From NCBI GenBank assembly GCA_023392945.1, contig JAEWNB010000136.1, positions 3,050-67,049 of the forward strand: DNA of 64,000 nt. Direction: 5' to 3'. The first letter of the stretch is position 1. The number at the start of each line of letters is the position of its first letter. The stretch is from Bacteroidota bacterium. GTDB taxonomy: Bacteria > Bacteroidota > Bacteroidia > Bacteroidales > WCHB1-69. The notes under the pieces were generated by a model. The model had not been told where the DNA came from. It did not search any database and saw nothing but the letters and a program-made list of their open reading frames with translations. A program made the translations under genes and the position numbers. Shown here one piece after another: positions 1-64,000 of the stretch.

Positions 1-615
1 AAGATAGGCATCGGTATTAAAATAGCCTTCCGGAGAAGGTTCCGGGTTCCATTCAATATATCCCTCGTCAGCCAATATTTTTTCATTAACACGGTCGGTT
101 CTCCAAGCAGCATAATTCATTGCTTGCAGCCAGCTAACGCCAACGACAGGATAATTTCTGTAGGCCGGATAGCGGAAATAATATTCCACTTGAGTTTCAT
201 TAAAGGCGAGGCGGTCTCTCCAAACATTTTCATCCGGGAGAGCATTATCATAAACCACTTTAAGGTCAGCCGGAACGAAAACTCTTTCCAACCAATAGAG
301 ATATTCCAGATAGTCAAGGTTACTGATTTCGGTTTCATCCATATAGAAAGAAGCGACAGTAACACGGCGGGGAGTATTATTCCATTCGTACATAACATCT
401 TGTTCAACACGACCCATCACATAAGTACCTCCTTCAATAAGGACTAATCCGGGGCCTGTTTCCTGTTCCATAAAAGGGAAAACTTCAAAACCGCCATTTT
501 TGGCATCATTATAATTCCAACCTGTAGTTGGGGAGGAGCCTTTATTGCATGAAGAAAGGGCAAAAACGGATCCAAAAATGATTCCTAAGACTAAAAATTT
601 CGAGAACGTATTCAT
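1..615 (-). CDS. gldJ: gliding motility lipoprotein GldJ, N-terminal part (gene runs off the window edge)
   Basis: Absent from the ORF track because it is open at the window edge. Reverse-strand ATG at 615-613. My translation is MNTFSKFLVLGIIFGSVFALSSCNKGSSPTTGWNYNDAKNGGFEVFPFMEQETGPGLVLIEGGTYVMGRVEQDV... It has a lipobox (LSSC) and an FGE/SUMF1-like N-terminus typical of GldJ. It lies next to porU/porV, as in Flavobacterium johnsoniae. Confidence 0.75.
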   Translation of the reverse strand, partial: MNTFSKFLVLGIIFGSVFALSSCNKGSSPTTGWNYNDAKNGGFEVFPFMEQETGPGLVLIEGGTYVMGRVEQDVMYEWNNTPRRVTVASFYMDETEISNLDYLEYLYWLERVFVPADLKVVYDNALPDENVWRDRLAFNETQVEYYFRYPAYRNYPVVGVSWLQAMNYAAWRTDRVNEKILADEGYIEWNPEPSPEGYFNTDAYL

Positions 616-668
616 ACTTGTAATTTGATTTTTTTAACGAACAATTTTCTTTTTTATTATTATATCAA

Positions 669-1658
669 TTAGAAAGTCGGGCAATTAAGATCTTTAATAA
701 CTCTACGTTTTTCGGGACAATTAAACAAGAACTGAACAGAAACTTCATGAGCATTACCACTAAGGTTAGACAATTTTGACAAAGTGATATCATAAGAATA
801 GCCAACTCTTAAGAAACTAGTTTGGATCCCGCACATAAAGATAAGTGCATCCACATTAACAAAGCTATGACGAAGCCAAAGGCCCACAGTAAAAGGATAG
901 AAATTGAGATAAAAGCCTTCATTCAAATAATGGAAGTTCATTTGTTGTTGATAAATGATATTAGGGCTAATAGAGACATCTCCGAAAGAAGTTTCCTTCT
1001 TACTTTTCCTATGGAGGTCTATATAGGCGCCGAAATGGCCGGTCCACTTAACGGGGAGTCTGGTTGTCTGTGTAACAAATCCCTCTAAAGGACGAGTAAT
1101 ATGGTGGGCAGCAAAGCCGAAATAGATATGCTTGGTATAACCGATAAAGCCGGTAGAAACATCAAAGCAACCGCTGGTCAGTTTCGCCGGTTGAATTTCG
1201 CTGGTTTCGTATACGAACCCGTATTTAGGGTCTATCATGTCGCCAAAAGTAAGCTTAGACCAATCGAGTGATTTTTGTTGATAAGTAGCCTGCAAAGCAA
1301 ATCTCATTTGGAATTTCTTAGATACTTTCAGTCTAAAAGAATACATTAAACTGGCGGCGTAGGTATTGATAGTCCCCTCGCCTGCTCTATCGCCATAAAA
1401 TGAAACCCCGATTCCCCCTGATAATTTATCAAAATGTTGATCATAAGAGGCCGAATAGGTAATAAAAGTACCTGCAATTTCCGGCCATTGGTCTCTAAAA
1501 TTGAGTGTCACCCTAGGACAGATATTTGAACCGGCAAAAGCCGGGTTTAAATAAATTGGATTTGCATAAAATTGCGAAAAATGTGCATCTTGCGCAAGAA
1601 TCTCACCACCTCCAATGAGCAAGATTGAAAATAACAAAATGAATATTCGTCTTTGCAT
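669..1658 (-). CDS. PorP/SprF family type IX secretion system membrane protein
   Basis: 329 aa with a signal peptide followed by AQDAHFSQFYANPIYLNPAFAG, the characteristic PorP/SprF N-terminal motif. Beta-barrel-like composition. Embedded in a T9SS cluster. Confidence 0.8.
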   Translation of the reverse strand: MQRRIFILLFSILLIGGGEILAQDAHFSQFYANPIYLNPAFAGSNICPRVTLNFRDQWPEIAGTFITYSASYDQHFDKLSGGIGVSFYGDRAGEGTINTYAASLMYSFRLKVSKKFQMRFALQATYQQKSLDWSKLTFGDMIDPKYGFVYETSEIQPAKLTSGCFDVSTGFIGYTKHIYFGFAAHHITRPLEGFVTQTTRLPVKWTGHFGAYIDLHRKSKKETSFGDVSISPNIIYQQQMNFHYLNEGFYLNFYPFTVGLWLRHSFVNVDALIFMCGIQTSFLRVGYSYDITLSKLSNLSGNAHEVSVQFLFNCPEKRRVIKDLNCPTF

Positions 1659-1802
1659 GTTATAATATCTTTATTTAGTGGGCAAAAATAAGTTTTTTTT
1701 AATTCAAAAATCTAAAAAAGTTATCATTTTCATTTTTTTTTGCAATTTTGCATACACAACCACGTTTTTGTTTCTGATTAACTTTAATATTAATAACGTA
1801 AT

Positions 1803-4800
1803 ATGAACATTAAATCTTTGGGAGTCATCCTAACTTTTATCACATTTTTTATTCAAACATCTGATATTCAAGCACAAATTATTCAAAAGTCTTATACCAT
1901 CGAATGGCAGGATCATCTTATTTTCTCGCCTGATGAGAATAACACCATTGAATTACTATACTTTAAAGATGCAATTTCTGACGAAAAATTTCCTTCGTTG
2001 CCACTTTTTTTTGAAAAAATTCCAATTAATGATTATTTTCAGGACTACACATACACAATAGGCAATATTCAGTATGCTCCCCTTTCCAAAGGTGAATTGG
2101 AACTAATTCCTAAGGATTTCAATCAATCTGAATTAAAAATCAACATCCGGACAGTAATTGAAAAAAAGAACTATTTCACTGCCATTACGTTCCTTCCAAT
2201 TATAAAAAACAGAGATGGCAATTATGTCAAAATCACCTCTCTAAGTTTCACCTATCAGGGGGCAAGCAAATCAAAAAGCCTCAAATCCCGATCCTATGCA
2301 GAAAACTCTGTATTACAATCCGGAAATTGGTATAAAATATCCATTTCCAGGAATGGTATTTTCAAAGTAACTTATGATGACCTTGTCAAATTAGGAGTTC
2401 CCGTTTCCGGTCTGGCTTCTTCCAATATTTCCCTATTCGGTAATGGCGGGGGCAAACTTGCTGAAAAAAATAGTGTAGGTCGCTTTGATGATTTGCAGGA
2501 AAATCCGATTCAGCTATTTGATGGCGGGGACAACTCTTTCGACAAAGGAGACTATTTTATTTTTTATGGTCAGGGTCCACACACTTGGGAATATTCAACA
2601 ATTACAAATTATTTCACCCACTCTTACAATATTTATAGTGACTACGCTTACTATTATATCAACACAGGTGCCGGAATAGGAGAAAAGAAAAGGATTGTTA
2701 CCGTTGACAATTCATTCATGGCTGCCAATCAAAATGCCTCAACATATACGCATTATGATTTTTATGAAGTTGATGAAACCAACTTTGGGGAATCGGGACA
2801 GAAATGGTTTGGCGACCTTTTTGATATCACCACAGAGCATACCTATTCCTTTTCATTACCTTCCTATATTGCCACCTCTGCCAGAATATCTCTTGCCGGG
2901 GCTTTTATTTCTGCAACCCCTTCCTATATTCAAGTTTATGCTAACGATAATTATATAGGAAGATTAAGTGCCGGGACTGTTTCAGGAGATAACATTGCCT
3001 TATACAGTGATGCAGATTTAACTTTTACTCCCTCTTCTTCGACCATTAAGTTAACTCTTAATTACAACAAGCCCAATTCATCTTCTTCTGCTTATCTTGA
3101 CTGGATTGAGTTACAAGCTACTTGTAATTTACAGATGCATTCGGCACAGGTGCCCTTTTGCAATACACAAACGATAGGGACAGGAAACATTACCCAATAT
3201 TCCATTTCAAATGCAAATGCCAACACAACTGTTTGGGATGTTACAAATCCCACCAATGCATTCCGCATGGGAGGAACATTGGCTGACGGCACTTTTGCTT
3301 TCAAATCTCCTTCGGATACGTTGCATAAGTTTGTTGCTTTCAACGGAAGCAGCTATTATTCCGTCAATAGTGTCGGAAAAGTGAGCAATCAGAATCTTCA
3401 CAACTCGGGTGAGACAGAAATGGTGATTGTGACCTATCCCGACTTCAGTTCTCAGGCAGAACGTTTGGCACAATACAGAAGAACCCATGATGGCTTAACG
3501 GTTAAAGTGGTCACTCCACAACAGGTATACAATGAATTTTCATCAGGGGCACAGGATCCTACAGCAATAAGAGATTATATGAAGCTGATTTACGACAAAA
3601 GCGGAGGAAAAAATCCAAAGTATCTTTTATTGGTTGGAAGACCTTCTTACGATTACAGAGGCAGAGTGACCGGAACAAAAAATTATGTTCCCAATTACCA
3701 GTCAAACTCATTAATTAATGAAACAGATTTCCGTTCCAATGACGACTATTTCGGTTTACTTGACGAAAATGAAGGAGCTGATTGCATCGGAATGGTTGAC
3801 GTATCCATTGGGCGATTTCCGGTAAATAGTCTGGCTCAAACCAAGATTGCAATTGACAAGACACTCCGATATTCTGCTGAAAGCAATCTTATTTCGGATG
3901 TCAATTCTCCGTTGGTTTCCAATCTTGCCGACTGGAGAAATGTATTTACTTTTGTTGCGGACGATCAGGATTGTTCAACCCATATAAGCACTGCTGATCT
4001 TTCTGCCATATCAGTTGCCAACAGCAACAAAAACATTAATTTCGATAAAATATATTGTGATGCTTACCAGCAGGTTTCCTATTCCGGAGGACAGCGATAT
4101 CCGGATGTAAACGATGCCATTAATAACCGCATGCAAAGAGGTTCTCTGATATTCTCCTACATTGGACATGGCGGCGCAAACGGATGGGCAGTTGAAAGAA
4201 TTCTTGAAATTTCTGATATGAATAAATGGACCAATCTTTACAATCAACCGTTAATGGTAACTCTAACGTGTGAATTTGCCTGGTATGACCGGAAAGTTAC
4301 TTCTCCCGCAGAAATGATTTTCTTAAATCAAAACGGGGGAGCTGCAGGATTAATCACCACTTCGCGTGTGGCTTTTACAGGATCTAACCATCAGTATGCA
4401 ATGAAACTGTTTTCGGGCGTTTTCGATTTGGAAGATAATCATTACAAAACATTCGGAGACCTCAACAGAATTGCCAAAAACGGTGCCGGTGGTGCTATCG
4501 GGGGTCTGAATATGATTTTTTTGATGGGTGACCCTTCTCTTAAACTGGCTGTTCCAAGATACAATGTATTGACTGATTCTATTAACGGAATATCCGTCAG
4601 TGGCAACTTGGATACCCTAAAGGCCCTTTCAAAGGTGACAATTAAAGGGAGGATTACGGACGAAAACGGCGACTTACTCTCTGATTTCAATGGAAATGTT
4701 TTCCCATCGGTTTTTGATAAAGCCATCACACAAGGAACATTACAAAACGACCCTACCAGCTGTTACTACGAATTTGAAGTACAGAAGAGTGTCCTCTTTA

Positions 4801-5636
4801 AAGGAAATGCCTCTGTTAAAAATGGGCTATTTGAATTTTCATTTATTGTGCCAAAAGACATCAATTATTCCTATGGTACCGGAAAAATAAGTTACTATGC
4901 CCGAAACAACAATTCTGATGCTGCGGGATATTTCAATGAGGCTATCATCGGCGGATTCAGCAGCAATCCTATTGAAGATAACAACGGACCGGAAATTGCG
5001 CTATACATGAACGATGAAAAGTTTGTCAATGGCGGAACCACCAATCAGAATCCGACATTATTGGTTAAATTAAAAGATGAATTCGGAATTAATACTACCG
5101 GCAACGGAATTGGACATGATATTGTGGCCATTCTGGATGATGCAACAGATGCTCCCATTATTCTTAACGACTACTATCAGGCTGTTCAGGATAGTTTTAA
5201 CTGTGGGACCATCCGCTATCCCCTTCATAATATTCCATTGGGAAGTCATACCATCAAAGTCCGTGCCTGGGACATCATAAATAATTTCAGCGAAAGCACT
5301 TTGAATTTTAAAGTAGTTTCAGATGAAGGACTTACCATTGACCATGTTTTAAACTATCCTAATCCCTTTACGACTCATACTGAATTTTATTTTGAACATA
5401 ACAAACCCGGTGAAACTTTTGATATTCTGGTTCAGGTTTTCACCATTTCCGGAAAACTAATCAAAACCATTGAATCTACTCAATTTATAGAGGGAAACAG
5501 AAGCAACCCCATTGTATGGAATGGGCTGGATGACTATGGAGACAAACTGGGAAAAGGAGTTTATCTTTATCGCCTGAGAGTCAGGAATCAGGAAGGGAAA
5601 ACAGCGGAGAAAATTGAAAAATTAGTCATCCTATAA
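1803..5636 (+). CDS. porU: type IX secretion system sortase PorU (C25 gingipain-like peptidase)
   Basis: 1277 aa with a signal peptide. It has a retained C-terminal sorting-like domain (LNYPNPFTTHTEFYF...GVYLYRLRV...KLVIL) and sits immediately upstream of a PorV homologue. Size and synteny match PorU. Confidence 0.8.
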   Translation: MNIKSLGVILTFITFFIQTSDIQAQIIQKSYTIEWQDHLIFSPDENNTIELLYFKDAISDEKFPSLPLFFEKIPINDYFQDYTYTIGNIQYAPLSKGELELIPKDFNQSELKINIRTVIEKKNYFTAITFLPIIKNRDGNYVKITSLSFTYQGASKSKSLKSRSYAENSVLQSGNWYKISISRNGIFKVTYDDLVKLGVPVSGLASSNISLFGNGGGKLAEKNSVGRFDDLQENPIQLFDGGDNSFDKGDYFIFYGQGPHTWEYSTITNYFTHSYNIYSDYAYYYINTGAGIGEKKRIVTVDNSFMAANQNASTYTHYDFYEVDETNFGESGQKWFGDLFDITTEHTYSFSLPSYIATSARISLAGAFISATPSYIQVYANDNYIGRLSAGTVSGDNIALYSDADLTFTPSSSTIKLTLNYNKPNSSSSAYLDWIELQATCNLQMHSAQVPFCNTQTIGTGNITQYSISNANANTTVWDVTNPTNAFRMGGTLADGTFAFKSPSDTLHKFVAFNGSSYYSVNSVGKVSNQNLHNSGETEMVIVTYPDFSSQAERLAQYRRTHDGLTVKVVTPQQVYNEFSSGAQDPTAIRDYMKLIYDKSGGKNPKYLLLVGRPSYDYRGRVTGTKNYVPNYQSNSLINETDFRSNDDYFGLLDENEGADCIGMVDVSIGRFPVNSLAQTKIAIDKTLRYSAESNLISDVNSPLVSNLADWRNVFTFVADDQDCSTHISTADLSAISVANSNKNINFDKIYCDAYQQVSYSGGQRYPDVNDAINNRMQRGSLIFSYIGHGGANGWAVERILEISDMNKWTNLYNQPLMVTLTCEFAWYDRKVTSPAEMIFLNQNGGAAGLITTSRVAFTGSNHQYAMKLFSGVFDLEDNHYKTFGDLNRIAKNGAGGAIGGLNMIFLMGDPSLKLAVPRYNVLTDSINGISVSGNLDTLKALSKVTIKGRITDENGDLLSDFNGNVFPSVFDKAITQGTLQNDPTSCYYEFEVQKSVLFKGNASVKNGLFEFSFIVPKDINYSYGTGKISYYARNNNSDAAGYFNEAIIGGFSSNPIEDNNGPEIALYMNDEKFVNGGTTNQNPTLLVKLKDEFGINTTGNGIGHDIVAILDDATDAPIILNDYYQAVQDSFNCGTIRYPLHNIPLGSHTIKVRAWDIINNFSESTLNFKVVSDEGLTIDHVLNYPNPFTTHTEFYFEHNKPGETFDILVQVFTISGKLIKTIESTQFIEGNRSNPIVWNGLDDYGDKLGKGVYLYRLRVRNQEGKTAEKIEKLVIL

Positions 5637-5693
5637 AATAATTGTCTATTAGTTCCGTTACTTGAAAAGTTTTCATTTAAAGAAATATATTTT

Positions 5694-6941
5694 ATGATTA
5701 AAAAAATTGGCATTCTCGTTGCAGTTCTCATCATTTCATTTAATTTGAGTTATTCGCAGGGTGTTGGACAAACCAACTATGATTATTTAGGCAGAGGTTA
5801 TTTAAATACCATTACAACAGCAGTTCCTTTTTTATTGATTGCCCCTGATTCGCGTTCCGGAGCAATGGGAGACATTGGCTGTGCCACTTCTGCCGATGCA
5901 GCATCACAACATCACAACCCTTCAAAATATGTTTTTAACAAGAACACTTTCGGAATTTCAATTTCCTATAGTCCTTGGTTGCGTAATTTAGTTGGAGATA
6001 TCAACCTAATGCACCTTGCTGCCTACTGGAAAATTACGCCCATGGATGCCATTGCATTTTCATTGCGCTATTTTTCATTGGGAGATATCACTTTCATGGA
6101 TGAAAACGGCTATCCAATGGGAGACCAAAAACCCAATGAATTTGCCTTAGATTTCACATACTCACGTAAGCTTATTGACCAGTTGTCAATCGCTATTACT
6201 CCGCGTTTTGTTTACTCAAACCTGACTGCCAACCAGTATGTTTCCGGACAGGAAACCGAAGCAGGATTAGCCGGAGCGGCTGACCTTTCTCTCTTTTATC
6301 AGCAAGATTTTAAAGCCAAAGGGCTCTATAATTCTATTTTAAGAGCCGGGTTGAATATTTCTAATATGGGAAACAAAATGTCCTATTCTTCAGGGACCCT
6401 GAGAAGGGATTTTTTGCCTACTAATTTAAAAATTGGCATTGGCTATACCATGGAATTTGACGAATATAATGAGCTGACCATTGCAGCCGAAATCAGCAAG
6501 TTGCTGGTTCCGACTCCACCAGTTTATGCTACCGATTCAAGCGGAAAAATTCTTTATGATGAGGCAAATAACCCTATTATTGGAGCCGGAAAAGACCCTG
6601 ATGTTGGCGTTTTTACAGGTATGATCCAGTCATTCTATGATTCTCCTGGTGGTTTTAGAGAAGAACTCAGGGAAGTTATTTGGTCTGCAGGAATTGAATA
6701 TGCATACCGTGATCTTCTCTTCGTAAGAGGTGGCTACTTTCATGAAAGCCAATACAAAGGAAACCGCCAGTATCTTACTATCGGAGCCGGTCTTAAATAC
6801 AACGTATTTGCCATTGATGTTGCCTATCTTTTTACTATTGATCAATATCATCCTTTGGAAAACACCCTTCGCTTTACCTTGACTTTTGATTTTGAATCCT
6901 TTCAGAAAGAAGTTATTAAGAAACAGGGGAAATTAAAATAA
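5694..6941 (+). CDS. porV: type IX secretion system outer-membrane shuttle protein PorV (LptO)
   Basis: 415 aa with a signal peptide and FadL-like beta-barrel composition. Located 57 nt downstream of porU, the conserved porU-porV pairing. Confidence 0.8.
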   Translation: MIKKIGILVAVLIISFNLSYSQGVGQTNYDYLGRGYLNTITTAVPFLLIAPDSRSGAMGDIGCATSADAASQHHNPSKYVFNKNTFGISISYSPWLRNLVGDINLMHLAAYWKITPMDAIAFSLRYFSLGDITFMDENGYPMGDQKPNEFALDFTYSRKLIDQLSIAITPRFVYSNLTANQYVSGQETEAGLAGAADLSLFYQQDFKAKGLYNSILRAGLNISNMGNKMSYSSGTLRRDFLPTNLKIGIGYTMEFDEYNELTIAAEISKLLVPTPPVYATDSSGKILYDEANNPIIGAGKDPDVGVFTGMIQSFYDSPGGFREELREVIWSAGIEYAYRDLLFVRGGYFHESQYKGNRQYLTIGAGLKYNVFAIDVAYLFTIDQYHPLENTLRFTLTFDFESFQKEVIKKQGKLK

Positions 6942-6953
6942 AAACAGAACAAA

Positions 6954-7424
6954 ATGAGAGTAGGCTTAGGTTACGATTCTCATAGACTGGAAAATGACCG
7001 TAAACTTATCTTGGGGGGAGTCCATGTTCCTTTCCCTAAAGGGGCTGTTGCTCATTCTGACGGAGATGTTGTAATCCATGCCCTTTGTGATGCTCTCTTC
7101 GGAGCTGCCGGCATGAAAGATATCGGAACCCACTTTCCTGATACCAATCCCGAATTCAAAAATATTGACAGTAAAATTTTGCTTGCCAAAACCATCGAAA
7201 TTTTATCTGACAAGGATTTCTGTGTGAACAATGTTGACATAACTATTGTTTTGGAAACTCCTAAACTGTCGCCATATATTGATAAAATGATTGAAACGCT
7301 CTCCTCTATCATGAAAATTGACTGCTCCAGATTGTCGATTAAAGCCAAAAGCAACGAAAAAATGGGCTTTATCGGAGCAGGTGAAGGAGTAGTTGCCTTT
7401 GCAATCGTTTCCCTCAATGAATGA
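6954..7424 (+). CDS. ispF: 2-C-methyl-D-erythritol 2,4-cyclodiphosphate synthase
   Basis: 156 aa. MRVGLGYDSHRL...HSDGDVVIHALCDALFGA... carries the canonical IspF metal-binding motifs. Confidence 0.95.
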   Translation: MRVGLGYDSHRLENDRKLILGGVHVPFPKGAVAHSDGDVVIHALCDALFGAAGMKDIGTHFPDTNPEFKNIDSKILLAKTIEILSDKDFCVNNVDITIVLETPKLSPYIDKMIETLSSIMKIDCSRLSIKAKSNEKMGFIGAGEGVVAFAIVSLNE

Positions 7425-7476
7425 CAACATTTTGAATTTCTCTTTTCATTCATTATAAAAATAAAAAACAATAAAT

Positions 7477-9579
7477 ATGAAAAAAACACTACTATTAATT
7501 GGAATCTTTACCGTTATGACAATGTTACTTAATGCTCAGAATGACAATGAAATGCCAAAGGACAATCCTTTGCTGCTGGAATGGGGAACTCCCTACCAGA
7601 CTCCCCCTTTTGATAAAATAAAACCGGAGCATTATATTCCGGCATACGAATATGCCATTAAAGCCGCAAAAGAAGAGATATACAGGATTACCCATGTCAA
7701 GATGAAGGCTTCCTTCAATAACACCATTGCAGCACTTGACAGATCCGGGAGTTTATTGAACCGCATCAACGGTGTATTTTTCAATATGCTTTACTGCAAC
7801 TCCACTCCTGAACTACAGGAAATAGCACAAAAAATTAGTCCGATGCTAACGGAATACAGCAATGATATTACGTTAGATCCCATTCTCTTTAACCGCATTA
7901 AAGATGTTTATGCCAATCCCGGAAAACTCAATCCTGAGCAACAAATGCTTCTTGAAAACACCTACCGTGCTTTTTTAAACAGTGGAGCAACTTTATCAGA
8001 GGAAAACAAGAAAATTTTCAGAGAGTTAACCATGGAGCTCTCACAGCTTTCATTATCCTATAACCAGAATGTACTTAACGCCACTAATTCATGGTACAAA
8101 AATGTCACCTCTAAAAAAGATCTCAAAGGAATACCGGCAGCAGATTTAGCCATTGCCAAAGAAAAAGCAAAAGAAAAAAAATTAAAAGGCTGGGTATTTG
8201 ACCTATCCTACCCCAGTTTTTTAGCCGTGATGAAATATGCCGATAATAGAGAATTGAGGAAAGAGATGTATATTCATAATGGTAGCAGGGCTTTTGAAGG
8301 GGAGTATGACAATAGCAAAAACATCAAAGAAATTTTAATGAAACGTGATAAAATTGCCAAGCTGTTGGGTTATCAAAACTATGCTGAGTATGCACTTCAA
8401 GATAGAATGGCAGAAAATCCAAAAAAAGTTTACACCCTTTTAGATCAACTGCTTCAATATTCAATGCCTGTTGCAAAAAAAGAAATAGAGTCGCTGAATC
8501 AATTTGCATCAGAATCAGGTTTTAAGGGAAGTATAGAAAGGTGGGACTTTACCTATTATTCAGAGAAACAAAAAAGCAAGCTTTTCAATCTCAACGATGA
8601 AATGTTGAAACCCTATTTTAAACTTGAAAATGTTATTGACGGAGTTTTTGCACTGGCAACCGATCTTTACGATCTTAAATTTATACCTACCAATAAAATC
8701 CCCAAATATCATCCTGATGTAAAAGTATATGAAGTATATAGAGATCAGCAAATTCAAGCAATATTATATTTGGATTTTCACCCAAGAGCTTCCAAAAAAG
8801 ACGGTGCCTGGATGACCAATTTCAGAGAACAATATATAAACGATTATGGAGAAAAGATTATCCCGTTGGTTTCCCTTGTTATGAATTTCACGCCTTCCAC
8901 TCCAAAAGAACCTTCATTGCTGACCTTTTACGAAGTTACTACATTTTTACATGAATTTGGGCACGCCTTACATGGGATGGCATCAAATGTCACCTATCAG
9001 AGCCTTTCAGGAACCAATGTAAAAAGAGATTTTGTTGAACTTCCTTCTCAAATAAATGAAAACTGGGCGAGTGAATTTGAATTTCTCAAGAAATTTGCTT
9101 TTCATTATAAAACAGGAGAAGTTATTCCTATGGAATTAATTTCAAAACTAAGGGAATTTGACAACTTCCAGGCAGGCTATACTTCATGCCGACAACTCTC
9201 TTTTGGCTATCTGGATATGATGTGGCACACCATCAACCCTGATGAAATTGAAAATGTACTGGAAATTGAAAGGAAAGAACTTGATAAGACGGAATTGATG
9301 CCGGTTGTTCCCAATACTTGTATGAGTACTTCTTTCTCCCATATTTTCTCCGGTGGTTATTCGGCAGGTTATTATAGTTACAAATGGGCAGAAGTGCTGG
9401 ATGCTGATGCTTTTGGGCTTTTCCGCGAAAAAGGAGTTATGAACAAAGAGGTGGCCCGTTCTTTTTATGATAATATTCTTTCAAAAGGAGGCTCCGAAAA
9501 GCCGATGGACCTCTATATAAAATTCAGAGGCAGAGAACCTGAAATTAAGGCTTTGCTCGAAAGAAGCGGACTTAAATAA
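7477..9579 (+). CDS. dcp: M3 family peptidyl-dipeptidase (Dcp-like)
   Basis: 700 aa with a signal peptide and the HEFGH zinc motif (FLHEFGHALHG). Length and C-terminal conservation are typical of M3 oligopeptidases. Confidence 0.85.
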   Translation: MKKTLLLIGIFTVMTMLLNAQNDNEMPKDNPLLLEWGTPYQTPPFDKIKPEHYIPAYEYAIKAAKEEIYRITHVKMKASFNNTIAALDRSGSLLNRINGVFFNMLYCNSTPELQEIAQKISPMLTEYSNDITLDPILFNRIKDVYANPGKLNPEQQMLLENTYRAFLNSGATLSEENKKIFRELTMELSQLSLSYNQNVLNATNSWYKNVTSKKDLKGIPAADLAIAKEKAKEKKLKGWVFDLSYPSFLAVMKYADNRELRKEMYIHNGSRAFEGEYDNSKNIKEILMKRDKIAKLLGYQNYAEYALQDRMAENPKKVYTLLDQLLQYSMPVAKKEIESLNQFASESGFKGSIERWDFTYYSEKQKSKLFNLNDEMLKPYFKLENVIDGVFALATDLYDLKFIPTNKIPKYHPDVKVYEVYRDQQIQAILYLDFHPRASKKDGAWMTNFREQYINDYGEKIIPLVSLVMNFTPSTPKEPSLLTFYEVTTFLHEFGHALHGMASNVTYQSLSGTNVKRDFVELPSQINENWASEFEFLKKFAFHYKTGEVIPMELISKLREFDNFQAGYTSCRQLSFGYLDMMWHTINPDEIENVLEIERKELDKTELMPVVPNTCMSTSFSHIFSGGYSAGYYSYKWAEVLDADAFGLFREKGVMNKEVARSFYDNILSKGGSEKPMDLYIKFRGREPEIKALLERSGLK

Positions 9580-9583
9580 ACTT

Positions 9584-9615
9584 AAAACTGCCATTGACAT
9601 CAATGGCAGTTTTTT
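9584..9615. terminator. bidirectional rho-independent terminator between dcp and recQ
   Basis: Stem ctgccattg (9588-9596), loop acat, stem caatggcag (9601-9609). A-run on the left and T-run on the right. It overlaps the recQ stop codon. Confidence 0.55.
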
Positions 9616-11492
9616 ATTTCCCCTTTATCTATTAAATATCTCACCACTTTAATAACTTTCTCTTCGGGATAATCCCCGGACAAAGAAAAAATCACCTCTT
9701 TCAACTTAACATTTCCCGAGTTAACAGTACTTTTCACAGCCTCGGCAATAACCTTAAATTCGTCTGCCGATAGATTCAATTTGTGAATTTTCAGACATAC
9801 ATCACACTTGCCACATGGGGTACTTTTCTTCTCCCCAAAATATTGGAGCAATAACTCACTGCGACAACGGTCGGTGCAATTCACAAAATTCAATACAGCA
9901 TCTAACCGTTTTTGGGCGACCGACTTTCGTTGCTTATAAATCACATCGTCAAAATAGAGATATTTTTCATCCACACGATTCTCAACAAAAAGCAACTCCG
10001 GTTTTCCTGTACGGCACTTGTAGTCAATAACTCCAATTTTGGCGAGCGAAAGAAGATGATCTTCCACCTCTTTCTCCTCAACATTCATCCTTCGGGCAAG
10101 GAGACTTTCGTTGACATTGACATAATCGGTAAATAAGCCTGAATAGGAACGAAGCAGCAATTTTATAAAATCCTCAAAAGCGGGATATAGTGCATAGAAT
10201 TTTTCAAAATCCTCAGACTTTAACATCAGATGAACCGAAGAACTTTGTTTTGCATTTTCCGTCAAAAGTAACACCCCTATTTTTTCAAGAAAACTAATGC
10301 AATTAAACAATACTAAAGGCTTAAGATTAAATTTATTTGCAAAAAAATCAATATCAAAAGGATAGGATGAATTCTCACCGGTTCCTACTGCAACCCCGAA
10401 ATGATTTGCCAAATCCCTATAAGTTTTTTTAATAACTGGGGGTTTAGGAAACGAGAGTTCAAAATTAGTTAGTAATTCTTTCAAGTCGGCATCATCATAC
10501 AACATCACAGCAATTGAGGCTTTTTCATCTCTACCTCCTCTTCCTGCTTCCTGAAAATAGGCTTCCAGGGTATCCGGAATGTCAAGATGCACCACAAATC
10601 TTACGTCAGGTTTGTCGATTCCCATTCCAAAAGCATTTGTTGAGACAATAACCCTTGTTTTTCCGGACATCCAATTGCGTTGTCTCTCATCACGGACAGT
10701 ACTATCAAGACCCGCATGATAGTAGTCTGCGGCAATTCCATTTCTTTTTAAAAATTCGGCAATTCCTCTGGTCTTCCTCCTATTTCTCACATAGACGATC
10801 CCGGTCCCGGGATTGCGTTTCATCAGCCTCAACATACGATTCTGTTTATCTTCCTCTTTAATAATAAAGTATGTTAAATTGTCGCGCTTAAAACTTTTTT
10901 GAAACAGATTTTTATTTTTAAAAAGCAATTTTTCCTGAATATCAATCACCACTTCGGGAGTAGCAGTAGCAGTCAGAGCCAATACCGGCACAGCAGGAAA
11001 AAATTGTCTGATTTCTGCAATTTCGAGATATGGCGGACGAAAATCATATCCCCATTGCGAAATACAATGGGCTTCATCCACCGCTACCAGCGAAACCTTC
11101 ATCTTCCTGATATTCACTCTAAAAAGATCCGTCTTCAATCTTTCGGGTGAAACATAAAGGAACTTGTAGTCATCAGACAGAACAGCGTTGTTAATAATCA
11201 ACTCGATTTCATGTTGCGACATACCTGAATAGATAGCGGCAGCTTTAATTTTCTTATTTTTCAAATTTTCCACCTGATCTTTCATCAGCGCAATAAGCGG
11301 AGAAACCACTATACAAAGTCCTTCCATAGCAAGTGCCGGAACCTGAAAGCAAATGGACTTGCCTCCTCCGGTAGGTAATAATGCCAGTGTATCTTTGCCT
11401 TCGAGAACCGATAAAATAATATCTTCCTGAAGCGGGCGGAAATGATCGTACCCCCAATACTTTTTCAAAATTTCACGAATACGATCTTTCAT
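9600..11492 (-). CDS. recQ: ATP-dependent DNA helicase RecQ
   Basis: 630 aa. Has GGGKS Walker A, the DEAH box (VDEAHCISQWGYDFRPPY), an RQC zinc-binding Cys cluster (CRSELLLQYFGE...CGKCDVC) and a C-terminal HRDC-like region. Confidence 0.9.
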   Translation of the reverse strand: MKDRIREILKKYWGYDHFRPLQEDIILSVLEGKDTLALLPTGGGKSICFQVPALAMEGLCIVVSPLIALMKDQVENLKNKKIKAAAIYSGMSQHEIELIINNAVLSDDYKFLYVSPERLKTDLFRVNIRKMKVSLVAVDEAHCISQWGYDFRPPYLEIAEIRQFFPAVPVLALTATATPEVVIDIQEKLLFKNKNLFQKSFKRDNLTYFIIKEEDKQNRMLRLMKRNPGTGIVYVRNRRKTRGIAEFLKRNGIAADYYHAGLDSTVRDERQRNWMSGKTRVIVSTNAFGMGIDKPDVRFVVHLDIPDTLEAYFQEAGRGGRDEKASIAVMLYDDADLKELLTNFELSFPKPPVIKKTYRDLANHFGVAVGTGENSSYPFDIDFFANKFNLKPLVLFNCISFLEKIGVLLLTENAKQSSSVHLMLKSEDFEKFYALYPAFEDFIKLLLRSYSGLFTDYVNVNESLLARRMNVEEKEVEDHLLSLAKIGVIDYKCRTGKPELLFVENRVDEKYLYFDDVIYKQRKSVAQKRLDAVLNFVNCTDRCRSELLLQYFGEKKSTPCGKCDVCLKIHKLNLSADEFKVIAEAVKSTVNSGNVKLKEVIFSLSGDYPEEKVIKVVRYLIDKGEIKNCH

Positions 11493-11684
11493 AATCTTCT
11501 TTGACGTCTAATCAGTTGGCAAATTTACACGAAATAAGTTATACCACAAACATCCTGCAAAAGATTTGATTTTGTTTATTTCTTTTATTCTTTAATAAAG
11601 GGGAGAAATTACTTTTACAAAAAACAGTGAATTCTATTCACATAATACATTTACAGCATACCCATCACATTCTGACATTTTATC

Positions 11685-11692
11685 TATATTTG
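11685..11692 (+). promoter_or_regulatory. Bacteroidota-type -7 promoter box (TATATTTG)
   Basis: Matches TAnnTTTG, 20 nt upstream of the ATG at 11712. Confidence 0.45.
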
Positions 11693-11711
11693 CAAAGTTA
11701 AAAAAAGGACT

Positions 11712-12791
11712 ATGAAAAACTATTTAATTTCAGGCATTCAGCAAATTGGCGTTGGGACAGTCGATATGGAAGCATCCTGGAAATGGTATATCGAACATTT
11801 CCAGATTGATATACGTATTTTGGAAGATGACACCGTTGCTGAACTGATGTTGCCTTACACCGGCAATTCTCCCCAGAAACGTCATGCTTGCATCGCCATT
11901 AATATGCAAGGAGGAGGAGGATTGGAGATATGGCAATATTCAGAACGCAAACCGCAACCGGTAGGTTTTGATATTCAGGTTGGCGATCTTGGAATATTCT
12001 GTACCAAAATTAAAAGTCGTGATGTTGCAAAGCTTTATGCAGAAATAAAAACAAAATATTCCAATATCAGCGAATTAACTTTTGACCCCGAAGGGAAACC
12101 CACTTTTTTTGTTCAAGACCCATGGGGGAATTATTTCCAGATAGTTCAATATAAATCCATTTACGTGGAAGAACATCGTTATGCAGGAGGGGCACTGGGC
12201 TGCATGATTGGTGTCACTGATATTGACAAAGCTTTGATAGTTTACCGCGACATTTTGGGCTATGATCAAATTGTGTTCGACAAAAGTGGTCAGTTTGAAG
12301 ACCTAAAGTTTATGAAAGGTGGTGACCAAAGCTATCGGCGGGTATTACTGACTCATTCCAAACCCAGACAGGGAGCATTCTCAGAGATGCTCGGGCATAG
12401 CTGGATTGAACTGATAGTTGCCATGGAACGTATTCCTAAAAAGATTTTTGAAGGAAGATTCTGGGGAGATCCGGGCTTTATTCAAATTTGTTTCGATGTG
12501 ACTTATATGGACTCATTGCGCAATTTTTGCGAGTCAAAAGGCTTTCCCTTTACTGTTGACAGCTCCATCAATAAAAACAATGCCGACACTTTTGACATGG
12601 GAGATGCCGCCGGAAGATTTGCCTATATTGAAGATCCCGATGGCACTTTAATTGAATTTGTTGAAACACATAAATTGCCTGTTATCAAAAAAATGGGTAT
12701 CAACATCGACTTAAGAAAGAGGAAACGCGAGAAAGCACTACCCCGCTTTTTGCTTGGATTTTTGAGAATGAACAGATTTAAAATACAGTAG
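11712..12791 (+). CDS. VOC (glyoxalase/bleomycin-resistance/dioxygenase) family protein
   Basis: 359 aa with two tandem VOC-like modules (GIQQIGVGTVDMEASWKWY..., FVQDPWGNYFQIV, YIEDPDGTLIEFVE). Confidence 0.6.
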   Translation: MKNYLISGIQQIGVGTVDMEASWKWYIEHFQIDIRILEDDTVAELMLPYTGNSPQKRHACIAINMQGGGGLEIWQYSERKPQPVGFDIQVGDLGIFCTKIKSRDVAKLYAEIKTKYSNISELTFDPEGKPTFFVQDPWGNYFQIVQYKSIYVEEHRYAGGALGCMIGVTDIDKALIVYRDILGYDQIVFDKSGQFEDLKFMKGGDQSYRRVLLTHSKPRQGAFSEMLGHSWIELIVAMERIPKKIFEGRFWGDPGFIQICFDVTYMDSLRNFCESKGFPFTVDSSINKNNADTFDMGDAAGRFAYIEDPDGTLIEFVETHKLPVIKKMGINIDLRKRKREKALPRFLLGFLRMNRFKIQ

Positions 12792-12795
12792 CTTT

Positions 12796-13410
12796 ATGGG
12801 AAATCTTTATAATTTATTGATGAAGGATGATCGATTTGAAGAGTCGCTAAAAGCTTGTATGAATTGTGGGATATGTACTGCAATATGTCCTGCAGCAGAA
12901 TTCTTCGACTATGATCCCAGAAAAATTTGCGATATTGTGCAAAGAAAAGATGAAGCTGAAATCGAAAATTTACTCCGTTCAGAAACCATCTGGTATTGCG
13001 GACAGTGTATGTCGTGCAAAACGCGCTGTCCCAGAAACAATGCCCCCGGTGTCTTGATAAATGTGTTGAGAAAATATTCTCAGGAGCTTGGCTATAATAA
13101 CGATAGTGTAATGGGGCGGCAACAATCAGAACTGGTAAACAGTATTGGGAAAAACATCTTGGAGATTGGTTATTGTGTACATCCTGACAGAGTTGACCCT
13201 GAAGTTCATCCAGAACAAGGTCCGGTCTGGAAATGGTATCGCGAGCACATTGAAGATATTGCCCCAAAACTGGGCGCTAATTACAATGGGGACGGGCCGG
13301 GAGCCCTTCGTAAGATACGACAGGAGAACCTTGATGAGATCCGCAAAATATTTGAAGCCACCGGCGGACGTGAACTCCAAAATAAAATTCTTCGCAAAAG
13401 AAAAAAATAA
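12796..13410 (+). CDS. 4Fe-4S dicluster protein, heterodisulfide reductase subunit C-like
   Basis: 204 aa with two CxxCxxCxxxCP motifs (CMNCGICTAICP, CGQCMSCKTRCP). Confidence 0.65.
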   Translation: MGNLYNLLMKDDRFEESLKACMNCGICTAICPAAEFFDYDPRKICDIVQRKDEAEIENLLRSETIWYCGQCMSCKTRCPRNNAPGVLINVLRKYSQELGYNNDSVMGRQQSELVNSIGKNILEIGYCVHPDRVDPEVHPEQGPVWKWYREHIEDIAPKLGANYNGDGPGALRKIRQENLDEIRKIFEATGGRELQNKILRKRKK

Positions 13411-13441
13411 ACGCCATTTTACTTTAATCAATATAAAAAAA

Positions 13442-13478
13442 AATAACCTTCAAATTGATTGAAGGTTATTATCTTTTT
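13442..13478. terminator. hairpin terminator between the Fe-S gene and the tRNA pair
   Basis: 12-bp perfect stem aataaccttcaa / ttgaaggttatt (13442-13453 and 13459-13470) followed by a T-rich run. Confidence 0.55.
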
Positions 13479-13483
13479 GCAAG

Positions 13484-13556
13484 TGACTCCGGTTGGGATC
13501 GAACCAACAGCCTATTGCTTAGAAGGCAATTGCTCTATCCATTGAGCTACGGAGCC
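13484..13556 (-). tRNA. tRNA-Arg (anticodon TCT)
   Basis: The reverse complement reads GGCTCCGTAGCTCAATGGATAGAGCAATTGCCTTCTAAGCAATAGGCTGTTGGTTCGATCCCAACCGGAGTCA. It shows an acceptor stem, GTTCGATCC T-arm and anticodon loop CT-TCT-AA. No CCA is encoded. Confidence 0.9.
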
Positions 13557-13564
13557 TCGTTCGG

Positions 13565-13639
13565 TCGGGATAGCAAGATTCGAACTTGCGACCTCCTGCT
13601 CCCAAAGCAGGCGCGATAACCGGACTACGCTATATCCCG
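13565..13639 (-). tRNA. tRNA-Pro (anticodon TGG)
   Basis: The reverse complement reads CGGGATATAGCGTAGTCCGGTTATCGCGCCTGCTTTGGGAGCAGGAGGTCGCAAGTTCGAATCTTGCTATCCCGA. It shows the anticodon loop TT-TGG-GA and a GTTCGAATC T-arm. Confidence 0.9.
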
Positions 13640-13731
13640 ATTTTGAGGGTGCAAAAATACACTTTTTTTTTATTCTGCATTATAAAAAAAGAAAAAAAGA
13701 TTTTTTGTACCTTTGCATCAAATAATCACGA

Positions 13732-14799
13732 ATGAATCTGGATTTTTCTAGTAGAATTGCTGCTTTCACAGAATTGGGAAATATAATCAGAAATAGAGCT
13801 CAATGCCCTTTTTCTATGGAAATAATCGAAGCTATTGAAAAACAATCCATTGAAAATCATTGGTTTATCACCTCTTTTATCAATTATTCTTTGGATGCAA
13901 TTGCTACAATGCTGAAGGATGACAAACTTCGGGAACTTGAAAATTATTACTTAGCTATTCCAGATATTGAGCTGAACCTGAATAAAATGATTGCCGTTAT
14001 TGCTGCAGGAAATATTCCTGTTGCTGCTTTTCATGACTTTTTCTCCGTATTAGTAAGCGGAAACCGCTTTATGGGGAAACTCTCTTCTCATGACTCTATT
14101 TTGCTACCTCTTATTGCCAAAATATTGACCGATATTGAACCTGTATTTAAAGACAGCTTTTGTTTTGTTGATAAAATTGCCTCTTTTGATAAAGTGATTG
14201 CCAATGGAAGCAATAACAGCAACCGATATTTTGAGTATTATTTTAAAAAACAGCCAAATATTCTGCGTAAACATAAAAATAGCCTGGCAATTTTATCAGG
14301 AAATGAGACCGATGAAGAACTTGTCGGTTTATTCAAGGATATATTTCTTTATTTCGGCTTAGGCTGTCGTTCTGTCTCCAAACTGTTTGTCCCTCAGAAT
14401 TATGATTTCAGCAACCTGTTGCGAATATTTACAGAAAACAGCGAAGAGATTTCAACACACAATCATTATCTGAACAACCTGGAATATCAAAGAGCTATCC
14501 ATCTGATTAATGGCTATTCCTTTTTAGACTTGGGCATTGTATTGCTGGAAGAAAAAGAGGAGGTAGCCTCCCCTATCGGAATCCTTAATTTCCAATATTA
14601 CAACTCTTTGGATGATGTTGTCTTTTTTTTGAATCAAAACAAAGATAAAATTCAATGTATTGTTTCCCGGTCGGCATATTTTCCCGATGCAGTTCCGTTT
14701 GGCAAAGCTCAAAATCCCGAAATAATGGACTTTGCCGATGGTATTGATACCATACGATGGTGTGCTTCCCCTGCTTCACTTAATGCGATAAATCAGTAA
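13732..14799 (+). CDS. acyl-CoA reductase (LuxC-like) family protein
   Basis: 355 aa. Overall resemblance to the ~350-aa Bacteroidota LuxC-like proteins (N-terminal RIAAFTELG..., FGLGCRSVSKLFVP). Assigned from memory of the family, not from a search. Confidence 0.5.
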   Translation: MNLDFSSRIAAFTELGNIIRNRAQCPFSMEIIEAIEKQSIENHWFITSFINYSLDAIATMLKDDKLRELENYYLAIPDIELNLNKMIAVIAAGNIPVAAFHDFFSVLVSGNRFMGKLSSHDSILLPLIAKILTDIEPVFKDSFCFVDKIASFDKVIANGSNNSNRYFEYYFKKQPNILRKHKNSLAILSGNETDEELVGLFKDIFLYFGLGCRSVSKLFVPQNYDFSNLLRIFTENSEEISTHNHYLNNLEYQRAIHLINGYSFLDLGIVLLEEKEEVASPIGILNFQYYNSLDDVVFFLNQNKDKIQCIVSRSAYFPDAVPFGKAQNPEIMDFADGIDTIRWCASPASLNAINQ

Positions 14800-14828
14800 T
14801 AACATTTTGTAATCATGCAACATAACTT

Positions 14829-16403
14829 ATGAAAAGAAAACTGATTATTCCCATTTCAATTCTTTTGACTATCACTTCATTTATGCTCGTAGTGACTATC
14901 TTTAAGTTATATACCGAAGCTGAAAAAGTGCAAAGAAGCATCTTTGCCAGTGAAGTTCTTGCTGCAGGTGAAGAAATTGTGGGCAAGATAGATGCCGTTT
15001 TAAAAGGAGATACTCTTCCCTTTACTATTGAATTGCCGGAAAATAAAAATGACTCTACTCCTGCCGTTTATCATAAATATTCCAAAAAATTTCTACTCGA
15101 TTCGACCTCATCCAAGCCTGTCGGCATTGTCAAAAGTACTATTTCTTATACCGCCAAAACTATTTTTATTACAGAATATGATACTACCTTTTTTGACACA
15201 AACTACAGGAAAAACTTCAAATTTATTCCTCCCGTTTGGGATGAAGAGATGGATTATTTAAAATTTGAAGATAAAAATGAAAGAGCAAGAAAAAGCAAAA
15301 ATAAATTGGATATCAATCTAATAGAAATGGACAGCAACACTATTAATTTGCTAAACAAAGAATTTTTGAACAGAATAATTAAAGAATCTTTGGGTGTTGC
15401 CACTATTGAAGCCGATTTTGATTTTGCCCTTTACAATGCTTTTACTACCAATTTCGTAGTTCCTCCATCAATTACAACTCCTGAAAACATTCTCCAAAGT
15501 GAATATGTTTTTGCCCTCAAGAAAAATGACAAATTCATTTCACCTCATTATTTAATTCTCTACTTCCCTGATGAAAGAGGAATCTATTTTCAACGTATGG
15601 GCACTATTGCCGTTTTGATTATCAGCCTTTTAACCATAATTCTTATAATATCAGGATTAACATTATACTACCTTTACAGACAAAAAAAGATTGCCGATGT
15701 CCGCAACGACTTTATAAACAACATGACTCATGAGTTTAAAACGCCAATTGCGACCATATCATTGGCTTGTGAAGCAATTTCAGATGAAAGTGTTCTGGAA
15801 GACACAGAGACCAAAATTGCCTATATTTCTATTATCAGAGACGAAAACAATCGTCTTAAAAACATGGTTAATAATATATTACAAATAGCCCAGCTCAAGA
15901 AAGGACAACTCAAGATGGATATTGAGCGTTTCGATATCCATGAATTAATCAAAAACATTGCGGAAAGTGTCTCTTTGCAAATCACTTCAAATAATGGGCA
16001 TCTTTCTTTATATCTAGACGCTACTCAAAATTTTATCTTTGCTGACAAGACTCATATTGAAAACTGCATTATCAATCTGGTGGAAAATGCCATCAAATAT
16101 TCAAAAAACAATTCCGAAATAGAAATTAAAACTGAGAGTGACAAGAAAAATCTAATAATTTCGGTCAAAGATAATGGAATCGGGATTTCTAAAAAGAACC
16201 AGAAGAGAATTTTTCATGAATTTTACAGAGTTTCCAAAGGGAATGTTCATGACACTAACGGCTATGGAATGGGTCTTGATTATGTTAAAAAGATTGTATC
16301 TTTACACGACGGTTCAATTACGGTTCAAAGTGAAATTAACAAAGGAAGCATATTTACTTTATATTTGCCAATCAAAAAAATAGAATATGGAAACACCAAT
16401 TAA
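14829..16403 (+). CDS. sensor histidine kinase
   Basis: 524 aa with two TM segments. HisKA H-box (NMTHEFKTPIATI) and HATPase_c N/G boxes (NLVENAIKYS, DNGIGIS, GYGMGL). Confidence 0.85.
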   Translation: MKRKLIIPISILLTITSFMLVVTIFKLYTEAEKVQRSIFASEVLAAGEEIVGKIDAVLKGDTLPFTIELPENKNDSTPAVYHKYSKKFLLDSTSSKPVGIVKSTISYTAKTIFITEYDTTFFDTNYRKNFKFIPPVWDEEMDYLKFEDKNERARKSKNKLDINLIEMDSNTINLLNKEFLNRIIKESLGVATIEADFDFALYNAFTTNFVVPPSITTPENILQSEYVFALKKNDKFISPHYLILYFPDERGIYFQRMGTIAVLIISLLTIILIISGLTLYYLYRQKKIADVRNDFINNMTHEFKTPIATISLACEAISDESVLEDTETKIAYISIIRDENNRLKNMVNNILQIAQLKKGQLKMDIERFDIHELIKNIAESVSLQITSNNGHLSLYLDATQNFIFADKTHIENCIINLVENAIKYSKNNSEIEIKTESDKKNLIISVKDNGIGISKKNQKRIFHEFYRVSKGNVHDTNGYGMGLDYVKKIVSLHDGSITVQSEINKGSIFTLYLPIKKIEYGNTN

Positions 16404-17076
16404 AATTTTATTAGCTGAAGATGATGTAAACCTTGGTAAAGTTTTGACTACCTACCTCGAAGCTAAAGGTTATACAGTTAAACATGCCAATAACGGTGAA
16501 ATGGCTTTTGATTTTTTTTGCACCAACAACTTTGACATCTGTCTGGTTGATGTGATGATGCCTCTTAAAGATGGCTTTACACTGGCAAAAGAAATCAGAA
16601 AAATGGACAAAAAAATCCCCATTATCTTCTTAACTGCCAAAAATTTCCAGGAAGATATGATAGAAGGCCTTTCAATTGGTGGTGACGACTATATCACAAA
16701 GCCATTTTCAATGGAAGTACTTTTAGCCAGATTACAAGCATTATTGAGACGAACTATTCAGGAAAGCGATAAGGTTGAACAGTCAGTTTTTCAGCTTGGA
16801 ACAATAAGTTTTGACGTAAATCACCAGACACTTACCAGCAATGGAAAAGAGACCCGCCTGACCACCCGTGAATCTGAACTTCTTACTATGTTAATTCACA
16901 AAAAAAATGAGGTACTTGAAAGAGAATTTGCCCTTAAAAAAATATGGGGAGACGACAGCTATTACAACGCAAGAAGTATGGATGTCTATATCACCAAACT
17001 GAGAAAGTTCTTTAAAGACGACCCATCTGTTCAAATTATCAATGTACACGGAATCGGCTTTAAACTTGTCATGTAA
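16387..17076 (+). CDS. OmpR-family response regulator transcription factor
   Basis: 229 aa. Receiver domain (LLAEDD...DVMMP...LTAK) plus a winged-helix trans_reg_C tail (VHGIGFKLV). Overlaps the kinase gene by 17 nt. Confidence 0.9.
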   Translation: METPIKILLAEDDVNLGKVLTTYLEAKGYTVKHANNGEMAFDFFCTNNFDICLVDVMMPLKDGFTLAKEIRKMDKKIPIIFLTAKNFQEDMIEGLSIGGDDYITKPFSMEVLLARLQALLRRTIQESDKVEQSVFQLGTISFDVNHQTLTSNGKETRLTTRESELLTMLIHKKNEVLEREFALKKIWGDDSYYNARSMDVYITKLRKFFKDDPSVQIINVHGIGFKLVM

Positions 17077-17111
17077 AGCTACTTCCGCTTGTATTTTAAT
17101 TCTTTTCGCTA

Positions 17112-19244
17112 TTAGGTTATCAATTTCAACTTCTTATTTCTGAACAGTTTAATCAGAAAAAAGATACCACACCCAATCCACGTAATCAATTCTGCCATAA
17201 AGGCATACAGAATATCTAACCGTTTATAGGTAAATTCAATTTGATGAGAACCTTTCGGAACATTCACCGACATCAGGGAATTATCAATAATTTCAATTTT
17301 CAGCGATTTACCTTTTTCAGTCGTAGCAATCCATCCCGGGTAATAATTCTGACAAATCACCACAGGTCGTTCAATTTCTGTTTTGGTAGCAAGTAAAATA
17401 TCTCCGGGATTAAACCTGACAATAGTCACGTTTGACAAATAGCTGCTTGAATATGATTTGGTAAATTGCCTATTATTGGTGTATGCACTATCCACACTTA
17501 AAAAAAGTGGCTTATCAGAATAGATAATTTCATCAGGGAAGAATGCTACCTCTGATAATGAAAGACGCTTTTCACTTTTGAAATAGGGAGTCAGCATATC
17601 TTCATGCTTTTTGATTACTACGGGCATATAGCTATCCCATTCAATTTTTTTCGCAAATATTCCCAAATTTCTCCAAAAAGGGCCAAATTCGCCCACAGAA
17701 TAGAGGTTCTCGCTGGAAGTAACTTCACGGGGTATGGGATATCCCGTTGGTTTTGATGACAACATCTCGGCAAATTGCTTATTCGTATAATTATTCATAA
17801 AACCGGTACGCTGAGTACAAATCCACCCATTCAAAACCAAGTCTGCAATTAATACAAACATCACTATTTTTACAAGATGTTTAATATCAGCAAAAATTGA
17901 TATCAAAACAACAGTAAGTAAAAGAATTTGCATCAATGACTCATAGAAAAACTTATGATAAAGGGAACTGTCGTTGATCGCAGAAAAATTAAAAGAGATA
18001 AAATCCAGAAAAATTGTTTTATCCTCAACCATCAACAGAACAGAAAATAGCAAAAAACAAATCAACAATGTGATAGTAAAAATAAGGAATCGTTTTTTGT
18101 ACCGAGAAAAATCAGAAATAAAAATATCAAAGCCTTTCGCTGCAACCAACAAGATTGCAATAATGACAAATAGCCTAAAAATGGCAGGTATTCGTATTAA
18201 ATTAAACAATGGCAAAGCAAAAAACGCCCATTTATGAACCGGTAAAAAACTTCCCAACGAAAGCAACAGACAAAACAGTCCCCAATAGCCGATTATTTTC
18301 AGGGGAGAACTCTTTTTTTGAAACAATCCCAAAAAGAAAAAGAAAATGGTTAGCACCCCAACATAGATGGTTCCCATAGAAATATCCGTTTTGATGAATG
18401 CCCCTTCACTACAAGCAATCCAAGGGAAAAGCAGAGAAATAAAACTTTGAGGAGTAAAAGCAATCTCAGAAGCTCTTGAATAGGAAAGAGTATCTCCTCG
18501 GGTAATAAAACTCTTTATTTCAACGAATGAAATTACTGAAGGAAGTATCAAAAGAAGGCAAAGAACCCCGGCTAATATGAGAAATGGAATTAATTTTTTG
18601 AAATAGCTTTTATTTTTAATATTTACAACAATATAATAGAACAATAGGGCAACAAAAAGGTAGAAAAGAATAAAACTAAAGCCCGGATAGCCTCCTGTAA
18701 ATAAAAGGGATGCAAAAACAGCCATCCCAACCGCATTTTTGGCACGAGGATTTTCAAAAAAGTCAAGCAAAAAATGAAGCACCCAAGGCACCCAAGTTGC
18801 GGCAATAATCCAAGAAATATGCTGTGCATTTCCCACAAAGAAGCCCGACAATATATAGCAACAAGCAACCATCAGGGCAGCACTTTTTTTATCCACAAAC
18901 CGCCGTGTCAACAGAAAGAATCCGCTTCCGGCAAGAAAAACATGCAAGACAAATTCAATACCCCAGGTTACAGGAGAATAACCACCGAAAATCGATAGTA
19001 TCCATAAAGGGAGATAAAAGGTTCCCGACTGTGGATCCGCATGAACCGGCAACCCCATTGACTGATAGGGCAGCCATATCGGAAAAATATTATGATGAAT
19101 AGCTTCAAACATGAAGTATCTGCCCGGGAAAAACTCATCTGCAAAATCATAAATCGGAGCATACAAAAACATCCAGAAATAGGCAGCTATACTTATAAAT
19201 AAAATAAAAAGAAAATAAGGATAGTCGGACTTAGCTTTTTTCAT
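17112..19244 (-). CDS. YfhO-like polytopic membrane protein
   Basis: The track ORF starts at a TTG (19292). I prefer the ATG at 19244 (MKKAKSDY...), which has a TATTTTTG -7 box 17 nt upstream (plus-strand caaaaata at 19261-19268). Many TM helices. The N-terminal FPIWLPYQSMGLPVHADPQSGTFYLP resembles the YfhO family. Confidence 0.5.
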   Translation of the reverse strand: MKKAKSDYPYFLFILFISIAAYFWMFLYAPIYDFADEFFPGRYFMFEAIHHNIFPIWLPYQSMGLPVHADPQSGTFYLPLWILSIFGGYSPVTWGIEFVLHVFLAGSGFFLLTRRFVDKKSAALMVACCYILSGFFVGNAQHISWIIAATWVPWVLHFLLDFFENPRAKNAVGMAVFASLLFTGGYPGFSFILFYLFVALLFYYIVVNIKNKSYFKKLIPFLILAGVLCLLLILPSVISFVEIKSFITRGDTLSYSRASEIAFTPQSFISLLFPWIACSEGAFIKTDISMGTIYVGVLTIFFFFLGLFQKKSSPLKIIGYWGLFCLLLSLGSFLPVHKWAFFALPLFNLIRIPAIFRLFVIIAILLVAAKGFDIFISDFSRYKKRFLIFTITLLICFLLFSVLLMVEDKTIFLDFISFNFSAINDSSLYHKFFYESLMQILLLTVVLISIFADIKHLVKIVMFVLIADLVLNGWICTQRTGFMNNYTNKQFAEMLSSKPTGYPIPREVTSSENLYSVGEFGPFWRNLGIFAKKIEWDSYMPVVIKKHEDMLTPYFKSEKRLSLSEVAFFPDEIIYSDKPLFLSVDSAYTNNRQFTKSYSSSYLSNVTIVRFNPGDILLATKTEIERPVVICQNYYPGWIATTEKGKSLKIEIIDNSLMSVNVPKGSHQIEFTYKRLDILYAFMAELITWIGCGIFFLIKLFRNKKLKLIT

Positions 19245-19363
19245 AATAAAATTTATATGGCAAAAATATAAAATCATTTCTTTCGTCAGCAAGAAATGAG
19301 AAATTGAGAAAATTAATTTATAATTACCTATTTATTATAAATTGAATGAATGCATTAATTGAT

Positions 19364-19371
19364 TATTTTTG
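19364..19371 (+). promoter_or_regulatory. Bacteroidota-type -7 promoter box (TATTTTTG) upstream of glnS
   Basis: Matches TAnnTTTG about 48 nt upstream of the glnS ATG. Confidence 0.4.
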
Positions 19372-19418
19372 CACCTTAGTTTTTTATGGTAATACCTTAA
19401 CCTAATTATAATTTGAGT

Positions 19419-21044
19419 ATGAATTTTATTGAACAAATAATCGAAGAAGATTTAAAAATTAACAAGAATAACTCTAAAGTCCATACTCGATTCCCCCCTG
19501 AGCCTAACGGCTATTTACATATTGGTCATGCTAAATCGATATGTCTCAATTTTGGTATAGCAAGGAAATATAACGGTAAATGTAATTTACGATTCGATGA
19601 TACCAATCCGGTTAAGGAAGATGTTGAATATGTAGATTCTATAAAAGAAGATATTAAATGGCTGGGGTTTGAATGGGCGGAAGAGCACTATGCCTCAGAT
19701 TATTTTGAACAACTTTATCAATGGGCTGAAAAGCTGATTTGTGAACAATTGGCTTACGTTGATGATTCTACCCAGGAAGAGATAAGTGAAGGAAGAGGGG
19801 TTCCCACTAAGCCCGGGATTGAAAGTCCTTATCGAAATAGAAGTGTGGAAGAAAATCTTGATTTGTTCCGTCGCATGCGTGCCGGAGAATTTCCTGACGG
19901 AAGTAAAACACTCCGTGCCAAAATAGGAATGTCTTCTCCCAACATGCACATGAGAGATCCTATTATGTACAGAATTCTTCATGCTGAGCACCATCGCACC
20001 GGCAATCAATGGTGCCTCTATCCCATGTATGACTATGCTCACGGACAGAGTGATTCCATTGAAGGGATTACCCATTCTATTTGTACCCTTGAGTTTGAAG
20101 TTCACCGCCCGTTGTATGACTGGTTTTGTGAAGCACTCAAGATTCACCACCCTCAGCAAATTGAATTTGCCAGATTGAACCTCAGCTACACCATTATGAG
20201 CAAAAGAAAGCTGATGCAACTTGTTCAGGAGAAGCATGTCATGGGCTGGGATGATCCCAGAATGCCCACCATTTGCGGTCTAAGAAGAAGGGGCTTTTCA
20301 CCTCAATCCATCCGTAATTTTGCAGAAACTGTCGGAGTAGCCAAAAGAGACAATATTATCGATGTGTCACTACTTGAATTTTGTGCCCGCGAAGACCTGA
20401 ACAAAATAGCAACTCGGACAATGGCAGTATTAGACCCTGTGAAATTAATTATTGACAATTTCCCTGATGACTGCATTGAAGAACTGCAAGCCGTCAATAA
20501 TCCTGAAAATCCGGCAGTGGGGACCCGAATAGTGCCATTCTCAAAAAATCTTTGGATTGAAAGAGCAGATTTCAGAGAAAATGCCGACAAAAAATTCTAT
20601 CGACTCACTCCCGGTGGCGAAGTTCGATTAAAATATGCTTATATCATTAAATGTGACTTTGTGGTAAAAGACAACGATGGCGAGATTAAGGAAATCCATT
20701 GTACCTATTTCCCTGAAACAAAAAGCGGCGGAGCTGAAAGCAACAGAAAAGTAAAAGCTACCATCCACTGGCTCTCAACAGCGCATTCAAAAGTTGCCGA
20801 AATAAGACTATTTGACCGTTTATTCAATGTTTCCGATCCGGACAATAATGAAGATGGAAAGACTTTTATTGACCATATTAATCAGAATTCTTTGGTAATC
20901 AAAAATGGTCTAATAGAACAATCTCTTACTCTGAATAAAGCTGATCATTATTATCAGTTTGAAAGAAACGGTTATTTCTGCATCGATAAAGATTCTACCG
21001 AAAATAAAATAGTATTTAATAAGACAGTAAACCTAAAACAATAA
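19419..21044 (+). CDS. glnS: glutamine--tRNA ligase
   Basis: The track begins at TTG 19413; the ATG at 19419 is more likely. HIGH motif ([12 protein letters not shown]) and KMSKS-type motif (IMSKRKL). Class I GlnRS length and C-terminal anticodon-binding region. Confidence 0.95.
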
Positions 21045-21505
21045 TGAAAAACAAAGGCATTATCATTTTTACTCTATTGCTAATTGCATCTTTCTTGCAA
21101 TCCAATGGTCAAACCGCCGGCAACAACACCTCTGCAGATGATAGCTATCAAGTAGTAAAGCTTACCCAGGCAGAATTTGAAAATAAAATCTTCAATCCTT
21201 TAAAAGATGGAGATTCTGCTGTTTATAAAGGAAAAAAACCTTGCATTGTAGATTTTTATGCAGATTGGTGCCGTCCATGTAAAATGTTATCCCCCATTCT
21301 GGAAGAACTATACAGAGAATATAAGGGAAAAATCATTGTTTATAAAGTTAATGTTGATGAACAAAAAGCATTGGCAAGTCAATATGGCATCAGTTCTATT
21401 CCAACACTTTTCCTCTTTCCGAAAAATAAAAAGCCTGCCTCAATAAAAGGATTTGTTGGTAAAGAAGAGTTAAAAAAATATATTGAAGAATATTTAAAAC
21501 CTTGA
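21044..21505 (+). CDS. thioredoxin family protein (exported)
   Basis: 153 aa with a signal peptide. WCRPCK active site in a thioredoxin fold (VDFYADWCRPCKMLSP...YGISSIPTLFLF). Its start overlaps the glnS stop by 1 nt. Confidence 0.85.
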   Translation: MKNKGIIIFTLLLIASFLQSNGQTAGNNTSADDSYQVVKLTQAEFENKIFNPLKDGDSAVYKGKKPCIVDFYADWCRPCKMLSPILEELYREYKGKIIVYKVNVDEQKALASQYGISSIPTLFLFPKNKKPASIKGFVGKEELKKYIEEYLKP

Positions 21506-21512
21506 TCAGGTT

Positions 21513-21941
21513 ATGGCAAAACTTCATTGTTTAAGCGATTACGAGCCCAAATTACTGTTGGCTTTTAATGAAAGTCTGAAAGGAGATAAGCAATTCACCG
21601 ATTTTTTATTCAGAAATGGATTTCCTGAACTTGCCGCATTATCAAATGCCATTACATCAGACACGGATGCTCTTGATTGGTTGCTTAAAAATGGGTTTCC
21701 TGAGTTTGCAATATTAAGCAATGCTATTGACAATGAGGAGAATGCAATAAAATGGCTAGACAAATATAACTGTACATTCCTATCAACATTTGCCGCAGCC
21801 TGTCGAAAGGATGATGCCGCTATAAAATGGTTTGCCGATAATAATCTCAAAATTTTTATTTTGATTATCAGAAGCATCCACGACATCCTCTTATTTCAGT
21901 CGTGGGATTCTTCTGATATTCACAAAAGAAGGCGAAGTTAG
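21513..21941 (+). CDS. hypothetical protein with about four tandem ~25-aa repeats
   Basis: 142 aa. Repeating motif A(L/I)(D/K)W(L/F)..NGFPE(L/F)A.LSNAI. No family recognised. Confidence 0.4.
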   Translation: MAKLHCLSDYEPKLLLAFNESLKGDKQFTDFLFRNGFPELAALSNAITSDTDALDWLLKNGFPEFAILSNAIDNEENAIKWLDKYNCTFLSTFAAACRKDDAAIKWFADNNLKIFILIIRSIHDILLFQSWDSSDIHKRRRS

Positions 21942-21955
21942 AGCCGAATCCGGTA

Positions 21956-22966
21956 TTAAAAGCTATAGCCTATTCCAAGACCAATCACTTCTTTAAACTG
22001 AACACGGGGACCTGTTGCGCCGCTTTTATCAGTAATCATGACCTGATCATAATACTTCAGTGAAGTATTTAAGGAAACATTCAGCACTTTCAGGAACTGA
22101 TAAGAGATGGAGAAATCCCAATCAACATCGAAATTCCCGAAAGGTTGTATTTTGGAAGTATAGGGTGAAAAAATCGAAAAAATGGTGATTATTTTCAAAT
22201 TCTTAATTACCGAATAGTTCACGCCAGCTTTGAATGTCAAACCCAGATCAGCCTTATAAATTTGATTTACCGGAACTCCATAAGTAACCCTGAGCAAGCT
22301 GTCAGTACAAGTAGTAACACGTCCGGCAACCGGAGAAAGATAGAGAGAAAAGATGGCATTCGGTTTCCAGTCGATACCGACTGACAAATCGCTGTATGAA
22401 GGAGAAGCCCAATTTGAGACATAATTTTCATTTTCCACTCCGCTAACCATTTTATATTCATAACCGGATACATATTGAGATCTAAAACCTCCTAAAACAG
22501 TAACGAACCAAGTTTTAGAAAACTCATAACCCAATTTTGTGCTGAATACAATTTTGTCATTTGATTTCCTCCAAGGATATAGCGTTTCAGGGACATACAT
22601 CAAACCAAAGTCAGTATCAAGATTTGAATCCCAGGCAATTTTTTTCTTTTTATACTTCAGAGTAAGATTGGCATATAAAACACCGGTAGCATTATTATTT
22701 CCACCTCCGGCCCAGTTAAACAATCCTGTTTGCGAAACATTAAGCCCCACTATTCCGGAAAAATTCCAATAATCTTTTGCTTTAGGGACCTTAATAGTAT
22801 CATCAAATTGCTCTGTAGAAATCGGGTCTATTGATCCCACATTTGGAATTGGCACTTCAGCAGCAGTAAGTTCATATATTTCAGAAGAATTTGTAGCACT
22901 GTTTTGGGCATTTCCATAAAAGCCAATCAGCATAACAGCTGTCAGCAAGCACAATAATTTTTTCAT
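21956..22966 (-). CDS. DUF3078-like outer-membrane beta-barrel protein
   Basis: 336 aa with a signal peptide and the NWAGGGNNN motif. Alternating beta-strand pattern with a terminal aromatic (…GIGYSF). Confidence 0.55.
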   Translation of the reverse strand: MKKLLCLLTAVMLIGFYGNAQNSATNSSEIYELTAAEVPIPNVGSIDPISTEQFDDTIKVPKAKDYWNFSGIVGLNVSQTGLFNWAGGGNNNATGVLYANLTLKYKKKKIAWDSNLDTDFGLMYVPETLYPWRKSNDKIVFSTKLGYEFSKTWFVTVLGGFRSQYVSGYEYKMVSGVENENYVSNWASPSYSDLSVGIDWKPNAIFSLYLSPVAGRVTTCTDSLLRVTYGVPVNQIYKADLGLTFKAGVNYSVIKNLKIITIFSIFSPYTSKIQPFGNFDVDWDFSISYQFLKVLNVSLNTSLKYYDQVMITDKSGATGPRVQFKEVIGLGIGYSF

Positions 22967-23005
22967 AGTAAAATTTGTAAGTTAATGATTACAAAATATA
23001 ACAAT

Positions 23006-23443
23006 CTATTTTAAACTCTCTTTTTTAAGTAGATCTCTAATTTCTGTAAGCAATTTTTCTTCATTGGTAGGTTCCGGCGGAGCAGGAGGGGTAACAACTT
23101 CATCTTTCTTTCTAGCATCTCTAACTCTATTCAATGCTTTAACAACCAAGAAAATACAGAAAGCTACAATAACAAAATCGATGATTACCTGAATAAAATT
23201 TCCATAATTCCAGGTAACAGCCGGATTGGCAACTGCATCAACACCTGCCTCTCTCAAGATAAGTTTTAAATCAGTAAAGTTGACATTCCCAAGAAGTAAT
23301 CCTATAGGGGGCATAATAATATCACTCACCAATGAAGTGATAATTTTTCCAAAACCGGCACCCAGAATAATACCGACTGCCATGTCCATCATATTGCCTT
23401 TAATGGCAAACTCTTTAAATTCTGCTAACATTCCTTTTTTCAT
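23006..23443 (-). CDS. mscL: large-conductance mechanosensitive channel
   Basis: 145 aa. [41 protein letters not shown] is the canonical MscL N-terminus. Confidence 0.95.
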
Positions 23444-23498
23444 AACTTCTTAATTTAAATTAATACTCTGAAATAACTATATTGAAACGTACACAATT

Positions 23499-24674
23499 TT
23501 ATCTATTAAGTTTATTATAGGTTCTCCACCATCTGTCAGGAATTTTATCATTGCATGCAATATCATAATCATTTTTTGAACAAGGCAAAAAATATTTATG
23601 TTCCATCTCTTTTTTAATATTGATTACAGGCACCACCATCCACCATCTTCCGGATTTCTTACTACAATAGAATACCAACTCATCAATGGCATCGGAAACT
23701 GTAACGCTATGTCGGGTATAATTATTTTTATCTTTAAAAGAAGTATCATTTTGTCTGTTGAGGAATCCTTCAACAAAATACCAGATAACATGCCCGATAA
23801 GCTGAGAAGTTTGATTATTATAATCTAGTGTAGGATCATATTCATAAATGCCGAAAGAAGAGAGTTTATCGCTTAAACCGGCAAAGCGTGCCACTTGACA
23901 AATCTCCTCGCCGTAAAAACCATTTGCTGATGCATTTGGATTTCCCGGGGCATCCGTACGTCTAATGGCAGAAATATCAAGGGATAACATCTCTGCATTC
24001 CTAACTATGGGCTCAACTTCTTCCATATTTTTCCTCATCACCCCTACCCTATATATCTCAAAAAACAACTTATTCATCAAGTCAATATTTTCAGGGCTGT
24101 TTAAATAGGTTTGATAGCCAATGTTGGCATAATTGAGTAAAAAATTGGGTTGCTGTAATATAATTTTGCTTAAATAACTTTCGGAAGTCATGGGCTGATC
24201 CTCTCTTCCCAAATCAAAACGGGCATCCACAGAAACAATATTGACAACTTGCTCTAACAGTTCATAAGCTCTATAACAAGCAAAAGCCAAATCATTACTT
24301 CCACCCAAAAGAATAGGGAAAACTTTTTTTTCAATAAGATAAGCAAGAATATCTGACAAGATGGCGTAGGTATCTTCTACTTTTTTTCCCGGTATCAGGT
24401 TTCCCAGATCTAATATTCTTACAGGTTTATTCCAACAATACAAGCGATAAAACTGACGTCTTATTTCGTCAGGAGCCAAAGATGAAGAATGATTATCACA
24501 ACTATTTCGGGATTCAGGAATACCCAAAATAACAATATCAATATTGTCCAAGGTAATATCTTGGGAGGTTTCGTTTAAAAAAATAGTATTAATAATTAGC
24601 TGCTTATCGTTGCTTACGTCAAAAAAGCCCAATGATTCAAGATCGACAGGAATAAAAAGAGAATCTAAATTCAT
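23499..24674 (-). CDS. arginase/formimidoylglutamase family protein
   Basis: 391 aa. Ureohydrolase-like motifs (GGSNDLAF, SVDARFDL, LSLDISAI). Confidence 0.65.
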   Translation of the reverse strand: MNLDSLFIPVDLESLGFFDVSNDKQLIINTIFLNETSQDITLDNIDIVILGIPESRNSCDNHSSSLAPDEIRRQFYRLYCWNKPVRILDLGNLIPGKKVEDTYAILSDILAYLIEKKVFPILLGGSNDLAFACYRAYELLEQVVNIVSVDARFDLGREDQPMTSESYLSKIILQQPNFLLNYANIGYQTYLNSPENIDLMNKLFFEIYRVGVMRKNMEEVEPIVRNAEMLSLDISAIRRTDAPGNPNASANGFYGEEICQVARFAGLSDKLSSFGIYEYDPTLDYNNQTSQLIGHVIWYFVEGFLNRQNDTSFKDKNNYTRHSVTVSDAIDELVFYCSKKSGRWWMVVPVINIKKEMEHKYFLPCSKNDYDIACNDKIPDRWWRTYNKLNR

Positions 24675-24724
24675 ATTTTAGAATTTGTTGAAAAAGACAA
24701 AAGCAAAGATATGAAAAAAAAAAT

Positions 24725-27214
24725 CTATTTTTTATTTTTTTTAATTTTCTTTTTAACAGTCGGAGTTGAAGATTCAATAATGGAAAGGCACTCCTGATAG
24801 GACAATAATTCGGGGGTAACTCCTTTTGGAATTTTATAATTATTGCTTCCATTAGTAAGATAAGCACCATAACGTCCATTCATTACTCTAATAGCCTCAT
24901 TTTCGGGAAAAGCGAGCAGCAAGTTTTTATTTTTTCCGTTAAGAATAAACTCAACAGCCTGATCCAAGGTCATTTCAGCAACCTTAGTCCCTTTTTCCAA
25001 TGTAATATTCTGACCATCATACTTCAAATAGGGTCCATATTTTCCCACTGCAACAGTCACTTCTTTATCCTTATAATTTCCAAGTAAACGAGGTGCCCTT
25101 TCCTGATCAATTTTATTCTTCTCTTCAATTAACTCAAGACATCTTTCATAGGATACCTCTGTCGGCTCTTCTCCTTTGGGTAAAGAGACAAACTTATTAT
25201 CATAACGGATATAAGGACCAAATTTCCCGATACCGACAATCAGATCATGTTCATTATACTGACCCACAATTCTTGGAAGTTTAAACAATTCCAGTGCCTC
25301 TTCCAGCGTGATGGTATCAAGGAACTGGGTTGACTTTAATCTGGCATAGCGAGGTTTTTCATCTTCATAATTTTCTCCGATTTGCACCATTGGACCATAC
25401 TTTCCAAGTTTTACAAAGACATTTTTACCCGAACGGGGATCTTGTCCGAGCGACCTCTCCCCACTAGCTTTGGTTGAATAGGTTATTGCCTGTTCAATAG
25501 ACTTATGAAAATCGGCATAAAAAGTTTCAATCATTTTTTGCCATGATATCTGACCATCCGCAATATCGTCAAATTCCTTTTCAACTTTGGCAGTAAAACT
25601 ATAATCAATAATTTTATCAAAATTGGACTGTAAATAATCATTTACAACTTTTCCAATGTCTGTAGGGAAAAGCTTATCCTTTTCATATCCATACTTTTCC
25701 TTTTTGGTTTCAATTTTGACAATATTATTTTTTAAAAACAGTTGTGTGTAATTTCTTTCATTTCCGGGTCTGCTTTCCTTAACCACATAAGATCTTTTTT
25801 GAATCGTGGAAATGGTCGGGGCATAGGTAGAAGGACGGCCAATGCCAAGCTCTTCCAGTTTTTTAACCAAACTTGCCTCTGTATATCTAACCGGGGGTGT
25901 TGCAAACTTCTGAGTAGCCGTAATTTCTTTATATAAAAGAGATTCTCCAATATTCAAAGCCGGCAATAATCCTTTAACCTCTTCATCTTCTTCATCCTTA
26001 GATTCAATATAGATTTTAAGAAATCCAGGGAATAGCACTACCTCTCCGGAAGATATAAATTTCTCTTTTCTATTTGAAATTGGAATCGTAATAACCGTCT
26101 TTTCTGTTTCTGCATCACTCATTTGGGAGGCTATCGTTCTTTTCCAGATTAATTCATATAACCTTTTGGCAAAAGTATCTCCCGGGATAGTATGATTAGC
26201 CATAACCGTAGGCCGGATTGCTTCGTGTGCTTCCTGTGCTCCTTTGGTCTTGGTAACATACTTTCTATATTTAAAATACTCCTTTCCAAAGAGCGTTGTA
26301 ATTTCTTCTTTTGCAGAGGCAATAGCATAATCTGACAGCACAACAGAGTCGGTTCTCATATAGGTAATATAACCCGCTTCGTACAATTGTTGAGCAATAA
26401 CCATTGTTTTACTTACTGAAAAGCCAAGCTTACGTGAAGCTTCTTGTTGCAGAGTAGAAGTAGTAAAAGGAGCAGAAGGTGATTTTTTTCCCGGATTTTT
26501 TTCAACAGCAGCAACAGAGAAAGTGGCATTTTTACAATCTTCCAGAAAAGAAGCAGCGTCTTCATCCCCATTAAATTTTTGATTTAATTCAGCCTCCAGT
26601 TCAATTTTCTCATCTTTTGCAGGATGAAACAATCCTACAACTTTATAAGAAGAGTCTGATTTAAATTTATGAATTTCATTTTCCCGCTCAACAATTAATT
26701 TAACTGCAACCGACTGAACTCTACCCGCTGATAGTTGGGGTTTAACTTTTCGCCAAAGAACCGGAGAAAGCTCAAATCCGACCAATCTGTCCAAAATTCT
26801 TCGGGCTTGTTGTGCATTTACAAGGTCAACATCAAGTTGACGGGGAGATGCCAATGCTTTTTCTATTGCAGATTTGGTGATTTCATGAAATACAATTCTT
26901 TTAATCTTATCTTTTGGGATATTAGCAGATTCAATAAGATGCCAGGAAATGGCTTCTCCTTCGCGGTCATCATCAGTTGCAAGCCATACAGTATCGGCAT
27001 TAGCAGACATTTTTCCAATATCGGCAACCAATTTCTTTTTGTCGCTAAGTATTTCATAAAGGGGCTCAAATCCCTTTTCCACGTTAATTCCCAAATCCTT
27101 TTGAGGCAAATCACGCACATGTCCCTTACTTGAAATAACTTCAAACTCTTTTCCAATAAACTTTTGAATAGTTTTAGCTTTTGCCGGAGATTCAACAATG
27201 ATAAGATTTTTCAT
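24725..27214 (-). CDS. topA: DNA topoisomerase I
   Basis: 829 aa. Toprim start MKNLIIVESPAKAKTIQKF, catalytic region ITYMRTDS, C-terminal repeated domains. Confidence 0.95.
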   Translation of the reverse strand: MKNLIIVESPAKAKTIQKFIGKEFEVISSKGHVRDLPQKDLGINVEKGFEPLYEILSDKKKLVADIGKMSANADTVWLATDDDREGEAISWHLIESANIPKDKIKRIVFHEITKSAIEKALASPRQLDVDLVNAQQARRILDRLVGFELSPVLWRKVKPQLSAGRVQSVAVKLIVERENEIHKFKSDSSYKVVGLFHPAKDEKIELEAELNQKFNGDEDAASFLEDCKNATFSVAAVEKNPGKKSPSAPFTTSTLQQEASRKLGFSVSKTMVIAQQLYEAGYITYMRTDSVVLSDYAIASAKEEITTLFGKEYFKYRKYVTKTKGAQEAHEAIRPTVMANHTIPGDTFAKRLYELIWKRTIASQMSDAETEKTVITIPISNRKEKFISSGEVVLFPGFLKIYIESKDEEDEEVKGLLPALNIGESLLYKEITATQKFATPPVRYTEASLVKKLEELGIGRPSTYAPTISTIQKRSYVVKESRPGNERNYTQLFLKNNIVKIETKKEKYGYEKDKLFPTDIGKVVNDYLQSNFDKIIDYSFTAKVEKEFDDIADGQISWQKMIETFYADFHKSIEQAITYSTKASGERSLGQDPRSGKNVFVKLGKYGPMVQIGENYEDEKPRYARLKSTQFLDTITLEEALELFKLPRIVGQYNEHDLIVGIGKFGPYIRYDNKFVSLPKGEEPTEVSYERCLELIEEKNKIDQERAPRLLGNYKDKEVTVAVGKYGPYLKYDGQNITLEKGTKVAEMTLDQAVEFILNGKNKNLLLAFPENEAIRVMNGRYGAYLTNGSNNYKIPKGVTPELLSYQECLSIIESSTPTVKKKIKKNKK

Positions 27215-27279
27215 TCTATTTATTTAGTTTTCAATTTTGCAATTTTCTTTTTTTATTTTTTAACCCAAAAGGATATTAC

Positions 27280-27843
27280 TTATAAAGAATGACCCAGCAA
27301 TTCTTCAGCCGTTTTAAAATCCTTCTTACTTATATGCTTCCTAATAATGGCAGATCTGACTACACAATCTTTAACAATATATTCAGGAATCTTGATTATC
27401 TCAATATTTTCTCTTTTGGCGATATCAACGACTGTATCATAATTTCCTTCCCTATTTTTGCCAAAAGAATGATTTGGTCCCATCACGATGGCTTTTGCAC
27501 GAATAGTATTGACAATGATTTTCTCAAAATATTCAGTAGAAGACATTTCAGAAAATTCTTTTGTAAAAGGAATGATTATTAAATAATCAATTTTCTCCTT
27601 TTCAAGAAGTTTTATTTTTTCTTCAGGAGTATTGATGAGGAAAAAGTCTGAATTTGGATTTAGCAGTTGCTGCGGATGAGGATCAAAAGTAATCACAACG
27701 CTCACCCCATTTAATCGGGCAGCGCTGTCTTTAAGTTGTTGTAGTATTTTGCGATGTCCTAAATGAACTCCATCAAAGGAGCCCACCGTAACAACCGGAT
27801 TCACAAATTTCGGAATTATATCAATTGAAGTAATAATTTGCAT
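27280..27843 (-). CDS. FAD synthetase (FMN adenylyltransferase) domain protein without a riboflavin-kinase domain
   Basis: 187 aa. VTVGSFDGVHLGHRKIL nucleotidyltransferase motif. The ORF stops where bifunctional RibF would continue into the kinase domain. Confidence 0.7.
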   Translation of the reverse strand: MQIITSIDIIPKFVNPVVTVGSFDGVHLGHRKILQQLKDSAARLNGVSVVITFDPHPQQLLNPNSDFFLINTPEEKIKLLEKEKIDYLIIIPFTKEFSEMSSTEYFEKIIVNTIRAKAIVMGPNHSFGKNREGNYDTVVDIAKRENIEIIKIPEYIVKDCVVRSAIIRKHISKKDFKTAEELLGHSL

Positions 27844-27874
27844 AGTATATTTCCAAGTCTGATTTTGAGTTTTT

Positions 27875-30334
27875 TTATCTTAATCTTGCTCCAATCTCTT
27901 TTTCATAAGCGGCAATTAATTTACTCATAACTTTATTAATCTCTTCCTCACTTAATGTTCTTTCATTATGTTGAAGAATAAACTGAAGCGCATAAGACTT
28001 CTTCCCTGCTTCAATCTGATCTCCTTCATAAACATCAAACAACCTTACTTGTTTTAATAATTTTGAGCCATACTTAATTGCAATAAATTCAAGTTTTTCA
28101 TAACTAATATCACGGTCAATGACCAGGGCCAAATCTCTTTTCACTTCAGGGGCAAGTGAAATCTGCCGATATTCAACTTCCGATTTAAAGCAATTGGGAT
28201 AAAGCATATCCAAATAGATTTCAGCATAATAAACCGGCTTTTTAATATCAAAGTATTTTAACACCTTGGGGCCAATTTTACCCATTTTAAGAATCTGATT
28301 TTCCCCTAAAAAGTAACATAAGTTTTCCATAAAAAGAGTTGAATCGTCCACAGAAGTAGTCAGCTGCAAAATGGGGAAATTTAAAATCCTGAAAAGATTA
28401 TGCACATAATTCTTTAACAGGAAGAAATCCATCTCCTGAGCTGCTTGGCACCAATTAGCGTTTCCGGAATTACCGGTTAGAAAGATGCTTAAAACAGGAT
28501 TTTCAATAAAACGGTTAGAAACGACATCTTCTTTAGTTGCCGTCATATTTTTTTGGTAACAATTGCCGAATTCAAATAATTTGAGATTTGGATTCTTATT
28601 ATTGATGTTTCGGACAATATTTTCAAGTCCGGAAAACAACAGAGACTGACGAAGCACACTCAACTCACTGCTTAGGGGATTCAAAATGGCAACTGTTCTG
28701 TTTTCATCAATAAAATCGAAACTTTGAGAATATGATTTTTTAGTAAGAGAATTGTTCATTATTTCAAAAAAACCATTGCCTGCAAGATATTGAGAGATTA
28801 TTTTCTGAAAATCAGAATTTAAGATTTTTTTATCGACCGAGAGTTTATAGGTCATGGTATCGGGAATCTCGATATTGTTATAACCATATATTCTTAAAAT
28901 CTCTTCAATCAAATCGATAGGTCTGGTCACATCATTTTTGTTAAGAGGAATCGTAACCATCAACTGTTCTTCTCTATTGGCATGTACTTCCATCCCAAGC
29001 AACAATAAAATATTGGAGACCAACTGTCTGTCAATATCCTTCCCGGCTACTCTGTTAATTTCATCAAAGCTGAGAATTATTTTTTTGCGTTCAATTTCAG
29101 TCGGGTATATATCAGTAATTACAGATATTTTAGTAGCACCGGTCAATTCCTGAATCAGGTTAACAGCTCTTTTGATGGCATATTTAGTTATTTCGGGATC
29201 ACAACCACGTTCATATCTGAAAGAGGCATCTGTTTTAAGATTGTGCCGTTTAGAAGTTTTTCTGATAGAACAGGGATTGAAATAAGCACTTTCCAAAAAT
29301 ACATTTTTCGTATTAAAAGTAACACCTGACTTAACGCCGCCATAAACTCCGGCGATGCACATTCCCTCTTCTTCATTGCAAATCATGAGATCTTCACTAC
29401 TTAGTTTTACTTCATGACCATCCAAAGTTGTAAAAGGAGTTCCTTCAGGGAGTTTTTTTATAATTACTTTATTTCCGATTATTTTGTCAGCATCAAATGC
29501 ATGAAGTGGCTGCCCAATTTCGAACATTATATATTGAGTAACATCCACCACATTATTGATAGGGCGGCAACCTATTGATCGCAATCTGTTTTTAAGCCAC
29601 TCGGGGGATTCTCCTACTTCAACATCATGAATGGTCAATCCTGTATAACGCGGACAACCAATTTTATCTTCAAGAACAATATCTACAGCGCTCATTTTAG
29701 CAGACGGGATATAGTCTTCAACATTGGGATAAATAATGGGAGAACAGGGTATATTATTTACTTTAAGAACGGCATACAAATCTCTGGCAACTCCAAAATG
29801 AGATATTGCATCACTTCGGTTTGGAGTAAGTCCAATATCAAAAATGGCATCATTCTCGACCTTAAAATAGGCGGCAGCAAGAGTTCCGGGTTTAGCATTT
29901 GCATCCAGCACCATTATTCCGTCGTGAGAGGACCCAATTCCAATTTCATCTTCAGCACAAATCATTCCTTCGGAAACAACCCCTCTTATTTTTGATTTTT
30001 TAATTACAAAAGAATCCTGATCATGATATACAACAGCTCCAATAGTTGCAACCACTACTTTTTGTCCTTGTGCAACATTAGCAGCTCCGCAAACTATAGT
30101 AAGCGGTTGCATTGTCCCTGTATTCACAGTGGTAATATGAAGATGATCGGAGTCAGGATGATTCTCACAAGTTAGTACTTCTCCAATTACAAAACCATCC
30201 AAACCACCTTTTACTGTTTCGAAATCTTCAAAACATTCAACTTCCAGACCACAATCTGTCAAATACTTAGCAGTATCCTCGAGGGACAAATCGAAATTTA
30301 TATATTGTTTGAGCCAATTAAAAGAGATTTTCAT
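27875..30334 (-). CDS. pheT: phenylalanine--tRNA ligase beta subunit
   Basis: 819 aa. MKISFNWLKQYI start, tRNA-binding/B3-4/B5/FDX-ACB domain order, C-terminal RLFDVYEG motif. Confidence 0.95.
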   Translation of the reverse strand: MKISFNWLKQYINFDLSLEDTAKYLTDCGLEVECFEDFETVKGGLDGFVIGEVLTCENHPDSDHLHITTVNTGTMQPLTIVCGAANVAQGQKVVVATIGAVVYHDQDSFVIKKSKIRGVVSEGMICAEDEIGIGSSHDGIMVLDANAKPGTLAAAYFKVENDAIFDIGLTPNRSDAISHFGVARDLYAVLKVNNIPCSPIIYPNVEDYIPSAKMSAVDIVLEDKIGCPRYTGLTIHDVEVGESPEWLKNRLRSIGCRPINNVVDVTQYIMFEIGQPLHAFDADKIIGNKVIIKKLPEGTPFTTLDGHEVKLSSEDLMICNEEEGMCIAGVYGGVKSGVTFNTKNVFLESAYFNPCSIRKTSKRHNLKTDASFRYERGCDPEITKYAIKRAVNLIQELTGATKISVITDIYPTEIERKKIILSFDEINRVAGKDIDRQLVSNILLLLGMEVHANREEQLMVTIPLNKNDVTRPIDLIEEILRIYGYNNIEIPDTMTYKLSVDKKILNSDFQKIISQYLAGNGFFEIMNNSLTKKSYSQSFDFIDENRTVAILNPLSSELSVLRQSLLFSGLENIVRNINNKNPNLKLFEFGNCYQKNMTATKEDVVSNRFIENPVLSIFLTGNSGNANWCQAAQEMDFFLLKNYVHNLFRILNFPILQLTTSVDDSTLFMENLCYFLGENQILKMGKIGPKVLKYFDIKKPVYYAEIYLDMLYPNCFKSEVEYRQISLAPEVKRDLALVIDRDISYEKLEFIAIKYGSKLLKQVRLFDVYEGDQIEAGKKSYALQFILQHNERTLSEEEINKVMSKLIAAYEKEIGARLR

Positions 30335-30435
30335 ACATCAAACACATTTAGTTACAATAAAATTATATTTTCAAAAAAATTGGCTGCAAAGATAATATAT
30401 ATATATTAAATATTAAAAATACGCCCTAAATTATA

Positions 30436-30666
30436 TTATGGGACAGGGTCATAACCACTTCCACCCCAAGGATTACACGACAACAAACGTTTAATAGTCA
30501 ACCACCCTCCTTTAAAAGCTCCATGTTTAGTAATGGCTTCAATGCCATAATTTGAGCAAGTGGGCAGATAACGACACTGACGCCCCAGAAAAGGAGATAG
30601 CGTTACCTGATACAGTTTAATCACCAAGATAAAAAAGGAAGACAATAAATGATTTATTTTATTCAT
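30436..30666 (-). CDS. yidD: membrane protein insertion efficiency factor YidD
   Basis: 76 aa. [27 protein letters not shown]...GGSGYDPVP. Confidence 0.9.
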
Positions 30667-30676
30667 ATAAGTGATA

Positions 30677-31084
30677 TTACACCAATTGCGATATTTTTTT
30701 TAACAAATCAACCATTACTCTTTCAATCAACTTATAGTCAGGAATTACTTTTCCGACATAAACAAATAACAAGGCAACTCTATTAGTTACACCCGAGGTA
30801 GATGGCATAAGAACTTGCTTATTATTAAGACGATAGGATTCTCTGATAATTCTTTTAATTCTATTTCTATCTACTGCATTTTTAAAATTTCTTTTAGGTA
30901 CAGAAATTGCAATTTGATTGCATTCATTACCATCTTTAACCGGAACAAAAAGTGCATAGCACTTAATTGGATAAATAAAAAGCGAAGTTCCTTTAACAAT
31001 AATATTTTGAAGTAATGTTTTCGAAGTAATTCTCTCTTTCTTTTTGAAAGAAAGTGATGTTAAACTATCTTCTTCGGGTAGCAT
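30677..31084 (-). CDS. rnpA: ribonuclease P protein component
   Basis: 135 aa, basic. [17 protein letters not shown] is the RNR-type motif. Located directly upstream of yidD, the conserved order. Confidence 0.75.
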
Positions 31085-31829
31085 GATCTTTCAAAAAGAG
31101 TTCTATCGCAGCCGTAATTGAAGGCGCTTCATTTGTAGGAGCAACCACCTGCAACTCCCATCCATAGGTTTCAAATACAGAAGCAGTAGTATGGCCTAAT
31201 GCAGCAAAAACCATCTCTCCCTGAACAAAATCAGGGAAATTATGATGAAATGCCTGCACCCCTGAGGGGCTGAAAAAAACGATCATGTCATACTTCGTAA
31301 TATCTATATCTTTCTTAATATCGGCAGGAATAATATTGAATATGACAGCTTGTGTGAATTGAATTCCATTTTTTTCAAAAAATTCCACATATTGAGTTCC
31401 CATAGAATCTGAACCACAAGGAATCAAATACTTAAATTCTTTATTTTTCAAAAACAGGTCATACACACTAATCGGATTGCTATTTTTTACATAAAAAATC
31501 TTACGTTTTCTAAATTGAATATATTTTTGCAAATAATGGGCAACAGCTTCCGTAGTACAAAAATATTTCATAGATTCAGGAATATCAATCCTTAAATCCT
31601 TTACCAGATAAAAGAACTGATCGACCGTATTTTTACTGGAAAAAATGACGGCATCATGATTTAGAATATTGACTTTTGATTTTCTAAATTCGAGTCCTGA
31701 TACATTTTCGATCCTGAATAATTTATAAAAATCAATATTCACACTGTATTTTTTTGTCAATTCAGCATAAGGAGATTTGTCGAAATCAGCAGGTGCAAAT
31801 TGTGAAATTAAGATGTTTTTTATTTTCAT
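31065..31829 (-). CDS. uroporphyrinogen-III synthase (HemD-like)
   Basis: I prefer the start MKIKNILISQ (31829) over the track start at 31853. HemD-like two-lobe pattern. Adjacent to a DUF4271-type membrane gene, a pairing I recall as common in Bacteroidota. Confidence 0.6.
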   Translation of the reverse strand: MKIKNILISQFAPADFDKSPYAELTKKYSVNIDFYKLFRIENVSGLEFRKSKVNILNHDAVIFSSKNTVDQFFYLVKDLRIDIPESMKYFCTTEAVAHYLQKYIQFRKRKIFYVKNSNPISVYDLFLKNKEFKYLIPCGSDSMGTQYVEFFEKNGIQFTQAVIFNIIPADIKKDIDITKYDMIVFFSPSGVQAFHHNFPDFVQGEMVFAALGHTTASVFETYGWELQVVAPTNEAPSITAAIELFLKDHATRRR

Positions 31830-31858
31830 ATTAAAAATGCAATATTTTATCAATCATA

Positions 31859-32578
31859 TTAAAACAGCTGTTTTTCTATAAGAAAGAGCAATTTTACCAA
31901 CAAAGCATACGGCAAAATTTCAAACGTGCAAAAATAAATAAAAAAATGGAATGGATTGATTTTTTTTTGATTTAAAGTAAAAAGTCTATAGCACATTATT
32001 GTATAAGTGGCAATAAATACAACCAAATAAATAAACAAGAATTCCCTTATGCCGGTATATTTAACCAAAATCAAAACAGGAAAAAGCACTAAGCTGATCA
32101 GGGTATAATAGAAAATTTTATTCAAATAATAGCCGCTTCTTTCATCATTATACTCAAAGAGATAGGTGAAAATGTAAGCAACAAGCATTTTAAGAAAATA
32201 GTCTAATAATACGACACCAACTAAAATAAGATATAACAAAAAGGGTGCTACCGAATCAAATAAATTCGGAAAAAAACATTCGATTAAAAAATAGATCAGG
32301 AGTCCTTGTGTCAAAAAAATGATTAATAAAACAAAAAGATATATTCTTTCATTAAACAATTTTCCCTCATGTAACAATTGAGAAAAATGTCTTTGTGAAA
32401 AAAGAGCTTTAATCATCAAGACTATCTTTCTTCGATAAAAAAAGAAAACAAAAGACAACAGTAACAGAATAGCAAGGATGACAAAAGTAATCCAATTCGT
32501 TTGCACCACTATCCTTGGGGCAAAATTATCAGTTGCAGGTAACAAATGATTTGATAATAAGACCCAAAGAGTAATCAC
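31859..32578 (-). CDS. DUF4271-like polytopic membrane protein
   Basis: 239 aa with about six hydrophobic helices. Synteny with the hemD-like gene. Confidence 0.5.
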   Translation of the reverse strand: MITLWVLLSNHLLPATDNFAPRIVVQTNWITFVILAILLLLSFVFFFYRRKIVLMIKALFSQRHFSQLLHEGKLFNERIYLFVLLIIFLTQGLLIYFLIECFFPNLFDSVAPFLLYLILVGVVLLDYFLKMLVAYIFTYLFEYNDERSGYYLNKIFYYTLISLVLFPVLILVKYTGIREFLFIYLVVFIATYTIMCYRLFTLNQKKINPFHFFIYFCTFEILPYALLVKLLFLIEKQLF

Positions 32579-32610
32579 TTTAAAATTGCATTTTTAGAAA
32601 TACAGAAAAT

Positions 32611-33345
32611 TTATTTAACTATTAATTTTTTAGTTAACAGTGTTTTACCCCCTTGTTGAATAGAATAGAAATAAATACCCGGGGTGAAATCTGACAAATC
32701 AATTAAAACTTTGTCACTGGTATGAGCCAGAGGTGTAGAATATAAAGTAGCCCCCATCAAATTTTTCACTACTAAATCAGCAGAAGAAAAATGCGGCATA
32801 TTAATATCATATTTAACTGTAACAGATGAAGTTGCAGGGTTTGGATATGCTGAAAGAGAATAAGCTGCAGCATAGTTATTGGTTCCAACTTGGGAAACAA
32901 ATTTCATAATCAGGCTCGTTGATACAGTTGTATCAATCTGATCAAAGAAAGTATATTTGATAATAGTAGTTCCCAAGTTATTATCCGGAGAATAAATAAT
33001 ATGGAATGCAGCGGCAGGATCTTGAGCATGGGAAATAGTATCCCCGGGTTGAATATAAACCGGGTCTGCTGATTGATTACCACCATAACATTGATTGGCG
33101 AAACAAAAAACATTTGCCGTGCCTGCTACCACATATAATTCGGTTTTTTTCACCATCAAATCAATGACTGAATCTGTAAGATTGGCAACGTCAATATAAA
33201 AGTCATTCTCACTATTGACATTTCTAACTACAAGGGAGACAGTATCATTGTTGTTCCAGCTCACTCCATCCACCATAAGACGTAACGATTGTCCGTAGCC
33301 GGCAAAAACAACAAAAATTAACATAATTGTAAGTATCTTTTTCAT
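32611..33345 (-). CDS. T9SS type A sorting (C-terminal) domain-containing secreted protein
   Basis: 244 aa with a signal peptide. C-terminal LSAYPNPATSSVTVKY...GIYFYSIQ...KKLIVK matches the T9SS CTD pattern. Confidence 0.7.
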   Translation of the reverse strand: MKKILTIMLIFVVFAGYGQSLRLMVDGVSWNNNDTVSLVVRNVNSENDFYIDVANLTDSVIDLMVKKTELYVVAGTANVFCFANQCYGGNQSADPVYIQPGDTISHAQDPAAAFHIIYSPDNNLGTTIIKYTFFDQIDTTVSTSLIMKFVSQVGTNNYAAAYSLSAYPNPATSSVTVKYDINMPHFSSADLVVKNLMGATLYSTPLAHTSDKVLIDLSDFTPGIYFYSIQQGGKTLLTKKLIVK

Positions 33346-33438
33346 AATCTAATATTTTTATTCAACGCTAAAAAATTTTCAACAAAAATACAATAAAAAA
33401 GAATAACAATATCCAGAAAAAAAAGAGGATATAAAAAA

Positions 33439-34134
33439 TTAAATTCCCCAGATTTTCCGAAAAATAAGAGTGGTAGGTTCCGCTTCGACAGATATCAGCT
33501 GGTGGGTTATAGGATGTTCAAATTCGACTTTGCGGGCATGTAGACAAATGGAGCCATCTTCATTGGAACGATGTGCCCCATATTTCAAATCACCTTTAAT
33601 AATTGTATTATTAGCAGCAAGTTGAGCTCTGATTTGATGATGTCTTCCGGTTTGCAATATAATTTCCAACAAGGTATAACGCTCGGTTGAGCCTACTGTT
33701 TTATAGGAGAGTTCACACTTCTGATAGCCGGGTTTTTCAACAAAAGAAATAAATGATTTATTCAATTTCTCGTTTTTTACAATATAAGAAGAGAGGGTTT
33801 GCTCTTTTATTTCGGGAGGAAGTTCAACAATAGCCCAATATAACTTCTTAAATTTTCTATCTTTAATTAATTGGTTCATACGACTCAGTGCCTTGGATGT
33901 TTTGGTAAAAACCACCACACCGCTCACCGGTCTGTCAATACGATGAACCAAACCACAAAAAACATTATAAGGTTTTTGATACTTGATTTTCAAATAGTTC
34001 TTCACTTTATCTATCAGGGTAATATCGCCCGTTTTATCCCCTTGAACTATTTCACCGGCACGTTTATTGATAATAATAAGATGATTGTCTTCAAACAACA
34101 CTCTGCTTTGGATATCTTCAAGATAATTCATCAA
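33439..34134 (-). CDS. RluA family pseudouridine synthase
   Basis: 231 aa. HRIDRPVSGVVVF catalytic-Asp motif and a TGRHHQIR motif. Confidence 0.85.
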   Translation of the reverse strand: MMNYLEDIQSRVLFEDNHLIIINKRAGEIVQGDKTGDITLIDKVKNYLKIKYQKPYNVFCGLVHRIDRPVSGVVVFTKTSKALSRMNQLIKDRKFKKLYWAIVELPPEIKEQTLSSYIVKNEKLNKSFISFVEKPGYQKCELSYKTVGSTERYTLLEIILQTGRHHQIRAQLAANNTIIKGDLKYGAHRSNEDGSICLHARKVEFEHPITHQLISVEAEPTTLIFRKIWGI

Positions 34135-34143
34135 AAATTAATA

Positions 34144-34965
34144 TTAGTATTTTTCTTCATTATTCGGAAAATCTCCACTTTTGACATCCTCAATATAATG
34201 AGAAACAGAGTCTATAATTTCCTTAGAGAGGTTATGATATCTTCTTAAAAAGCGAGGTGAAAACTGTTGGGTAATTCCCATCATATCGTGAAAAACAAGA
34301 ACCTGTCCACTCACATGGGGACCGGCACCAATACCAATAGTAGGAATTGAAATGGAAGCGGTTACTTCTTTCGCAAGTGTAGCAGGAATCTTTTCAAGCA
34401 CAATAGCAAAACAACCGTGATTTTGAAGAATACGGGCATCTGACAATAGCTTATCAGCTTCTTTTTGGTCGGTTGCTCTCACAGAATAAGTTCCGAATTT
34501 ATTAATAGATTGAGGCATCAGTCCCAGGTGTCCCATAACCGGAATTCCGGCACACAAAATACGGTCCACAGACTCAGAGATTTCGACACCACCTTCCATT
34601 TTCACTGCATCTGCACCTGATTCTTTCATAATTCTGATAGCCGAGCAAAGCGCTTCTTTTGAATTTCCCTGATAGGTTCCAAAAGGCATATCGACCACTA
34701 CCAAGGCACGTTCAACGGCTCTCATCACAGAAGAAGCGTGATAGATCATTTCATTAAGAGTAATAGGCAAAGTGGTTTTATAGCCTGCCATCACATTGGC
34801 AGCAGAATCCCCAACAAGAATCACATCAATTTTGGATAAGTCCAGTAGCTTCGCCATCGAATAATCGTAAGCAGTGAGCATCGCAATATTTTCACCTTCG
34901 TCGCGCATTTTCTGCAAGATTTTGGTGGTAACCTTGTTTACATTCCTGTACAAATAATCTGCCAT
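34144..34965 (-). CDS. panB: 3-methyl-2-oxobutanoate hydroxymethyltransferase
   Basis: I prefer the start MADYLYRNV (34965). [20 protein letters not shown] and VKMEGG motifs are present. A TATTTTTG -7 box lies at plus-strand 34985-34992 (caaaaata). Confidence 0.95.
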
Positions 34966-35013
34966 AACAATAAAATTTAATCGACAAAAATAGTAAAAAA
35001 ACAATCAATGGGG

Positions 35014-35053
35014 AAAAATAAAAAAACCTTATTTCCGTAATGAAATAAGGTTT
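35014..35053 (-). terminator. rho-independent terminator immediately after rpsS
   Basis: 11-bp stem aaccttatttc / gaaataaggtt (35025-35035 and 35042-35052). On the minus strand it is followed by a T-run (plus-strand A-run 35015-35026). It ends the shortened S10-type operon. Confidence 0.6.
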
Positions 35054-35106
35054 ATAAAACATTCGACCGACAAATATTGCCGATAAATCAGGACAAAAAG
35101 AAGAAA

Positions 35107-35385
35107 TTACTTTTTCCCTTTATCTTTCTGACCTGCATGACCTCTAAAAATACGTGTAGGAGAAAATTCACCCAATTTATGACCTACCATATTTTCGGTA
35201 ATATAAACAGGGATAAACTTATTTCCATTATGAACAGCAATATTTAAGCCAACAAAATCAGGGGTAATAACAGAAGCTCTGGACCAGGTTTTAAGAGTAA
35301 CTTTTTTTCCAGATTTTTGAGCTTCGAGAACTCTTTGTTCAAGTTTATAATGAATATAGGGACCTTTTTTTAATGAACGACTCAT
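35107..35385 (-). CDS. rpsS: 30S ribosomal protein S19
   Basis: 92 aa. [11 protein letters not shown]...[23 protein letters not shown]. Confidence 0.97.
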
Positions 35386-35405
35386 ACTTTTTTAATCTTT
35401 AAAAA

Positions 35406-36230
<825 letters not shown>

Positions 36231-36233
36231 TTT

Positions 36234-36524
36234 TTAAATACTACTATAAAAATCAATCTTTTCTTCTTTACTAACGAATACCATAGCTTTTTTCACAGTG
36301 TTCTTCTGTCCGGTAATCATACCTGCTTTGGTGTAGCGGGATGACTCTTTTCCTCTTTGTATTAAGGTATTTACCTGAAGGACTTTCACACCGTATAATT
36401 CTTCAACCTCTTTTTTAATTTGGGTTTTAGTAGCCGTTCTGACAACAATGAATCCATAGCGATTATATTTTTCCGCCATTTGGGTCATTTTTTCACTTAT
36501 AATGGGCTTTATTAATACGTTCAT
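36234..36524 (-). CDS. rplW: 50S ribosomal protein L23
   Basis: 96 aa. Position between L4 and L2; sequence typical of L23. Confidence 0.9.
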   Translation of the reverse strand: MNVLIKPIISEKMTQMAEKYNRYGFIVVRTATKTQIKKEVEELYGVKVLQVNTLIQRGKESSRYTKAGMITGQKNTVKKAMVFVSKEEKIDFYSSI

Positions 36525-36548
36525 TTCAATATAAATTATTAACGATTA

Positions 36549-37184
36549 TTATTCTTTTTCTCCTAACATTCTCTCAATGTCCGGAATACTGTTTTCGCAA
36601 ATAATAAGATTACTTGCATTCAATACGTCATAGGTATTTACGTCAGAAGCTCTGATAACTTTTGCACGTTTTAGATTTCTTGAAGAGATAAAAACATTTT
36701 GATTGGATTCATTGGCCAACAATAAAGTTTTTTTATCATCAAGATTAAAATGTTTCAAAATATCGAGATATGCTTTCGTTTTAGGAGTATCAAAGGCGAA
36801 ATCTTCAATAATGAGGATTTTATCTTCCTTTGCTTTGTATGAAAGAGCAGAAAATCTGGCAAGACGTTTGATTTTCTTATTCAGTTTAAAGCTATAATCT
36901 CTGGGATGAGGGCCGAAAACAGTAGCACCACCTCTGATAGTAGGAGATTTAATACTACCGGCACGAGCGCCTCCGGTTCCTTTTTGTTTTTTTAGCTTTC
37001 TGGTACTTCCGGAGATCGTAGATTTTTCCAAAGTATCGTGGGTTCCTTGTCTTTGATTGGCTAAATAATGTTTAACATCAAGCCAAATTGCGTGATCATT
37101 AGGTTCAACATTAAAGATTGAATCGTTTAATGTAACCGATTTTGTAGATTCACTTCCGTCTATTTTATATACTTTTAACTCCAT
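36549..37184 (-). CDS. rplD: 50S ribosomal protein L4
   Basis: 211 aa. [17 protein letters not shown] motif. Overlaps the rplC end by 10 nt. Confidence 0.95.
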
Positions 37185-37804
37185 CTTTCAATAATTATAT
37201 ATGAACCACTAGGTCCTGGAACGGAACCTTTAACTAAAATCAAATTTTTTTCTTGTACAATTTTCAAGATTTGGAGATTGATCATTTTAACTTTATCTCC
37301 TCCGGTTCTTCCTGCCATACGCATTCCCGGCATAACTCTTGAAGGCCATGAAGAAGCACCTAAAGAACCAGGAGCTCTAAGCCTGTTATGTTGACCGTGA
37401 GTAGAGTCGCCAACACCACGAAAATGGTGACGTTTCACAACCCCTTGAAAGCCTTTCCCTTTGGAAACACCGCTAACATCAACAAATTCACCTTCAATGA
37501 AAATAGTAACATCCAGAATATCTCCGAAATATTTTCTATGACCTGCTTCAAAACGGGTAAATTCTTTTAAGATTTTCTTTGGGGTTATCCCTGCTTTTGC
37601 AAAGTGACCCATCAATGGCTTAGATGTCTTGCTTTCTTTCTTTTCATCATAAGCCAATTGGATCGCTTCATAACCATCTTTCTCGATGGTTTTAACTTGC
37701 GTAACAACGCAAGGACCAGCTTCCAACACCGTGCATGGAATTATCTTTCCATTGGCACCATAGATGCTAGTCATACCAATTTTTTTTCCTATTAATCCAG
37801 ACAT
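37175..37804 (-). CDS. rplC: 50S ribosomal protein L3
   Basis: 209 aa. [13 protein letters not shown]...[13 protein letters not shown]. Confidence 0.97.
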
Positions 37805-37936
37805 TTTTTGATTTGATTTATAATATTTATACTGTCTTTTTTCAATTTAAGTTTTTAGGACTTTCCTCACAACTTTCTAAAAATAAACATTTTGAACTAC
37901 TTCTCCAACAATCCTTTGTTCATAATAAAAAGTCGG

Positions 37937-37944
37937 CAAATATA
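37937..37944 (-). promoter_or_regulatory. -7 promoter box (TATATTTG on the minus strand) for the rplC operon, inside the left arm of a 19-bp inverted repeat
   Basis: Plus-strand caaatata is TATATTTG on the minus strand. It is embedded in AAAAAGTCGGCAAATATAC (37927-37945). Confidence 0.5.
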
Positions 37945-38141
37945 CAAAATTATTTATACATAATACTCTATGCATCGATTTTGATTTTTTTTTATTCATT
38001 CCGGTTAATCATATATAATAATATTGTATAAAACAAAATGAAAGATGTTCCCCAAAAATAAAAACAAGCAGAAATCTTCTATTGTTGAAATAAAAAAATA
38101 AAAAAAATAACTCAAGTTGCGATTTATATAAAAAATAAATG

Positions 38142-38149
38142 TACATTTG
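38142..38149 (+). promoter_or_regulatory. -7 promoter box (TACATTTG) for the rpmD-rplQ operon, inside the right arm of the same inverted repeat
   Basis: GTACATTTGCCGACTTTTT (38141-38159) is the reverse complement of 37927-37945 with 1 mismatch. Confidence 0.5.
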
Positions 38150-38363
38150 CCGACTTTTTGAAGTGAAATAAGTTAAAAGTACAAAGAGCTCAGAGAACAA
38201 ACGCAACTACTTGATTTCACGGACTATATAAAAAACAGATGGAACAGTGCAGGGGAATTCTTAATAGTTTAATGTGAAAAAAATAGGTTGCAATTAATAC
38301 AAAATGATTGCAATTTGTATTTTATGGAGAAAAAAAAGTGAAATATATACATATTATAATAGG

Positions 38364-38543
38364 ATGAAAAAGATTAAAATTACCCAAGTTAGAAGTGCTA
38401 TTGACAGACCGGCACGCCAAAAAAGATCACTTCAGGCATTAGGTCTGAAAAAAATGCATCATTCAGTTGAACACAATGCTACTCCTCAAATTTTAGGAAT
38501 TGTTGATTCCATTAAACATTTGTTGCAGACAGAAGAAATTTAA
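38364..38543 (+). CDS. rpmD: 50S ribosomal protein L30
   Basis: Internal start of the track ORF. MKKIKITQVRSAIDRPARQKRSLQALGLKK... (59 aa). Confidence 0.93.
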   Translation: MKKIKITQVRSAIDRPARQKRSLQALGLKKMHHSVEHNATPQILGIVDSIKHLLQTEEI

Positions 38544-38577
38544 CCCGATTATTAATCAGTATTTGAAATTAGATAAG

Positions 38578-39066
38578 ATGAATTTAAACAGTTTGAAACC
38601 AGCTGAAAGAGCTACAAAAGCATCAAAAAGAATTGGTAGAGGTCAAGGTTCCGGAAAAGGTGGAACTTCTACAAAAGGACACAAAGGAGCACAATCCAGA
38701 TCCGGATACAGTCGTAAAATCGGATTTGAAGGTGGTCAGATGCCTATTTACAGATTATTACCTAAAAGAGGATTCAAAAATATTAACAGAGTTGAATACA
38801 ATGCCATTAACCTTAGCACACTTCAAACCTTAGCTGAGAAATTAAAAGTTACGGAAATCAATCCTGAAACTCTTATTAATCATGGCTTATTGAAGAAAAA
38901 AGATCTTGTTAAAATCCTGGGAAAAGGTACCTTAACAGAAAAATTAGTCGTTACGGCTCATGCTTTCTCTAAAACAGCTCAGGAAGCTATCGAAAAAGCA
39001 GGAGGAAAAGCTAACCTGATCACTATTTCGAAAAAAGAAGAAACCGTTGAGGTAGAAACTATCTAA
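38578..39066 (+). CDS. rplO: 50S ribosomal protein L15
   Basis: Internal start of the track ORF. MNLNSLKPAERATKASKRIGRGQGSGKGGTSTKGHKG... Confidence 0.95.
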   Translation: MNLNSLKPAERATKASKRIGRGQGSGKGGTSTKGHKGAQSRSGYSRKIGFEGGQMPIYRLLPKRGFKNINRVEYNAINLSTLQTLAEKLKVTEINPETLINHGLLKKKDLVKILGKGTLTEKLVVTAHAFSKTAQEAIEKAGGKANLITISKKEETVEVETI

Positions 39067-39108
39067 AAACTACAATAAGGGAAACATTGACACAAAATTA
39101 TAACACGT

Positions 39109-40452
39109 ATGAAAAATTTCTTTGAAACTTTTAAAAACATATACAAAATTGAAGAATTACGTCAGCGGATTCTTTATACGTTATTAATTATTTTAATTTA
39201 CCGTCTGGGTTCCCATATTGTTCTTCCGGGGATCAATCCTGCCTCTTTAGGTGAATTTACCAAAGCTACTCAAGAGGGGTTGCTCGGAATGTTAGACCTG
39301 TTTTCAGGTGGTGCATTTTCAAACGCATCCATTTTTGCATTGGGAATTATGCCCTATATCTCTGCCTCTATCGTGATTCAATTGATGACTTTAGCTGTTC
39401 CTTATTTTCAGAGACTTCAGAAGGAAGGCGACAGTGGAAGAAAGAAAATTAACCAGCTTACCCGTTATCTTACCGTAGCCGTTGTTGCAATTCAGGCCCC
39501 TGCATATATTGCCAATATTCAAAATCAATTTTCCGGCGCAGTTTCAGAAACTATGCTCAATACGTCAATTCTTGGATTTTCGGCATTTTCGCTCACCTCT
39601 TTTATTCTGCTGATTGGAGGCACCCTGTTTATTATGTGGTTGGGTGAAAGAATTACGGATAAAGGAATTGGAAATGGTATTTCTCTTATCATTATGATTG
39701 GTATCATTGCCCGTTTTCCCTACGCTATTAAAGCAGAATTTATCTCTCGTATCGGAGAAATGAACGGAGGCCCGATTATTTTCATCATTGAGATTGTGAT
39801 GCTGATGGCGGTTATCAGTGTTTGTATTTTACTTGTTCAAGGAACCAGAAGAATTCCGATTCAATATGCTAAAAGAATTGTCGGCAATAAACAATATGGC
39901 GGTGTCAGAAACTTCTTACCTCTTAAAGTAAATGCTGCAGGAGTTATGCCCATCATTTTTGCTCAGGCTATCATGTTCCTCCCTTTAACTTTTGTCTCTA
40001 TCACAGAACAATCTACCGGAGGTTTTTGGAAAAGTTTTATTGACTATAACGGATTTGGATACAATGCAGTTTTCTTTATCATGATTATTGCTTTTACCTA
40101 TTTTTATACGGCAATTACCATTAACCCAAGCCAGATTGCTGAAGATTTGAAGAAAAACGGAGGTTTTATTCCCGGCACAAAACCAGGCAAACAGACTTCC
40201 CAGCTTATTGATGAAATCATGTCAAAGATTACTTTGCCGGGCTCAATATTCCTTGGAATAGTTGCCATATTACCTGCTATCATCAGATTGTTTGGAGTAA
40301 ATCAACAATTTGCACAGTTCTTCGGAGGTACTTCTTTGTTGATTATGGTAGGAGTTGTTCTGGATACATTACAACAAATTGACAGCCATTTGAAAATGAG
40401 AAATTATGAAGGTTTGTCAAGAAGCGGAAGATTTAAAGGGCGTACTTTATAA
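39109..40452 (+). CDS. secY: preprotein translocase subunit SecY
   Basis: 447 aa with 10 TM segments. ALGIMPYISASIVIQL motif. Operon position after rplO. Confidence 0.97.
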   Translation: MKNFFETFKNIYKIEELRQRILYTLLIILIYRLGSHIVLPGINPASLGEFTKATQEGLLGMLDLFSGGAFSNASIFALGIMPYISASIVIQLMTLAVPYFQRLQKEGDSGRKKINQLTRYLTVAVVAIQAPAYIANIQNQFSGAVSETMLNTSILGFSAFSLTSFILLIGGTLFIMWLGERITDKGIGNGISLIIMIGIIARFPYAIKAEFISRIGEMNGGPIIFIIEIVMLMAVISVCILLVQGTRRIPIQYAKRIVGNKQYGGVRNFLPLKVNAAGVMPIIFAQAIMFLPLTFVSITEQSTGGFWKSFIDYNGFGYNAVFFIMIIAFTYFYTAITINPSQIAEDLKKNGGFIPGTKPGKQTSQLIDEIMSKITLPGSIFLGIVAILPAIIRLFGVNQQFAQFFGGTSLLIMVGVVLDTLQQIDSHLKMRNYEGLSRSGRFKGRTL

Positions 40453-40457
40453 TAGAA

Positions 40458-41249
40458 ATGTTCAATAAGATAAAATTAAAAACGGATTCTGAAATAGAAT
40501 TAATAAAAATAAGTTCTTTGCTTGTTGGTAAAACGCTTGCCGAAGTTGCCAAGATGATCAAACCGGGAGTTCCGCTTACATACCTGGATAAAATTGCAGA
40601 AGAGTATATAAGAGATCATCAAGCAGTTCCATCTTTTAAAGGGTATGATGGCTATCCTGCATCGGTCTGTTTATCAGTTAATGATGTGGTGGTTCACGGC
40701 ATCCCGAATAATTCTGTACTGAATGAAGGAGATATTATCTCGGTTGATTGCGGAGTTTATAAAGATGGATTTCACGGAGACTACGCCTATACTTTTGCTG
40801 TCGGAGAGATTTCCGAAGAAAAAAGGCTCCTGATAAAGCGCACAAAAGAGTCTTTATACAAAGCCATCGATGTTGCGGTGAAAGGAAATAGAACGGGAGA
40901 CATTGGACATACGGTTCAGAGCTACGTGGAATCATTCGGATACGGAGTAGTCAGAGAATTATGCGGACATGGGATTGGAAAGGATATGCACGAGAAACCG
41001 GATGTTCTCAACTACGGAAAGCCGCACACAGGAGATTTGCTCCGCGAAGGAATGGTAATCTGTATAGAGCCTATGATCAATCTGAAATCTCCCAGAGTCT
41101 TTATGGAAAAGGATCACTGGACAATCAGGACCATAGACGGAAAACCCTCAGCGCACTTTGAGCATCAGTTGGCGATAACATCAAAAGGGACAGAAGTTTT
41201 ATCAACATACGAATATATAGAAGAAGTATTAGGGAATAAAGTAATATAA
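40458..41249 (+). CDS. map: type I methionine aminopeptidase
   Basis: 263 aa. [25 protein letters not shown] and GHGIG motifs. Confidence 0.95.
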
Positions 41250-41262
41250 AAAGAAAAAAAGT

Positions 41263-41484
41263 ATGGCAAAACAATCCTCCATTGAACTAGACGGCGTAGT
41301 TATCGAATCTCTCGGTAACGCTATGTTCCGTGTTCAACTTGAAAATGGGCATGTCATCACAGCTCATATTTCAGGTAAGATGAGATTGCATTATATCAAA
41401 ATATTGCCGGGAGATAAAGTTCAGGTGGAAATGTCCCCCTACGACTTAAGCAAAGGCAGAATTACATTCAGACATAAATCATAA
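41263..41484 (+). CDS. infA: translation initiation factor IF-1
   Basis: 73 aa. [29 protein letters not shown]. Confidence 0.97.
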
Positions 41485-41499
41485 AAAATATAAAGGAAA

Positions 41500-41616
41500 A
41501 TGAAAGTCAGAGCATCAGTCAAGAAAAGAACAGAAGATTGCATCATTGTGAGAAGAAAAGGTGTAGTCTATGTAATTAACAAGAAAAATCCTAAATTTAA
41601 ACAACGTCAGGGATAA
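41500..41616 (+). CDS. rpmJ: 50S ribosomal protein L36
   Basis: Below the ORF-track size cut-off. My translation is [38 protein letters not shown] (38 aa). Confidence 0.93.
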
Positions 41617-41648
41617 TCATTAACAACAAATAAAACAGATAAAAAAGT

Positions 41649-42023
41649 ATGGCAAGAATTGCAGGTATAGATTTACCAAAAAACAAAAGAGGGGAAATCG
41701 GTTTGACATACATCTACGGTATTGGTAGAAGTACGGCTCAAAAGATACTTAATAAAGCCGGCATTAGCTGGGATAAAAAGGTAAGCGAATGGAATGATGA
41801 TGAATTATCAGCAATCCGTGGACTTATAAATGAAATCAAAGTTGAGGGAGCATTACGTTCAGAAACTCAAATGAACATCAAAAGGTTAATGGATATTGGC
41901 TGTTACAGAGGAATTCGTCACCGTCTTGGGTTACCGCTTCGTGGACAGAGCACAAAAAATAATGCCCGTACAAGAAAGGGACGTAAAAAGACTGTTGCAA
42001 ACAAGAAGAAAGCAACTAAATAA
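41649..42023 (+). CDS. rpsM: 30S ribosomal protein S13
   Basis: 124 aa. [14 protein letters not shown]... Confidence 0.97.
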
Positions 42024-42059
42024 TAATTAACTGAATCTGGGAAGAGAAAATATAAAGTT

Positions 42060-42449
42060 ATGGCAAAAAATACAAAAACAACCAAAAAGAAAGTTGTAAG
42101 AATAGATGCAGTAGGAAAAGCTTTTGTTTACGCATCTTTCAATAATGTAATCATATCCCTTACCAACAATGACGGACAGGTTATTTCATGGTCATCTTCC
42201 GGTAAGATGGGATTTAGAGGGTCTAAAAAGAATACCCCTTATGCTGCACAAATGGCCGCACAAGATTGTTCCAAAGTGGCTTATGATCTTGGATTAAGAA
42301 AAGTAAAAGTGTTTGTTAAAGGCCCCGGTGGTGGCAGGGAATCTGCTATCCGTACTATTCACTCATCAGGTATTATGGTAGAAGAGATTGTGGATGTTAC
42401 TCCTCTTCCACATAATGGCTGTCGTCCACCTAAACGTCGTAGAGTTTAA
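42060..42449 (+). CDS. rpsK: 30S ribosomal protein S11
   Basis: 129 aa. ...[16 protein letters not shown]. Confidence 0.97.
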
Positions 42450-42541
42450 TAGTCATTAATCAAGGCAATCATAATAGATTAATATGATAGAGCCAACAAA
42501 AAACAAACAATAAAAAAAAACAAAGAAAATTTAAGATAGTT

Positions 42542-43147
42542 ATGGCAAGATACACGGGACCAAGAACAAAAATTGCAAGAAAATTTAAAGAACCCATTTT
42601 CGGAGCAGATAAATATTTAGATAGAAAAAATTATCCTCCCGGACAACACGGACAATCCAGAAAACGTAATAAGTTGTCTGAATATGGAATTCAATTACAA
42701 GAAAAACAAAAAGCAAAATATACCTACGGTTTGCTGGAACGCCAATTCAAGAAATTGTTCCAGAAAGCAGCCAGCAAGAGAGGGATTACCGGTCAAAACT
42801 TAATGAAATTGATTGAATCCCGTTTGGACAATGTTGTATTCCGTTTGGGAATTGCGCCCTCAAGACCATCAGCACGCCAATTGGTAAATCACCGTCATAT
42901 TTTGGTAAACGGGAAAATCTGTAATATCCCCTCTATGTTGTTAGTACCTGGAGATATTGTTGAAGTTCGTGAACGTTCCAAAGCATTGGAGATTGTTACC
43001 AATTCATTGAGCGGCAGATCTCACCCATACAGCTGGCTGGAATGGGATGCAAATCTCTTTTCCGGTAAGTTTATGAATTATCCTGAAAGAGAAGAAATTC
43101 CTGAAAATATCAACGAACAGGCAATTGTTGAGTTGTACTCAAAATAA
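42542..43147 (+). CDS. rpsD: 30S ribosomal protein S4
   Basis: 201 aa. [15 protein letters not shown]... Confidence 0.97.
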
Positions 43148-43193
43148 TAAGTAAGTATAAAATAAAAACAATATATACCAAATTAAGTATAAA

Positions 43194-44189
43194 ATGGCAA
43201 TATTAACATTTCAAAAACCTGATAAAGTAATCATTAACGAAGCCGATGATTTTCATGGAATATTTGAGTTCCGTCCCTTGCAACAAGGCTATGGTATCAC
43301 CATAGGAAATGCTTTGCGTCGTGTGCTTTTATCATCTTTAGAGGGTTTCGCAATTACTTCAATTAAAATTGAAGGTATTGCGCAAGAGTTTTCTTCAATA
43401 CCGGGCGTTATGGAAGATGTTACCGACATCGTGCTCAACCTGAAGCAAATTCGCTTTAAAAACAAAATCGAGAATAACAATTCCGAAAAAGCAACTATCG
43501 TAATCACCGGCCAGGAGCAATTTACTGCCGGAGATATGAATAAGTTTTTAAACTTTTTCCAAGTTCTCAACCCAGAATTGCTTATCTGCCGTATGGATCC
43601 TAACGTTAAACTTGTGATGGAGATTACGGTTGATAAAGGTCGCGGATATGTTCCTGCCGAAGATAATAAATCTCTCCACGAAGGAATTAATGTGATATCT
43701 ATCGATTCTATCCATACTCCGGTTAAGAATGTTAAATATACCGTTGACAGTTTCAGGGTAGAACAAAGAACCGACTTTGAAAAGTTAATTCTTGAAATCG
43801 TTACCGATGGCTCTATTCACCCAAAAGAAGCTTTAAAAGAAGCAGCCAAAATATTAATCCAGCATTTTGCGTTGTTCTCCGACGAAAAAATCGCACTCGA
43901 TTCACAGGAAAACAGCGAGGTAAATGAAGAGTTTGACGAAGCATCTCTGGTGATCCGCCAAATTTTGAAATCAAAACTGGTTGATATGGATTTATCAGTT
44001 CGCGCTCTGAACTGTCTTAAATCTGCTGAATTGGAAACTTTAGGTGACTTGGTGGCTATCCATAAAAACGATCTGTTAAAGTTCCGCAACTTCGGGAAAA
44101 AATCATTGTCCGAACTTGAAGACCTGGTTAAAACCAAAGGATTGGAATTTGGAATGAATGTATCAAAATATAAATTAGATAAGGATTAA
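43194..44189 (+). CDS. rpoA: DNA-directed RNA polymerase subunit alpha
   Basis: 331 aa. [11 protein letters not shown] motif and the C-terminal domain [10 protein letters not shown]. Confidence 0.97.
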
Positions 44190-44194
44190 GAAAA

Positions 44195-44758
44195 ATGAGA
44201 CACGCGAAAAGAATTAACCATTTAGGAAGAACCAGCTCACACAGAGAAGCAATGCTGTCAAATATGGCTTCTTCACTGATTAAACATAAAAGAATTTCAA
44301 CTACTACTGCTAAAGCAAAAGCACTGAGACTCTATGTTGAACCTCTTATTACCCGTAGTAAGAATGATACTACCCACTCAAGACGTATGGTATTCTCATA
44401 CTTACAGGATAAATTTGCAGTTACCGAACTGTTCAGAGAAATTGCAACCAAGGTAGCTACCCGTCCGGGTGGATATACCAGAATCCTTAAAACAGGCTTC
44501 CGCCAAGGTGATAATGCCGAAATGTGCATTATTGAACTGGTTGACTATAACGAAACTTACACCGCTAGCGATGAAAAGAAGAAAGTTGCCAAAACCAGAC
44601 GTAGCCGTAAATCGGGCGCCAAAGCAACTGATTCTAAAGCTGAAGAAACTCCTGTTACCGAAACTACTGCGCCAATTGCTGAAACTACTGAGCCAACTGC
44701 TGAAGCTACTGAACCTGTTGCTGATGCTGCTCCTGAAGAAGAAGCAAAAGCTGAATAA
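44195..44758 (+). CDS. rplQ: 50S ribosomal protein L17 with an acidic low-complexity C-terminal tail
   Basis: 187 aa. [21 protein letters not shown]... followed by the repetitive tail [37 protein letters not shown]. Confidence 0.95.
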
Positions 44759-44779
44759 TTGTTCTGAACATATTTCTTT

Positions 44780-44816
44780 AAAAGAGGCTATTGATTATTA
44801 ATAGCCTCTTTTTTTA
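44780..44816 (+). terminator. rho-independent terminator of the rpoA-rplQ operon
   Basis: 11-bp stem aagaggctatt / aatagcctctt (44782-44792 and 44800-44810) followed by a T-run. Confidence 0.75.
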
Positions 44817-44854
44817 TTTGGGCACCCTGGCTCGCTGATCTCGCCGGCCTGTTT

Positions 44855-44882
44855 GTAGAGACGCGATTAATCGCGTCTCTAC
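44855..44882. repeat. 28-bp perfect GC-rich palindrome (REP-like hairpin element)
   Basis: GTAGAGACGCGATTAATCGCGTCTCTAC is fully self-complementary. It sits in a short GC-rich island (about 44818-44900) that contrasts with the AT-rich surroundings. Confidence 0.8.
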
Positions 44883-45004
44883 GGGCATCCAAGAGCATTC
44901 CAAGAAGAAATAAATAAACAGGAAATTAATTCTCTTCTCTAAGCGGGTGATTTATCCATGACTATTTTCTAGAAATCCAATAATTCCTCTTTGAAACTGG
45001 AATC

Positions 45005-47014
45005 TTATTGAATAATCACTTTTTCAGTAATGACTTTTTTATCGGTGATAATTCTGATAATATAACAGCCCTTAGCCAGATTGCTTACGTTGAGTGAGCG
45101 GGAATTGCCTTCCATGACTTTGAGACCGGAAATTTGATATAAAGACCATTGCTCTATTCTCTCGTTATCGGGAAGGATAATGTGGAGAATATCTTGAGCC
45201 GGATTAGGATATAGAAGAATAGAAGAACCTATTTCATTTTCCGTGATGCCAACATAGGGAACAGAAAATGAAGGATCATGGTATTTTGCGAAAAAGGCAT
45301 TGCTGTGACCAACACCTCCGTAAATTGTGGTACCATCGAAAATAATATTGCCGTCAAACTGACCGGTGGCAAACAAATCACCGGACTCATTTAATATTGT
45401 CAATCCGGGGTTGTTATATTGTGTGGCATTGGGCGTGAAAATGGGAATCATGTCAATAAAGGTTCCCGATTCATGCCAACGCGTGAGCATGATGATTCGT
45501 TTGGCATTTGAGTCATAATAGGTAGTATCTGTATCATAAGCGGTTCCTACAAATTTTGCAGTGGCAAAAACCTGATTATTCACGTAAGCAACATTACAAC
45601 ATAATGTGCTAATATTTATCGAAGCTCTTGGTGAAATAGGGAAAATACCATGCGAAAGATAGCGACCGGTTTCCATATCAAATCGGGCAAAGAAGAGACG
45701 GGTATCGTTTTCTTCTCCGTATTGAGAGAGTAGAGTTCCGTTATCAAAAAAGATACTACTGGCAGCTCTGTTATAGGCATTGCCCAATACACAGACGGAA
45801 TGTCCGGCTTCATTCAAGCTATTCCCGGCAAAGAAATGATTAGTAAGCCAATTCAGGGCTTGTTCTTCGGCAGGACAATGCTGATAAAGTTGATTTTCCC
45901 ATTGCACCGTTCCGGAAGTATCATATTTTATGATAAAACTTTGTGCTCCATGGGAGCCTCCATCCCTGAATTCAATACTGTGAAGAGAATCCAGATATAA
46001 AAATGCAGGATAACTATTGGGATTTGTTTCGGTTAAAAAATAACCTTCAATAGTCCCGGACAGATACATATTATCTTCACTGTCGAATGAAAGTCCTCCA
46101 ATCCTCGCATACATTATATATCCTGTAGAATCGTTGTATTCGGCATCTCCTCCTAATACTAATCCGTCATGTTCGACGAACAATCTTTTACTCCATATTA
46201 ACTCCCAATCGGGAGAAAATTTGTAAATCATAACATTTTCTATTCCTTCATTGGAAGAAGCAGTAGAACCGGGAAGATAAAAATCATAATATTTTTCCCG
46301 ATCCACGATCACCGTTATGGGATCATTTTCGTTTCCGGAGTAACAATATCTTGTATAGAAATAGGTATTTCCTTCTTTGTCCACATGAAAAGGGGCAATA
46401 GTGCCTAAACGAGATAAATCAAAGGGGTCATTACGTCCGTAGCCGGGGATGCTGTCCCTATCCTGTACCTGCAGATAATGGTCTTCCAAAAGATTCCCAT
46501 TCAGGTCATAAGTGAGAAAGTAATTATAATTTCCCCTGATAAAGGGCAGACTTTGCAAACTGTCAGGAATAGACTGAATCTGATGATACCACATAACAGT
46601 ATCTAAAAAATAAACATATCCGTAATCACTCGGAATATTGATATCTCCGCTGATGGAAATAACACTGTCTCCCACCAGTTCCATCCAAAACGGATGAGAT
46701 TCATATTGCTTATTTTTAAAGGCTTTATGCCAAAGTAAGGTACCGTCTGGAGAGAGTTTGGCAAGAAAAGTGCCCATAGTCAGGTCGTAATAGGGCAATA
46801 TCTGCTCCCCATCTAATTGGGCATTGGGCCCGAATCTTCCGAAAATGTAAATATTGCCTTCACTGTCAAAAGCAGTGTTTCGGATTTCATTCCATTTATC
46901 GTTGTAGTTAGGACCGTCCGAGCCACTGAAAGATTTGGCCCATTCCCACTGCTGGGCTTCAAGATGAGAGAATATTGATAACAGAAGAATAATGGCTATT
47001 GTGCTCTTTTTCAT
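45005..47014 (-). CDS. T9SS C-terminal-domain secreted protein (beta-propeller-like repeats)
   Basis: 669 aa with a signal peptide. Repeated D/N-G-N-x-Y/F strand motifs. C-terminal LLYPNPAQDILHIIL...GCYIIRIITDKKVITEKVIIQ is a T9SS CTD. Confidence 0.7.
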   Translation of the reverse strand: MKKSTIAIILLLSIFSHLEAQQWEWAKSFSGSDGPNYNDKWNEIRNTAFDSEGNIYIFGRFGPNAQLDGEQILPYYDLTMGTFLAKLSPDGTLLWHKAFKNKQYESHPFWMELVGDSVISISGDINIPSDYGYVYFLDTVMWYHQIQSIPDSLQSLPFIRGNYNYFLTYDLNGNLLEDHYLQVQDRDSIPGYGRNDPFDLSRLGTIAPFHVDKEGNTYFYTRYCYSGNENDPITVIVDREKYYDFYLPGSTASSNEGIENVMIYKFSPDWELIWSKRLFVEHDGLVLGGDAEYNDSTGYIMYARIGGLSFDSEDNMYLSGTIEGYFLTETNPNSYPAFLYLDSLHSIEFRDGGSHGAQSFIIKYDTSGTVQWENQLYQHCPAEEQALNWLTNHFFAGNSLNEAGHSVCVLGNAYNRAASSIFFDNGTLLSQYGEENDTRLFFARFDMETGRYLSHGIFPISPRASINISTLCCNVAYVNNQVFATAKFVGTAYDTDTTYYDSNAKRIIMLTRWHESGTFIDMIPIFTPNATQYNNPGLTILNESGDLFATGQFDGNIIFDGTTIYGGVGHSNAFFAKYHDPSFSVPYVGITENEIGSSILLYPNPAQDILHIILPDNERIEQWSLYQISGLKVMEGNSRSLNVSNLAKGCYIIRIITDKKVITEKVIIQ

Positions 47015-47070
47015 AGTCTATTGGTTAAAATATTTTCTAAACAAAATTACATAATTTAATTTGTATTATT

Positions 47071-50000
47071 TTACTGTTTTATCAATTTTAAATAATATAA
47101 CTTATGTTTTACCGTAATCAAGCGGACAATATAGGTCCCGGTGCTATAATCTGCAACTGAAAAGATAGTATTATTATACGTCTTTATTTTTTCTCCCGAT
47201 ATGGAGAAAACGGTAATTTCATAAACTTGATCGGGATCTACACCGGTCACAATTACTCTATCATTTGCAGGATTGGGAATCAGGGAAGGTTGTACAATTT
47301 CATTTTTAATGTCTGGCGTTATTTCGAAATCAAGGGAAGGTAAGAGTTCATTTCCGGAAATATTGAGACGTCTGAAATTTTGAGGAATTAATTCTAAAAA
47401 TTCTTTTGCAAGGATACAATAGGTCATATGACAAATCATACTTTCATCCCAACACACCAAAACATGAAAACATATTTCTTCATCATTATTTGCCATTTGA
47501 TTCAATTGTCCGTAATTTAACATAAGTATTCCATCTAAATTAATTGGTGGGTTATAATAATAATCGACAATTTGCGGCGGATCACTCCAAAAGGCAAGTA
47601 ACCCGGTACTATTTCCGGGTATAAGTGCATTAAATTTAAAATAGGAGGTTTGATGGGGCGAACTGAAGTCTTCCATGAAACTAAATGAAAAATCATCAAA
47701 ATTACAATCACTCACCGTGCATTCTTCAAAATTGAGCGGAACACTGAAAGTTTCTTCGCACTTGGTACAAGGATCATATAATATGAATTCAATATCGGAT
47801 AATGAGTAATTTAGTACTTTAAATTCGAAAGAAAGCTCTATACAGTCTCCCGGCACTAAAGATACCGGAAGAGATGAAATTGAAGTTATTTCTCCATCAG
47901 AATTGGTATATAACTCATCAAAACAAAAATGATTATTTCCCAAATTGCAGATATTAACGGTTACTTTATAAAACAGTTTACATCCTTCAGCCATACAGTT
48001 GCATCCTAAAACTGTCACCTGTATATCTTTACATCCGCAATTCAATTTAGGATCAAGTGTCAGAGTCGGAGAAACGGCTATACAGCCCGGCGAATAGTTG
48101 GTTTCAAGATGATAGTTTCCGAAAGATGGTAGCGTCAGCAACGGAGAATCCCCCATTCCGGATTGAATTATATTGTTGTTATAATACCATTTCCATGGTT
48201 TATATAAAGGTATAAAACGAAAAATGGAAAGAGTATCAATAAAGTCTCTTTCGCATTTTGTATAACAACCTGTAAGTAAAGCGTCGTATTTGGGAGCAGG
48301 ATTGATTAAAAATGAGTCGATTTCGGATTTACATCCATAACTATCTATATAATATGCAGTAGTATATCCGGGAGTATAAATAAACACTTGATTGGAGTAA
48401 AATCCATTATTCCAGAATACATTTTGTTGTGGATTAACAGTTCCCAAAATCACATCAGATTCGTGAATACAACTGTCTCCCACATAGCAAATCACGGGGG
48501 CAATGGGACGGGGGTGCACTGTTACGGTTGCAGTTGTGACGGCACTGCAATGGTCGTTACTTACGTTTAGTGTTACATGGTAGAGACCGCTCTGTTCAGG
48601 CAGAAACACTATATTAGGATCTGTAAATGAATTTGTTGACTGGTCTGGATACTCAATTTCCCATAAATAGGAGTTGCTGCTTCCGGTATTTCCAAATAAT
48701 TTCACTGAATCACCCTCACAATAATCCGTTTCACCCGATATATTGGCAATCGGAGGACTATAGAATCCTACATTGGTCATCTTTTCATCAATGCACCCTA
48801 TATTGTTGACGACTCTTACAATATAATCTCCGGTAGCATAAGTTGTATAACTGTTAATAGAATTGGTAATATTCGCAGGACTCCATGTATAATTTGAAGG
48901 AGGAGAAGCCGGAGAGTAAACAATATTTCTTCCAGTGCCGACACAAACAACATTACCGACAGGTTTTAAAAGTCCATCTAAATCATTTTCAAATGCTCTA
49001 ATCGAAGCTTGTGAAGTAATAAGGCAATTGTTGGAATCAGCCACGGTTAACGTAATTGTATAAGGATTAGGATTCTCCTGATATGTATGATAGGGAGCAG
49101 TGGCATACAGGTAGGAGCCGTCTCCAAAGTTCCAAAACAAAAAGGCAGGATTTCCCTGAATTGTAGCATTCATTTGTACAGGGGTTCCGGCACAGACAGA
49201 AGATGGGACATCCATCCCTACAATTGAATTTGTAGGATATATCATAATATATTTACTCAGCTCACAACCCGAATTATGCATTGTAACAGTATAATTTGTC
49301 GTAGAAGCAGGTAGAGTTATGGGAAACATAATATTATCAGTATTGGCATTCATAGAAATCGAGCCTATAATGGAGCCTTCTCTTTTAATGGTAAATGTCC
49401 GTGAAGGGATTGAATAGCTTGCCCGATATTGTGAATTATCCAAGATTCTTATTCCGTGAGCTGAACAATCGTAGTACAAATAAAAATCCGGCACACATAA
49501 TATTTCAACAGTTTTTATTCCCCTATAACAAGAGTCATTATAATTTGCTGAAGCAAAAACATCATAATATCCTGCATTGTAAAATTCCATTTCGGTATAA
49601 TTTCCATAGGAAGGGTTGATATCGGCTGAAGGTGATGAAGCCCAATGTACTAATGATCCAGGTAAAACAGGACTATCTACATGAAAAGTCCCGGAAGTAC
49701 AAGATATAGATTCCGACACATTAATGCCGCGGCAAACACTTCCTGTATTTGCATCTTCTATCAAGAGACAATTAGAAGCTGAGCACATTGTTTGAGAATT
49801 GGTTACAGTGCAACAATAGTTCCCGTAACCTGCAAATGGGCAAATCGAGCTTGTTTCCGAAAGAGGGGTTCCGTTATAGCTCCATTGATAAGTACAATTA
49901 ATTTGCTCCGAAACGGTAATATCACCGTTGCTTTCGGAAGGCATTTGCGTTACGGTTGCCGAAGGAGAAGGACGTATGTGAATGTTGCTTGTAACAACTG

Positions 50001-52194
50001 ATGGAGCACAATTTTGAAACGGAGTATATTCCAATTGAACATCATAATATCCTCCTTCCGGAAAAATATAAAATATAGTATCCCCATATAGGATATTGTT
50101 GTTGATACTCCATTTATATTGGTTGTCAATATGACTTCCTCCTATTGCATAGAAAATTACGTTATCCCCTGAACATGCTGGAGAAGGGAAAGAAATCTCC
50201 GGCAAAATAATCATGCTTACATCAATTGGTAATGTTGCATATTCTATTGAGTCTGAACAAAATGTTCGTTTTAAAATAATATGAACATCACCTATAACAG
50301 AGATATCAAAATAATTTACTATAAAAGTAGCGGTATTATCGGTATTGTTCTCTTGTATGCCGATTGCTTCTTCGGGTTCTACAGACCATTCGTATAGAAC
50401 GTCGGGAGATTGATCCGGTACTGTCAATGTCAAAAAAGAGTTTGCACAAACAGTTAATGTGTCTGGAAAGCCGGTATTTGATAACTGAAAGGGACTTACT
50501 TGATGAACATAAGCCTCTGATCGGCATCCGTACTGTTGATTTATTTGATAGACATTTATACTACAAACATTATCTCCATAATTGAATGTAACGGAATTTC
50601 CATCAGCTACCAAAGGATTAGCAGACTGGCACTGAGCTTCCCAAGAAAGATAATATTGAACATCGGTCGGCTCGGATTCTAATAATAAATAAGAATTAGG
50701 ACAAGCAATATTATTTCCCCTCACAGAAGTAACTGCAGGAGGCAATTCAATAACTTCAGTAAAGAATTTGGCCTGATTACAATAGTATTGATTGTCTGCA
50801 GTGATACAATAGGACCCCGAATCGGAAAATAAATATTGTAAACTATCATTGTATTCAGTATAAATCAAAACATTGTCTTTGAATATTTTCCATTCAACAT
50901 TTACATTGTCATTGTTAGTAAATAATCCAAAAGCCCCTTCACAAATTTTACTATTATTACTTTCTATCTCCAACACAGGTAGTACTTCAATTTGTTTAGA
51001 AGTATTATAAGGTCCACAATTTAAAAAATCACATTCATATTCTACAGATATGGTATAGCTGTCTTCTCGCAAAAATTCTATCATTAATTGGTTTGCTGAT
51101 TCATACGGATGAATAATATAATCATTAGAAGGAGGATTTGTCACATTTCTTGGTGTTATTGTCCATTGATAAGACGTTGATCCCCAAAGTGGAAGTTCAA
51201 ATAAATAAATTTGATTTTCACACAACTTTATTGGTCCGTTAATGGGAATTTCATTTGAAATAACAGGAATTGTCTTTGAAAGTTGTCCCGGACAAATTTC
51301 ATTTCCACATAAAAAACCATCCAAAGAGATTATTCCATAGCCGCTTTCAGGATGATGCCATTGTACAGAAATTTTTGGGGTATTTTGTCCGGAAATGATA
51401 GTTCCCCCTTCTACACTCCAATAGTAATAATTACAATCGTTAAATGCTGAATAATTCATTTGACTACCTCCACATACAGTTCCATAGCAAGATAACTTTA
51501 AGTCTGTACCATCTTTAATTCTAATTCTATATTTTTCCTCAGCCCCACATCCACAATCATTCATCACATAATGATAGATTGTGGAAATGTATGGTTGATT
51601 ATAAAATATGGTATAATTTTCAGTTGTAGCATCAGAACCTATTTCACTTGTCCAATAATTTCCGGTTATAGGTACCGTTTCTGAAGTTGACTCATCAAAA
51701 AAAGAAATTGTCTCATATTGACATATTTCGATTATTTTTTCTCCATCTTCAATAAAATAATCAGGGATGGATGATGAAGCAATGGTTGGGCTTTCAATTA
51801 ATACAACATCTATACTTGTACTGCAATAATTCCCGTCAGTTGTCAAAACAGTTACTTCAATTCTTCCAACATCAGAAGCATTTCCCCATCTAACCCATAT
51901 AGAGGATCCTTCATTATCAAATGACCAAGAAGAATCCCCAGATACACTCCATGAATAATTCGATGCATTTTCACAAATAGCAGTAAAATGTTGACTTGTA
52001 TTACTGCATTGTACAACATAATTATCTACATTTACGTTATTCAATAACCCGGCCATTTCGAGAAAATATTCCGTTAACGTACAGTCTGCGCTAAAATATG
52101 TTATTATCTGAACATTACAGCTATCTTGTGCCATAATTTTATCTGCCAAGATAAAACATAATAACATTACAAAAAAGAATTTAATTTTTTTCAT
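47071..52194 (-). CDS. giant Cys-rich T9SS cargo protein with a PKD domain and repeated Ig-like modules
   Basis: 1707 aa with a signal peptide and many regularly spaced Cys. PKD signature WNFGDGSYLYATAPYHTYQENPNPYTITLTV. C-terminal PNPANDRVIVTG...GTYIVRLIT...LKLIKQ is a T9SS CTD. Confidence 0.7.
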   Translation of the reverse strand: MKKIKFFFVMLLCFILADKIMAQDSCNVQIITYFSADCTLTEYFLEMAGLLNNVNVDNYVVQCSNTSQHFTAICENASNYSWSVSGDSSWSFDNEGSSIWVRWGNASDVGRIEVTVLTTDGNYCSTSIDVVLIESPTIASSSIPDYFIEDGEKIIEICQYETISFFDESTSETVPITGNYWTSEIGSDATTENYTIFYNQPYISTIYHYVMNDCGCGAEEKYRIRIKDGTDLKLSCYGTVCGGSQMNYSAFNDCNYYYWSVEGGTIISGQNTPKISVQWHHPESGYGIISLDGFLCGNEICPGQLSKTIPVISNEIPINGPIKLCENQIYLFELPLWGSTSYQWTITPRNVTNPPSNDYIIHPYESANQLMIEFLREDSYTISVEYECDFLNCGPYNTSKQIEVLPVLEIESNNSKICEGAFGLFTNNDNVNVEWKIFKDNVLIYTEYNDSLQYLFSDSGSYCITADNQYYCNQAKFFTEVIELPPAVTSVRGNNIACPNSYLLLESEPTDVQYYLSWEAQCQSANPLVADGNSVTFNYGDNVCSINVYQINQQYGCRSEAYVHQVSPFQLSNTGFPDTLTVCANSFLTLTVPDQSPDVLYEWSVEPEEAIGIQENNTDNTATFIVNYFDISVIGDVHIILKRTFCSDSIEYATLPIDVSMIILPEISFPSPACSGDNVIFYAIGGSHIDNQYKWSINNNILYGDTIFYIFPEGGYYDVQLEYTPFQNCAPSVVTSNIHIRPSPSATVTQMPSESNGDITVSEQINCTYQWSYNGTPLSETSSICPFAGYGNYCCTVTNSQTMCSASNCLLIEDANTGSVCRGINVSESISCTSGTFHVDSPVLPGSLVHWASSPSADINPSYGNYTEMEFYNAGYYDVFASANYNDSCYRGIKTVEILCVPDFYLYYDCSAHGIRILDNSQYRASYSIPSRTFTIKREGSIIGSISMNANTDNIMFPITLPASTTNYTVTMHNSGCELSKYIMIYPTNSIVGMDVPSSVCAGTPVQMNATIQGNPAFLFWNFGDGSYLYATAPYHTYQENPNPYTITLTVADSNNCLITSQASIRAFENDLDGLLKPVGNVVCVGTGRNIVYSPASPPSNYTWSPANITNSINSYTTYATGDYIVRVVNNIGCIDEKMTNVGFYSPPIANISGETDYCEGDSVKLFGNTGSSNSYLWEIEYPDQSTNSFTDPNIVFLPEQSGLYHVTLNVSNDHCSAVTTATVTVHPRPIAPVICYVGDSCIHESDVILGTVNPQQNVFWNNGFYSNQVFIYTPGYTTAYYIDSYGCKSEIDSFLINPAPKYDALLTGCYTKCERDFIDTLSIFRFIPLYKPWKWYYNNNIIQSGMGDSPLLTLPSFGNYHLETNYSPGCIAVSPTLTLDPKLNCGCKDIQVTVLGCNCMAEGCKLFYKVTVNICNLGNNHFCFDELYTNSDGEITSISSLPVSLVPGDCIELSFEFKVLNYSLSDIEFILYDPCTKCEETFSVPLNFEECTVSDCNFDDFSFSFMEDFSSPHQTSYFKFNALIPGNSTGLLAFWSDPPQIVDYYYNPPINLDGILMLNYGQLNQMANNDEEICFHVLVCWDESMICHMTYCILAKEFLELIPQNFRRLNISGNELLPSLDFEITPDIKNEIVQPSLIPNPANDRVIVTGVDPDQVYEITVFSISGEKIKTYNNTIFSVADYSTGTYIVRLITVKHKLYYLKLIKQ

Positions 52195-52577
52195 TGTCTA
52201 ATGGTTTGATTAATTTTATATTCCTAAAAATAATATTCTACTTTCTATTAATAAAAATATTATTTTAATAATTTCATCTCAGCATGAACTTTATTAAAAA
52301 ACAATTAAGTTATTAAACAAAAGCCCCTCTTAATGAGAAATATTAGTTTAAATTTGAGGAAACAAATATATATATAAATAATATAAATTGCATTTTATTT
52401 TTTATTTAGAAAAAAAATTTTTCAGAGCCCGCTACCACACTTTGCTCAACTCGGAGAAATATAAAATCGATTTTTTGTTCAAATACCCCACTATAACCAA
52501 ATAAAGAAACTGCTATTGATGAATTGTCGTTAAAAAACATTTGACAGCGATTAGTAATAACAATAAAAAAATCATTG

Positions 52578-52585
52578 TATATTTG
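52578..52585 (+). promoter_or_regulatory. -7 promoter box (TATATTTG) upstream of hicB, inside direct-repeat copy 1
   Basis: TAAAAAAATCATTGTATATTTGC (52564-52586). The box ends 21 nt before the ATG at 52607. Confidence 0.5.
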
Positions 52586-52606
52586 CGACGAATAAAGATA
52601 AAAATC

Positions 52607-52825
52607 ATGGAATATACCATATTAATTAAAAAGTCTGATGATGGCTTTTATGTAGGACAATGTGAACAAGTTCCAGAGGCAATTTCACAGGGAAAGACAA
52701 TAGATAAATTAAAAGAAAATATGAAAGATGCCATTTCTTTAATCTTACATATAAAGAAAGGAACAATGGAAAAAGCCTATTTTTCTTTAACTGATGTAAG
52801 CGAATCAACTGCTTCATCAATTTAA
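52607..52825 (+). CDS. hicB: HicB-family antitoxin-like protein (orphan; no hicA seen)
   Basis: The track ORF begins at a TTG; I prefer MEYTILIKKSDDGFYVGQCEQVPEAISQGKTIDKLKENMKDAISL... (72 aa). This resembles the HicB N-terminal RNase-H-like fold. Confidence 0.6.
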   Translation: MEYTILIKKSDDGFYVGQCEQVPEAISQGKTIDKLKENMKDAISLILHIKKGTMEKAYFSLTDVSESTASSI

Positions 52826-52914
52826 TAATTAAATATCAGTAAATCTTAAATTATAATTGACTTCTTCGAAGGAATATTTTTTTGTTGGATGATTTTATTA
52901 AAAAAAAATCATTG

Positions 52915-52922
52915 TATATTTG
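52915..52922 (+). promoter_or_regulatory. -7 promoter box (TATATTTG) upstream of the patatin gene, inside direct-repeat copy 2
   Basis: TAAAAAAAAATCATTGTATATTTGC (52899-52923) is near-identical to 52564-52586. Confidence 0.5.
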
Positions 52923-52963
52923 CCTCAATAAATTAAATAGATTTATTAATAAATTCTTTGAAT

Positions 52964-53830
52964 ATGCATCGCATCAACCTTTTATTGATAATCCTTATCT
53001 TAATCTGCAGTACTTTCACTTTGGCACAAAAGGAGAATGCCAATACTAAGAAAATAGGCATTTGTCTTAGCGGCGGGGGTGCCCTTGGCTATGCCCATAT
53101 TGGAGCTCTTCAGGCTCTGGAGGAAGCAGGTATTAAACCGGACTATATTTCAGGAACGAGCATGGGAAGTATCGTGGGAGTTCTTTACGCTGCCGGCTAT
53201 TCGCCTTTGGAGATATTAGATATGGTTAAAAAGGAAAAAACCTATCGGTTGGGCTCTATTTTCAAATTGGATCTTACCCGTTTCACCGGTTATTCTAAAC
53301 AGACAAAATTGGAAAAGATACTCAATAAATATATTCCGTATAACAATTTCGATAGTCTTGACATTAAATTCTGTACCTGCTGCATCGATTTCAGAAATAA
53401 TAAAGTGTTGCTGACAAATAAAGGAGAACATCTGAAAGAATTTACCATTGCCTCTGCCTCAATACCGGTCCTTTTTGAAAACTATGTGATTGAGGGAATT
53501 GAATATGTGGATGGGGGACTGAGAAATAATTTTCCGATTGAACCGCTGATTGAAGATAAATGTGACGTGATTATCGGGATTAATGTGATCAATTTCACTC
53601 CTTCTCCATGTACGGTGAGTAAAAAGGAAGCGACCTATCACGCCTATACGATTATTGAAGAAGCGATAAGCGGAGAGAAATTCGGAAAATGCGACTTCTA
53701 CATTCCCATCAAAGGACTTAATTCGGAAAAATTAAGTCTATTCAGTTTTAGAAAATATCGCAAGATTTACAAAATAGGATACGACAATACCAAAGCCTAT
53801 ATTGCTTCTCATCCTGAGATGAAAAAATAA
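52964..53830 (+). CDS. patatin-like phospholipase (exported)
   Basis: ATG at 52964 (the track uses TTG at 52958). Signal peptide, GGGALG oxyanion motif, GTSMG nucleophile elbow (GxSxG), and DGG catalytic Asp (YVDGGLRNN). Confidence 0.85.
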   Translation: MHRINLLLIILILICSTFTLAQKENANTKKIGICLSGGGALGYAHIGALQALEEAGIKPDYISGTSMGSIVGVLYAAGYSPLEILDMVKKEKTYRLGSIFKLDLTRFTGYSKQTKLEKILNKYIPYNNFDSLDIKFCTCCIDFRNNKVLLTNKGEHLKEFTIASASIPVLFENYVIEGIEYVDGGLRNNFPIEPLIEDKCDVIIGINVINFTPSPCTVSKKEATYHAYTIIEEAISGEKFGKCDFYIPIKGLNSEKLSLFSFRKYRKIYKIGYDNTKAYIASHPEMKK

Positions 53831-53834
53831 GCTT

Positions 53835-56800
53835 TTACAAAATCTCTTCAGGGAATTCTTCTCTCGTTTCAATTTCATTTTGATGATGGGACACTTTTCT
53901 TTTGTCCAATCTTTCAAAAGATAGCCAATAGGAAACAGGAAGAACGGTAACCACAAAGAGCATGGAGAACCAGGTTCCGAAGCAAATTACGGTTCCCATG
54001 GGAGCCCACAGAGCACTATTGCTCAAAATCATCGGAATAACCCCCATGGAAGCAGCGGCTGAAGTTAAGAAGATGGGGCGCATACGACGTTTCCCCGCTT
54101 CAAGAGCTGCATCATGCGCCGATTTTCCGAAATTGATGCGCTGATCTTCGGCATAATCGTACATAATAATGCCATTCCGGACAATAATGCCCATCAAAGC
54201 TACAAGACCCAAAACTGAGGTGAGACTGTATTCCATTTGCATCACCGATAACCCAATGACCGCCCCGAAAATGGAGAGACAGGAGATTCCGAGAATAAGG
54301 AGGGCCAAGGAGACCTTTTTAAAATGAAAGACCAGAATCATAAAGATTATCAATACTGCTATTACAATACCCTTGAGAAGCATGGGCCATATTACACCAT
54401 CCTGCTCTTTTGTACCACCCCACGTTAGCTCCACATCGTCAGGAATCGGCACCTTATCCCGAATCATTTTTTGGACATCCTTGAACACATTAACCACATT
54501 CTCACCTCTTTTTACATCTGACAAAATACTGATGCAATAGACTCCGTTTCTTCTGACTATCTGACCTGTGGACCAGTCGGGTGTGATATCGGCAATTTGC
54601 CCGAGTGGAACAGCTACGCCGGTAATGGAAGAGATGTATTCACCGCGTAATTTATCAAATCCAATGGGCTTCTCCTGTTCGGCTTTCAAGACCACCTGAA
54701 CGGGATAGTCTCCTTCCCAAACGGTTGTGACGGGAATACCCTCACTGTATTTCAAGGCAAGATTGGTAGCAACAGTGGGCTTGGAAATGCCCAAACGATT
54801 GGCCTCTTCATTATTGATTTCAACTGCCACGCCCGGCAACTCTCCCTGAAAATTGTTTCTCACCAACTGCAACTTACCCATCCTGCGCATTTCATCCATC
54901 ACTCGTGCGGCAATTTGTTTAAGTTTTTCGGGATTATTGCCGCTTAAGCGTATTTCAATCGGAGAGGAAGCAAAGACATAATCAAGCTGCTTAAACCTGA
55001 CTCCGGCATTGGGAAAATAATTGGCATATTTGTCGGCATAATCATCCAGCACCTTTTCTGTATTCTTAATGGTATTGGTACTGACTATAAACTGAGCATA
55101 ACTCGGAGAGGGAAAGTTGGGTGCATAACAGGTATGAAACCTCGGCGAAGTAGTCCCTACAAACTTGGTGATGGAGGTAATCCTTTTGTCCTTCATCAAC
55201 ATTTTCTCGAGAGAATCGGCAACAGCAGCGGTTGCACTAAGGGGAGAGCCCTGAGGAAGATAGATCTCAACGGCAAACTGATTTCTCTCGGTGATGGGCA
55301 TCATCTTCTGTGGCAAGGTGAGAAATACCAATACGCCAACCAATACGGCTGCAATGGCAATGCCGATAGTGATTTTGGGGAAACGAAAGGCAAACTGAAT
55401 CAAAATGTTGTATTTCTCCTGAATGAAAGTGGCTACCCGCTGTTTTTTAACATGATTTCCTGCAGAGTGAAGTCCTTTTTTAATGAGTTTATATTGGACA
55501 AAGGGAATGAAAAGTATGGCTACCAACAGAGAGACTCCCAGCGTAATAGTAACCGTCCAGGGGAAGGCCAAAAGGAAATCGCGGAACATGCCGCTTGAAG
55601 TGAATAAGAAAGGATAAAAAGTGATACTGATGGCCAAGGTTGCCGAAAGAATCGACTTGAAGAGCTCACGGGCACTATCAACAGAAGCATTCCAACGCGG
55701 AATACCGTGGTCTATTTTTTCAAGATAATTGTCAATGATGACGACGGAATCATCCACAATAATCCCCAATACAGCAATGAGTCCGGCGAGAGTGACGGTA
55801 TTGAGCTCCAGTCCGATGGCATAGAGAATTCCCACGGATATAAAGATGGTGATGGGAATGGTCATGGCAGCTATGGAAGCTACTTTAATGGGCTGTAAGA
55901 CCATCACTACGAGTAAAACGGTGGCAATGGCGATGAGCATCTCGCGAAGGAAAGTGTTGACGGAATGGTTAACCACCTGCGATTGGTCGGCAACACGGAA
56001 GAAGGTAACATCATCGGGCAACTCCTCTTCAAAGTCGTCCAGCACTTTCTTGATCTCTTTGCCGTATTGGACAATATTATTCCCTTCCAACATTTCGATG
56101 GAAAGCAGAATCGACTTACTGCCGTTGTTGGTAATATAACTGGTAGGTTTAGGATATTCCCTGACAATACGGGCAATATCCTTTAAGCGGATAAGAGCCC
56201 CCGTAGGGTCGGTATAGATGATTTGCTCCCCGACATCCTTCTCGTTGGCAAAAGTCTCCGAAACATGAATCGGGGACGAGAAATTGTCGTCTTCAACAGT
56301 GCCGCTGACAGTGGTAAACCCCTGACTGAAAAGAGTCGCCAGCAAGATGGAACTGTTGAGATGATAAGCCGCCAGCTTATCCTTGTCAAGATATACCGAA
56401 ATCTGTTCATTCTGAAGACCGTAATGACGCAAATTTGAAACAGATTCTATTTTTCGGAGACGGTTTTCAAGTTCCTTAAGATATCCTTCCAACTGACGGT
56501 AGGTCTTATCTTTGGATTCTATCGAAATGAGCAGGGCGGAGGTCTCTCCGAAATCGTTGCTTGCCATCAGTGCGGCAACTCCCGAGGGCAACGACTTTTT
56601 AAAATCTACCAGCCCATGCCTGAACTTCGACCAGAACTCATCGTCGTTTGTCACATTATCATTCAACACCACATAGACAATTACCATTCCGTCCTTTGAA
56701 ACAGAATAGGTTCTTACCTTATTAACCTCCTTATAGCTGAAGAGATAACTTTCCAGGGGCTGTGTCAACTGCTCTTCCACCTGCGACGAGTTTGCGCCCG

Positions 56801-56966
56801 GATAAACACCTACCACCAATCCCTCCCGAATGGTAAAGATCGGAAATTCCTGCTTAGGCATCACAAACAACCCATATATACCAAAAAGCACCAACAGCGC
56901 AACCAGGAGAATAATGACATTTTTATTCTTCATGGCAAATTCTATGGGTTTTGTAATTCGATTCAT
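53835..56966 (-). CDS. efflux RND transporter permease subunit (AcrB/HAE1-like)
   Basis: 1043 aa with a 12-TM, two-large-loop architecture. Overlaps the adaptor gene by 4 nt. Confidence 0.9.
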   Translation of the reverse strand: MNRITKPIEFAMKNKNVIILLVALLVLFGIYGLFVMPKQEFPIFTIREGLVVGVYPGANSSQVEEQLTQPLESYLFSYKEVNKVRTYSVSKDGMVIVYVVLNDNVTNDDEFWSKFRHGLVDFKKSLPSGVAALMASNDFGETSALLISIESKDKTYRQLEGYLKELENRLRKIESVSNLRHYGLQNEQISVYLDKDKLAAYHLNSSILLATLFSQGFTTVSGTVEDDNFSSPIHVSETFANEKDVGEQIIYTDPTGALIRLKDIARIVREYPKPTSYITNNGSKSILLSIEMLEGNNIVQYGKEIKKVLDDFEEELPDDVTFFRVADQSQVVNHSVNTFLREMLIAIATVLLVVMVLQPIKVASIAAMTIPITIFISVGILYAIGLELNTVTLAGLIAVLGIIVDDSVVIIDNYLEKIDHGIPRWNASVDSARELFKSILSATLAISITFYPFLFTSSGMFRDFLLAFPWTVTITLGVSLLVAILFIPFVQYKLIKKGLHSAGNHVKKQRVATFIQEKYNILIQFAFRFPKITIGIAIAAVLVGVLVFLTLPQKMMPITERNQFAVEIYLPQGSPLSATAAVADSLEKMLMKDKRITSITKFVGTTSPRFHTCYAPNFPSPSYAQFIVSTNTIKNTEKVLDDYADKYANYFPNAGVRFKQLDYVFASSPIEIRLSGNNPEKLKQIAARVMDEMRRMGKLQLVRNNFQGELPGVAVEINNEEANRLGISKPTVATNLALKYSEGIPVTTVWEGDYPVQVVLKAEQEKPIGFDKLRGEYISSITGVAVPLGQIADITPDWSTGQIVRRNGVYCISILSDVKRGENVVNVFKDVQKMIRDKVPIPDDVELTWGGTKEQDGVIWPMLLKGIVIAVLIIFMILVFHFKKVSLALLILGISCLSIFGAVIGLSVMQMEYSLTSVLGLVALMGIIVRNGIIMYDYAEDQRINFGKSAHDAALEAGKRRMRPIFLTSAAASMGVIPMILSNSALWAPMGTVICFGTWFSMLFVVTVLPVSYWLSFERLDKRKVSHHQNEIETREEFPEEIL

Positions 56967-57982
56967 CGGATCGTTATTTTAGTCCCTTCACTTACTTTCT
57001 GATAACCCTCCACAATCACTTTATCGCCAAGGTCAATTCCCCCTGCAATCACAATTCCCTCCTCCGACAATCCGTCGGTTTGTACGATCCGTTTGGATGC
57101 CTTCTCCCCTATGGCTACCCAAACATAATGTTCTCCCTCCGAAGAGAGCATCACTGCCCTATTGGGAAGAATAATGCTCTTGCTTGTATCTCCCGACAAA
57201 AGAGCTACCTTGCACACCATCCCCGGAATGAGCTTTCTTTGGGGATTCATAACGGGAATTTCAATATCGTATGAGTGGGAAATCGGATTGGCAACCACTC
57301 CTATTTTATCCACTTTTGCCTTAAAGGTGGCGTTGTTGAGAGCAGGAATTACCATGTTGGCCGCCTGTCCCCGTTTAATCGAAGAAATGAGATTCTCGGG
57401 AATAGCCACCTTCACCTTAACCTTATCCATATTGAGCAGACTAAAAACCTGAACGCCCGGCAATACATTGACTCCGGGCTCCACAAAGCGCTTGCCGATG
57501 ATACCGGAAAAAGGAGCGGTCAATTTTGCTGCCTCCAGATTCTTACGGGCTATCTTTTCCGCCGACTGTGCCTTTTCCAAATTGGTTTGCATCTCAACCC
57601 ACTGAATTTCAGGCAGACTTCCTTTTTCATAAAGCTGCTTCATTCTCCCGTAAGCATCCTCCGCCTGACGGAGCAAAGCCGCTGCAGCATCATGAGTACT
57701 CTCCAGATTGCTGCTGTTCACCTCAGCCAGCAACGCTCCCTTTTGGACAAAATCACCCTCCCCGACATATATCCGCTCCACATTTCCCGGAACCGAAAAG
57801 CTCAGAGAAGAGGCATAATCCTCCTTCACCGTACCCACAAAATGTTGTGCTTCCACCTCCGAAGAAGCAGCCGCCACCAACACCTTAACAGGAATGGCCT
57901 CCGAGGCTCGCTCCCCTGAATGATGACCACACCCGCATAAGAGAAAAATAGGAATTATAATCCAATACCTTTTTTTTACCAT
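56963..57982 (-). CDS. efflux RND transporter periplasmic adaptor (membrane fusion) lipoprotein
   Basis: 339 aa with a lipobox (LLCGCG). Coiled-coil hairpin and barrel regions typical of the HlyD_D23 family. Confidence 0.85.
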   Translation of the reverse strand: MVKKRYWIIIPIFLLCGCGHHSGERASEAIPVKVLVAAASSEVEAQHFVGTVKEDYASSLSFSVPGNVERIYVGEGDFVQKGALLAEVNSSNLESTHDAAAALLRQAEDAYGRMKQLYEKGSLPEIQWVEMQTNLEKAQSAEKIARKNLEAAKLTAPFSGIIGKRFVEPGVNVLPGVQVFSLLNMDKVKVKVAIPENLISSIKRGQAANMVIPALNNATFKAKVDKIGVVANPISHSYDIEIPVMNPQRKLIPGMVCKVALLSGDTSKSIILPNRAVMLSSEGEHYVWVAIGEKASKRIVQTDGLSEEGIVIAGGIDLGDKVIVEGYQKVSEGTKITIR

Positions 57983-58017
57983 AAATTTTATTCTTTATAA
58001 GCTGTTTTTAACTAACG

Positions 58018-58025
58018 CAAAAATA
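58018..58025 (-). promoter_or_regulatory. -7 promoter box (TATTTTTG on the minus strand) for the RND operon
   Basis: Plus-strand caaaaata, 35 nt upstream of the adaptor ATG at 57982. Confidence 0.45.
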
Positions 58026-58081
58026 TTACAATTATTGAAATAAACATCTCTTAAAAAAACTCCGATATTATTTAATATTGG

Positions 58082-58376
58082 ATTTCATTCCACCACTTTT
58101 TTTGCCCATTTTTTCACGATTTCAATTTCGTAGTTACGAAAAAAAATTTAGAAGCTTCGTTTTACAAATTTAGAAGCTTCGTTTTTAAATTTAGAAGCTT
58201 CGTTTTTAAATTTAGAAGCTTCGTTTTTAAATTTCATGAATACGTTGTTAATTTCATGCTCATGAAAAAAAATTTCTTGCCCATGTTTTACAAATTTCAT
58301 GCGCACAAAAAATAATTTCTTGCTCATGTTTTGTAAATTTCATGCGCACAAAAAATAATTTCATGCGCATGAAATT
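58082..58376. repeat. array of about 14 phased 20-22 bp units (ATTT - variable dyad core - A/T tract), ending in a perfect 20-bp palindrome
   Basis: Unit starts (ATTT) are at 58146, 58168, 58189, 58210, 58231, 58251, 58272, 58294, 58315, 58337 and 58358, plus degenerate units upstream. There are three identical units ATTTAGAAGCTTCGTTTTTAA plus one variant (58146). Two 43-bp super-repeats occupy 58272-58314 and 58315-58357. The terminal AATTTCATGCGCATGAAATT (58357-58376) is perfectly palindromic. Confidence 0.85.
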
Positions 58377-58458
58377 GTTCACCGGCAAATACCCATTCAA
58401 AACCCCTCTCTTTTAATCTTAAAAAGGATCAAATCGGAGTGCATTTTTTTAACCGGCC

Positions 58459-58556
58459 ACTTTTAGAAAATATAAGTACATAAATATTTTTCATCGAAAA
58501 GAATAATTATTAATTTTGTGAGCTTTTAAAGCATTATATAAAAAAAAGTAAATAAT
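58459..58556 (+). repeat. direct repeat copy A (conserved leader core)
   Basis: 58511-58556 (TAATTTTGTGAGCTTTTAAAGCATTATATAAAAAAAAGTAAATAAT) matches 60025-60070 with 1 mismatch. Flanking similarity is weaker. Confidence 0.8.
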
Positions 58557-58704
58557 GAACTATCCCCACTAATGTGGGATGGTAGTGCAATAAAAAGGGA
58601 AAAGGATTAGGGGGGAATAAGTAAGTTGAGAGTCATACACGATGCAATCTCACAAAAGAGTTTCAGAATATAATAATAATCAATTTTATATAAGAGAAAA
58701 TATT

Positions 58705-59097
58705 ATGGATAACCTTACTATTAAAGAAAAAATAATTGCTCTGGAGACAGCAGCTCTAGAAGCTTGGCACAATGGGAATCCTTCACCCTATCTGGAACTT
58801 TATTCGAAGGACTTTACCTATTTCGATCCTGTACATGAAAGGCGGCTTGACGGTTGGGACAAGATAAAAGATTTGTATGAAAGCATGCGAGGAACGGTTA
58901 AAATGGATAAATTCGAAATGATAAATCCCGTTGTACAACAAACCAATACAATGGCAGTCCTAGCCTACAATCTGCACTCATACTTAGGGGAAACGCTTTG
59001 GAAGGAAAATTGCACCGAAGTGTATAGGCTTGAAGAAAATAACGAATGGAAAATCATTCACAGCCATTGGTCATTGACTAACCCTTCAATTAATTAA
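58705..59097 (+). CDS. DUF4440/SnoaL-like (NTF2 fold) protein
   Basis: I prefer the start MDNLTIKEKIIALETAALEAWHNGN... The C-terminal WKIIHSHWS is typical of DUF4440 proteins. The track ORF adds 21 upstream codons from 58642. Confidence 0.6.
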   Translation: MDNLTIKEKIIALETAALEAWHNGNPSPYLELYSKDFTYFDPVHERRLDGWDKIKDLYESMRGTVKMDKFEMINPVVQQTNTMAVLAYNLHSYLGETLWKENCTEVYRLEENNEWKIIHSHWSLTNPSIN

Positions 59098-59127
59098 TTA
59101 CACTGTCACTTTTTTAAAAAAATACCT

Positions 59128-59688
59128 ATGGATAAGATATTAACATTCCCTGACAGACAAGCCTTTCGAGAATGGCTTGACAAGTATGGGGAAGAGAGCG
59201 ATGGCATATGGTTACTCTTTGGAAAAAAAGAGAAAACTGTCACCCTATCTGCAGGCGAAGCATTGGAAGAAGCTCTTTGTCACGGATGGATAGACGGACA
59301 AATACAATCTCTTGATGATAATAGTTATAAAAAGTATTTTGCGCGACGCTTACCTAAAAGCAAATGGTCTGTTAAAAATAAAGAGCTGGCACAAACACTT
59401 ATGGAAAAGGGATTAATGACCCGACAGGGTATAGATGCAATAGAAAACGCTAGAAAAAAAGGTTTATGGGATAATGTTAAACCTATCCTTATTAAGGATG
59501 AACATATTCAGATGTTTAAGGAAATAATTCAGCCGTATGAGCCTGCTTATACTAACTTGCTGGCCATGTCGCACTCGGTACAGCACACCTATACCGGTTT
59601 TTATCTTGATGCCAAATCTGACAAAACCCGTCAAACTCGGTTAGAAAAGATTATAGACAGACTTAACAAGAATTTGAAACCAATGTGA
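59128..59688 (+). CDS. YdeI/OmpD-associated (DUF1801-related) family protein
   Basis: 186 aa. FREWLDKYGEESDGIWLLFGKK...ALCHGWIDGQ...YFARRLPKSKWS resembles the YdeI family. Confidence 0.6.
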   Translation: MDKILTFPDRQAFREWLDKYGEESDGIWLLFGKKEKTVTLSAGEALEEALCHGWIDGQIQSLDDNSYKKYFARRLPKSKWSVKNKELAQTLMEKGLMTRQGIDAIENARKKGLWDNVKPILIKDEHIQMFKEIIQPYEPAYTNLLAMSHSVQHTYTGFYLDAKSDKTRQTRLEKIIDRLNKNLKPM

Positions 59689-59743
59689 TGTAAGTAAATT
59701 ATATGACAATATTAAAAAGAAAAGAGTAATAAAATAAACGAAC

Positions 59744-59873
59744 TCTCAACATGCATTATATAAGCCATGGCGTGGTATTAAGCGTATTTAACATCTCGTC
59801 TCACAGCAATTTCGGCACGTGAAATACAGGCATCTGTAAAATCCGCCACTACTCTTAGCAGCCGCCGTTACCT
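59744..59873 (+). other. attC-like imperfect palindrome 1 (weakest of the three)
   Basis: Left core TCTCAAC (59744-59750) and right core GTTACCT (59867-59873), 130 bp apart. The arms pair only partially (TAAG and TGGCG blocks). An alternative right core is CTTAGCA at 59854-59860. Confidence 0.35.
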
Positions 59874-59964
59874 GAGATAGTCAATTAAACAAAAGTCTGA
59901 CTCCAACTCTTTTCCATCAGCCTTTTAAATGCCCTTGCAAGGCGTTATCTTTGATTAAGGAGTT

Positions 59965-60070
59965 ACTTTTGAAAATAAAGTACCAAAAAAGAAAAAAATA
60001 TTTTTTATAGAAAAGAAAAAATCCTAATTTTGTGAGCTTTTAAAACATTATATAAAAAAAAGTAAATAAT
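59965..60070 (+). repeat. direct repeat copy B (conserved leader core)
   Basis: See copy A. 60025-60070 matches 58511-58556 at 45 of 46 positions. Confidence 0.8.
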
Positions 60071-60191
60071 AACCTCATAGCCTTCAGAAGTGCATAGTAG
60101 TCATATACTAATATGGATTAAAATAGTTTTACTAGGAATAGGGTGAATATATAAACGAGTTAGGTCCAATGCAAAAAAAACACCAACTACA

Positions 60192-60809
60192 ATGAAAAAT
60201 GAGCATAATGAAAATATAATTCGATTTCTAAAGGACAATATAGAACCATTGGATGATAGTATTTATGGATTAAGCTACAGAGCATCTGCATACTTGACTG
60301 ATGGAGTCTATTTGCCTTGTGTGATTTTTAGAAATCCAAAGTCAACAGTTAATCTTGCACTACGTAGATTCAAAGAAGAACAAAAAGGTAAAGGGATTTT
60401 TGGCAAGTCCGCTGCAAGTTACTTTAAGATTGTTGAGCATTTTGTGACAAATGGCAATCGGATTAATGATTACGACATTGAAAAAGTTGAAAAGAGTAAA
60501 TATGCCTTCCCGATTTCTACTTTAAAACAAATTCGCGGCGAGACAACTATGGGTTGGACTGGATTTACAGCAAAAATGAAAGATGGAAAATGTTTTGGAT
60601 TTGGCACCCGCTTTCTAAATGAATTCTTCCAAATGCCAGATAACTATTCGACTGATGATATAATTGAGATTGTAAATCATAGCTATGTTTCAAAAAACGG
60701 AGAAATACATTCACATAAAGTTCCCTTTTCAAATTGGTCAGATGATTATGAAAAGGATTTGATTTATAGAGAACGACCTTATTTTATTTGCTATATTGAC
60801 AATTTATAA
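60192..60809 (+). CDS. hypothetical protein
   Basis: 205 aa, no recognisable family and no signal peptide. Coding-like composition. Confidence 0.5.
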   Translation: MKNEHNENIIRFLKDNIEPLDDSIYGLSYRASAYLTDGVYLPCVIFRNPKSTVNLALRRFKEEQKGKGIFGKSAASYFKIVEHFVTNGNRINDYDIEKVEKSKYAFPISTLKQIRGETTMGWTGFTAKMKDGKCFGFGTRFLNEFFQMPDNYSTDDIIEIVNHSYVSKNGEIHSHKVPFSNWSDDYEKDLIYRERPYFICYIDNL

Positions 60810-60831
60810 TACAATGATAAAAATGCACAGG

Positions 60832-60962
60832 CCCTAACAAAATGTATACATCATGCGGGTTTCAGAGCAATTTGCAAGTTCAGAGCTCGCTGGCAATGGC
60901 AGTAACGATGGATAGGAAAGTGACCACGAACTCCCGCACGCTGCATACACTAAACGTTAGCA
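60832..60962 (+). other. attC-like imperfect palindrome 2 (best supported)
   Basis: CTAAC (60834-60838) pairs 5 of 5 with GTTAG (60956-60960). Inner arms TGTATACATCATGCGGG (60843-60859) and CCCGCACGCTGCATACA (60933-60949) are complementary at 14 of 17 positions. Short unpaired spacers lie between core and arm. Total length is 131 bp. Confidence 0.55.
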
Positions 60963-60986
60963 CATTTAAACAGAATCAAAAACAAC

Positions 60987-61484
60987 ATGAAAATATTTTT
61001 TTATGCTTTAACTATTTTTACTTTCCTCTCTACCACCACAGCTCAAACAACAAATCGTAATGATCTCTGTAAGAAAGAGTCGAATGAATTATGGAGAGAA
61101 TTGGCAGACAACGGAAAATATCAGGAAGCAATAAAGATTTTACTTGACACTATTCAGACAAGTAAGCAAAAGAATAAAAATGTCACTTATTGGCACATTG
61201 GTCAACTATATGCATTTAATAATGAATACACTTCAGCCATTGAATATATGAAAAAATCAACAAGTTTTCTCGATAAAGTTTTCGACAGAGAATGGCGATT
61301 ATATTACAACGGAACCATTGCATTTCTTAAAAAAGACAAGAAAAAACTAAAGAATTATAATGACAAGTTGTGGAAAAAGCATTCGGACTACTATTATTTC
61401 AATGCTTGCAAATTGAAAGCATTGTACGAAAATTTTGACAAGCCCTATAAATTAGCTTATGATGTGTCTTGTAAATCATATTAA
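60987..61484 (+). CDS. hypothetical exported protein (TPR-like helical)
   Basis: 165 aa with a signal peptide (MKIFFYALTIFTFLSTTTAQ). No family recognised. Confidence 0.5.
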   Translation: MKIFFYALTIFTFLSTTTAQTTNRNDLCKKESNELWRELADNGKYQEAIKILLDTIQTSKQKNKNVTYWHIGQLYAFNNEYTSAIEYMKKSTSFLDKVFDREWRLYYNGTIAFLKKDKKKLKNYNDKLWKKHSDYYYFNACKLKALYENFDKPYKLAYDVSCKSY

Positions 61485-61526
61485 TGTATATAACTTTGTT
61501 CGGCAACTATTTAAAAGAGTAGTAAA

Positions 61527-62795
61527 ATGATTAACAGAATAATTTTAATTTTCTTTTTGATTTTAACATCAACTACTTTTGGGCAGACAATCCGCAAGCT
61601 TGAATACGATTTGTCTTGGTATGAATTTCCTGAAAAGTATGGTGACAAAATTGAAAAAGCCAAGAAATTACAAGAAATTGACCCTTTTAACTACATAGCA
61701 ACAAAATACATCTGCAATTATTACCATGATAGAAACATTGATTCTGTTTCTATCTACTTTGATAATTTAATTTCCAAATTCCCCAAAAATACTGAACCCT
61801 ATCTTTTAAGGTCAGAATTATTATTTCTTGAAGTTGATTATAATAATAAAGAAGAATACAATAGGCTTAAAATAAAATATTTAAAAAAGGGACTCGATAT
61901 TAATCCTAAAGACCCTTTAATAATCTTTATGTTGGCAGAAACATATTATAAGGATTTTATTTACCCATTGGAGAAAGAAAAAAATTGGGGATTTAGTACT
62001 AAATTTGAAGATGATAGGGTTGATTCTGCTTTAGTCAGTCCAGAAAAACCTATTAAAAAATCAACATTTGAAACTTCAGCAGATAGTTCATTAAAATATT
62101 TTTATCAATTATGGGAATTAAGAAAGGACAAAAGAGAGATTATTTACTATCCTATCAGACAACTTGAATGTTTTTTACAACAAATCGAGAAAACCCCAAT
62201 TCCAAAAGACACTGAAAGGAACTTCAATCAATGCTATTTCCCATTATCCTATTTCGCCAATCTATCAGATAATTGGGAATGTGACTTTACAACTGACTAC
62301 TTATCAGAAATTGAATTTGTGAAATCAACTGCTGAATGGCTTGAAATTCAACTTAGTGACATAAAAGAAGATTGTCTTTACAATTATGAAACTAAGCCTA
62401 ATACAACTATTTATCGATTTACTTGGCTAAGAAGTTTTGATAACCCGATTGCTATTAGAATTGAGAAATTTGAAAATAAAATAATGTTGTATTGGAAAGT
62501 TGGCAAAGGGGATGGTGGATATGAACCAAAAGGGTTAAAGAAATCAGGCAGGAAAAAACTTAATTCAAATGAATGGATAGAATTTGAAAAACTTGTTAAG
62601 GAGTCAAATTTCGATAGTTTGCCAAATAATATTTATATGCCACTTGTAGACGGATCAACTTGGACTTTAGAAAGGAAAACATCTGAATCATTTAAAGCTC
62701 ATAATACGGATTGGCCTAGCAAGGAAATTAAAAAAGCTTGTTTATACTTACTTGACCTGACAAAAATAAAAGTGAAAGATGAGGACAAATATTAA
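61527..62795 (+). CDS. hypothetical exported protein
   Basis: 422 aa with a signal peptide (ILIFFLILTSTTFGQ). The N-terminal half is helical-repeat-like. No family recognised. Confidence 0.5.
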   Translation: MINRIILIFFLILTSTTFGQTIRKLEYDLSWYEFPEKYGDKIEKAKKLQEIDPFNYIATKYICNYYHDRNIDSVSIYFDNLISKFPKNTEPYLLRSELLFLEVDYNNKEEYNRLKIKYLKKGLDINPKDPLIIFMLAETYYKDFIYPLEKEKNWGFSTKFEDDRVDSALVSPEKPIKKSTFETSADSSLKYFYQLWELRKDKREIIYYPIRQLECFLQQIEKTPIPKDTERNFNQCYFPLSYFANLSDNWECDFTTDYLSEIEFVKSTAEWLEIQLSDIKEDCLYNYETKPNTTIYRFTWLRSFDNPIAIRIEKFENKIMLYWKVGKGDGGYEPKGLKKSGRKKLNSNEWIEFEKLVKESNFDSLPNNIYMPLVDGSTWTLERKTSESFKAHNTDWPSKEIKKACLYLLDLTKIKVKDEDKY

Positions 62796-62805
62796 AAAAA
62801 ATAGT

Positions 62806-62937
62806 GTCTAACCCGCTGTATAATAAATTGCCGAGTTAATAGGTTTTTTAAGGGTAATATCCTACTTCAACTTTTCATGTACTTTGACAGGTCAGTGCTT
62901 TGAAATAGGAAAGAAATAATACTACAGAAAGTCAGCA
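62806..62937 (+). other. attC-like imperfect palindrome 3
   Basis: Left core GTCTAAC (62806-62812) is a perfect RYYYAAC. Right core GTCAGCA (62931-62937). The arms TGTATAATAAATT and AAATAATACTACA are partly complementary. Length is 132 bp. It shares CTAAC-N4-TGTATA with site 2. Confidence 0.4.
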
Positions 62938-63009
62938 GAAAAACTTATCCTAATAAATAAAGTAAATGTAACACCGCAAAGGAAAATAAAAATGGACAAG
63001 AAAAAATAA

Positions 63010-63693
63010 ATGAAAACAATTTTAAAAATCGCAGGTCTCATTGCACTAATGGTGCTGACGAGTACGACTTTCAGTCAGACAAATGAGATACAAATCAAGT
63101 TTATTGGAAATTGTGGGCTGTGGATGAGTGACGGAAGTCACAATATTTACTTGGATTTTCCATACAAATCAGGGGTTTACCGTTGCATGGAGTACGATTT
63201 ATCCGAAATAGACAGTATAAAGAGCAATCCTATTTTTATTTATACACACCTCCATGCTGATCATTATTCAGGAAGATTGGTCAAGGAACTTGCAAAAAAA
63301 CTCAATGGAAGAATTTATACTCCTCTTCATCTCCACAAACTATCAACACTCAATCATGAATTGAAAGATTTCTCCATTGAAGCTTTTAAAACAAAGCATA
63401 AGTATTCTATTAATCACTACTCCTATCTGATTACATGGCACAATAAAAGAATTCTAATTTCAGGAGATACAGAAAAATCAGATACAATTTGCAGTTTGAA
63501 GGACCTTGATTGTGCCTTTATTCCGTTTTGGATTTTGCTGGATGCAAATGATAAAGGAATTAAGCTTTTAAATCTCGGTAAAATGTTTCCCATTTATCAT
63601 ATTAGCCCCAGGTATCACATAACCAAAGATCCAAATGACACTAAAATATTGTTGCTAGATAAACCGGGAAAGATTATAACCATCCCCTATTAA
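63010..63693 (+). CDS. MBL-fold metallo-hydrolase (exported)
   Basis: 227 aa with a signal peptide. HLHADHYSG (HxHxDH) motif. Confidence 0.7.
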   Translation: MKTILKIAGLIALMVLTSTTFSQTNEIQIKFIGNCGLWMSDGSHNIYLDFPYKSGVYRCMEYDLSEIDSIKSNPIFIYTHLHADHYSGRLVKELAKKLNGRIYTPLHLHKLSTLNHELKDFSIEAFKTKHKYSINHYSYLITWHNKRILISGDTEKSDTICSLKDLDCAFIPFWILLDANDKGIKLLNLGKMFPIYHISPRYHITKDPNDTKILLLDKPGKIITIPY

Positions 63694-63791
63694 GAAAAAA
63701 ATGAAACATTAAATAGCATCTTTCTCTCTCACTAAACAAGTCGAACCATTGTACCCAAAATAAATAAATCAAACCATAAATTGATAAAATC

Positions 63792-64000
63792 ATGTCCACA
63801 TTAGAAAGGGCCATAGAAATAGCGATATCCGCACATAAAGGGAAAAAAGATAAAGCAGGGGCCGGCTATATTTTACATCCTCTTCGTGTCATGGCGCGCG
63901 GAAAGAACGATATGGAGAAAATTTGCGGCGTATTACATGATGTTGTGGAAGATAGCGAATGGACTTTTGAGATGCTTCAAAATGAAGGATTTTCCGAAGA
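63792..64000 (+). CDS. HD-domain protein, RelA/SpoT-type hydrolase-like (partial; runs off the window)
   Basis: My translation is MSTLERAIEIAISAHKGKKDKAGAGYILHPLRVMARG...GVLHDVVEDSEW..., which carries the H...HD..ED signature. Confidence 0.6.
   Translation, partial: MSTLERAIEIAISAHKGKKDKAGAGYILHPLRVMARGKNDMEKICGVLHDVVEDSEWTFEMLQNEGFSE

Follow-up and report, generated by a model that had tools for sequence, protein, structure and literature searches.

A hypervariable minisatellite of palindromic bricks, probably a member of a small interspersed family, in uncultured Bacteroidales

Results

The window, that is the whole 64-kb stretch of DNA that was analyzed, carries a minisatellite array that has a divergent MFP/RND efflux operon on one side and a SnoaL-like gene on the other. 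The surroundings are chromosomal (a ribosomal-protein/SecY region of a Bacteroidales chromosome). The features of this locus (locus A) are:

53835-56966: AcrB-type pump gene, following the MFP gene (Pfam)
56963-57982, minus strand: RND membrane-fusion protein (MFP) gene, divergent neighbor of the array (Pfam)
58018-58025, minus strand: exact Bacteroidetes-type -7 box TATTTTTG, outside the array and conserved in the array-less relative L019
58082-58124, no strand: left flank GATTTCATTCC...TTTTTTTGCCCATTTTTTCACGATTTCA, conserved among array-bearing strains (strain comparison)
58125-58376, no strand: minisatellite array (Tandem Repeats Finder, unit segmentation, shuffle-tested matches, identity with the independent assembly L004)
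58146-58230, no strand: GAAGCTTC block of four bricks, the first 22 bp long and the others identical 21-mers
58251-58376, no strand: CATG-type block, six bricks forming a 43-bp super-repeat, terminated by a 20-bp palindrome
58377-58410, no strand: right flank or "tail" GTTCACCGGCAAATACCCATTCAAAACCCCTCTC
58459-58561, plus strand: promoter-like leader, repeated at 59965-60075
58511-58518, plus strand: exact -7 box TAATTTTG, 135 bp downstream of the array
58706-59097, plus strand: SnoaL/DUF4440-like gene, with the ATG at 58706 used by gene callers (130 aa)

The promoter model applied was that of Bacteroidetes, with TTTG at -33 and TAnnTTTG at -7, the latter consensus reportedly going back to Bayley and co-workers in 2000. 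The box at 58018-58025 is likely the promoter of the MFP/RND operon, and that at 58511-58518 is likely the promoter of the SnoaL-like gene. The mechanical ORF of the latter gene begins at 58642. Just 30 bp separate the SnoaL-like gene from a DUF8412 gene, and the genes to the right of the array vary by strain; in L013 a ParD gene follows the DUF8412 gene.

Segmentation resolved the array into 12 head-to-tail units (bricks) of 19-22 bp, covering about 250 bp. An earlier note on this DNA had counted about 14 units over some 300 bp; the array is real, but 14 units would require two degenerate ones in 58082-58123, which is conserved flank. Since the left flank holds at most two decayed units, it was left out of the brick count. 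Each brick consists of ATTT, a 10-bp dyad core and an A/T tail, the constant A/T frame (AAATTT...TTTTT or AAAAA) enclosing a self-complementary core. In order, the bricks are 21, 22, 21, 21, 21, 20, 21, 22, 21, 22, 21 and 19 bp long and their cores are CGTAGTTACG, AGAAGCTTCG (four times), CATGAATACG, CATGCTCATG, CTTGCCCATG, CATGCGCACA, CTTGCTCATG, CATGCGCACA and CATGCGCATG; by class there are one CGTAGTTACG, four GAAGCTTC and seven CATG-type units.

Tandem Repeats Finder reported 4.3 copies of AAATTTAGAAGCTTCGTTTTT at 58144-58234 (97% matches, score 166) and 2.8 copies of a 43-bp super-repeat at 58250-58371 (88%, score 181). With these periods of 21 and 43 and the segmentation, the array is a spacer-free run of head-to-tail units in the size range of a minisatellite (about 10-100 bp). 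The 21-mer is present in three exact copies and one copy with a single mismatch (0.03 expected from shuffles), and an exact 20-bp palindrome, AATTTCATGCGCATGAAATT, occupies 58357-58376. On the identical 21-mers with their variant, on the super-repeat and on the palindrome the earlier note was therefore right. The array is single-copy in the window, and the independent assembly L004 equals the window base for base, with 0 differences across the 660-bp spacer.

The symmetry of the cores was compared with that of shuffled sequences. In the array 77% of the cells were complementary, against 62% in shuffles, and none of 500 shuffles reached the observed value; slid controls gave 15-47%. Dyad symmetry is kept across the brick classes despite changes on both half-sites, the compensated pairs being GAA..TTC, GTA..TAC, ATG..CAT and CGT..ACG, with the A/T frame fixed and a two-turn spacing. 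The CATG-type block is predicted, on paper, to fold into a single long imperfect hairpin.

Several other readings of the repeat itself were tried and rejected. A KNEASKF heptad, encoded by the 21-bp period in a 59-aa minus-strand ORF, suggested a coding repeat, but the 43-bp super-repeat breaks the frame; this ORF has no Pfam family, and database searches with it found nothing but other strains' copies of this locus. A promoter array was discarded, the bricks being without a conserved TAnnTTTG box (they have a single exact copy, at 58172 on the minus strand, which L006 and L013 have lost) and a sigma-70-type scan remaining at shuffle level. No Rfam family matched at its gathering threshold; the matches that did appear were miRNA-hairpin-like and scored 19-29 bits, below their thresholds of 44-144. 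Any palindromic tandem repeat gives folding z-scores like those obtained (-5 to -8.5), which are thus not evidence of an RNA. A plasmid or phage origin was rejected, blastn against PLSDB and INPHARED giving no match, and a pattern scan of IMG/VR gave one chance match and no array.

Locus A is highly polymorphic. Seven distinct alleles were found among strains whose MFP is 96-100% identical, and the complete ones have 9, 12 or 13 units; two alleles are cut by contig ends, and their unit counts are lower bounds. The window allele, shared by L001 and L004, has 12 units. L006 and L045 have nine each (2 + 7) and differ from each other by one brick SNP, L013 and L014 share an allele of 13 (6 + 7), and L057 has 13 units including CGAAGCTTCG, TGAAGCTTCG and AGAAGCTTCT variants. 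The allele common to L015 and L016 has five GAAGCTTC units and at least three identical adjacent CCAAGCTTCG units, and that of L017 contains a GAAGATTC variant. The GAAGCTTC block is the part of the array with the greatest copy-number variability: other strains' complete arrays have two or six bricks of this type, and the two alleles cut by contig ends have at least five and at least six. Brick make-up varies as well, and mutated bricks are amplified side by side. Such runs of identical or newly mutated neighboring bricks are a signature of tandem duplication, so that the copy-number variation by slippage foreseen in the earlier note agrees with the alleles found. The terminal palindrome, perfect in the window, is imperfect in L006, L013 and L057. 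No allele departs from the constant frame or from the 21/22-bp (two-turn) period. The Logan contigs L002 and L003 end inside the GAAGCTTC block; breaks of short-read assemblies within the array are expected for exact tandem repeats.

The relative L019, whose MFP is 84% identical, has no array but retains the 65 nt that precede the MFP gene, -7 box included. Homology between L019 and the window stops at window position 58048, where the L019 contig ends. Homologous operons at 42-46% identity are also without a tandem repeat. Birth of the array in situ from a single proto-unit in L019 was considered and rejected, local alignment being at shuffle level.

Other loci were sought with a degenerate two-unit pattern that had 0 matches in 40 Mb of random 35%-GC sequence. 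The search found bricks, including identical 21-mers, at two further intergenic loci in metagenome contigs of related Bacteroidales DNA. At locus B (L026, L051 and L052) the smpB promoter is about 145 nt downstream of the array, which adjoins an IS element or a 53-bp minisatellite; at locus C (L047) a symE toxin gene and a Peptidase_S9 gene converge on the array with their 3' ends. By blastn, L052 is 95% identical to the window over 81 nt and L026 82% over 179 nt. Locus B is itself polymorphic, with GAAGCTTC bricks in L052 and L051 and CATG bricks in L026. The sample Ga0209099 yields all three loci, A (L045), B (L051) and C (L047), with near-identical bricks. In L051, locus B directly adjoins a complete IS whose inverted repeats are 68 nt long, and a DDE_Tnp_1_6 element lies next to locus B. 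An unrelated MerR gene is found downstream of smpB; otherwise regulators are absent next to all three loci.

Loci B and C have a common left module of about 130 nt (84-88% identity). The right flank of locus A (58377-58410) showed 66% identity over 38 nt to the right flanks at B and C, with z about 1 against shuffles, and a "tail" shared by locus A with B and C, suggestive by eye, was rejected as not significant. Since the flank similarity of A to B or C is not significant and three loci are known, it is the bricks themselves that carry the case for a dispersed family. A search for more loci by way of spurious ORFs inside arrays yielded nothing beyond locus A once more (L057) and a repeat protein (P0123) that is unrelated.

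Discussion

The array is probably a hypervariable minisatellite (VNTR) belonging to a small interspersed family, known from three loci in metagenome contigs, whose host lineage is uncultured Bacteroidales from sludge or digester-type metagenomes. Bricks would be gained, lost and diversified by slipped-strand mispairing and/or unequal recombination between bricks, hairpins formed by the self-complementary bricks probably assisting these changes, and fresh point mutations would spread into runs of adjacent units. Any effect on the RND operon or the SnoaL-like gene would be indirect: the spacing of the divergent promoters would shift in steps of about two turns, and hairpin-prone, easily melted DNA would be placed upstream of both. 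We judge such an effect to be weak or absent, and we infer for the family a lack of function and a route of spread between loci.

The same bricks could instead be the internal minisatellite of a BrickBuilt-type MITE mobilized in trans by an IS transposase, for example that of the DDE_Tnp_1_6 element at locus B. This is unlikely but has a modest chance of being right. It would explain the identical brick type at no fewer than three unrelated intergenic sites, the left module common to B and C and the complete IS abutting locus B, and composite elements of such a type exist in Bacteroidota (BrickBuilt, PMC4596501). A GGCAATTA(A/T)(C/T)CC motif resembling the IS inverted-repeat core occurs on the right side of the array in locus A and on its left side in locus B; however, the motif is weak, with a background of about 1 per 18 kb at up to two mismatches. 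Conserved terminal inverted repeats were not found flanking the array in the window, L026 or L047, and no significant flank is common to A and either B or C. The one candidate, an 8-bp inverted repeat at 58059/58428, was rejected, since it is not conserved between strains (L006 and L013 lack it).

Two readings give the array a role in regulation. In one, brick number, changing in two-turn steps, would heritably and reversibly shift expression from the divergent RND and/or SnoaL-like promoter. The array does have an exact -7 box on either side (58025, minus strand; 58511, plus strand), copy number varies among near-identical strains, the locus B array is likewise about 145 nt upstream of a -7 box, and BOX modules and BrickBuilt segments affect the expression of neighboring genes (PMC3049150, PMC4596501). 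However, the array stays clear of both boxes, lying upstream of each at a distance of about 100 bp (RND) and 135 bp (SnoaL-like), so that spacing within any core promoter is unchanged. The bricks contain no conserved TAnnTTTG box, locus C has no promoter context and the RND promoter is intact in the array-less L019, and we consider a contingency or tuning element improbable. In the other, the bricks would be a platform bound cooperatively on one helix face by a dimeric regulator or a nucleoid or ParR-like protein. Such binding would suit the excess of dyad symmetry over shuffles, the regular 21/22-bp period and the perfect terminal palindrome of the window, but the cores differ between bricks (GAA/TTC, GTA/TAC, ATG/CAT), and one sequence-specific protein would therefore be unable to read them all. 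Moreover, that palindrome is imperfect in three other strains, brick content turns over across strains and, the unrelated MerR apart, no regulator gene adjoins any of the three loci. The earlier note had considered a bank of operators for the RND operon; with no regulator adjacent, the RND promoter kept in L019 where the array is missing, and locus C situated between convergent gene ends, we give a binding platform little chance.

The integron-like reading of the earlier note fared worse. It likened the array to an attI with accessory recombinase-binding repeats followed by gene cassettes, and the strain-variable gene content to the right of the array and a leader repeated before two genes agree with this. 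The homology to the second leader, however, does not start with GTTCACC at 58377 but spans about 58459-58561 versus 59965-60075, some 80 bp further downstream, and the repeated leader lies upstream of the genes with the promoter box inside it. GTTCACC does not match the integron core GTTRRRY, and RYYYAAC...GTTRRRY core pairs 50-150 bp apart are absent from 58.3-64 kb. No tyrosine recombinase (Phage_integrase) is encoded by the 49 ORFs scanned (most ORFs of at least 100 aa), the divergent neighbor being the MFP gene, and an attC site would not fit into the 30 bp between the SnoaL-like and DUF8412 genes. The same type of array is present at the smpB and symE loci. The attI reading is already contradicted and has next to no probability.

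Scarcely more probable is a replication-origin iteron bank or an intrinsically curved upstream element, both also proposed earlier. Many plasmid iterons have the 21-22 bp spacing, and the A/T tracts are phased, but the cores vary between units, Rep and DnaA genes are missing from the vicinity, the array has no DnaA box, its context is that of chromosomal ribosomal-protein genes and PLSDB and INPHARED gave no blastn match. As for curvature, a wedge model, checked by reproducing the curved A4T4 versus straight T4A4 control, gave the array an end-to-end/contour ratio of 0.841, where the window averages 0.890 +/- 0.069. Among all 253-bp segments this value ranks at the 19th percentile, and it falls inside the spread given by mononucleotide shuffles. 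The array is neither a site for site-specific recombination nor a bank of iterons or operators. Occurrence of the same repeat family at unrelated intergenic sites, named in the earlier note as a finding that would refute its own proposal, is seen at loci B and C.

The sole unusual feature of the array is that its cores vary in sequence while their dyad symmetry persists. A neutral repeat model has no obvious prediction of dyad symmetry kept through two-sided half-site changes. The constant period and frame across alleles could reflect constraint rather than mere descent. That symmetry, and not sequence, is the conserved property of the bricks, with selection or hairpin-templated mutation behind it, is a speculative view to which we assign a small chance. 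If true, it would mean selection for hairpin or cruciform extrusion, for instance as a scaffold for a structure-specific protein upstream of promoters; alternatively, hairpin-templated (quasipalindrome-correcting) mutation would create palindromic bricks that are then amplified. Either version would make the bricks a self-diversifying repeat system with exchange between loci.

Regarded as a hypervariable minisatellite, the array explains why short-read assemblies break at this spot in this lineage, and it gives uncultured Bacteroidales of sludge or digesters a VNTR that can be used as it stands to tell strains apart. An integron or attI site and an origin are excluded here, which removes a false lead. 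The alleles are also a small natural data set of palindromic repeat cores altered on both half-sites, which bears on the origin and diversification of hairpin-prone repeats. If copy number tuned the efflux operon the array would be a new contingency locus, but the evidence is unfavorable to tuning.

Comparison with known systems

The likeness to integron attI/attC sites is one of position only, an array before a strain-variable set of small genes. There is no IntI, attC or GTTRRRY core, the repeats are of another kind and all the defining features tested failed. Plasmid iterons and ParR/parC-type centromeres share with the present array direct repeats at one or two helical turns. Those repeats, however, are near-identical sites for one protein and adjoin its gene, whereas the present array has variable cores and a chromosomal housekeeping context, and such a gene is absent.

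Closer precedents are interspersed minisatellite families, known from the same phylum and beyond: BrickBuilt (PMC4596501), MIRU (PMC3635867) and the boxB arrays of BOX (PMC3049150). BOX of Streptococcus pneumoniae (boxA-boxB(n)-boxC; Croucher et al. 2011, PMC3049150) is, like the present family, a dispersed composite repeat with a strain-variable internal tandem module. In both, longer arrays appear more variable and there is stem-loop potential. BOX differs in its conserved boxA and boxC ends, which have a TIR-like similarity to an IS, and in its more than 100 copies per genome. The boxB module is 45 nt long and of one sequence type, unlike the mixed bricks described here.

Units of about 46-101 bp, longer than the present bricks, characterize the MIRU, whose VNTR loci are said to have been described by Supply and colleagues. 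MIRU-VNTR of Mycobacterium tuberculosis (PMC3635867) and the present array are both interspersed intergenic minisatellites, and since their copy number varies among strains both are possible strain markers. Unlike the present bricks, MIRU units are GC-rich and not palindromic, occupy dozens of loci and are often co-transcribed within operons.

BrickBuilt of Porphyromonas gingivalis (Klein et al. 2015, PMC4596501) is, like the present array, from Bacteroidota. Both consist of spacer-free tandem bricks of about 20 nt that are always intergenic, species-restricted, present at several loci and variable in number among strains. BrickBuilt is described with a unit of 23 nt, the present array having one of 21/22 nt. 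BrickBuilt bricks have one consensus, whereas two or three classes with different palindromic cores coexist in the present array. A BrickBuilt element is bounded by a defined leader and tail that end in small inverted repeats, and a genome has 19 copies of it; for the present family no inverted-repeat ends were found, there are three loci only and shared flanks occur just between B and C. Promoter activity has been demonstrated for BrickBuilt and is not predicted for the present array. Going by the description of BrickBuilt, the present family would be a second, unrelated brick-built interspersed minisatellite of Bacteroidota.

A strain-variable brick array beside the efflux operon

The spacer between the divergent efflux operon and the SnoaL-like gene (locus A) contains a tandem array of bricks, each composed of ATTT, a 10-bp core and an A/T tail reading TTTT(A/T)(C/T)AA or AAAAA(A/T)A. 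An earlier note on this DNA had described about 14 units at 58082-58383; the tandem array was recovered, with 12 units at 58125-58376, and 58082-58124 proved to be a conserved flank without recognisable units. The perfect palindrome noted at 58357-58376 is exact. The consensus of the Bacteroidetes -7 box is TAnnTTTG, reportedly originating with Bayley et al. in 2000, and matches to it lie on both sides of the array.

Features of the locus
53835-56966, minus strand: AcrB-type pump gene, same efflux operon as the MFP gene
56963-57982, minus strand: membrane-fusion protein (MFP) gene of the two-gene efflux operon, left of the array
58018-58025, minus strand: exact -7 box of the efflux operon, outside the array
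58125-58376: tandem array, 12 units of 19-22 bp each, segmented on the constant ATTT frame
58144-58234: 21-bp repeat AAATTTAGAAGCTTCGTTTTT, 4.3 copies, 97% matches, score 166 (Tandem Repeats Finder)
58250-58371: 43-bp super-repeat, 2.8 copies, 88%, score 181 (Tandem Repeats Finder)
58357-58376: exact palindrome AATTTCATGCGCATGAAATT
58511-58518, plus strand: exact -7 box of the SnoaL-like gene, outside the array
58706-59097: SnoaL/DUF4440-like gene, right of the array

The cores follow in the order CGTAGTTACG, AGAAGCTTCG (four times), CATGAATACG, CATGCTCATG, CTTGCCCATG, CATGCGCACA, CTTGCTCATG, CATGCGCACA and CATGCGCATG. The 21-mer is present in three exact copies and one with a single mismatch (0.03 matches in shuffled sequences), and the 64-kb window holds no second copy of the array. 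An independent assembly (L004) showed 0 differences over the 660-bp spacer with the array, which excludes an artefact of assembly.

The window is chromosomal Bacteroidota DNA, with T9SS genes (PorP, PorV, C-terminal sorting domains), a ribosomal-protein/SecY/RpoA cluster, topoisomerase I and aminoacyl-tRNA synthetases. It is matched by ENA scaffold LEMO22-1...scaffold_170, and among named genomes the MAG 'Bacteroidetes bacterium WAS_Bin_9' is nearest. The efflux operon (53835-57982) has 45% GC versus 32-34% in its surroundings and resembles an island gained by horizontal transfer, with its edge at the array; synteny with L019, a relative with an 84% identical MFP, stops at about 58048. Elsewhere in the window, the gene for ribosomal protein L17 carries an in-frame 21-bp repeat, GAAACTACTGAGCCAATTGCT, in 3.1 copies within its C-terminal tail (44660-44724).

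Allelic variation at locus A

The locus in relatives was gathered using the MFP protein and a spurious ORF annotated within the array by gene callers. Seven alleles were found across strains with MFP identities of 96-100%.

Alleles of the array at locus A
Window, L001 and L004 (identical): 12 units; 1 CGTAGTTACG, 4 GAAGCTTC and 7 CATG-type
L006 and L045: 9 units; 2 GAAGCTTC and 7 CATG-type, with one brick SNP between them
L013 and L014 (identical): 13 units; 6 GAAGCTTC and 7 CATG-type
L057: 13 units; bricks 1-3 CGAAGCTTCG, TGAAGCTTCG and CGAAGCTTCG, and one AGAAGCTTCT brick
L015 and L016 (identical): at least 8 units (contig ends); 5 GAAGCTTC, then at least 3 identical CCAAGCTTCG
L017: at least 6 units (contig ends), among them a GAAGATTC brick

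The arrays differ by whole units between conserved flanks, and mutated bricks sit as identical adjacent copies, which together are the signature of slippage or unequal exchange. The earlier suggestion that copy number could vary by slippage was borne out, the complete alleles having 9, 12 and 13 units with mutated bricks duplicated side by side. Several k-mer assemblies stop within identical bricks. The strain of L045 (Ga0209099_1004168) shares about 93% identity with the window and lacks the gene for a 1707-aa PKD-domain protein with a T9SS sorting tail (47071-52194); this indel is specific to the strain and affects a protein that is secreted or at the surface.

L019 keeps the 65 nt that directly precede the MFP gene, -7 box included, and has no array, its sequence past window position 58048 being unrelated. 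In a relative with 77% identity the divergent neighbour is another gene, and no tandem repeat accompanies homologous operons of 42-46% identity. Because L019 and the remoter homologues are without it, the array is young, limited to roughly one species-level lineage and dispensable for the efflux promoter.

Bricks at other loci

A degenerate two-unit brick pattern, which fits all locus-A alleles and had 0 matches in 40 Mb of random 35%-GC sequence, gave 37 matches in JGI metagenome contigs; most were single and chance-like, and three kinds were real. Besides locus A of L045, these contigs contained locus B (L026, L051 and L052), where 5-7 bricks precede the -7 box of smpB by about 145 nt (SmpB Pfam E = 3.6e-57), and locus C (L047), with four bricks between the convergent 3' ends of SymE-toxin and Peptidase_S9 genes. 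The earlier note had given a repeat family scattered over unrelated intergenic sites as an outcome that would refute it, and this is what was found: bricks occur at unrelated intergenic loci, one of them without promoter context. Metagenome contigs of sample Ga0209099 contain all three loci.

Similarity to the window reached 95% over 81 nt in L052, with identical 21-mers, and 82% over 179 nt in L026. Bricks of locus B are GAAGCTTC in L052 and L051 and CATG in L026, indicating that this locus is polymorphic like locus A. Loci B and C have in common a left module of about 130 nt with two hairpins (84-88% identity), and locus A shares with them the bricks alone; a right-flank likeness seen by eye (AATTA[AC]C...CAAAA[AC]C) was not above shuffles.

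On the side away from smpB, locus B adjoins an IS element (DDE_Tnp_1_6 transposase, 68-nt inverted repeats; in L051) or a 53-bp minisatellite, CAGGTGCGTAGCACCGCCCCATTTGTAGCATAAACATCAACAACACAACAACC, of about 12 copies (L026:669-1334). Palindromic units like the 68-nt inverted repeat (GGCAAGTTCGCAGAACATTGCCGAC; L047:900-1180, L051:262-329 and 2091-2158) are another repeat family of this lineage; they occur solo or in tandem, and gene callers render them as a repetitive 193-aa 'protein' (P0123). The motif GGCAATTAACCC / GGCAATTATTCC, found close to the arrays, on the right at locus A (L006, L057) and on the left at locus B (L026, L051), is similar to the inverted-repeat core of the IS. With up to 2 mismatches allowed, its background is about one per 18 kb, and it may be due to chance or may mark a boundary or att-like direct repeat. 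An unrelated 33%-GC metagenome contig, L024, has a four-unit mini-array (3129-3215) of ATTTCATG...CATG style in which adjacent cores, CATGCCTATG and CATAGGCATG, are mutual reverse complements, so the brick style may be older or wider than this single lineage.

Dyad symmetry of the cores

The one unusual feature of the array is its dyad symmetry. When 26 distinct bricks, drawn from all loci, were compared, the outer four positions of the core could pair with their mirror positions in 77% of cells, versus 62% in shuffles (0/500 reached the observed value) and 15-47% in slid registers. Every core pair has changed on both sides (A-T/G-C, T-A/A-T, G-C/A-T), and therefore the GAA..TTC, GTA..TAC, ATG..CAT and CGT..ACG classes differ in a compensated way. 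As the bricks share descent, this evidence amounts to perhaps three independent events and is modest in weight. It fits either selection for palindromy (hairpins, cruciforms or a symmetric binder) or a hairpin-templated mutational process. A stable structure per brick is doubtful, since the short cores allow just 3-4 effective pairs, and more solely in AAAA-tailed units.

Candidate functions

The earlier note had likened the array to an attI site, with homology to a second cassette leader starting at GTTCACC (58377). No tyrosine recombinase was found in the 49 window ORFs scanned (most ORFs of at least 100 aa), there were no RYYYAAC...GTTRRRY pairs in 58.3-64 kb, GTTCACC falls outside GTTRRRY, and the first two 'cassettes' are separated by a 30-bp gap only. 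The homology actually spans about 58459-58561 and 59965-60075, upstream of genes and with a promoter box, which also speaks against an integron. This promoter-like leader of about 100 nt (core 80 nt 89% identical) carries the exact -7 box TAATTTTG, precedes two unrelated genes, the SnoaL-like gene and a 205-aa ORF (60192-60809), and may represent a promoter or 5'-UTR module that has been propagated. Against an iteron or origin stand the non-identical cores and the lack of any nearby rep or dnaA gene, of a DnaA box in the array and of plasmid or phage matches. Nor did the curved upstream element hold when curvature was predicted: in a Bolshoy-Trifonov wedge model, which correctly gave curved A4T4 and straight T4A4 as controls, the end-to-end/contour ratio was 0.841 versus 0.890 +/- 0.069 for all 253-bp windows (19th percentile, within the shuffle range).

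A promoter bank was rejected, as the sole exact -7 box in the array (58172, minus strand) is lost in L006 and L013 and sigma-70-like matches are at shuffle level. A structured RNA was likewise set aside: no Rfam family matched the array, and its strong folding z-scores (-5.1 to -8.5) follow trivially from the self-complementarity of the repeats, an origin also noted for BrickBuilt (PMC4596501). The 59-aa ORF in the array encodes a KNEASKF repeat whose frame is broken by the 43-bp period, and its database relatives all come from this locus in other strains, arguing against a coding repeat. The array may have a regulatory function, though this is not the favoured reading.

Nature of the array and known systems

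The array is a strain-hypervariable, probably interspersed minisatellite, real and tidy and of an already-known kind. The most likely mechanism would be replication slippage or unequal recombination between the self-complementary 21/22-bp bricks, with occasional brick transfer or conversion between loci. It is not classed as a MITE because terminal inverted repeats were sought around it and not found. Closest in architecture are BrickBuilt of Porphyromonas gingivalis, with intergenic, species-specific 23-nt bricks in variable number (PMC4596501), MIRU loci (PMC3635867) and the boxB arrays of pneumococcal BOX elements (PMC3049150).

Follow-up and report, generated by a model that had tools for sequence, protein, structure and literature searches.

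What kind of element is formed by the run of small genes at positions 58377-63693 of this Bacteroidota chromosome? An earlier note had read the region as an array of attC-bearing gene cassettes without a neighbouring integrase, and this reading is supported by a covariance model, by boundary polymorphism and by the specificity of the sites. Positions refer to the window, the whole 64-kb stretch of DNA that was analysed (Table 1). From 58.6 kb to the window end every real-looking ORF of at least 50 aa is on the + strand, which upholds, for such ORFs, what had been claimed of all ORFs from 58.7 kb on. The upstream neighbours, an RND pump and its membrane-fusion protein (Pfam lists), are on the - strand. 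The GC content of the array region is 0.29-0.37, compared with 0.44-0.48 in the adjoining RND genes.

Pfam identified the ORF1 product as a DUF4440/SnoaL, NTF2-like protein and the ORF2 product as YdeI-like, with a weak OmdA match and DUF8412 in the precomputed Pfam list. ORF3 encodes a conserved Bacteroidota protein without a Pfam family match. The products of ORF4, ORF5 and ORF6 are exported; the first has a weak TPR match, the second no Pfam family match and the third a weak MBL-fold match. ORF7 encodes a small SpoT/RelA-type HD hydrolase (family match). The products listed previously (DUF4440-like, YdeI-like, hypotheticals, exported MBL-fold) match the Pfam results.

Table 1. Features of the cassette locus, in window coordinates
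Feature	Coordinates	Strand	Description
Region under study	58377-63693	+	Codirectional small genes
Unit a (putative promoter and attI-like site)	58482-58627	+	D3 58482-58561; TAATTTTG box 58511-58518; ~65-nt leader ending ...AATAAGTAAGTT; junction GTT 58625-58627
Cassette A	58626-59867	+	1242 bp; ORF1 58705-59097, ORF2 59128-59688; ends with attC site 1
attC site 1	59742-59873	+	Inner core AAC ends at 59750; outer core GTT 59867-59869
Spacer X	59868-59995	+	Between site 1 and unit b
Unit b (putative promoter and attI-like site)	59996-60161	+	D3 59996-60075 with TAATTTTG box 60025-60032; leader ending ...GAATATATAAACGAGTT; junction GTT 60159-60161
Cassette B	60160-60956	+	797 bp; ORF3 60192-60809 and attC site 2
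attC site 2	60830-60962	+	Intact; R'' GGCCCTAAC, AAC ends at 60838; 4-nt spacer; L'' 60846-60862; L' 60924-60940; 6-nt spacer; R' GTT 60956-60958
Cassette C	60957-62931	+	1975 bp; ORF4 60987-61484, ORF5 61527-62795, attC site 3
attC site 3	62804-62937	+	Inner core GTCTAAC ends at 62812; outer core GTC 62931-62933
ORF6-ORF7	63010-64000	+	ORF6 63010-63693; ORF7 63792-64223, past the window end

The attC sites were searched with a covariance model, R1, for which two unrelated metagenomic arrays (L034 and L031) supplied eight attC sites. The family alignment has a 19-bp L stem, in which 12 pairs show compensatory changes; extrahelical bases are not evident in this stem, which has only a 1x1 mismatch, an occasional extra T and internal mismatches. 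In the whole window R1 gave significant matches at sites 2 and 3 only, both on the bottom strand just past stop codons. Site 2 scored 111.5 bits (E 4e-26, 60827-60963) and site 3 33.8 bits (E 1.5e-6, 62801-62940; aligned over its full length, with many pairs broken); past 62940 the window has no significant match. Site 1 also aligned over its full length (59739-59876) and stayed below significance as the fourth match in 6.1 kb (8.0 bits, E 0.43). Thus two of the three proposed sites passed this check with our own model from other arrays, and the earlier positions of all three agree with the alignments. An Rfam scan of the region found no family at gathering score, and its weak matches include no attC family.

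The cores given in the earlier note, TCTCAAC/GTTACCT, CCCTAAC/GTTAGCA and GTCTAAC/GTCAGCA for sites 1, 2 and 3, are correct. Inverse cores (R'' ..YAAC, R' GTT) bracket sites 1 and 2, and at each of the three sites the inner core starts 10-56 nt past a stop codon. The motif CTAAC-N4-TGTATA, described as common to sites 2 and 3, has exactly these two occurrences in 64 kb, where by our estimate ~0.06 exact matches are expected by chance. R1 also matches other cassette arrays: L034 (9 or more sites), L036 (3), L037 and L028.

The claim of three palindromes stood for site 2, which is convincing; as found in the array, the bottom strands of sites 1 and 3 show no folding advantage over shuffles (z +0.8 to +2.0). 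In its array context the bottom strand of site 2 reaches -18.5 kcal/mol (z -1.4), and when circularised with its own cassette start -25.9 kcal/mol (z -3.9). The predicted structure has the R box, the unpaired spacers (on the bottom strand 6 nt on the 5' and 4 nt on the 3' side) and the 17-bp L stem that had been described. Folding favours the bottom strand over the top, since two of the top strand's three mismatches, both A-C, turn into G-T pairs there; one G-A mismatch stays. Site 2 is 85% identical to an attC in L034 and, judged from its sequence, still looks recombination-competent. Circularised site 3 also folds no better than shuffles. It was accepted as an attC because of its sequence homology to the family, and is a decayed one, with most of its stem broken, GTC instead of GTT as outer core, and the shared motif kept.

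In integrons the crossover takes place between G and TT of R', and the start of a cassette complements the R'' of its own attC. This circular-permutation signature is present in the locus. Cassette B begins with GTTAGGTCC. Against the reverse complement of the site 2 R'' this start agrees at 8/9 positions, and the other junctions at 6 or fewer; in the homologues of the ORF3 cassette in L031 and L034 the complementarity is 9/9, and every cassette of L034 shows the signature. The inner core of site 1, ACTCTCAAC (59742-59750), is the exact reverse complement of G58625 plus TTGAGAGT at the start of cassette A (9/9, versus 4/9 with every other junction), and the 9-mer GTTGAGAGT occurs in the 64 kb only at these two places. 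When circularised, the bottom strand of site 1 forms a 9-bp R box (-17.9 kcal/mol, z -1.6). Because of this core complementarity we accept site 1 as an attC, a divergent one with a weak L stem and of another type than sites 2 and 3. It is kept in L025, and the ORF1-ORF2 pair also forms one unit in another genome (L040/L041, 86% nucleotide identity). The two model-significant sites and the one backed by core complementarity lie on one strand within 3.2 kb.

These properties bear on whether the palindromes could be generic REP, terminator or invertible-promoter elements that take no part in cassette recombination. Site 2 is a long inverted repeat directly past a stop codon, many metagenome assemblies and contigs break inside it, as at an inverton, and R1 has a weak + strand match there as well, which arises because the site is palindromic. 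Against this, R1 has no match elsewhere across the 64 kb of core chromosome, the attC family was found only in arrays, where it follows codirectional small genes at their 3' ends, the boundaries and the R-box complementarity obey integron rules, and no contig in inverted orientation was seen. Such a reading is extremely improbable and can be regarded as largely refuted in favour of attC sites.

No element of the locus is more strongly repeated than the D3 repeat with its leader, which is absent from the earlier note. The two 80-nt direct copies of D3 (58482-58561 and 59996-60075) are 89% identical, with 0 expected by chance. D3 belongs to a ~150-bp unit that opens each transcription unit, with a TAnnTTTG box of the Bacteroidetes type inside and ...AAGTT or ...ACGAGTT at its end; matches to an HMM of the unit are limited to lineages of this locus. 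In L029 a unit with the same ...ATAAGTAAGTT end is followed by different DNA. The 3' end of the unit b type (...TATATAAACGAGTT or ...ATATAAACGTT) is also found on one unit in L026 and on two in the unrelated contig L041, again with different DNA after each. Counting window a, window b, L026, L029 b and two cases in L041, the DNA after the unit-terminal GTT takes six different forms, so the unit behaves like an attI site; its leaders do not fold, by which it resembles attI rather than attC. Sequence likeness of the unit to known attI sites was not found. We therefore describe it as a putative attI-like insertion site that carries the junction GTT. It is also a putative promoter, as the TAnnTTTG motif suggests, a single 8-nt motif with a poor -33 element. 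An attI-like site repeated within one array lies outside the classical integron model.

Related contigs show the polymorphism at G/TT cassette boundaries that the earlier note had proposed to look for, namely L026, L031, L034 and L029. In L026, which has no ORF1-3, a unit is joined directly to the sequence found in the window from 60956 on (99.5% identity). Positions 60162-60955 are missing, the two alignments overlap in the GTT itself, and the homology at the junction is just 3-5 nt. This contig sets the left boundary of cassette C, the sequence upstream being different; the right boundary is placed provisionally, from site 3 only. In L031, L032 and L034 the ORF3 cassette stands in three other surroundings, and homology begins at G60159.

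The right end of the locus has another character. ORF6 and ORF7 are probably co-transcribed resident genes without attC and not cassettes; in L011, ORF7 is followed by a strong hairpin with a T-run. In L025/L029 the right boundary of a replacement lies within ORF7 and not at an attC, which indicates that other, non-site-specific rearrangements also shape the locus; L029 retains only the last 13 codons of ORF7 and the hairpin. The replacing sequence carries the toxin-antitoxin module ParDE. Spacer X, kept in both contigs, was found in a terminator scan to contain an intrinsic-terminator-like hairpin (59928-59946) followed by a T-rich tail.

The array might instead be a fossil, old and immobile, its strain differences resulting from homologous recombination between D3 copies and from ordinary deletions. 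The degraded state of sites 1 and 3 would suit such an origin, as would a gene order that is the same in all metagenome contigs with identical proteins, the replacement that ends within ORF7, and the combination of a D3a-like left part with a unit-b-like leader in L026, which fits a D3a x D3b crossover. However, in L026 the ORF3 cassette is gone exactly from GTT to GTT next to an almost unchanged cassette C, as site-specific excision or insertion gives, and the few nucleotides shared at that junction speak against homologous exchange. Moreover, site 2 is intact, and the assemblies that break inside it fit co-existing variants. We consider a fossil unlikely, and prefer cassettes exchanged by site-specific recombination.

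Which recombinase could have moved the cassettes? Pfam detected no tyrosine recombinase or Phage_integrase among the 27 window ORFs scanned, in line with the earlier remark that upstream an RND operon is found and no such gene. Neither the 58 kb upstream nor the ~1.6 kb downstream that L011 supplies contained an integrase, and none was seen within 10 kb of the related arrays L034, L036, L037 and L041. The sole trace of a recombinase is a C-terminal remnant of the Xer/IntI type in L031, which lies shortly before the first cassette and has two direct repeats behind it. XerC/XerD models give it a slightly higher score than the integron integrase model does, but in so short a fragment Xer and IntI are indistinguishable.

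This score could be taken to mean that a non-IntI tyrosine recombinase, a Bacteroidota Xer-like enzyme of the rAID-1 kind, moves the cassettes of a merely integron-like system. The great rarity of complete integrons in sequenced Bacteroidetes (PMC9024848) and the GC content below that of the RND neighbours point the same way. The rAID-1 orphan immunity arrays of Bacteroidales (Ross et al. 2019, 10.1101/471110) are also Bacteroidota loci of codirectional low-GC small genes with repeated intergenic sequences. They are defined, however, by an XerD-like recombinase 5' of the array, which is absent here; of the defining rAID-1 features the locus has only the codirectional low-GC genes. In the cargo, neither matches to immunity or defence families nor recognisable immunity genes were seen. 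Unlike rAID-1 repeats, those of this locus are true attC hairpins, showing the full attC layout and G|TT boundaries, and in L034 one attC is interrupted by a group II intron. We judge such an enzyme decidedly improbable and retain the integron-type reading.

The evidence supports an integron-type gene-cassette array without an integrase nearby. In the terms introduced in 2016 (PMC4889954) it is in all likelihood a small CALIN of three cassettes: A with ORF1-2, B with ORF3 and C with ORF4-5. As in CALINs, a small array of uncharacterised cassettes has at least two clustered attC sites on one strand within 4 kb and lacks a nearby intI; a complete integron, with an adjacent intI, was not found among the 27 window ORFs scanned. 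It differs in that the array opens at a conserved promoter-like insertion unit, present twice in the locus, and in that the host is an environmental Bacteroidota lineage.

IntI can also insert cassettes at genomic GWT sites, where they are expressed if near host promoters (Loot et al., 10.1101/2022.09.11.507474). With such attG insertions, SALINs and small CALINs (10.1101/2022.09.11.507474) the locus shares a core-chromosome GTT (GWT) downstream of a possible host promoter and the lack of a linked integrase. But attG sites are many and nearly sequence-independent, whereas here a conserved ...ATATAAACGAGTT or ...TAAGTAAGTT is reused in different genomes, and this repeated use of the same site suggests that a specific attI-like site, and not a GWT hit at random, was the target.

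Sedentary chromosomal integrons (Vibrio superintegron, VCR) resemble the array in their ~130-nt attC sites of one sequence family and mostly uncharacterised cargo, and the likeness extends to the ParDE module of L025/L029 and the group II intron in the L034 attC. In contrast to them, this locus has three cassettes only, no adjacent intI or classical attI, and attC sites that are not homogeneous, site 1 being of another type and site 3 decayed.

In the mechanism that we propose, cassettes A, B and C would have been inserted by an IntI-type tyrosine recombinase acting on the single-stranded folded attC, with the crossover between G and TT and the terminal GTT of the ~150-bp unit as the target. 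Because it holds both the target GTT and a promoter box, the unit may serve as attI and Pc at once. The presence of two units suggests two transcription units: the first would run from unit a through cassette A to a terminator, the second from unit b through cassettes B and C and the resident ORF6-ORF7 to a terminator. The integrase, presumably IntI-like and possibly still active, would act in trans, encoded elsewhere in the genome or on a transient element, or would have been lost. Given their weakened sites (1 and 3), cassettes A and C are probably on the way to fixation. The array belongs to a known class of elements, few of which have been described in its phylum.

All plausible genes from 58.6 kb to the end of the window lie on the plus strand, as the earlier note had claimed, and family scans agree with the product types it named: a DUF4440-like protein, a YdeI-like protein, ORFs without a family and an exported protein with a weak MBL match. 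On the 5′ side the array is bordered by minus-strand genes for an RND pump and a membrane-fusion protein (Pfam lists). The remaining window is core chromosome, with genes for ribosomal proteins, SecY, RpoA and type IX secretion. GC content is 0.29-0.37 in the array region versus 0.44-0.48 in the RND genes. Metagenome contigs extend past the window and show a strong hairpin plus T-run behind ORF7 and, after it, a convergent type IX secretion substrate gene; gene order was constant in the many metagenome contigs obtained by exact-protein look-ups of ORF2, ORF3, ORF4 and ORF6. Elsewhere in the window, at 52541-52825, a small ORF resembling HicB-type antitoxins (MEYTILIKKSDDGFYVGQCEQVPEAISQGKTIDKLKENMKDAISLIL...) occupies an AT-rich gap (GC 0.25), whose neighbours are the gene for a type IX secretion cargo protein of 1707 aa and a patatin-like gene.

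Features of the cassette locus, with matches of the attC covariance model R1 (window coordinates)
Feature	Position	Strand	Description
Unit a	58482-58627		
Cassette A	58626-59867		ORF1-2 + site 1
ORF1	58705-59097	+	NTF2-like, DUF4440/SnoaL
ORF2	59128-59688	+	YdeI-like (DUF8412)
Site 1	59739-59876	-	R1 8.0 bits, E 0.43, filters off, 6.1-kb search
Spacer X	between cassette A and unit b		terminator-like hairpin 59928-59946 (terminator scan)
Unit b	59996-60161		
Cassette B	60160-60956		ORF3 + site 2
ORF3	60192-60809	+	205 aa, no family
Site 2	60827-60963	-	R1 111.5 bits, E 4e-26, intact
Site 2 palindrome echo	60830-60966	+	R1 16.8 bits, E 0.027
Cassette C	60957-62931		ORF4-5 + site 3
ORF4	60987-61484	+	exported, weak TPR match
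ORF5	61527-62795	+	exported, no family
Site 3	62801-62940	-	R1 33.8 bits, E 1.5e-6, full length, many broken pairs
ORF6	63010-63693	+	exported, weak MBL match
ORF7	63792-64223 (stop beyond window end)	+	small SpoT/RelA-type HD hydrolase

The earlier note had described three imperfect palindromes of attC type. When the sites were folded as found in the array, this was true of site 2, which forms a long hairpin (bottom strand, -18.5 kcal/mol, z -1.4); in its centroid fold CTAAC pairs with GTTAG and the 17-nt arms are also paired. Sites 1 and 3 folded no better than shuffles. The three sites showed no useful similarity when aligned to one another, and an Rfam scan of the region returned only chance matches below threshold, none of them to an attC family. 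A covariance model (R1) was built from eight attC sites of two independent arrays, L034 and L031, aligned on the bottom strand with the AAC/GTT pairs added. RNAalifold predicted for the aligned sites a 19-bp stem, in which 12 pairs have compensatory changes. Search of the whole window with R1 upheld the attC reading: only site 2 (on both strands) and site 3 matched. A fourth match, to site 1, appeared with filters off on 57900-64000; it extends end-to-end on the expected anchors and is alone not significant. R1 also matches sites in L036, L037 and L028.

The cassette boundaries, with crossover at G|TT, carry the signature of circular permutation. Cassette A starts with G58625 plus TTGAGAGT, exactly the reverse complement of ACTCTCAAC at 59742-59750 in site 1, and this 9-mer has these two occurrences and no others in the 64 kb. 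Cassette B begins with GTTAGGTCC, which agrees at eight of nine positions with the complement of GGCCCTAAC from site 2. In the cross-control all other junctions scored 4/9 against site 1 and at most 6/9 against site 2. With its own cassette start restored, the bottom strand of site 2 folds at -25.9 kcal/mol (z -3.9) and site 1 at -17.9 kcal/mol (z -1.6); site 3 is unimproved. Site 3, which ends in GTC, has to be given a one-base bulge before it agrees with the beginning of cassette C. The predicted junction of the circular ORF3 cassette is ...CACTAAACG|TTAGGTCC....

Two other ways of delimiting the mobile segments were rejected. A transposon with terminal inverted repeats (GTTGAGAGT...ACTCTCAAC) does not agree with the comparative boundaries, which take in the whole attC past the inner core (the AAC side, R″). 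Spacer X together with unit b (59868-60159) is not a cassette: it has no fold and no R″ complementary to GTTACCTGAG.

The relationship between site and cassette start is also seen in L034, a 10.6-kb contig with 11 codirectional genes, among them an ORF3 homologue 90% identical to ORF3. Sites of the site 2 family, ~135 nt long, are present in most of its intergenic regions, one of them 85% identical to site 2. Each attC has an R″ equal to the reverse complement of G followed by the opening bases of the cassette to which it belongs (R″/cassette-start pairs ACGCCCAAC/GTTGGGCGT, GGCCCTAAC/GTTAGGGCC and GCCGGTAAC/GTTACCGGC). A true group II intron interrupts one attC site of this contig. L034, L031 and L032 are homologous to the window from exactly G60159 onward. 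In L031 the ORF3 cassette comes first and starts at the bar in ...ACGGTT|GTTAGGGCC. Before it stand two direct repeats TGTGCAATACGCATAT and, before these, at 7250-7450, a ~70-aa C-terminal remnant of an Xer/IntI-type tyrosine recombinase (...HTLCHGLARYLLEQGNDLGTIQSLLGYNSLRTTELYTHI...), oriented like the cassettes and located directly 3′ of an alcohol dehydrogenase gene; XerC/D and IntI are indistinguishable here, and a search for homologues of the remnant gave nothing. The remnant and the direct repeats look like a degraded integrase and its attI. L031 (~8735-8810) and another related locus, L041 (8615-8690), share the sequence TCGAGTAGA...GCCTCTCACACC..., which starts exactly at the expected attC inner core AAC (...ACGAACGCACAA|TCGAGTAGA) and may be the end of an attC-targeting element, e.g. 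an IS1111-attC-like IS or an intron remnant.

The earlier note, which had recorded the palindromes, missed a much stronger direct repeat, D3. Its two 80-nt copies (58482-58561 and 59996-60075) are 89% identical, and each lies 5′ of one ORF group. D3 includes TAATTTTG (to 58518 and 60032 in the two copies), which we take to fit TAnnTTTG, the consensus of Bacteroidetes -7 promoter elements, with a poor -33 element; transcription would be expected to start about 7 nt 3′ of it. Each copy and the ~65-90-nt leader behind it make up a unit ending in the junction GTT (...AATAAGTAAGTT in unit a, ...GAATATATAAACGAGTT in unit b); unit b includes ...ATATAAACGAGTT.... No fold was found for either leader on either strand, thus the leaders are not attC sites. 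The D3 core had a single match in the genome collection, in a close relative, so D3 is no genome-wide repeat family; the JGI metagenome scan yielded four contigs. An HMM of the unit, run against all fetched loci, recognized only the window lineage, L041 and, partly, L028.

The stretch 58120-58380, which separates unit a from the divergent RND operon, is densely filled by an array of ~12 short palindromes (TTTCATGCGCATGAAA, AGAAGCTTCG etc.) spaced by 21-22 nt (TRF period 21 or 43). The close relative L025 retains this array with a different number of units, and L037 has a comparable 21-22-nt tandem array (GATGCAAATGCGT...) at 8355-8700, 5′ of a gene that belongs to a cassette-like array. These repeats could be operators or recombinase-binding sites.

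Searching by pattern with the D3 core brought up five informative loci, L025-L029. L025 (Bacteroidetes MAG WAS_Bin_9, JAGVVH01) and L029, the matching JGI contig, represent one close relative, which has in common with the window the stretch from the RND genes through ORF1, ORF2 and site 1 to the second D3. Behind the second unit a ParD/ParE toxin-antitoxin pair replaces ORF3-ORF7 (L025 7360-8000; L029 980-1760). Its left junction is the unit-terminal GTT, its right junction falls within the last 13 codons of ORF7, and no attC follows the pair in either locus. L026, a short JGI contig, consists of D3, a leader 85% identical to the pre-ORF3 leader and ending in ...AAATGAGTT, and then the window sequence from 60956 onward (99.5% identity); L026 therefore lacks ORF1-ORF3. 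Its two alignments overlap by exactly GTT (60159-60161 and 60956-60958), a boundary polymorphism at the G/TT position that the earlier note had named as a check. In a more distant relative (L027/L028) the left half of D3 is retained, and behind it come a single 302-aa gene and a site that reads CTAAT-N4-TGTATA.

Within site 2 (60842-60929), at least eight independent contigs from metagenomes (Logan assemblies) begin or stop, with breaks at 60842/60843/60844, 60856, 60863, 60872/60873 and 60929. The breaks point to an assembly-graph branch, which fits co-existing cassette variants in those samples. They also raised the idea that site 2 is an inverton; no inverted copy was seen.

Another genome (L040/L041) carries the ORF1-ORF2 pair (86% nucleotide identity) behind a uroporphyrinogen decarboxylase gene. 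L041 also has two units homologous to D3 plus leader, which end in ...GCGTATATAAACGAGTT and ...AATATAAACGTT and are each followed by unrelated DNA. Six different sequences thus stand after the unit-terminal GTT (both window units, L026, L029 b and two in L041), which argues that the unit would behave as a preferred double-stranded insertion site and likely promoter, a putative functional equivalent of attI plus Pc. The unit does not resemble known attI sites and is present more than once in a locus. Over its final ~30 nt it is similar to the attC family's 3′ half (...GCATATACTAAACGTT); speculatively, it may be derived from a truncated attC.

Behind ORF6 and ORF7 no attC was found, the sole trace being a 2.8-bit R1 match near 63669-63717, around ...CACTAAACAAGTC.... 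Because of this, and because a stump of ORF7 is kept in L029, we take ORF6-7 to be resident genes, into whose leader the cassettes were probably inserted. The spacer between ORF6 and ORF7 (63700-63790) holds ...CTCTCACTAAACAAGTCGAAC..., similar to the 3′ end of the attC family (...CACTAAACGTT...) and scoring only 2.8 bits with R1; this stretch may be the relic of a lost attC.

No tyrosine recombinase was detected among the 27 window ORFs scanned, as the first reading had it, and no integrase lies within 8-10 kb of the ORF3 and ORF2 homologues in L034-L037, L039, L041 and L042. The locus, an attC cluster with no integron integrase nearby, fits the definition of a CALIN (PMC4889954); it is not a complete integron because there is no adjacent intI. 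The definition of recombinase-associated immunity arrays (rAID-1; 10.1101/471110) includes a 5′ XerD-like recombinase and excludes the window array, since none lies 5′ of it. IntI has been shown experimentally to insert cassettes at genomic GWT sites near host promoters, which yields SALINs and small CALINs (10.1101/2022.09.11.507474); cassette insertion in the window matches this route but differs in that a conserved site is reused.

For ORF3, more than 400 homologue clusters (62-93% identity) are spread over many Bacteroidota genera, with source names including Myroides, Empedobacter, Pedobacter, Chitinophaga, Parabacteroides and Mucilaginibacter. ORF3 itself was unmatched in Pfam, NCBIfam and PADLOC, and the AlphaFold model of the family (pLDDT 58) was too poor for a fold search. 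Members of the family are found both within cassette arrays (L034, L036, L037) and singly among core genes (L035, L039), in L039 with a decayed attC, as judged by eye. PADLOC and NCBIfam searches for a function of the cargo returned nothing. ORF2 has more than 1400 homologues. Identity is 80-88% throughout the best 120, whose sources are various Bacteroidales (among them Microbacter margulisiae and an isolate of Tenuifilaceae) and one MAG that carries the label Cloacimonadota. Conservation to that degree across taxa suggests frequent horizontal transfer of the ORF2 family.

Integrons are best known from Proteobacteria, and to our knowledge lone integrases of the In0 type were for years the sole integron trace reported in Bacteroidetes. 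In complete RefSeq genomes, Bacteroidetes have only lone integrases and one complete integron (PMC9024848). The window locus and the related contigs demonstrate that one ~130-nt attC family circulates with its cassettes among environmental Bacteroidota, in every case seen here as integrase-less arrays inside the core chromosome. Two features are less ordinary: the conserved, repeated unit, attI-like and with a likely promoter, which is reused as entry point, and the recurrence of arrays lacking an integrase in all related contexts seen. Together they leave room for a dispersed organization, a tentative reading that we consider rather improbable: environmental Bacteroidota might run an integron with a lone integrase elsewhere and cassettes sent to several short, conserved units (promoter plus attI-like site), scattered in the core chromosome or repeated within one locus. 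If so, the ~150-bp unit (D3 plus the leader ending in ...ACGAGTT) would be a new portable expression and insertion platform, distinct from both classical attI and random attG sites. Confirmation that the unit is reused as entry point would reveal how integrase-less arrays are expressed and a possible origin of attI-like sites.
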